From contig JASLKH010000002.1 in the NCBI GenBank assembly GCA_030747675.1, forward strand, positions 1 to 26,553: a stretch of DNA of 26,553 nt. The letters are read 5' to 3'. Made by a program: the position numbers and the translations under genes. The notes under the pieces were generated by a model. The model had not been told where the DNA came from, ran no database searches, and worked only from the letters and a program-made list of their open reading frames with translations. Shown piece after piece: positions 1 to 26,553 of the stretch (positions are counted from its first letter, which is position 1; every line of letters starts with the position of its first letter). This DNA is from Candidatus Thalassarchaeaceae archaeon. GTDB taxonomy: Archaea > Thermoplasmatota > Poseidoniia > Poseidoniales > Thalassarchaeaceae.

Positions 1-1084
1 TGGGACATTTCAAATCTTGGCTCTTCCCTTTCGATTTGAATCGAGCACCACAAGAGCAAACAGGTCTACGCAGATTGCGGATACCATTTACCAGTTTTAA
101 TTTCTCAAGGTGAATTGTTCCATCTGGTGATTCCAGGCCAATCCATTCAATGGAGTCTCCTTCTTTCATCGATTGAGCCAATTTATTTATTGGCCCCCCC
201 TCCGAAAATGAGGCTAATTTCCTATCAGTAAATAGGATGACATGACCTCCTTCAAGGATTTTAGGATTTGTGCTTAGGATTGCTGATTCAATAGATTCAA
301 TGTGGTCATCACTGGCTTGATTGGTGCGATGCAAACGCCCACTTTTCGCTAATTCAGCGCCATTTTCTTGAAGATATTTATGCGCCGATTCGACTGATTT
401 CGAAGATTCACCACGAACCCCATATAATACTGGACAAGGTGTCCTTGGTGCAATTAGCGATTTTCCAGCATTTGGATCTCGATTCATGAATGTCAGAGGG
501 TATCTCTTGGACATATTTTTGACTAACTTTTCGGGAACATTGCGGATGCTGTTCGTGTCAGTGCGCCATGCTATGTATTCCCAAGTGAAGTCGTTTCCCC
601 CCCTCCAAGCCGCTGCTGCACTTGCCCCAATAATTCCATTCATCCCTCTCGGACTAAACCATGAATCAAAGCGATATTCTTCTAATTCGAGTACCCTATT
701 TTCAAGAGTTACTTCAGAACGGACTGTATCCCAGTATAATTTTTCAGCGGGTCGCTCATGAAAAGCAACCAAAACAGGTTGAGCAGAATGTTTCGAATCA
801 TCTGGTTCCAACATAGAAAAACGATTATTGAACCAAATAGTGATACTATCTGAAATCCTTGGCCAAGATGATTCTGTGCAAGTAATCTTTGCAGCTAAAG
901 CCGCATTGCCTCTAGTACGACGTGCTGCAAATGGCCACAGCCTTACTAACCTCACATCAGTAATTTCGCAGTTAGATTCAATTGATTCCAAGAGATTGTT
1001 GAAATCAAATGTCGTACAACCAAATTCCCGCTCGTCTGTATCATCTAAAGCAAGCCAGATTTCCTGGCACGAGGATTTAGTCAT
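1..1084 (-). CDS. tiaS: tRNA(Ile2) agmatinylcytidine synthase TiaS (3' end runs off the window)
   Basis: Not in the ORF track because the frame has no stop before the edge. Manual translation from ATG at 1084 gives MTKSSCQEIWLALDDTDEREFGCTT...RLVRLWPFAARRTRGNAAL...GIIGASAAAAW...DFTWEYIAWR...IAPRTPCPVLYGVRG...RTNQASDDH...CSCGARFKSKGKSQDLKCP. This matches the TiaS DDTD, TRGNAA, APxTPxPVLYGxRG, TNQxxDDH and C-terminal Zn-ribbon motifs. The ATG overlaps the gmhB stop (ATGA). Confidence 0.95.
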   Translation of the reverse strand, partial: MTKSSCQEIWLALDDTDEREFGCTTFDFNNLLESIESNCEITDVRLVRLWPFAARRTRGNAALAAKITCTESSWPRISDSITIWFNNRFSMLEPDDSKHSAQPVLVAFHERPAEKLYWDTVRSEVTLENRVLELEEYRFDSWFSPRGMNGIIGASAAAAWRGGNDFTWEYIAWRTDTNSIRNVPEKLVKNMSKRYPLTFMNRDPNAGKSLIAPRTPCPVLYGVRGESSKSVESAHKYLQENGAELAKSGRLHRTNQASDDHIESIESAILSTNPKILEGGHVILFTDRKLASFSEGGPINKLAQSMKEGDSIEWIGLESPDGTIHLEKLKLVNGIRNLRRPVCSCGARFKSKGKSQDLKCP

Positions 1085-1710
1085 ATTTCCAAGGCATCGC
1101 CTCGGTCTTCATCATCCAAAAGTCTCTCGATCACTCCTGCAATACCTACTGCAGGGTCAATTCGAAATCCTCTCACACCATGATTCCATGCAGCACCAAT
1201 GTCTGCATCTCGGTCACCTGCCATTAATGACCTTCCTTCCGACACTCTATTTTTCAAGTCCTGAGAATTTTGCGTAGTTTCCAACTCAAGACCTTCCAAC
1301 AGTTGTCGACCCACTTGTAGCATACCTGCACCGGGTTTCCTCACAGGGCTATGTTCATAGGGAGCGTATGGTGAATATAATAACACATCAATAATTGCAT
1401 TATTGTTTTGTTTCAACAGACCATCAATTACCGCCTGATTAATTTCTGCTAATTTTTCATGGCTGAACACACCTCGATTGACAGGTGACTGGTTTGTAAC
1501 AACAACAATTCGAAATCCAGCATCTCGCAATGCTGCTACCGAATCACCTGCGCCATCCAGCATCACCACTTCTGCCTCTGATTTGACATAATCTTCTCGG
1601 CCGACATTAAGGACGCCGTCCCTATCGAGGTAAGCAATGGAGCCATCCCAATTTTCTAAAGACTCAATTTCTCCATTGATTGGAGCCCCGTGACGCCCTG
1701 GTAAATCCAC
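1081..1710 (-). CDS. gmhB: HAD-IIIA phosphatase, D-glycero-D-manno-heptose-1,7-bisphosphate phosphatase (GmhB)-like
   Basis: Motifs YLDRDGVLN, VVVTNQS, RKPGAGML and MAGDRDADI. GTG at 1710 is preferred over TTG at 1713 because GAGGTG lies 5 nt upstream. Confidence 0.8.
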   Translation of the reverse strand: MDLPGRHGAPINGEIESLENWDGSIAYLDRDGVLNVGREDYVKSEAEVVMLDGAGDSVAALRDAGFRIVVVTNQSPVNRGVFSHEKLAEINQAVIDGLLKQNNNAIIDVLLYSPYAPYEHSPVRKPGAGMLQVGRQLLEGLELETTQNSQDLKNRVSEGRSLMAGDRDADIGAAWNHGVRGFRIDPAVGIAGVIERLLDDEDRGDALEI

Positions 1711-1715
1711 CAAAA

Positions 1716-1721
1716 CACCTC
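1716..1721 (-). promoter_or_regulatory. Shine-Dalgarno site (GAGGTG) for gmhB
   Basis: GAGGTG on the minus strand, 5 nt before GTG 1710; complementary to the archaeal 16S 3' end. Confidence 0.6.
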
Positions 1722-2310
1722 AGGAATGACTTGGGATATTTCGGCTGGCTTTGATGGCTTCCTTTACGATATGATTGATGATGAGTTGTAAGTCTTCAAT
1801 TCGCTCCATTGATTCAGTATTGCAAACTATTGCAACGTCGGCTAATTTAGCAAGATTACCGCCATTTCCTCTTCGGTAGTTACCTGTTATTCCAACTGTT
1901 CTCGCCCCTGCTTCTTTTGCAAATTCGACTCCATTGATCACATTCGCTGAATTTCCACTTCCAGAATAGGCCACTAACAAGTCCCCCGATTTCAACCAAG
2001 TCTGAAGTTGTCCAACGAAGATATTAGAATAATCCGTATCATTTGCCCATGCTGTTAGAGAGGCAATATTGTCGGTATGACATAATGTTGGCAACTTCAA
2101 CTCCTTGCTCCAATCTCCTGCACTATGGCTTGGAGTTGCTGCAGAACCACCATTTCCAATGAAATGTACACACCCACCGTTGTCCATTACCGATAGCATT
2201 TCATTGTAGAGCCCAGAAACATCATCAGGGTTTAATGAATGCATGGCAGCGGTCAAATCTTCAATGTATGAAGACATGAACGCGGCAAAATCAAACTCAT
2301 CACTAGACAT
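1720..2310 (-). CDS. gmhA: SIS-domain phosphoheptose isomerase (GmhA)-like
   Basis: Motifs FIGNGGSAA, TAWAND, GDLLVAYSGSGNSANV and ERIEDLQLIINH. Start moved to ATG 2310 (MSSDEF, 196 aa) because the longer ORF overlaps the divergent gene. Confidence 0.8.
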   Translation of the reverse strand: MSSDEFDFAAFMSSYIEDLTAAMHSLNPDDVSGLYNEMLSVMDNGGCVHFIGNGGSAATPSHSAGDWSKELKLPTLCHTDNIASLTAWANDTDYSNIFVGQLQTWLKSGDLLVAYSGSGNSANVINGVEFAKEAGARTVGITGNYRRGNGGNLAKLADVAIVCNTESMERIEDLQLIINHIVKEAIKASRNIPSHS

Positions 2311-2371
2311 TCCGCTCAGTCCCGCGTCGGAGCGAGCATATATGTGACTTACCGACCCACGTCGGTCAGAA

Positions 2372-3358
2372 ATGGGCGACATTGTGAGTAATACCGTGGC
2401 CAATTTTGGCCAATTAATAGAACTTGATTTAGGTCAGACTAACCTTCTAATCGTTATGATGGGGCTTGTTTTTCTAGGAATTTCATTCCATGGTAAGGGT
2501 GAATGGACAAAATGGATGGCATGTCCAGGATGGATTTGTGTAGGGCTATACTTCTACTTAGGTGCTGAACATTATTTTCTGATAGATGATCCTGTGCTAA
2601 TTTTTATGTCATTAGCAGCATTACCTGTGAGTGTAGCCTATGCTGCTTGGGAAGGAATCAATGCCAAAGAAGGCCGAATTGTTGAATCTGTTGAATGGCT
2701 TCGAGGTGCCGTATTTTGGTCCGCAATGCCTTATTTAGCAATCCAACATATCCCAATGCTCAATGCTGGTGTCGTATGGTTTACTGCGTGGAATACATCG
2801 TTAATGTTGCAGTGGACTGGTGCCGGTGAAATTCATCTTGGGCAAATGATGGTTGATTTGGGTGGTGGAAATGAAGTCTCGTGGTCCGAGTGGGGTGGCA
2901 ACCGATGGTTGCAAACTGATACACTGGGCGAGGGGGGTTTCTATGTCCCAATGGAGCACGCCGATGGGGATCCTGTGAATATTGGATTCGTCCTTGGATG
3001 TAGTGCATTACAATCAATGATTGTATTCATAGGAGCAGTCGTTGCTTTACGCGATTCACCTTGGAAGAGAAAAGCGAGAGCATTGTTTATCACAATACCA
3101 GTAATTCATGTTTTGAATGTGTTCAGGAATGCTGGTATTATCTGGATGCATGTAGCTTATGGTGGGAAGTGGGATCTGTTTGGAATCAATATTTTCGACT
3201 TCGGTCACGCATACGCTGCCAAATTTCTTAGCTTAGGGGCGATGTTTATCATGGCAATAGTGATTTTTGAATTATTGCCCAAACTCCATTCTCACGTCTT
3301 AGATGTAATCTCGCCTGTACTTCGGCCACTTGGAATCTTGCCGCCACGTGAAAATTAA
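2372..3358 (+). CDS. Archaeosortase (ArtA-like, exosortase family) membrane transpeptidase
   Basis: Multi-TM protein with the Cys (GCSALQSMIVFIG), Arg (NVFRNAGIIW) and His (FDFGHAY) motifs of archaeosortases, and an ArtA-like N-terminus (GWICVGLYF..AEHYF). Confidence 0.85.
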   Translation: MGDIVSNTVANFGQLIELDLGQTNLLIVMMGLVFLGISFHGKGEWTKWMACPGWICVGLYFYLGAEHYFLIDDPVLIFMSLAALPVSVAYAAWEGINAKEGRIVESVEWLRGAVFWSAMPYLAIQHIPMLNAGVVWFTAWNTSLMLQWTGAGEIHLGQMMVDLGGGNEVSWSEWGGNRWLQTDTLGEGGFYVPMEHADGDPVNIGFVLGCSALQSMIVFIGAVVALRDSPWKRKARALFITIPVIHVLNVFRNAGIIWMHVAYGGKWDLFGINIFDFGHAYAAKFLSLGAMFIMAIVIFELLPKLHSHVLDVISPVLRPLGILPPREN

Positions 3359-6300
3359 CGCTGAGGTTTCAGGCGATCGAGGACTTTGCCCTTCAAAGGC
3401 ATATTATGTTCCCATGCGAATTCTTTCATCACACGCAATGCTTCCTGCTCTTTTTCTGAATCACCTACAAAGTCAGTGACTTCGATAATTGAGTTGCGAG
3501 TATTTGCCTTGAAGGCAGCGATAGGTTCCTCATTCCAAAATACCATGTATGCACTACCGAATCCAAACCGTTCTCGCAATAATGACTGGAAATATGGTAG
3601 AAGAGGGTCGGATGGCGGTAGGACAAAGTCGCGCATTGGCTCAATACTATCGGCTTCTTCTAACAATTCCTTACGTCCCCAACATACTTCATGGAGGTCA
3701 TCAACAAGGAATCCTTTGATCAAATGCCCTTCTGCCTCAAATTCATGTAAAACAACTGATATCTCTTCCGCTTTAAACGGACTACCTGCCAATTTCTCGC
3801 ATTGTTTTAGGGTGATTATCGGATATTCAGCTACCATTTCACGCAGATATTCGCGCTTGACTTCCCACGTGTCCGCAGAATCTAATCGTCTAACTGTTTT
3901 GAAACCACCACGGTAGTCTTGAACTAGATGACCCGATCGGATTAGAGGTTGTGCTAGTTTCCTAAATTCAGCCCTTTTCATCGCGTATCTGTCCATGAAT
4001 ATTTGTGGATCTGAATTCGAATTGAAAAACTCAAGGACATCGACTAAATCTTCGTCTGGTTCATGATTTCTGATACGTAAGAGTCTTTGGAAGTGCTTAT
4101 ACGGAGCCCAAACTTGATGGTTACGAAGATTTGTTCCTTGATGCATTTGCTGACTTGCAGCCATTGATTTTAGATCAACTCTATACATTTCACAGCGCCC
4201 ACGTAGTGCGAAGTCATCACGGATTTCTGCAACTTTTGAAAGGGCTATAGTTTCATTTTCAGTACGACTATGCTGATGTAGGTTGTGGTGGAAAAACAGG
4301 GCTCTCATTGCAAGGCTTCGTGGCCGTGGATCAACAATTCCTCCTCGAATATAGCGTTCATTATCACCCATTGATTTGAAACCTAATTTTTCAACAATTC
4401 CCTGAATATTTTCATCACACTCATGGATAGGTACACCATTGAAATTGTGCAAAACAGAAACATCGACAAGGGTGTCACTATAATTGTCAAGTAACTCATC
4501 AAAGATAATAGCAAACTCATCTAGATATGAGTGAGGGATATGAATATCCTTGATCTCGAGATAATCGTTAACTTTGAACATCAATATTCGGCCAACGGGG
4601 TCAACTCCTTTGAAAACGGGGTAATACCAACCTTGTTTCAACACATATCGTACTTCTTGAATAAATCTTGAACAAAATGGATCAGATTGAGTCATAATAC
4701 GCAAAGTTCGATCCTCGCGGTTGTGGCGACGAAGAGCTAATGCATCCTCGGGTACACAATAAAAATCAGTTGGGTCTGGTTGTAATGCTGTTACTTTCTG
4801 AACTTTACCACTACTCTCCAAATCCCTTAGAATTTCTGCAAGTAATTCGACAGGGTGGCTGATGAATAAACGCAATGCATGCAACTTGATTGGTCCAACT
4901 CGACGAATTAACTCGAGGAGGGCATCTTCAAAGGGGAGAGGGGCATATACATCATGAACACGATGGAATAATGAAAGCGAACGTTTTCTATCAGGCAATT
5001 CTTCAAATTGCTTCACAAATACCATTTGTCGTTCCATATTTGACATCGCATTTCGAGCATCTCGCTGGATATGCTTATGCTCATCTCCCTTAGGTAAATG
5101 ACCGAGGATTTCTGAACGTTCGACATTCTCCCCTGGTGTGATGTAATCTACTAGGTGGGTGTCCATTTCAGCGAACCATGGCTCTGGGCGCAATCCCAAC
5201 AGCGTTGGTATCATCTCTTTGGTAGTATAACCTACTCGAGAATGTAACAATCGGCCCATGACAATGTCTGAGTCATGTTTCATATCTTTCCAATCGGCAA
5301 ACCTGAAATTCTCAATTCTACCGAGAAGTTCATGCATCTTAGTGAACATTATGTGACCATCAGTCAGAGCAGAAATTGCATCAGGATACTGTTTATACGA
5401 CTTATTTAAGAGTAAATTTTGCAACGCTCTGTACTCAATAATATTCGTATCCCCTCCTGTGATAATGTGCTCATCAACTCGTAAGATAAATTCGCCCTCA
5501 TTAGTTTGTGTGTAGAATCCAATTGAAACAATGTTTCTTACTTCCATTTCATGTAGTAACGTTTCGATCTGAGCTGTGGGGAATGGTAGCCGTTCAGAAA
5601 TTTTCTCCAATGTGCTTGGACCTTCACTTCGAAGCATATCTGTAACTTTCACACGCAAGCACTCGTAGGGGTCAGCCAATTTAGAATCGATCCATTCAGT
5701 AACTTCAATGCCTGAAAAGGATACGCCACTTTTGTAGTGTAGTCCACCTGTATACAATTCACGAACACTTTCCATATCTCCTGCGCCCTTAGCAGCTAAC
5801 ACTCCCAATGTGCCGTGAATTTCAGCCATTCTAATTGAGAACCATTTGTTGTCAACACCATCTGAACCTGTGCCTGTAATTTTTGTGATGTCGCCTGATT
5901 GAGCCAACTCCTCAATCCATTTGTGGATTTGGACCTCAGGGATTTCAGCTAATTTGGAACCATACAATGGATTCGCCAAAGTGTTTTCAAGACCGCCGCC
6001 ACTTTCCATTAATCGCAATAATCCATCAGCATCTTTGGGAATACCGAATTTATCAGAATAATATTTTTCCAATGCATCATCATCGAGGTCTGTTGCTTTT
6101 GAACGACCCCCCAATAATCTACGTAGGATTTCAGGGTCAATGTCTTTGACTAAATAAGCTCGAGTTCGCATCGAAAGTAGATCTTCAAAAGCGGCCATGT
6201 ACAAATTCATACCTAAAGCAGAGGGGAAGGAAACTCTTGAATGGACAATTCTAACTCCATCTCCGTCCATCCCATTTACAAATTTTTCAAGTTCTTCCAT

Positions 6301-8694
6301 GTCCAAATCAGTATGGAATATCTCATTTTGGGCCTCCTTTATCAACAACGAGTTTGCCTGTTGGCGATGGTCACGAAAGACTTTTTCTGATTTCTGCTGG
6401 AATTGTTTGGGACTGACTTCATCTGCACCAATCCTTCGAGGGATAATCAGAGAACGACCTGCTACTTCACGGAACCTTTTAGCGAATAACTGGCTATCTA
6501 ACAAATATCGCTGGAGGACTTCATCTCTCTGATTCTTTTTGAATAATGGATAAATTAGTGCAGTATCAATTTCTTGGCCTGTTTTGAACAGAAATGCATT
6601 CTCATCAAATGACATTTCGATAACATGGAAATCATGCATTTCACAAAGACCTGCCATGAAATATCCAAGAGCCATGTTGAAGGCTCTACCGCGACATGTA
6701 GTGATTATGTAAGTTGGAACTGGGCTATTCGTAATTTGTTCAAACAAAATGCGATCGTGATTTGGAACTTGGAAGGAGTCGATTGTGTGTTCTTCAAGGA
6801 ATCGAGCAAGAGATTCGCTAATGGGATCTGAAAGGCCATACGCACCACCAAGAATCAGGCGTGGATCGTGCCCACGACGAATTGCTGTAACTGTGGAATT
6901 TAGTAAATCGAGGACGGCTCCAGAAAGTTCGCGGGAACGGCTCATCGCCTCCCCTGACCAAGAGGGGACTGTTGGACGATATCCAGTGACAGGAGTTACA
7001 CTAACTCGACTAGATTGAATTTGATGCACGCGATATGTTGTCCCACCTAGCAAAAAGACGTCGCCTGATCTCAGATTTTGAACGAATGAAGAAGATAGTT
7101 GGCCAATCATTGTCCCATCTGCTGAAAATACCAGATAATTATTGTCAGGAGCAATTGTACCGATATTAGTATAGTAAATCATCTGAGAATATCCACGTTT
7201 CCCAATTTTGTTATCTTCCCAATCAACCCAAACACGACGCTCCTCCTCAAGTAAATCTAGAACATCAATAAAATCATCATAAGGAAAATCTTTGTATGGA
7301 TATGAAGAAGTGATTATTCCATATGCTTCATCCATATCCATTTCGCCGCATATTGTCAAACCGATGATAAATTGAGCAACAACATCCAAGCAATTTCTAG
7401 GGAAGCGAAGGTTATCCATTTCCCCTCTCATTATAGCACCCTGTAGCGCCACTAATTCGAGTAAATCGTGTACTGATGTTGGAAGAAAACGTGCGCGTGG
7501 AATACCGCCTACATGATGTCCTGCACGACCAATGCGTTGCAGAGCAGTTGAAATTGAACCTGGTGAGCCGATTTGGATAACCATGTCAACGCTGCCAATA
7601 TCAATTCCCATTTCCAGAGAACTGGATGATACACAGCATCGTAATTCACCACGTTTCAGTTTACGTTCAACTTCAAGACGAATTTGTTTGTCCATAGAAC
7701 CATGATGACCTTCAACACCCGCAAGGCCGAGAACTCGCAACTTTTGAGTGATTATTTCCGTCATTTGACGCGTATTTGCGAAGACCAAGGTTGTTGTATG
7801 AGCTTCACACAAATCCTTGATAATTTCAACATTATGGTCTAGTAATTGCTTGACTGGGACTTCGTTGAATTTTGGATGTGGCAAAATGATGTCCATATCC
7901 AATTCGCGCGTCCCACTCACTTTGGCGATGTGGACTTCAGATGATTCCTCATCATCGAAACGAGGGATTGGAGCACCTGTTTCATCATCACGATCTATAC
8001 CTTTTACAGGGACCAAAAAGTGTGCTACTTCCTCAAGAGGTTCCATCGTCGCTGATATCCCTAATCGTTGAACTGGATTGGCAATTAAAGTATCCAAAAG
8101 AGCCATTGTTAGTGATAAGTGGGTACCTCTTTTCGTTGGTACCAATGAATGCAATTCATCAATAATAATCCATTTCAAATCATGCATGAGGGGTCGGAAT
8201 TTTTTCGAAGCAAGAGCGAGACCTAATGACTCTGGTGTGGTGATAAGAATGTGCGGCGGTTTCCGCAACATCTTTTGCCGTTCCGATTGAGGTGTATCTC
8301 CAGTCCGTAGCCCGACTCGTATTTCCTGTGCACGACTTGGCAAAAAACGTTCACTAATTTCTGTAAGTGGGCCAATTAAGTTCTTTTGAATATCATTAGC
8401 TAATGCCTTGATTGGTGAAATATAGATGCAGTAAACCTTCTTTTCGAGTTTTCCATCAACTGCTAGGCGAATTAATTTGTCAATAATTGTAAGAAATGCA
8501 GTCAATGTCTTTCCCGAACCTGTCGGGGAGCACAAGAGTAAATGATCACCATTCATGATAGAGGGGATTGCCAACTTCTGAGGTTCCGTGAAATCTGGAA
8601 ATTTTTGCTTGAACCATTCCCTGACGGGTTGTGAAAGTTCAGATAAAATCTGCTCTGTTTCACACGGATTATCCAAGTATACTGTTTGAGCCAT
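3355..8694 (-). CDS. lhr: Large Lhr-family SF2 ATP-dependent helicase (~1779 aa) with an extended winged-helix C-terminal region
   Basis: Motifs FTEPQ (Q), SPTGSGKT (I), YISPIKALANDI (Ia), LITTPESL, IIDELH (II), ISAT (III), HHGSM, SSLEMGIDIG (V) and QRIGRAGH (VI), plus the Lhr signature IPSWSGE-like VPSWSGE. Start placed at ATG 8694 (MAQTVY); the extra 38 codons upstream look non-coding. Confidence 0.92.
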   Translation of the reverse strand: MAQTVYLDNPCETEQILSELSQPVREWFKQKFPDFTEPQKLAIPSIMNGDHLLLCSPTGSGKTLTAFLTIIDKLIRLAVDGKLEKKVYCIYISPIKALANDIQKNLIGPLTEISERFLPSRAQEIRVGLRTGDTPQSERQKMLRKPPHILITTPESLGLALASKKFRPLMHDLKWIIIDELHSLVPTKRGTHLSLTMALLDTLIANPVQRLGISATMEPLEEVAHFLVPVKGIDRDDETGAPIPRFDDEESSEVHIAKVSGTRELDMDIILPHPKFNEVPVKQLLDHNVEIIKDLCEAHTTTLVFANTRQMTEIITQKLRVLGLAGVEGHHGSMDKQIRLEVERKLKRGELRCCVSSSSLEMGIDIGSVDMVIQIGSPGSISTALQRIGRAGHHVGGIPRARFLPTSVHDLLELVALQGAIMRGEMDNLRFPRNCLDVVAQFIIGLTICGEMDMDEAYGIITSSYPYKDFPYDDFIDVLDLLEEERRVWVDWEDNKIGKRGYSQMIYYTNIGTIAPDNNYLVFSADGTMIGQLSSSFVQNLRSGDVFLLGGTTYRVHQIQSSRVSVTPVTGYRPTVPSWSGEAMSRSRELSGAVLDLLNSTVTAIRRGHDPRLILGGAYGLSDPISESLARFLEEHTIDSFQVPNHDRILFEQITNSPVPTYIITTCRGRAFNMALGYFMAGLCEMHDFHVIEMSFDENAFLFKTGQEIDTALIYPLFKKNQRDEVLQRYLLDSQLFAKRFREVAGRSLIIPRRIGADEVSPKQFQQKSEKVFRDHRQQANSLLIKEAQNEIFHTDLDMEELEKFVNGMDGDGVRIVHSRVSFPSALGMNLYMAAFEDLLSMRTRAYLVKDIDPEILRRLLGGRSKATDLDDDALEKYYSDKFGIPKDADGLLRLMESGGGLENTLANPLYGSKLAEIPEVQIHKWIEELAQSGDITKITGTGSDGVDNKWFSIRMAEIHGTLGVLAAKGAGDMESVRELYTGGLHYKSGVSFSGIEVTEWIDSKLADPYECLRVKVTDMLRSEGPSTLEKISERLPFPTAQIETLLHEMEVRNIVSIGFYTQTNEGEFILRVDEHIITGGDTNIIEYRALQNLLLNKSYKQYPDAISALTDGHIMFTKMHELLGRIENFRFADWKDMKHDSDIVMGRLLHSRVGYTTKEMIPTLLGLRPEPWFAEMDTHLVDYITPGENVERSEILGHLPKGDEHKHIQRDARNAMSNMERQMVFVKQFEELPDRKRSLSLFHRVHDVYAPLPFEDALLELIRRVGPIKLHALRLFISHPVELLAEILRDLESSGKVQKVTALQPDPTDFYCVPEDALALRRHNREDRTLRIMTQSDPFCSRFIQEVRYVLKQGWYYPVFKGVDPVGRILMFKVNDYLEIKDIHIPHSYLDEFAIIFDELLDNYSDTLVDVSVLHNFNGVPIHECDENIQGIVEKLGFKSMGDNERYIRGGIVDPRPRSLAMRALFFHHNLHQHSRTENETIALSKVAEIRDDFALRGRCEMYRVDLKSMAASQQMHQGTNLRNHQVWAPYKHFQRLLRIRNHEPDEDLVDVLEFFNSNSDPQIFMDRYAMKRAEFRKLAQPLIRSGHLVQDYRGGFKTVRRLDSADTWEVKREYLREMVAEYPIITLKQCEKLAGSPFKAEEISVVLHEFEAEGHLIKGFLVDDLHEVCWGRKELLEEADSIEPMRDFVLPPSDPLLPYFQSLLRERFGFGSAYMVFWNEEPIAAFKANTRNSIIEVTDFVGDSEKEQEALRVMKEFAWEHNMPLKGKVLDRLKPQR

Positions 8695-8877
8695 GTTCTT
8701 TCCTACTTTGAATCTGGCTTGGAGGGTATCAATGCAATATATGAACAATTGCATCAGAACATCATCGGATGAACAAATTGTTGCACATTTCCGTGTGTCC
8801 ATCTCCAATAATAAAGATAGTCTGAATATTTTTAGAATTTATCAAGTACTCGTGTTGAAACGCAAGTTCGTGTCATA

Positions 8878-10008
8878 TTAGTCTATACGAAATGTGCATG
8901 ATTTTGGCTCTTTGAAGATTTTACGCCGGTACTTCGCAATTATTCTGTATCCAATATCTCGAACTGGTAAAGGGATTACCCAAAGGAATGGATACCACAT
9001 TTTGTAATACCATTTCATGTATAGTAATCCACGAATCCCTGCTGCTGAGCGGATGTATGGTTTACCGTTTCGGATGAGATAAACTGTGTCGGCACCCTTC
9101 ATATTTTCAGGAAGTGTAGCAATGACTCGTTGTGCATCCTCCGCCAGAATAGGGCGGTACCCGAGTCGTTGATTATTTCCCAATCGCTTGTCGATGAATG
9201 TTGCCAAACGATGACAAAGCCCGCAATCACCATCCAAAAATAAGTAATCTCGTTGTTCCCCTGGTCTGATTCTTTCAGCCACTTCCATTGGCCATGTATG
9301 GACATAAACTCCTGTTGAAACATGCACCATATCCGGTTTTAGCACATCCTTGATTCCAAGGTCATATGACTCAGTAAGAGAATTATCCTCAACTGTGACT
9401 TTTCCTTCTTGAAATACCCAAGGATCATGTTGAGTATGGGTGATTTGTAAAGTTCCATTTTTCACAGTGTATAACGAATATCGCTCAAATAAAAATTCCT
9501 CTAATGAGTCCTTTTTAGCCCGCATATTCTCACCTTTAGCACAGGCTTCACCGCACAGAGAAAGTCCGTTACTTACTCGCTTGGATTCCCAAGAATATAT
9601 CTCATCTTTAGCCGAGAATTTACATTTCGAATATCGATAAGGGAGGCCATAAGCCCGAGGAGCATATGCACACGTGATTCGGCTGTATGCGTCAAGTGTG
9701 AGAAATAAGACCCCGCCTTTTCCATCCTTGGTCACATAAGTTCGAATATTGAATTCGGGAAAATTGGAAATTCCAGGAAGCCACGGAAGGAAGCGTGGTC
9801 TTACTTTTTTCATCTCGAAGGGGATTACACCAACGTAGGCTTTGCCCTCATAGATGTCCAATTCTAGCCCTTCTGGAATGTAGGGGGCCAGGTGAATGGG
9901 ATCAATTTTCCAATGCATGAAGGTTAGATTACGCCATTCCTGGCTAAATGCATGTGAATTAGGGGGCATTTGGAACGGCAAGTGATCGGCTCGGATTTTG
10001 ATGCCCAT
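8878..10008 (-). CDS. Fusion protein: N-terminal DUF2071 (YqjF-like) domain plus C-terminal DCC1-like (DUF393) thiol-disulfide oxidoreductase domain
   Basis: N-terminal part has QEWRNLTFMHW, YVGVIPF, FPEFNIRTYV, GVLFLTLDA and FLFERY.LY (YqjF/DUF2071 pattern). C-terminal part has LFLDGDCGLC, S.A.IR and P.PVRD.GYR.IAKYR..IF (DCC pattern). Start at ATG 10008 has an upstream GGAG and avoids overlap with the preceding gene. Confidence 0.8.
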   Translation of the reverse strand: MGIKIRADHLPFQMPPNSHAFSQEWRNLTFMHWKIDPIHLAPYIPEGLELDIYEGKAYVGVIPFEMKKVRPRFLPWLPGISNFPEFNIRTYVTKDGKGGVLFLTLDAYSRITCAYAPRAYGLPYRYSKCKFSAKDEIYSWESKRVSNGLSLCGEACAKGENMRAKKDSLEEFLFERYSLYTVKNGTLQITHTQHDPWVFQEGKVTVEDNSLTESYDLGIKDVLKPDMVHVSTGVYVHTWPMEVAERIRPGEQRDYLFLDGDCGLCHRLATFIDKRLGNNQRLGYRPILAEDAQRVIATLPENMKGADTVYLIRNGKPYIRSAAGIRGLLYMKWYYKMWYPFLWVIPLPVRDIGYRIIAKYRRKIFKEPKSCTFRID

Positions 10009-10028
10009 AATCGCTCGCACTCCTGACT

Positions 10029-11360
10029 TCATTGCCAATGAGAAGTGATATGGTCGGACCATGTTTCATATGATGGTTCTTTTGAACGACTTCCTTGTCT
10101 GTAGAAGCCAAACATTTTCTTCTTGTCTAGCCCTTTTGCACCCTGTTTGTGCGGTTGATATGCAAGGACGTATTTCGGGGCTTTCTGTACGTCAATTCGA
10201 ATGATTTTATTGTCGCGGAATGGCACGAATCTTATTGTCCAACATCCAGTAAGTGATTGTCCACTGCACACTAAATTTTTCTCTAGTATTTGTGAAATAT
10301 GCAGTTCTAATTGATCAACGGTGGAAACTTTAGTTGAATGACTCAAATCAGCTTCTAAGGTATTCGCGGGCAAAAATGGTTCCTCATCTTTTATTCCAAT
10401 GAGCAATGTCCCTCCAAGGGTATTGAGAAATGCCGCAACTTCTTTGACAACAACATCTTGTAACTCTTTATTTTGCTCCCCTTGGTTTTCACCCTCTGTG
10501 TTAGTCCAAAAGGAAGCTTTCAGTTCTAGTCGTTCATTTTCTCCTCCTGAAACTAATTGGTCGAGGGGGATTTCGTTTTCTTTGAGAGTTTTACTAATCG
10601 CATTACTTAATTTTTCAAAAAAACGCTCAATATTATCTACTTTGACAGATTTTTTCCCACGCCTTAAATCAAGAATATATCCAATCGCAACAAGTGGTGA
10701 GCATATGATCACCAATGCTAAAAGGAACATTATGATTGAATTAAAAAGAGCGAAAGAAGCAAAGAGAGTTTCTTGAATCGTATCTTCATGAATGAATAAT
10801 GAATAAGCAGCAGCAGCCCTTTGAAGGGCAAGGACAAACACCCAGAATTCCGCAAACCCTCCTCTGACTTCGCGAAATATGAAGGGAGATGATCTCTGTT
10901 CATGCCTTAATTCAATGAATTTTTCAGTGTCTTTATTTTTCGTTAGATACTCATACAATAATTCAGGCCATGCAACTACCAACATCCAGAAAATCAATCC
11001 AGCAGGCAAAGCCCATAACCTGGGTAATAATGACAAGAAAAACTCACTAATTTCCCAAGAATTTGAATGAAAAATCACAAGTAATCCGAGGAGGAAAAGG
11101 ATGTTTGCACAACGAAAAGGCGTGCTAATCAGTAGCGATATTCGCGGTGAAACAACATCGGCTTCTTTCAACTCATACCCCGCTATTTGATTTGGATAGT
11201 GATAGAGAAAAGAGTATGGTGATTCGTCATAGTCGTATTCTTGTCTATCCGAAGATTGACGGATTTTTCCAATCGTACCATTGGAAAAAAGGGCATACTT
11301 TTCACCCTTTAGCACGGATATTGGTAAATTCAAGTCAGGGTCTGGGTCACAACTGACCAT
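10029..11360 (-). CDS. Membrane protein (~4 TM) with a C-terminal Schlafen/AlbA_2 domain
   Basis: Hydrophobic segments at about aa 74-97, 107-131, 170-190 and 199-230. These are followed by GENERLELKASF...VVKEVAAFLNTLGGTLLIGIKD...IIRIDV, the AlbA_2/Schlafen signature. Confidence 0.85.
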   Translation of the reverse strand: MVSCDPDPDLNLPISVLKGEKYALFSNGTIGKIRQSSDRQEYDYDESPYSFLYHYPNQIAGYELKEADVVSPRISLLISTPFRCANILFLLGLLVIFHSNSWEISEFFLSLLPRLWALPAGLIFWMLVVAWPELLYEYLTKNKDTEKFIELRHEQRSSPFIFREVRGGFAEFWVFVLALQRAAAAYSLFIHEDTIQETLFASFALFNSIIMFLLALVIICSPLVAIGYILDLRRGKKSVKVDNIERFFEKLSNAISKTLKENEIPLDQLVSGGENERLELKASFWTNTEGENQGEQNKELQDVVVKEVAAFLNTLGGTLLIGIKDEEPFLPANTLEADLSHSTKVSTVDQLELHISQILEKNLVCSGQSLTGCWTIRFVPFRDNKIIRIDVQKAPKYVLAYQPHKQGAKGLDKKKMFGFYRQGSRSKEPSYETWSDHITSHWQ

Positions 11361-11529
11361 TATTGACCCGCTAACTTAGATGTAGATAAACTACCTCCAA
11401 ACTCAATTAGTGTTGCATATTATCGCAGCGATTGAAGCGGGGGCCCTTGCAAAAAATTTGCAACAGAATGATGGTTATGGGCATTCTTATCCGATTCCTT
11501 GATGGTACTCCTGTGCACCCGCCCATTCA

Positions 11530-13248
11530 ATGAGCGATGATGGAGGGCGCCTTGATAGGTTGACCGCGATGCTGCGAAGGCGTGGCGTAATCCTTCCTGC
11601 ATTCGAAATTCATGGAGGTGTTGCTGGACTGTATGATTTTGGTCCAATTGGTGGTAAACTCCGTCGTAATGTAAAGAATATTTGGCTTCAGCATTGGGCC
11701 AAGCATGGAGATATTGTCGAAATAGACTCGCCTACATTGACTCCGGAACCTGTTTTGATTGCGAGTGGACATGTCGGGGAATTCAACGATTATATGTCAG
11801 AATGCAAGTCATGCAACTCTGTTTTCAGAAGTGATCATCTTTTATCTGATCACCACCCTAATCCAGATGTTTTACCACCTGAAGAATTGAACTCTCTTCT
11901 AATAAAAATGGGTGTCACTTGTCCTGGTTGCAACCAAAATGACTGGTTGGATGCACGCCCAATGAATCTAATGTTTGAGACTAAAATTGGTGCAATGCGG
12001 GGCGGGAGGACTGCATATATGCGTCCTGAAACTGCTCAAGGGATGTTTATGCTATTTCCTGCATTATACCGCCATTTCCGCAACAGATTACCATTTGGTG
12101 CTGTCCAAACTGGTAAAGGCTACAGGAATGAAATAAGTCCGCGCCAGGGAATGATTCGATTACGTGAATTCAATATGGCTGAACTTGAATATTTCATTGA
12201 CCCAGAAGTTGTACCTTCGCACGATTTCTCGAAATGGAATTCAATGCCGTTCAACTTGATCCCAGACCCAGATACATCATCTCCAGTATCAATGAGCATT
12301 CGGGATGCGTCTGAAAAGGGCATCATTCGCCACCCCACTGTCGCATGGTTCATGGGATGGACATGGGATTTCCTTGTCGCTGTCGGTATTGATCCAAATC
12401 GGATTCGATTTAGACAACATGAAGGTACCGAAATGGCCCACTATGCTAGTGATTGCTGGGATGCTGAAATTGAAGGTTCATACGGTTGGATTGAATGTGT
12501 TGGAATTGCCCATAGAGGGTGTTATGACCTCGGCGCTCATGAAAATTCCACCGGAAATTCATCACTGAAGGCATGGCGGCCATTCCAAGAGCCAAAATCT
12601 GTTGATAAAACAATTCTCGCAGGTAATGGAGCTGTTATTGGACCGGCTTTTCGGGAGAAGGCGAATGCAGTCAATGCTGCTCTGGCTGAATTATCAAACA
12701 CTAACCAAGAATATCCATTCCAACTCACACTAGACGATGGATCCGAAGTAACCATAGAAGAAAATATGATTGAAATGAAGCGGGTTGTAGCCACTGAGCA
12801 CGGTGAGTGGTTTTTACCACATGTCGTTGAACCAGCGTTTGGAATTGATCGGATTATATGGCACATTCTCGACCATTGTTACATTGAAACTGAGAAATCT
12901 GGCGAATCATATACACTCATGCAATTACCAGAATTTATTGCTCCGGTCAATGTTGCAATATTGCCCCTGATGGAAAAGGACGGGTTAGTTGAAGTTGCAG
13001 ATTTGTTGCATCGCCAAATTTGCAGCATATCGGATGTTTCCTCGTATTACGATGGTTCAGGTTCTATTGGTAGGAGATATGCTAGAGCCGATGAAGTTGG
13101 TGTACCTTGGGCAATTACTATTGATCATCAAACCCTTGAAGATTCAACTGTAACAATTCGAAGGAGAGATGATGGATTACAAATGCGCATTGAGATGGAT
13201 TTGTTACAATCCAAACTTGCCACAGGTTCGATTAGCGAACTATTTTGA
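11530..13248 (+). CDS. glyS: Glycine--tRNA ligase (archaeal/eukaryotic homodimeric type)
   Basis: Motifs RRRG.I.PAFEIHGGVAGLYDFGPIG, YMRPETAQG, YRNEISPRQGMIRLREF, HYASDCWDAE, PHVVEPAFGIDR and GSIGRRYARADEVG. Confidence 0.98.
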   Translation: MSDDGGRLDRLTAMLRRRGVILPAFEIHGGVAGLYDFGPIGGKLRRNVKNIWLQHWAKHGDIVEIDSPTLTPEPVLIASGHVGEFNDYMSECKSCNSVFRSDHLLSDHHPNPDVLPPEELNSLLIKMGVTCPGCNQNDWLDARPMNLMFETKIGAMRGGRTAYMRPETAQGMFMLFPALYRHFRNRLPFGAVQTGKGYRNEISPRQGMIRLREFNMAELEYFIDPEVVPSHDFSKWNSMPFNLIPDPDTSSPVSMSIRDASEKGIIRHPTVAWFMGWTWDFLVAVGIDPNRIRFRQHEGTEMAHYASDCWDAEIEGSYGWIECVGIAHRGCYDLGAHENSTGNSSLKAWRPFQEPKSVDKTILAGNGAVIGPAFREKANAVNAALAELSNTNQEYPFQLTLDDGSEVTIEENMIEMKRVVATEHGEWFLPHVVEPAFGIDRIIWHILDHCYIETEKSGESYTLMQLPEFIAPVNVAILPLMEKDGLVEVADLLHRQICSISDVSSYYDGSGSIGRRYARADEVGVPWAITIDHQTLEDSTVTIRRRDDGLQMRIEMDLLQSKLATGSISELF

Positions 13249-13288
13249 CGCTCAAGGTTCAATAGCGTCCGGTTTTCTCATCAAACCG

Positions 13289-14839
13289 ATGCCCGAGGAA
13301 AGTATCCATGAAGATTGGACTGAGCGGCATCGACCTCGGTCCCTCATTGCACTCGAAGGAAATGATGCACCACGGAAAAGAATTCGAAATTGGCTACTAT
13401 CATGGGAAGACGGGGTTCCGGATAAACGGGCGATATTGTTGACTGGGCCCCCAGGTGTAGGAAAGACGAGTATGGCCACCGCCATTGCCGAAGATCTCGG
13501 ATGGGATATTATCGAACTCAATGCATCCGATCAAAGAAATGCGGCAGCCATTCGAAAAGCTGCCACAGCAGGTGCTACTCACTTTACATTCAGTTTGGAT
13601 GGTTCATTTGGCACTACTGCGAAAAGACGGACTCTTGTGCTGCTTGACGAAGTTGACCATATTGGTGGAAGTTTTAGGCAAATAAGTGAGGATCGGATAT
13701 CAAAAAATGTGATTGGTAGTGAGGAAGATGAATTAAATTCACGAACTGTCCTAAAGGGCGATAGTGGTGGTAAGGCTGAATTGTTACGACTCTTGAACAC
13801 CACAAAACAGCCAATTTTGCTAACCTGCAATGAACCGATGGGGCTATGGGGAAAAGGTAGCAATTGGAGAAGTGCCCGAGATCGAGTTTCACGCCTCACT
13901 GAAATAATTGAATTTAGACGAGCATCTGAAAGTGCACTTCGCAGAATCGCTAACCGCATTTTACTTGCTGAAGGATATACAGCAGATGGAGTTGCTATTG
14001 ATCGACTTGTTGAAAATAATCCGGGAGATATTCGTGCTTTAGTTCGAGATTTACAAGCGATTTGTACTGCCTCTCCAGGTCACCTCAATGAACAACTAAT
14101 CTTAGATCAAATTGAATTTGGGCAGCGTGATCAACAGATTGATCTATTCCCTGGTTTGGAAAAATTATACAGAACTAAATCAGCGAAGATAGCCTCTGAA
14201 ATAGGCCTCAAAATTGACAAAACACCTGATGAATTAGTTGCTTGGGTTGCATGGAATAATGCATCAGTGATGCGTAATTCCGAAAATCGAAAACGGGGTT
14301 CTAAGGCATTATCAATTGCTGATAAAGCGCTTTCAATCCGATTCACAAACCTTGCTTATCGATCGTGGTATTGGGGGGGGCAATTAGGATCCTTGGCTGC
14401 AAGTACTGCTTCAAATGAAACTCCACCTGACCGTTTTAGTTTACAATTCCCCAACTTTTTGCGAAGAGGGAATGAATCATGGAGGAGGTCATCAATTGTC
14501 GAAAGGTTATCGGAAACATGTGGTGCCAGTCATTTCGCTGTTAGAGAAGAATTATGGCCAACATTACGAGCTGTCACAGGTAATGAATTGGGTGGGGACT
14601 GTGAAGACTTTTCACTTTCACTCGCGTTGAATCTATCCGCAGATGACCACATTGCTTTGCATGGATTGAATGCGAACTTGGTGAAAAACAAGAAACTCGC
14701 TTCTCGCTATGAAGAAGCGTATTTGATCCAATCATCCCCAGGACTCACGCAAGATTTAGCGGAAATAGTGGAAGAAATTGGAATTGAGAGGTCTGAGCGT
14801 GAAGTCGACGAATCTCAAAAAACACTAGATTTCTTTTAA
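13289..14839 (+). CDS. rfcL: Replication factor C large subunit
   Basis: Motifs WTERHRP, GPPGVGKT, IELNASDQR, LDEVD and GDIRA, with a C-terminal PIP-like QKTLDFF. Start moved to ATG 13289 (MPEES) to avoid overlap with glyS. Confidence 0.93.
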   Translation: MPEESIHEDWTERHRPRSLIALEGNDAPRKRIRNWLLSWEDGVPDKRAILLTGPPGVGKTSMATAIAEDLGWDIIELNASDQRNAAAIRKAATAGATHFTFSLDGSFGTTAKRRTLVLLDEVDHIGGSFRQISEDRISKNVIGSEEDELNSRTVLKGDSGGKAELLRLLNTTKQPILLTCNEPMGLWGKGSNWRSARDRVSRLTEIIEFRRASESALRRIANRILLAEGYTADGVAIDRLVENNPGDIRALVRDLQAICTASPGHLNEQLILDQIEFGQRDQQIDLFPGLEKLYRTKSAKIASEIGLKIDKTPDELVAWVAWNNASVMRNSENRKRGSKALSIADKALSIRFTNLAYRSWYWGGQLGSLAASTASNETPPDRFSLQFPNFLRRGNESWRRSSIVERLSETCGASHFAVREELWPTLRAVTGNELGGDCEDFSLSLALNLSADDHIALHGLNANLVKNKKLASRYEEAYLIQSSPGLTQDLAEIVEEIGIERSEREVDESQKTLDFF

Positions 14840-16408
14840 TCAGCCTTTACGTTCTTTCCGCCAAGTTCGTGGGTGGAAGAGCACGAGTACTGTGAGTAAT
14901 TCTAGCCGCCCCGCCCACATCAATAATGAAGTATAGATTAACGAGTACCAATTCAAACTTGCCCAAGTAGAAGTAGGACCAAACGCACCCAATGCTGGCC
15001 CTGTATTTCCAAGGGCCGAGAATATTACTGAAAGAATTGTTTCGAGAGAATGTGTTGGTTCAAAAATTGCTAATAAAGCCGTACTTATCATTGCCAAAGC
15101 AGCCCATGTGGACAACATTCCAATGACAACCCACATTCTTGAATCATCAACCACCTCATCATTAATCCGAACACTAACAACTGCACGAGGTTGTACCATT
15201 CTGTGTATCTCTCTTCGTGCCAGACCAAATGCAAGTCGAAGTCGAAGGATCTTCAACCCACCACTAGTAGATCCAGCTGAGGCGCCAACTGCCATTAAGA
15301 AGAGAAGTATGAATAAAGAAAGTACTGGCCAACTCGCAAAGTCAGAACTAGCATACCCTGTCGAGGTACCAATTGCAGCAGCCTGGAACGCACCATGTCT
15401 CAGAGCTTCACCCCATTCCCAGCCTGCACTACTAACGAGATTAATAGCAAATAAAGCCCAAGCACATAGAAGCACGAGAAGATATACTCTTAGCTCTTGA
15501 TCATTGATTACCTTGGCATACTCCTTAAGCAGAAGGAAATGGAACAATGTGAAGTTAATACCTGTTGCTACCATAAAAAAAGTGATGATGATTTCAACTC
15601 TCGGACTATCGAAATCCATCACACCACCGTCTGTTGTCCCAAAGCCACCGGATGACATTGTTGTTAACGAATAATTAATTGCATTAAACCACTTCAAATC
15701 TGCAACCCACAGCAACAAAATGAACTCAAGTATGGTGAATACGACATATATGCCCCAAAGTGCTTGAGCAGTTTCTTGAAGCCTAGGACGGAGGCGACTT
15801 AGAGATGGTCCAGTAAGTTCTGCTCTAGCAATAGACATTCCCCCGCCAAGTGCGCGACTTAGTAATAACATGCCAAGCATAATGATACCCATGCCACCCA
15901 ACCATTGTGTCAATGATCTCCAAAACAATATCCCATATGGTTGGCTACCAATACACTCGTCAGCACCTTCACATCGCGGAGAAACATGCGGGTCAATAGT
16001 GGTAGCACCACTTGTAGTGAATCCAGACATCGATTCAAACCAACCCCGAATAAATCCTCCAAGAATTTCCTTGAGTGTGCCGCCATCGCCATCCCAAGTA
16101 ATGGGGCCATGGAATGTTGGACCCAGCCAATACGGCAGTGCCCCTACCGCAACAATCAACGGCCACGATAATGCAACTGCTGCAAATGCTTCACGATCCC
16201 TAAGGCGATCTGCTGAATCTCTCCTTGTTCCATACCTAATGAGAATACCACCCACTACAACACAAAACAAAATTGGGGGTAAGAATGACCAGAGGATAAT
16301 GGCTATTTCATCATGCGTGATGAACCCTATACCAGCACTAATAGCAAGTGGTATTGCGAGAAGGAAGAGGCTCCATCCCGCAATTAATCCAATTACGTCG
16401 TATCGCAT
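14840..16408 (-). CDS. trkH: Trk potassium uptake permease TrkH
   Basis: Motifs FESMSGFTTSGAT, WRSLTQWLGGMG, TTMSSGGFG, GASAGSTSGGLK, SALGNTGP and GRLELLTV. Confidence 0.96.
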   Translation of the reverse strand: MRYDVIGLIAGWSLFLLAIPLAISAGIGFITHDEIAIILWSFLPPILFCVVVGGILIRYGTRRDSADRLRDREAFAAVALSWPLIVAVGALPYWLGPTFHGPITWDGDGGTLKEILGGFIRGWFESMSGFTTSGATTIDPHVSPRCEGADECIGSQPYGILFWRSLTQWLGGMGIIMLGMLLLSRALGGGMSIARAELTGPSLSRLRPRLQETAQALWGIYVVFTILEFILLLWVADLKWFNAINYSLTTMSSGGFGTTDGGVMDFDSPRVEIIITFFMVATGINFTLFHFLLLKEYAKVINDQELRVYLLVLLCAWALFAINLVSSAGWEWGEALRHGAFQAAAIGTSTGYASSDFASWPVLSLFILLFLMAVGASAGSTSGGLKILRLRLAFGLARREIHRMVQPRAVVSVRINDEVVDDSRMWVVIGMLSTWAALAMISTALLAIFEPTHSLETILSVIFSALGNTGPALGAFGPTSTWASLNWYSLIYTSLLMWAGRLELLTVLVLFHPRTWRKERKG

Positions 16409-16410
16409 TA

Positions 16411-17838
16411 TCAGCGCTCCAAAATTCGCTCGATAGTCGGTACATCATCTGATGCAACAAACAGAATCAATCGATCACCAGATTTGACGGTCATGTCATT
16501 ATTAGGCCGCAGCAACAATCTTGATCCATCATTATTTTCACGTTCAACAAAAGCTATTCTAAAGGCATCAGCCTTACGTTCAATTTTCCCAACTGTTTCC
16601 CCAATTACACTATGGTCATCTGAAATTAAGGCACTCATCGCCACAATTTCAGGTACAGAAGGCATTAATTGATAATGGCCAGGAACTCGACCATGTACAT
16701 GCATCAAAATTGAATCAATAGCAACTCGTCTCTCTGATACTGCATAAGTAAGTCCAATTCTCCTTACCACTCTGGCAAGGTTTGAATCATCCAGAATCAT
16801 TCCAGTTCGCTCAACCCCAATGTCTGCAGCCCTCATTGCAATTGCGATGTTATCATGATCATCAGGCAATGCGGCAATTGCGATGTCATGATCTGCTATT
16901 TCAACTTCCTTTAGCAAATCTAAATCGCCTAAATTACAATGAATTACATCCAACCTTTTCTGCGAGCCAATCGAACTACCTACTAACTCATTAGCAGCTT
17001 CAAGTTTCTCATCGAGTACCGTAACCCAGCAGCCTTCGTTAAGATATGACTCTGCTAACTGTCGGCCCAACGATGTCGCACCAAAAATTGCTACACGGGG
17101 TGTTTCAGGGTAAGGAGGTTCAATATGACCAGCCGCTTTGGAAACGCGTTTGAAGGTATGTTCACCTATGGTCGCAAAAACCAATCGATCACCGGCCTCA
17201 ATAATCGTGTCCGATGCTGGTACAAATGCGCGTTCACCTTTACGGCACAGGGTAAATGGTGTCGGCAAACCATCGATATTTTCATCCGCTTGTGCAATGG
17301 TGAAATTTACCATTTGGGATGCATTGGGTGAAACTTCTACTTCTACAATCCATGCATCTCCACCCAAAGGAAGTACCTCATTAAGACTAGATGATTTCAA
17401 TCCGGCTCGTAATCTCGCAATTGAATCCTCGTGCGGGCATATCGCAACATCAACACCTGCCCATCGCGATAGACGATCTTCTTCATCAGCAATCAAACCA
17501 GCATCATGGATTCTAGCCATGGTCAATAGTTCTGGACGCTTTGGGTTTTTTTCAAGTGGCAATTCTTCTTCCAACAAATCTCTTGCTAAAGCGCAAGATA
17601 GAATGTTTCTTTCATCACTACCAGTAGCAGCAATGAAGACACCTGCGTCAGTTATTCCGGCTTCCTTTAACACCTCACGACGTGTTACATCGCCAAGTAA
17701 AACAAAGGCATCAATAGCTTGGGCTTCCTTTATCACATCAGGATCTGGATCTATCAAAACAAGGTCTTGGCCTTCGTCCTGAAGTGCCCGAGCAACACCT
17801 CTTCCAACTTCTCCAGCGCCACCGATGATAATACGCAT
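16411..17838 (-). CDS. trkA: Trk potassium uptake regulatory subunit TrkA (two RCK_N/RCK_C repeats)
   Basis: MRIIIGGAGEVG, AAT.SDE.NI and a second RCK half; 475 aa; lies directly upstream of trkH with a 2-nt gap. Confidence 0.93.
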   Translation of the reverse strand: MRIIIGGAGEVGRGVARALQDEGQDLVLIDPDPDVIKEAQAIDAFVLLGDVTRREVLKEAGITDAGVFIAATGSDERNILSCALARDLLEEELPLEKNPKRPELLTMARIHDAGLIADEEDRLSRWAGVDVAICPHEDSIARLRAGLKSSSLNEVLPLGGDAWIVEVEVSPNASQMVNFTIAQADENIDGLPTPFTLCRKGERAFVPASDTIIEAGDRLVFATIGEHTFKRVSKAAGHIEPPYPETPRVAIFGATSLGRQLAESYLNEGCWVTVLDEKLEAANELVGSSIGSQKRLDVIHCNLGDLDLLKEVEIADHDIAIAALPDDHDNIAIAMRAADIGVERTGMILDDSNLARVVRRIGLTYAVSERRVAIDSILMHVHGRVPGHYQLMPSVPEIVAMSALISDDHSVIGETVGKIERKADAFRIAFVERENNDGSRLLLRPNNDMTVKSGDRLILFVASDDVPTIERILER

Positions 17839-17842
17839 AATC

Positions 17843-17849
17843 TCACCTC
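17843..17849 (-). promoter_or_regulatory. Shine-Dalgarno site (GAGGTGA) for trkA
   Basis: GAGGTGA 4 nt upstream of ATG 17838. Confidence 0.65.
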
Positions 17850-17889
17850 TTGCTGAATTAACGGCCCAACCTCTCCCTCTTAATCCTCG

Positions 17890-19470
17890 TTACTCCACCC
17901 AAGCTGATATTTCGTAACTACCACCTGTGATTTCAACATCCCCTACTGTCGTCCATTCTTCACCCCACATCCCAGGAGAACCGTTAGATATCAATGGTCT
18001 ATAGAATTTGTATGCACCTTCCCCTAGTGTACTTGGTTGCTCGATCCATTGTGTGAAAGATGTCGGCGTATGCAAAAGCCATTTGTTGTTTACAACATCC
18101 ACACTTGCTTCTACGAAACAACTACTGTAAACATCAATTCCTTCACTTTCACACCAATCTTCATCGAGTGGGATAAGGACGTTAGCCCATGCATGTGGCT
18201 CCCAATCCCCAAAACCTGCGTCGGTCATAGGACCAAATTCATACCATGCAGAAATCCCATAGACGCGGAGGAGGCTCATCCATGCATTTGACTGTTCGTC
18301 ACAGTCACCACGACCATCAGCAATACATTTTGGGCCACTTCTTGCATTGCCTTGAAGTCCCGTATCATACACGATTTCATTGTATATGTGATTAAATGCG
18401 GATTCGCTGAATGCGTATACGTTATCTTGTTCGTCTGCGTCAAGACTTGCTCTAATTTCACTGGCTAATGATGTAATGCTACTATCTTGTCCATTAATTG
18501 CATAATTTTCACCAGAACCTGTATCTCGGTCATACCATTTTTTGTGAATCCCAAATTGTCCATGCATTGTTGATAAATATCCAGATCTGGTTATATCTTC
18601 AAAGTTCCCAGAATTATCTATACTTGCACTGAAACCTGATGGTGAGCGGTCAACTCTAGAGGTTATTCCTGAGTCTTCCCACCACGAGAACGAGGAAGCT
18701 GAAACCTCAAACCGCGCAATAAGAGTCACTGTCGTCTGTGCTGCAATATCTCCCTCCCAAATCACGCATTTACCGACACTGCATCTGTCCATTCCATCGC
18801 CAACTTGGGGCCAGAATATCTGTGTAGTCCCCATATCGATAGCATTGTCCACAGTTCGATAAACTGAGGTTTCAAGGGGGATAGGAACAACCGTTTCAGA
18901 ATTGGAAGGCGGGTTGGTCTGGACTCTGATATCCATTGACTCAATGTGTTGAATATTGTGAGCAGAATAATCTGCACCCGAATCCATCTCAAAACCATCA
19001 CCCCATATACCGCGCTCAGTGCGTTCAATTGGAATAGGGAGTCTGTAGTTGAACCAAACTTCTCGATTTTCAACATTATCAAGAGTTACATGCTTTTCGA
19101 CAGAATAGGATACTGCAACGGGATATTCGCGGTATCCTGACAACTCTTCCATTAAGTCATCCTTCCATTCCCCTAGTTGATATTTTATTTTGTCTTGTGC
19201 AGGAGTAAACAAAAACAGGAAGGCTATGGCGACGGCCAAGGCCAGTGTTCGCCTGTTTTTTTTCTTCTTCGGATCACGTCGCTTTCGACCCCTATTTGCT
19301 CCAACACCAGGTGGTGGGCCCTTTCGAGCTCTATATTGTGTGCCTGAAGCTGGAATATCCATTCCTACACGTGTTGACATGCCACGTGCTCCAAGCATAA
19401 ATCGCCCACAAGTATTGCATATGCTTGAACCGCTAGGATTCAGGCTAACACAATACGGGCACCGCGCCAT
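17890..19470 (-). CDS. Transglutaminase-like (Cys-His-Asp) domain protein with an N-terminal Zn ribbon and one TM anchor
   Basis: CPYC-x10-CNTC at the N-terminus, a basic stretch, and TM LALAVAIAFLFLF. Then GRGDCDEQSNAWMSLLRVYGISA, HAWANV and a downstream SVDV, which is the transglutaminase-like superfamily pattern. Confidence 0.8.
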   Translation of the reverse strand: MARCPYCVSLNPSGSSICNTCGRFMLGARGMSTRVGMDIPASGTQYRARKGPPPGVGANRGRKRRDPKKKKNRRTLALAVAIAFLFLFTPAQDKIKYQLGEWKDDLMEELSGYREYPVAVSYSVEKHVTLDNVENREVWFNYRLPIPIERTERGIWGDGFEMDSGADYSAHNIQHIESMDIRVQTNPPSNSETVVPIPLETSVYRTVDNAIDMGTTQIFWPQVGDGMDRCSVGKCVIWEGDIAAQTTVTLIARFEVSASSFSWWEDSGITSRVDRSPSGFSASIDNSGNFEDITRSGYLSTMHGQFGIHKKWYDRDTGSGENYAINGQDSSITSLASEIRASLDADEQDNVYAFSESAFNHIYNEIVYDTGLQGNARSGPKCIADGRGDCDEQSNAWMSLLRVYGISAWYEFGPMTDAGFGDWEPHAWANVLIPLDEDWCESEGIDVYSSCFVEASVDVVNNKWLLHTPTSFTQWIEQPSTLGEGAYKFYRPLISNGSPGMWGEEWTTVGDVEITGGSYEISAWVE

Positions 19471-19528
19471 AATACCGATGGTAGTCCGAAATCACTTGAA
19501 GTTCTCGGTCGTCCCTGCGGGACGGGCA

Positions 19529-20308
19529 TTATTCTTCTTCGTATTTTGTAGGGGTCACGGAACGTACACCTGTTGACAATCCGGTCCGTTGCAAACGTGT
19601 CCATTCTTGTTTCATTCGAGGCGATAATCCGGCTGGTAACCACTTCGTATCCGCCAATTTCTGCCCCCCATAGATGAATACGGGGATGATGAAAATAATT
19701 GGAGGATATACGACACCGTATGCAAGGAGTAAAATTAACATGATTCGCAATAGCATTGCTTTGAATGCTGGCTTAAATCTACGACCCTCTAGTGCATTCC
19801 AGCCTTGCCACGAGCAAATTATCGCTTCGGACCAAGGGACGATGAGTGCCAGACCGAATCCTAAAAGCAATGAACTTAGACCAAAACCATGAATCCAAGA
19901 AACGCCTTCTGGGAATGAAAAAATCTCAAAGGTTATCCTAACAACTAGCATTGCACCTAACCCTAACCCAAATGCCCAGCCAGAAGTAGGTTGACCCTTT
20001 AATTGGCGAATACTGTGGCGAGTAAGGATAAGCATCGTTACTAACGATATACTCAATGGTACCAGCAAGAGAAGCCAAAGGGAAGGGATTGTCCCTATCC
20101 ACAAAGGACGAAGGATTGATTGAGAAACCATGACTTGGTACAGACCACCTAATACCATTCCATAAAGCAAAGATTTTGTCGCAGAGGGTAGATCATAGAA
20201 ACCAACCATCCGCCGCATGCCACCTTGCCACCCCATCCAAATACCGAGTAAACCGATAGCGGTTGCAATTTGGAATTGCCAAAGTGGTATGGTGCCAATA
20301 TCTGCCAC
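19529..20308 (-). CDS. Uncharacterised polytopic membrane protein (~7 TM)
   Basis: 259-aa ORF with a GTG start and alternating hydrophobic segments that fills the gap between known genes. No intact family motif recognised. Confidence 0.7.
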   Translation of the reverse strand: MADIGTIPLWQFQIATAIGLLGIWMGWQGGMRRMVGFYDLPSATKSLLYGMVLGGLYQVMVSQSILRPLWIGTIPSLWLLLLVPLSISLVTMLILTRHSIRQLKGQPTSGWAFGLGLGAMLVVRITFEIFSFPEGVSWIHGFGLSSLLLGFGLALIVPWSEAIICSWQGWNALEGRRFKPAFKAMLLRIMLILLLAYGVVYPPIIFIIPVFIYGGQKLADTKWLPAGLSPRMKQEWTRLQRTGLSTGVRSVTPTKYEEE

Positions 20309-20381
20309 GGTGTTAGGCCACCCTAGCCCTTCTTAGCATTGTCCGGCCCTTCGGGCTGTATCCGTCGGGTTCATACGGGAA

Positions 20382-20387
20382 AGGTGA
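20382..20387 (+). promoter_or_regulatory. Probable Shine-Dalgarno site (AGGTGA) for srp54
   Basis: AGGTGA 12 nt upstream of ATG 20400; the spacing is somewhat long. Confidence 0.4.
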
Positions 20388-20399
20388 CAGCGCGAACCA

Positions 20400-21758
20400 A
20401 TGGCGCTTGAGGGGTTGAAGAAAGGTATTTTCAGCGCAGTTGCCAGATTGAAGGGCAAACGTAAACTCGATGAAGCTGAAATGAAGGAATTGACAAAAAG
20501 TATCCGTCGATCCTTGCTAGAGGCCGACTTTAACGTGAGACAAACCAAAGAAATTACTGCGAGATTGGAAGAACGAATTCTCGAAGAAGAACCTCAACCT
20601 GGAATCACATTGCAAACGCATGCAATGAACATCATCTATACCGAACTAGTTCGTTTACTAGGCGCTCCTCGTGAGATTAGACCCCATAATCAAACAATAT
20701 TGATGGTTGGTCTTTACGGACAAGGCAAAACCACAACCACAGCAAAACTTGCAGAATGGTGGCGTAAGAGACATGGTATACGAGTCGCAGTAATCGAAGC
20801 TGACGTTCAACGTCCTGGAGCCTACGCTCAATTGAAACAACTTCTGTCAGATTCACCTGTGGAAGTGTATGGAGACCCAGAAAACCCTGACGCTGTAAGC
20901 ATTGTCAAAAGTGGACTTGCGAAAGTTGGTAACGCCGATGTTGTAATTATCGATACAGCTGGACGTGATCGCCTAGATGATGAATTGCAAGCGGAATTGG
21001 AAAGAATTCACAAAGTTGCTAATGCCACTGAAAGATTCCTCGTAATTGATGCACAGGTTGGGCAGGCTGCTGGTCCTGTGGCAGCGGGTTTCCATGATTT
21101 GGTTGGAGTTACTGGTGTGATTGTATCAAAATTAGATGGTACTGCACGGGGTGGTGGTGCACTTTCGGCAGTGGCAACTACTGGTGCCCCAATTGTATTC
21201 ATTGGAGAAGGAGAAAAAGTTGCAGATCTGGAAAAATTCGAATCAGATCGATTCATATCAAGATTACTTGGAATGGGGGACATTCGTGGATTAATTGATC
21301 TTGCACCTGATTCACTTGATCAAGAAGAAGCAATGCGACTTACTGAACGAATGATGTCTGGAAGATTCACATTGAACGACATGTACAAGCAAATGGAAAT
21401 GATGTCAAAAATAGGGACTATTGACAAAATTGTGTCGCACCTCCCTGACTCTATGTTTGGTGGCCTTGGCAGCATGAATCGACGGCAGAAGGAAGAAATG
21501 CAGCAAAATCTCGAGCGGTTCCGTGTCATAATGGATTCAATGACTCAAGACGAAAAGAATGAGCCACAGATTCTGAAATCAGAGAGGATTCGTCGTATCG
21601 CGAGAGGAGCGGGCGTCCGTGAAAAGAATGTTCGCGAGTTGTTAACCCAGTGGAACCGTTCGCGGAAGATGATGAAGGGGATCAAAGGTAATCGGAAATT
21701 ACGTCGACAAATGAAAGGCATGATGGGCGACGTGGATGACATGGACATGCCGATGTGA
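20400..21758 (+). CDS. srp54: Signal recognition particle protein SRP54
   Basis: Motifs [34 protein letters not shown] and GEGEK, with a Met-rich M domain (IMDSMT..E..EP.IL..ERI.RIARGAG). Confidence 0.98.
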
Positions 21759-21763
21759 GATTA

Positions 21764-22357
21764 ATGGGTCGCAAATTTGCTATCATTGGGCACCGAGCCC
21801 CATCATCAGGGAAAATCAATCTAAACGATTTACCGGGTTCTTCAGGGAGAATTGATGTTTTGGCACGTGCAGTCAACACTGCACTATTCCTATCACACGG
21901 CATTCGGGAAGATACGGATATCATACTCCATTTGCTGGGGGGACCTGGCCCAGCACGAAGAATCAAGTTTCAAGGATCAATATTGAGAGGCATTCATTCT
22001 GACGAGCGGGCTATTGCAGGACAAGTTGCAAAGGCATTGAAGGAACCTGTACCGGCGATTGGCCAATTTGTCGAAATACACTCTGGGTTCTGGCATTCAG
22101 GTGGTGGAATTGAGCAAACAATCCGTGAATGGGATCGGGAAGGTGTCCGATTATTTGTTCTCGATAACGAAGGGGATTCGTTTAATTCTGAAATCCACGA
22201 CTTGGATTCTATCGGATTCATCCTTTCCGACGACCAGCCTTTCACCGAATCTGAACTTGAATCCATGGAGGGAATTGGAAGTATTTCACTTGGAAATAGA
22301 TGGTTACAAGGACATGTGTGCATTTCAATAATACACCATTTACTAGATTCGATTTAA
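21764..22357 (+). CDS. trmY: tRNA (pseudouridine-54-N1)-methyltransferase TrmY (SPOUT)
   Basis: LNDLPGSSGRIDVLARAVNTALFLSHGIREDT, DERA, FILSD..P and SLGNRWL...CI.IIH..LD match TrmY. ATG 21764 is preferred over GTG 21755. Confidence 0.92.
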   Translation: MGRKFAIIGHRAPSSGKINLNDLPGSSGRIDVLARAVNTALFLSHGIREDTDIILHLLGGPGPARRIKFQGSILRGIHSDERAIAGQVAKALKEPVPAIGQFVEIHSGFWHSGGGIEQTIREWDREGVRLFVLDNEGDSFNSEIHDLDSIGFILSDDQPFTESELESMEGIGSISLGNRWLQGHVCISIIHHLLDSI

Positions 22358-23298
22358 TCAAGCCAAGCAGGGTATCCCTCATCATTAGTTTGTAAAGCAG
22401 TGCGTAGAATTTGATTTGGTACATTCAGTGGGTGGGTTTGTGGCCATGTTGCTAAAGGGGTTATCGCTACACTACCAACCATAATACTCAGGCAATCGGT
22501 ATCTGGAATTTCTTCATCTTGTATTGATGCGGCACCCACTTCAAATTCTATTGAACCATCGTCCTTATTGGTGGCAGTTGCTGCTCCTAAATACCACCTA
22601 GCACCCAATCCAACTGTTTCGATTTTACCAGTCCATTCATGTGGGAAATTGACATTTAAGAATAAGTCACCGCAGAGAAAAGCCTCTTTGACTTTTTCAG
22701 GCATCGATAACGACTCAGATATCCAAGGCATGTGTTGACTTCCTCTCGGGCGATTTTTGTTGGGGGGCTCCTGTGACATGTGATTCAAACAAGAGCGAAT
22801 CATTTTCAATCCGGATTGGAAGCCTACTGTGTAGTCCTCGTGTAAATATGTAGCCAAACTCAATGCCATGCTTGGCATACCATACAAAGCGGCTTCCCGT
22901 GCTGCGGAAACAGTTCCTGAATGCATGATGTCAACAGATACATTAGGGCCTCGATTAATTCCTGAAATACACATTCTTGGGCGTATTTCAGGAGCCCATT
23001 TTTCAAACCCACCGTCCATCGCAATTACTACACAATCGCAAGGAGTTCCGTCTAAACTGTAAATTCGAACAGGTGCGCCATCTGGATCCAATTCCAACTT
23101 TTCAATGAGGTCACTCCGATTTTCGAACTTCAACTCAGAATGAAGTGTCAACCTCATTCCAGATGCCGATTGTTGACTTGCTGGTGCAAGAACGGCCAAT
23201 GGATGACCCAAGGCGTGAAGTTGACTAATCAGATAATGTAAACCGGGTGCATCAATTCCGTCATCATTAGTCAGGAATAATGCCTCACGCCAAGCCAT
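22354..23298 (-). CDS. surE: 5'/3'-nucleotidase SurE
   Basis: Motifs LTNDDGIDAPG, AP...QSASG, GTPCDCV, SGINRGPN and SGTVSAAREA. Confidence 0.95.
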   Translation of the reverse strand: MAWREALFLTNDDGIDAPGLHYLISQLHALGHPLAVLAPASQQSASGMRLTLHSELKFENRSDLIEKLELDPDGAPVRIYSLDGTPCDCVVIAMDGGFEKWAPEIRPRMCISGINRGPNVSVDIMHSGTVSAAREAALYGMPSMALSLATYLHEDYTVGFQSGLKMIRSCLNHMSQEPPNKNRPRGSQHMPWISESLSMPEKVKEAFLCGDLFLNVNFPHEWTGKIETVGLGARWYLGAATATNKDDGSIEFEVGAASIQDEEIPDTDCLSIMVGSVAITPLATWPQTHPLNVPNQILRTALQTNDEGYPAWLD

Positions 23299-23325
23299 AT
23301 CCTCGCCTCATGCTATCCGGAGTGG

Positions 23326-24243
23326 CTATGATTCTTCAGTAGTTCGATGATGTGAACCAATTATGGCCAATGTAGTCCCAGCAATCATAAATGGACCACC
23401 AACAAATGTCCAAAAGCTCGGCATTGATTCCACACCCATTGCCCAACCCAAAAATGAGCCTATCAATGGCTCAAGTACGACTGCAACAGATATCACCAAT
23501 GGTGGTAGCCATTTCATACTCGCATTGATTCCTGTGTGACCTGCTAGGCCAGGGCCGAGGGCTAAATATCCCACTAGCAAAAGCCAAGTTGGATCAGTCC
23601 AGCCAAATGCGGCGTCATCAACAACTGACATTTCCAAAGTTGCTCCTTCTTGGAAAATTGCCTGGATTGTTAATAGAATACCTGCAATGGCTGTAACAGG
23701 GAATGCATAGAGGAAAAGTGGGATTTCACCTTGAGCCCTCAATACCCTTCCTGCTGCCAAATAACCGACGAATGCAAGCGCCCCTAGGAATGCCGCCAAG
23801 TCACCAATTAGTGTGACTTCACCTCCGCCACCTACATCCTGTAAAGTGATTATTGCACCCGAAAAACCAACCAAAGCCCCAGCTATTTCCCACCGATGCA
23901 GATTCATTCTCAAAAGGGCCATACCGAATACAATAATCAACGGGTGTGCTGTGACAAAAAGCAAGCTATGGGTTAGCGATGTATGATCTAATGACCATAC
24001 CCAACTACCGAAATGAATCCATAAGCAAGCCCCTGAACCTAGGAGAATAAAGCCCACTTTCCTAGTCCATTGGAATTCACTTGTTCGTAATTGCCAGATA
24101 AAAAATGGAAACAATACGAGAGAGGTAGCCTGTAACCTCCAACCTGCTTTCAAAAGAGGACCGATGCCATCCATTGTTCGAAATACTGCACCAGCACTTG
24201 ATACGGCGACTACAGCGACACCTAAGATAATCCATGCCTGCAT
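23326..24243 (-). CDS. DMT/EamA family transporter
   Basis: About 10 TM in two repeats, with HFGSWVWSLDHTS, GDLAAFLGA, GHTGIN.SMK and VLEP..GS motifs. The start is uncertain; ATG 24243 was chosen because TTG 24300 overlaps the OPT gene. Confidence 0.88.
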   Translation of the reverse strand: MQAWIILGVAVVAVSSAGAVFRTMDGIGPLLKAGWRLQATSLVLFPFFIWQLRTSEFQWTRKVGFILLGSGACLWIHFGSWVWSLDHTSLTHSLLFVTAHPLIIVFGMALLRMNLHRWEIAGALVGFSGAIITLQDVGGGGEVTLIGDLAAFLGALAFVGYLAAGRVLRAQGEIPLFLYAFPVTAIAGILLTIQAIFQEGATLEMSVVDDAAFGWTDPTWLLLVGYLALGPGLAGHTGINASMKWLPPLVISVAVVLEPLIGSFLGWAMGVESMPSFWTFVGGPFMIAGTTLAIIGSHHRTTEES

Positions 24244-24277
24244 TGGTGCATGCTTGGAAGTCTGCAAGAACTCACCC

Positions 24278-26553
24278 TCAGGCTTCACTTGCCTTACCAA
24301 ATATTCCAGCTCGTTTGAATAGCAAATAAAGTCCCCCGAATAGAAGTATGTTTATCGTTACAAAGCTAACTAAGCGCACAATCCAATAAAAACTTGAGCT
24401 GGCAAACCCTGTTTCATCAATAACAGCCAATACTGCAGATTCAACGCCAAAGAAGGCTTCACCCGTCAATGCCCCAGCAGCAATCATAAATGTTGTAATC
24501 AACATCATAGCGCGTTTCTTTTCTGCACTTGAACTTCCTTCTTGTTCACGGACTTTATCGATAACTGGATTGAGGCGTTTTGCCTCCCACCAATCACGAC
24601 CTACACCACCAATCATCATTGGGAAAGTGTAAGGAGTCGGCAGATACATCCCCAATCCGAATGAGGTGCCCATCCCAGTTGCCCATTCGGCAAAAGCACC
24701 CAGCATGAAACCGAGAAGAAGGGCCGACATATTCCCTTGCCCTTCTGAAAGCATCACAGTGAAACCAGCAAATGCATTGGCTTGTGGAGCAAGTAAATCG
24801 ATCTTATTATTGGCCAATAAATCGGAAAGGAAGATGGCCATTCCTGCTCCCAAAATAGCACCAGGGACTACGCCCATGATATTTCCCTTGGATATGTGAT
24901 AAGGTCTATTTCCAATGTATAAACTATTTTTGTAATCTCCCACAACAGTACCGGACATTGAAATCGCACTTCCAAATACTGTCGTCCCCACAAGAGCGAT
25001 TAGAATTGCTTCCTCTTTTTCTAAACCAAAGAAACTACCGTATCCTAAGAACAATCCGAGTAGCATCAATAGTACAATAAATGATGTTCCAGAGACCGGT
25101 TCGATACCAGTTTCACCCATGACACGAACTGCAATCGCCCCGAGTAAAAATGTGGTTAGAATTAGCACTAATGCGAAAACAATTGCAGCCTGAATTGGGA
25201 AACCACCGACCCAAAATATCAGTATCATCGCAAAGAAGGAAAGGACCATGAAAATTGGGATATGGTATAATGGCCATTCATACCACCCCTTACCATCGAT
25301 ATATTCTTGCCCTTTTTCTCCAGAGAATGCTTTGCCAATATCGCCAAAGATTGAGAGGAATGTTGGAGCCATTTTTAGCAAACCTAGCAAACCACCTCCA
25401 AGAATTGCACCAATTGCAATTGTTCGAATAATACTCTTGTAAGCATACCATTGTACAGGTCCACCGAGGTCCTGCAATGGAACATAAACAGCATCACCTG
25501 ATACAGGGTCAACATTCGAGAAAACTGGAGCATTGAAATATACTGCAAGAGGAATCAAAAAGAACCATGCTACAAATGAGCCAAGATTAACTAAGAATGC
25601 TACTCGCATCCGCATAAACCATCCTACTGCAAAAAGTGTCGGACTAAGTTCAACTCCGAGGAATGTGTAGGCAAAGGGATTGTCACTATCCCAAAAAGTC
25701 AGACCATTTGCTACTGCTTCCCCACCATCTAATTTACTTGGTTGATGAATCCAACGCTCAGAGTAAATTGATGCAAGTCCCCATTCATCACCACTAAAAT
25801 TGGTAGCGAATTTATCAGCAGCAGAATGATTTCCATAAATTGCATCCCCATCAGGCGTGAAACCAGTGATGTGATCTTTCCAAAACAGTGGATAGTCGAT
25901 TATGAACATGAAGGACATAGCCAACCCAGTCCAAAGCCCAACAGTTTGGAGGCTTTGACGAGCAGCTTCGGCGGCCCCTGTGCTAACATCAGCCGAAATA
26001 TCAAGCATCTTCAATGTGGCTTCAAAACCAGGCATTGGCAAAGGATCTTCGACCAACCATACTCGACGGAATATGATGAAATACATCACTCCTAAGAAAC
26101 CGGCAAACATACTGGCAACTATGCCAATGAACGCCAGTTGGAATACATCGATACCTGATAAAAGAGGAGATCCATTAACGAAATACTCTGTTTTATGCTC
26201 TGATGAAAGAAGGAAAATTGCAGGGAATGTGAAAATGAAACCTGTTGATGCATGTGTAGCACCAGTCGTTGCACTTGTTGAGATATTGACCTCTGACGGA
26301 GACCACTTGAGAGCCATTCCAAGAAGGTAGGCCACGTACCATGCAGCAGATACTGCAAGACCAATTTTGAGGCCGATGTAGGCTGTTACTCCAGAGAATA
26401 GGGCCCCAATTGCAATTCCAATCAAGACTTTAGAAAGTGACCAATGACTGATCTCAAATGATTCTTCGAGATTCTTCTCCTCGAGGTATTGTTCAAGTAA
26501 TCCGGTGTTGAGGTTATTGTACATATCTTCATCTAACCAAGTTAGACTCCCCG
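24278..26553 (-). CDS. OPT (oligopeptide transporter/YSL) family transporter, probably 5'-truncated
   Basis: Motifs AYIGLKIGL, GFIFTFPA, LPMPGFEAT, GETGIEPVSG, DYKNSLYIG and APQA. The frame stays open upstream of ATG 26524 to the window edge (GSLTWLDEDM), so the true start may lie outside. Confidence 0.9.
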   Translation of the reverse strand, partial: GSLTWLDEDMYNNLNTGLLEQYLEEKNLEESFEISHWSLSKVLIGIAIGALFSGVTAYIGLKIGLAVSAAWYVAYLLGMALKWSPSEVNISTSATTGATHASTGFIFTFPAIFLLSSEHKTEYFVNGSPLLSGIDVFQLAFIGIVASMFAGFLGVMYFIIFRRVWLVEDPLPMPGFEATLKMLDISADVSTGAAEAARQSLQTVGLWTGLAMSFMFIIDYPLFWKDHITGFTPDGDAIYGNHSAADKFATNFSGDEWGLASIYSERWIHQPSKLDGGEAVANGLTFWDSDNPFAYTFLGVELSPTLFAVGWFMRMRVAFLVNLGSFVAWFFLIPLAVYFNAPVFSNVDPVSGDAVYVPLQDLGGPVQWYAYKSIIRTIAIGAILGGGLLGLLKMAPTFLSIFGDIGKAFSGEKGQEYIDGKGWYEWPLYHIPIFMVLSFFAMILIFWVGGFPIQAAIVFALVLILTTFLLGAIAVRVMGETGIEPVSGTSFIVLLMLLGLFLGYGSFFGLEKEEAILIALVGTTVFGSAISMSGTVVGDYKNSLYIGNRPYHISKGNIMGVVPGAILGAGMAIFLSDLLANNKIDLLAPQANAFAGFTVMLSEGQGNMSALLLGFMLGAFAEWATGMGTSFGLGMYLPTPYTFPMMIGGVGRDWWEAKRLNPVIDKVREQEGSSSAEKKRAMMLITTFMIAAGALTGEAFFGVESAVLAVIDETGFASSSFYWIVRLVSFVTINILLFGGLYLLFKRAGIFGKASEA

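Follow-up and report, generated by a model that had tools for sequence, protein, structure and literature searches.

A predicted membrane-anchored Schlafen/AlbA_2 protein as a candidate antiviral effector in a marine Group II archaeon

We describe a gene from a Candidatus Thalassarchaeaceae archaeon that encodes a four-helix membrane protein with a predicted Schlafen/AlbA_2 domain on the cytoplasmic side, and we propose, with a probability of about 0.5, that this protein is a membrane-anchored prokaryotic Schlafen (pSlfn) tRNase in antiviral defence. The gene (P0001; 10029..11360, minus strand) is an open reading frame of 443 amino acids within the window, by which we mean the whole stretch of 26,553 nucleotides of contig JASLKH010000002.1 that was analysed. 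The start at 11360 fits a conserved N-terminal motif common to the 20 full-length members of the family alignment. The original prediction, which had read the gene as a membrane-tethered Schlafen nuclease from the sequence alone, had placed the reading frame and both quoted motifs exactly.

The C-terminal domain and its active site

Residues 263-443 (10032..10574, minus strand) make up the predicted nuclease-fold domain. The Pfam profile SLFN_AlbA_2 (PF04326) matches residues 274-428 over profile positions 1-116 of 118, scoring 45.1 bits (cut-off 25.3; E 1.7e-11), and all 20 family members match this profile. The AF2 model has pLDDT values of 92-98 across most of the domain. VIA aligns it with 3lmm (Z 12.9), SAMD9 (Z 12.0), SLFN11 (Z 10.6) and 2kyy (Z 9.2), and structures of SLFN5, SLFN11 and SLFN12 are matched with Z-scores of 9.4-10.2. 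Foldseek returns the same structure set with E-values of 6e-5 to 4e-3 and a probability of 1.00, and the structural matches from the two programs also take in SLFN13 and SLFN14. By profile and by model, the domain adopts a Schlafen/AlbA_2 fold that carries an invariant ExxxxExK site for metal and phosphate; the fold, which the original prediction had set as a point to be checked, is borne out.

The catalytic motif, E274-x4-E279-x-K281, is carried by ENERLELK (residues 274-281; 10518..10541, read on the minus strand from 10541 to 10518). E274, E279 and K281 are each identical in 20 of the 20 aligned members, in agreement with the earlier claim that the catalytic residues are intact, and E276 is not conserved. 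The motif E-x4-(E/D)-x-K has been defined for related nucleases (PMC12215978; PMC13462974; PMC13056530). Matched by motif, and not by residue-level alignment, the equivalents of the three residues are E206/E211/K213 in SLFN14 (PMC12215978) and E17/D22/K24 in CbCash (PMC13462974). Mutation of the equivalent residues led to loss of RNase activity both in SLFN14 (PMC12215978) and in CbCash (PMC13462974).

A peripheral active-site acid, D325 (10386..10388, minus strand), ends the sequence IGIKD (residues 321-325; 10386..10400, read from 10400 to 10386), which lies in a GGtLLIGxxD segment. The position is occupied by D in 18 and by E in two of the 20 members. A GG-x-LL-x-GV-x-D motif with the peripheral aspartate is common to the family and mammalian SLFN proteins, and the role of this acid (D248/D249 of SLFN14, after GG-x-LL-x-G) is taken from PMC12215978. 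The family profile matches SLFN14 with an E-value of 1.2e-7, aligning D325 with D249, and gives a weak match only with CbCash (E 0.39).

Membrane topology and the modelled PH-like module

Hydropathy indicates four transmembrane (TM) segments, at approximately residues 77-99, 107-132, 170-190 and 199-229, which are matched by helices 72-99, 103-139, 168-187 and 195-233 of the AF2 model; the earlier estimate of about four TM helices is therefore right. They form two hairpins, TM1-TM2 (residues 73-134; 10959..11144) and TM3-TM4 (residues 170-229; 10674..10853, with an acidic outside loop), separated by a K/R-rich loop (residues 135-169; 10854..10958). Residues 230-262 (10575..10673) follow TM4 and comprise an RRGKK stop-transfer sequence, a strand (237-239) and a helix (244-262); all of these segments are encoded on the minus strand. 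Averaged over the 20 members, the number of K and R residues is 6.2 in loop B, between TM2 and TM3, and 6.3 after TM4, and only 0.2 and 0.5 in the outside loops A and C. Hydropathy, the AF2 helices and the positive-inside rule applied to all 20 members define a four-TM protein with N-in/C-in topology, in which both soluble parts, including the nuclease domain, are cytoplasmic, as the original prediction required.

On the outside, the loops have a mean length of only 7 and 10 residues in the 20 members. With so little exposed, direct sensing of a virion from the outside is unlikely, and whatever is sensed must be the state of the membrane or a ligand in the cytoplasm. The earlier proposal that the TM and N-terminal part acts as a sensor is thereby narrowed, with virion recognition from outside made improbable.

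The full-length AF2 model (mean pLDDT 90.3, pTM 0.74) replaced a first run from 6 sequences that reached a pLDDT of 39 and was discarded. It suggests that the first ~70 amino acids, the loop between TM2 and TM3 and the helix after TM4 build one cytoplasmic PH-like beta-sandwich, with the two TM hairpins inserted into loops of this fold. The N-terminal ~70 residues, previously taken as a separate soluble domain, are in the model half of this sandwich. Residues 1-72 (11145..11360, minus strand) contribute strands 2-4, 15-17, 22-24, 30-33, 49-51 and 59-65 with pLDDT values of 78-96, and they are the best conserved part of the N-terminal module in the family alignment (P13, L17, L24, F25, Y49). 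Two further strands, 148-153 and 160-163, come from the TM2-TM3 loop, where P159 is conserved. Helix 244-262, with the invariant F247, would close the PH-like fold at its C-terminal end and link it to the nuclease domain.

In the VIA search, about 40 of the top 50 rows were PH, PTB, FERM-F3, GLUE or EVH1 folds, with 76-105 residues aligned within model residues 3-265. The Z-scores of these matches, all obtained with one AF2 model, are only 6.6-8.3, a level flagged as possibly reflecting a common arrangement. The N-terminal module has no match to a Pfam PH or bPH family, no family recurred for it in Pfam searches of all 20 members up to an E-value of 10, and a search of the ESM Atlas with residues 1-265 gave no usable match. 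Conservation is lowest in the TM helices, with mean top-residue frequencies of 0.24-0.34 and no column reaching 0.8. A prediction of a two-copy complex scored 0.12 against a mark of 0.42, which is evidence neither for nor against pairing.

Genomic setting and distribution

The gene lies in an insert of about 2.67 kb (8813..11481) between the genes for Lhr and glyS. Homology to the Lhr-glyS spacer of the relative G013 breaks off at about 8812 and is picked up again at about 11482. In about 28 relatives, Lhr and glyS lie side by side, without the insert at this locus. The insert contains the Schlafen gene and a second gene (8878..10032, minus strand), which encodes a DUF2071 (COG2071) domain fused to a DCC1-like thiol-disulfide oxidoreductase (Pfam, 201 and 53 bits). 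The Schlafen gene had been called the sole non-housekeeping gene of its block, a description that does not hold with DUF2071-DCC1 in the same insert. The TGA stop of the Schlafen gene and the ATG of DUF2071-DCC1 overlap in ATGA (10029..10032, minus strand). This ATG corresponds to M11 of the listed reading frame, and relatives align from its residue 12-24. Judged from the sequence, DUF2071-DCC1 is co-inserted and translationally coupled to the Schlafen gene. No link between the two genes was found in any other genome examined. DUF2071-DCC1 was rejected as an obligate partner, being absent beside other family members and present without a Schlafen gene in many relatives.

The insert also carries the upstream region of the Schlafen gene (11361..11481, minus strand). 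A TTTATC sequence at 11390..11385, centred about 28 nucleotides before the ATG, is a possible archaeal TATA box; if it is used, a leaderless mRNA would be implied. A sigma-70 and terminator scan gave results at chance level, with a model that is ill-suited to an archaeon. No transposase gene, terminal inverted repeats or target-site duplication was found at the insert borders. Seawater metagenome contigs bridge both junctions, and the insert is present in different studies. None of the contigs seen skipped the insert, but rare variants are lost from contigs, and fixation of the insert in the population does not follow. A 251-nucleotide contig from a metatranscriptome library covers 10806-11056. 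A single contig of this size is too little, and DNA carry-over is possible, so we make no claim of expression.

The low GC content pointed out in the original prediction is real (0.390 for the gene, 0.435 for the window) but uninformative. GC3 is 0.338, equal to that of the neighbours (0.33-0.39). Codon positions 1 and 2 thus account for the deficit, which reflects the residues that a membrane protein is built from. GC content was rejected as a mark of foreign origin; GC3 shows no sign of recent acquisition from a foreign source.

Homologues are scarce and scattered. In a whole-protein search of 40 relatives, one genome yielded only a 30-residue tail at the edge of a contig and another only a weak match to the AlbA_2 domain. 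The profile of the N-terminal module matched one other genome among 400 of the order and had no credible match among 400 genomes of the phylum; overall, there is only one other match in about 760 genomes of the phylum. A word-based homologue search with the C-terminal domain alone gave only 5 matches and added little. The orthologue with 71% identity sits in an arginase/M14 locus, the counterpart of which in the present genome is without a Schlafen gene, and other copies adjoin a rhodanese gene and a peptidase gene. The Schlafen gene is thus a rare, mobile accessory gene at variable loci and not part of a syntenic core; its accessory status, which the original prediction had tied to presence or absence in relatives, is upheld by the intact Lhr-glyS junctions and by the homologues at other loci.

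The flanking genes are of housekeeping type in the window and in three of four other contexts, and only one of the five contexts that the few available long contigs offered is a defence neighbourhood. There, PbeA (E 5e-96) and a PbeC/DndD-like ATPase are the neighbours of the homologue. Outside the family, the closest AlbA_2 domains occur either in fusion with a type IIG restriction-modification enzyme or next to GmrSD type IV restriction genes. PADLOC and NCBIfam did not recognise the protein, and collections of phages and plasmids contained no family match. One distant AlbA_2 protein (L066) occurs on viral contigs. A conserved small downstream partner or antitoxin was considered and rejected, the reading frames after the gene in L034 and L042 being unrelated.

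Proposed function and alternatives

Beyond fold, motif, topology and distribution, all that we say about the protein is inferred. Through cleavage of tRNA, prokaryotic Schlafens with various sensors fused to them give protection against phages (PMC13462974; PMC13552941; PMC13056530). The defence role suggested in the original prediction is plausible in the light of this 2026 literature (PMC13462974; PMC13056530) and of the homologue beside PbeA and PbeC. We hypothesize that the protein is a single-chain candidate effector of abortive infection or growth arrest. At rest, single Schlafen domains would be held apart or occluded at the membrane. The trigger may be a viral protein or ligand binding to the cytoplasmic PH-like domain, or a change of membrane state upon virus entry or egress, relayed by the TM hairpins that are wired into that domain. 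Triggered Schlafen domains would pair or oligomerise, like SLFN11 dimers and Cash filaments, and the paired domains would cut tRNA or rRNA in a Mg/Mn-dependent manner, stopping translation.

In a more specific form of the proposal, which we regard as doubtful, the split PH-like domain with its inserted hairpins is a new membrane-state sensor that gates tRNase immunity, and the protein is the first candidate for an effector of innate immunity that is specific to marine Group II (Poseidoniales). Virus entry or budding would then alter the tension, thickness or potential of the bilayer and so move the hairpins, and the moved hairpins would deform the cytoplasmic beta-sandwich, so that the Schlafen domains are released or paired.

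The protein could instead be a non-immune membrane Schlafen, a stress or signalling RNase or a nucleic-acid binder that tunes translation or RNA turnover to redox conditions or to the state of the membrane, in this genome perhaps jointly with the putatively co-transcribed DUF2071-DCC1. The ATGA overlap with that gene fits such a role, as do the absence of defence genes from the window and from three of the four other contexts, the lack of a PADLOC match and the 30% of pSlfn genes that lie away from defence genes according to PMC13056530. We nevertheless consider it unlikely: a regulator of normal physiology should occur in more than about 2 of 760 genomes of the phylum and should not change its locus from carrier to carrier, no other family member is accompanied by DUF2071-DCC1, itself widespread without a Schlafen gene, and one homologue adjoins PbeA and PbeC. 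It is very unlikely that the roles of the two parts are reversed, with AlbA_2 sensing foreign or damaged nucleic acid and the four-TM module oligomerising to permeabilise the membrane, much as TM effectors do in CBASS, Thoeris and type III CRISPR systems. Fusions of TM effectors with soluble sensors, such as Cam1, are common in prokaryotic immunity. Cam1 is cited as such an effector in PMC13462974, and AlbA_2 domains do bind DNA and RNA (7ksp is DNA-bound SAMD9), but no other part of the protein is as poorly conserved as the TM helices, and the invariant E-E-K points to selection for catalysis and not for binding alone.

The sporadic spread, with insertion sites that differ from genome to genome, and the potential toxicity of a nuclease domain would also suit a selfish toxin or addiction gene, a small cassette kept because its loss or activation is harmful, without a dedicated antiviral role. 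Such a cassette is improbable here, given that there is no conserved small partner or antitoxin, that transposase, terminal repeats and target duplication are lacking at the insert borders, and that no copies were found on the phages, plasmids and viral contigs searched.

As a candidate membrane-anchored tRNase of antiviral defence, the protein resembles the sensor-fused nucleases pSlfn1-55 (for example RorSlfn5 and EcoSlfn7), as surveyed in PMC13056530, in its single AlbA_2/Schlafen domain with Ex4(E/D)xK, its fused non-catalytic module, its sporadic accessory distribution and the presence of at least one family member in a defence neighbourhood. In contrast to those proteins, the fused module is here predicted to be a four-TM anchor threaded through a cytoplasmic PH-like domain, and the host is a marine planktonic archaeon whose protein is known from sequence and model. 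The words 'membrane' and 'transmembrane' do not occur in the main text of that survey. Cash (Csx15-Schlafen, a CRISPR type III effector; PMC13462974, PDB 9ylu) shares the single-lobe Schlafen domain and the E-(D/E)-K centre, and by analogy the fused module may control oligomerisation and so align catalytic interfaces. Cash, however, is soluble, cA4-triggered and CRISPR-linked, whereas the present family has neither a Rossmann-like sensor nor a CRISPR or cyclase neighbour.

The N-domain of mammalian SLFN11/13/14 and the tRNase domain of SAMD9 have the same fold (Z 9.4-12.0) and ExxxxExK, but mammalian SLFNs are soluble proteins with a two-lobed pseudo-dimer, a linker and a helicase, while the archaeal protein is single-lobed and integral to the membrane. 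The modelled N-terminal module is similar to the PH-like superfold (TFIIH p62 PH, Vps36 GLUE, FERM F3, PTB) and to membrane-associated bacterial PH domains in its beta-sandwich, its C-terminal helix cap and its position next to the membrane; it differs in that TM hairpins interrupt the fold twice, the Z-scores are borderline and Pfam PH/bPH similarity is absent.

Schlafen tRNases were shown to be antiviral effectors in bacteria only in 2026, and their switch is set by the fused module. In the protein described here, the nuclease is tied to the membrane by a module that is without sequence relatives and has almost no extracellular surface. If this is an immune protein, its sensing route, of membrane state or of a cytoplasmic ligand at the membrane, would be one absent from the published surveys, as far as their main text goes. 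For the marine Group II archaea, which are abundant in the plankton, uncultured and hardly studied in their relations with viruses, it offers a concrete candidate for a role in antiviral defence.

The predicted nuclease domain and its membrane anchor

The Schlafen open reading frame (10029..11360, minus strand) encodes 443 aa, of which residues 274-428 match SLFN_AlbA_2 (PF04326) almost end to end with 45.1 bits (curated Pfam cut-off 25.3 bits). The original prediction placed the motifs ENERLELK and IGIKD exactly, at 10518-10541 and 10386-10400, and the catalytic residues that it regarded as intact are invariant: E274, E279 and K281 (E274-x4-E279-x-K281) are identical in all 20 aligned full-length family members. 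Position 325 is D in 18 of them and E in the other two, and E276 varies. ExxxxExK forms the catalytic core, corresponding to E206/E211/K213 in SLFN14 (PMC12215978) and to E17/D22/K24 in CbCash, the Csx15-Schlafen (Cash) CRISPR type III effector (PMC13462974), and mutation of these residues abolished RNA cleavage in both SLFN14 (PMC12215978) and CbCash (PMC13462974). The family profile matches SLFN14 by sequence (E 1.2e-7), with D325 aligned to D249.

AlphaFold2 with 36 alignment rows gave a model with mean pLDDT 90.3 and pTM 0.74, compared with a pLDDT of 39 when only six sequences were used. The C-terminal domain adopts the anticipated Schlafen fold, aligning structurally with DIP2311 (3lmm, Z 12.9), SAMD9 (12.0), SLFN11 (10.6 and 9.8), SLFN5 (10.2), SLFN12 (9.4) and a RecG-related AlbA_2 domain (2kyy, 9.2); Foldseek concurs. 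By fold and motif, the protein belongs with the prokaryotic Schlafens (pSlfns).

Kyte-Doolittle hydropathy yields four hydrophobic segments, in line with the approximately four transmembrane helices proposed before. Averaged over the 20 full-length members, the loops between TM1 and TM2 (loop A, 7 residues, 0.2 K+R) and between TM3 and TM4 (loop C, 10 residues, 0.5 K+R) carry hardly any positive charge and are assigned to the outside, whereas the TM2-TM3 loop (loop B, 35.3 residues, 6.2 K+R) and the post-TM4 segment (35.5 residues, 6.3 K+R) are assigned to the cytoplasm. The positive-inside rule thus predicts a cytoplasmic location for the N-terminus, for loop B and for the nuclease domain. 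The original prediction also had the transmembrane and N-terminal part sensing membrane perturbation or virion entry; with external loops of just 7 and 10 residues it has almost no external surface, and direct recognition of virions from outside is therefore unlikely.

A proposed split cytoplasmic module without sequence relatives

In the model, strands in residues 2-65, strands at 148-163 in loop B, and a strand (237-239) and helix (244-262) following TM4 form one fold. The N-terminal stretch of about 70 aa is soluble, as had been proposed, but is modelled not as a separate part: its strands join the TM2-TM3 loop and the post-TM4 helix. Among 48,161 PDB representatives this fold matches almost exclusively PH-like superfold proteins, such as TFIIH p62 PH, Vps36/EAP45 GLUE, FERM F3, PTB and EVH1. 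Because Z-scores of 6.6-8.3, over 76-105 aligned residues, can reflect a common arrangement, we treat a split PH-like domain with two inserted transmembrane hairpins as a well-modelled lead rather than an established fact. The module has no match to any Pfam family or in the ESM Atlas.

Word-based searching across 5.8 billion clusters returned only six full-length relatives. A profile built from the first 262 residues of four members (A2) matched 29 of 1.84 billion representative proteins (HMMER). The full-length matches all measure 427-477 aa, and no match exceeds 477 aa, leaving no room for a different output domain; PF04326 is the sole Pfam domain in all 20 full-length members scanned. Labelled sources are Tara and other marine metagenomes, along with one 'Euryarchaeota archaeon' and one 'Candidatus Poseidoniaceae archaeon' MAG. 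A distant AlbA_2 domain, sharing 27% identity with residues 246-443, occurs on one viral contig (L066, IMGVR_UViG_3300027985_001840). Across 20 members, the conserved positions of the module (P13, L17, L24, F25, Y49, P159 and F247) all lie in cytoplasmic segments, and the transmembrane helices are the least conserved region, with no column at 80%. Judged by sequence, the fused module is without relatives. The main texts of two Schlafen surveys, one of them PMC13056530, do not mention membrane forms; in PMC13056530 the fusions of 17% of pSlfns lack annotation, and these may include some transmembrane forms.

An accessory gene between Lhr and glyS

The gene is not part of the syntenic core. We located glyS in 29 of 30 relatives, with Lhr directly upstream and divergent in about 28 of these loci, and detected neither the Schlafen gene nor its downstream neighbour between the two. 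Homology to the Lhr-glyS spacer of one relative (G013) stops at ~8812 and restarts at ~11482, which defines an insert of ~2.67 kb comprising the Schlafen gene, a 120-bp upstream region and a gene (8878-10032, minus strand) fusing DUF2071 to a DCC1-like thiol-disulfide oxidoreductase, whose ATG overlaps the Schlafen TGA as ATGA. The insert borders carry no repeats or recombinase genes. Seawater metagenome contigs span both insert junctions and the gene-gene junction, and none skipping the insert was seen in the same runs; two runs, which may be a single data set, yielded the same contigs, and a third represents a distinct strain with 29 differences. Low GC, previously offered as an argument, does not hold: GC3 equals that of neighbouring genes, and total GC is low owing to amino-acid composition.

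In 40 relatives, the whole-protein query found nothing beyond a 30-aa tail where a contig ends (G010) and, inside a far larger frame, an AlbA_2 domain that matched weakly (G032). Of 400 additional species genomes from the order, the N-module profile found one further carrier (G181, its copy interrupted by a contig end), and a second set of 400 genomes, drawn from the phylum, yielded no credible match. PF04326 occurs in no other gene of the window's own genome. An arginase/AdoMetDC/M14 locus houses the 71% orthologue; the matching locus of the window's genome has no Schlafen gene. This stretch from arginase to the M14 carboxypeptidase is rearranged between L034 and G000 (contig C35:13487-18980). 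L034 has AdoMetDC in inverted orientation and carries four genes that the G000 locus lacks: DHS, CutA, a 154-aa ORF and the Schlafen gene. We conclude with high confidence that an accessory gene here encodes a Schlafen-fold protein that is anchored in the membrane, faces the cytoplasm and retains an intact catalytic motif.

DUF2071-DCC1 was rejected as a conserved partner, since it is common, fused or split, in relatives lacking the Schlafen gene and absent beside the other family members whose contexts were examined. Its distribution is patchy: the fused form occurs at 61-74% identity in a few relatives, two adjacent genes replace it in several sister-family genomes, and in most same-genus genomes the DCC1 part alone is matched, and weakly. 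In one independent seawater metagenome (run X4), ~25 substitutions cluster at 9509-9691 inside the DUF2071 part between nearly identical flanks, possibly an inter-strain recombination patch. The listed Lhr ORF starts at TTG 8808; because relatives all align only from about residue 39, its true start is probably ATG 8694, making the Lhr-side spacer ~120 bp of conserved sequence ahead of the insert. Core genes flanking at 2-1084 and 14840-17838 (both minus strand) include TiaS (tRNA-Ile2 agmatidine synthetase) and the TrkH/TrkA potassium-uptake pair; with SRP54 (20400-21758), they form an ordinary housekeeping context.

A candidate antiviral tRNase

We hypothesize, with a probability of about 0.5, that the protein is an antiviral membrane-anchored tRNase, because its distribution is sporadic and site-variable and because of the company that it and its nearest relatives keep. 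Downstream of a family member on marine metagenome contig CESI01307547 (L042:1578-6536) come two small ORFs of unknown function, an ATPase of the PbeC/DndD-like type and PbeA (E 5e-96), an arrangement that resembles a Pbe-type defence cluster of archaea. Both PbeA and the PbeC/DndD-like ATPase belong to a phosphorothioate-based archaeal defence system. The closest AlbA_2 domains beyond the family occur either as fusions with a type IIG restriction-modification enzyme or in pairs with GmrSD type IV restriction genes. In Deinococcus sp. Arct2-2 (L035:4353-10366) a 1385-aa type IIG enzyme ends in AlbA_2 and precedes a GmrSD_N gene. On two marine metagenome contigs, genes for small AlbA_2 proteins (276 and 301 aa) immediately precede GmrSD (DUF262/DUF1524; L047:452-3917, with an additional Mrr_N ORF, and L048:553-2789), and P0008 is a fused GmrSD-like and AlbA_2 form; the Schlafen-GmrSD pairing is recurrent. 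The antiviral reading further draws on three 2025-26 studies in which tRNA cleavage by prokaryotic Schlafens with fused sensor modules confers protection against phages (PMC13056530, PMC13462974, PMC13552941).

Against it count the housekeeping flanks in four of the five genomic contexts seen, and the failure of PADLOC and NCBIfam to recognise the 443-aa protein. A membrane RNase or regulator outside immunity is a less likely explanation, and we consider it improbable that the gene is a selfish, toxin-type element, or that the logic is reversed, with a nucleic-acid sensor driving a membrane-disrupting transmembrane effector.

For the antiviral tRNase, we propose that the membrane module would control the pairing of Schlafen domains, since a prokaryotic Schlafen has a single lobe against the two of mammalian SLFNs, and Cash is active only once filament formation aligns its catalytic interfaces (PMC13462974). 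As the hairpins are modelled as inserted into loops of the PH-like domain, their movement could be relayed straight to the cytoplasmic sandwich; another possibility is that the conserved sandwich face binds a viral or cellular ligand. The family appears distinctive in having no ectodomain and, according to the model, a split PH-like module.
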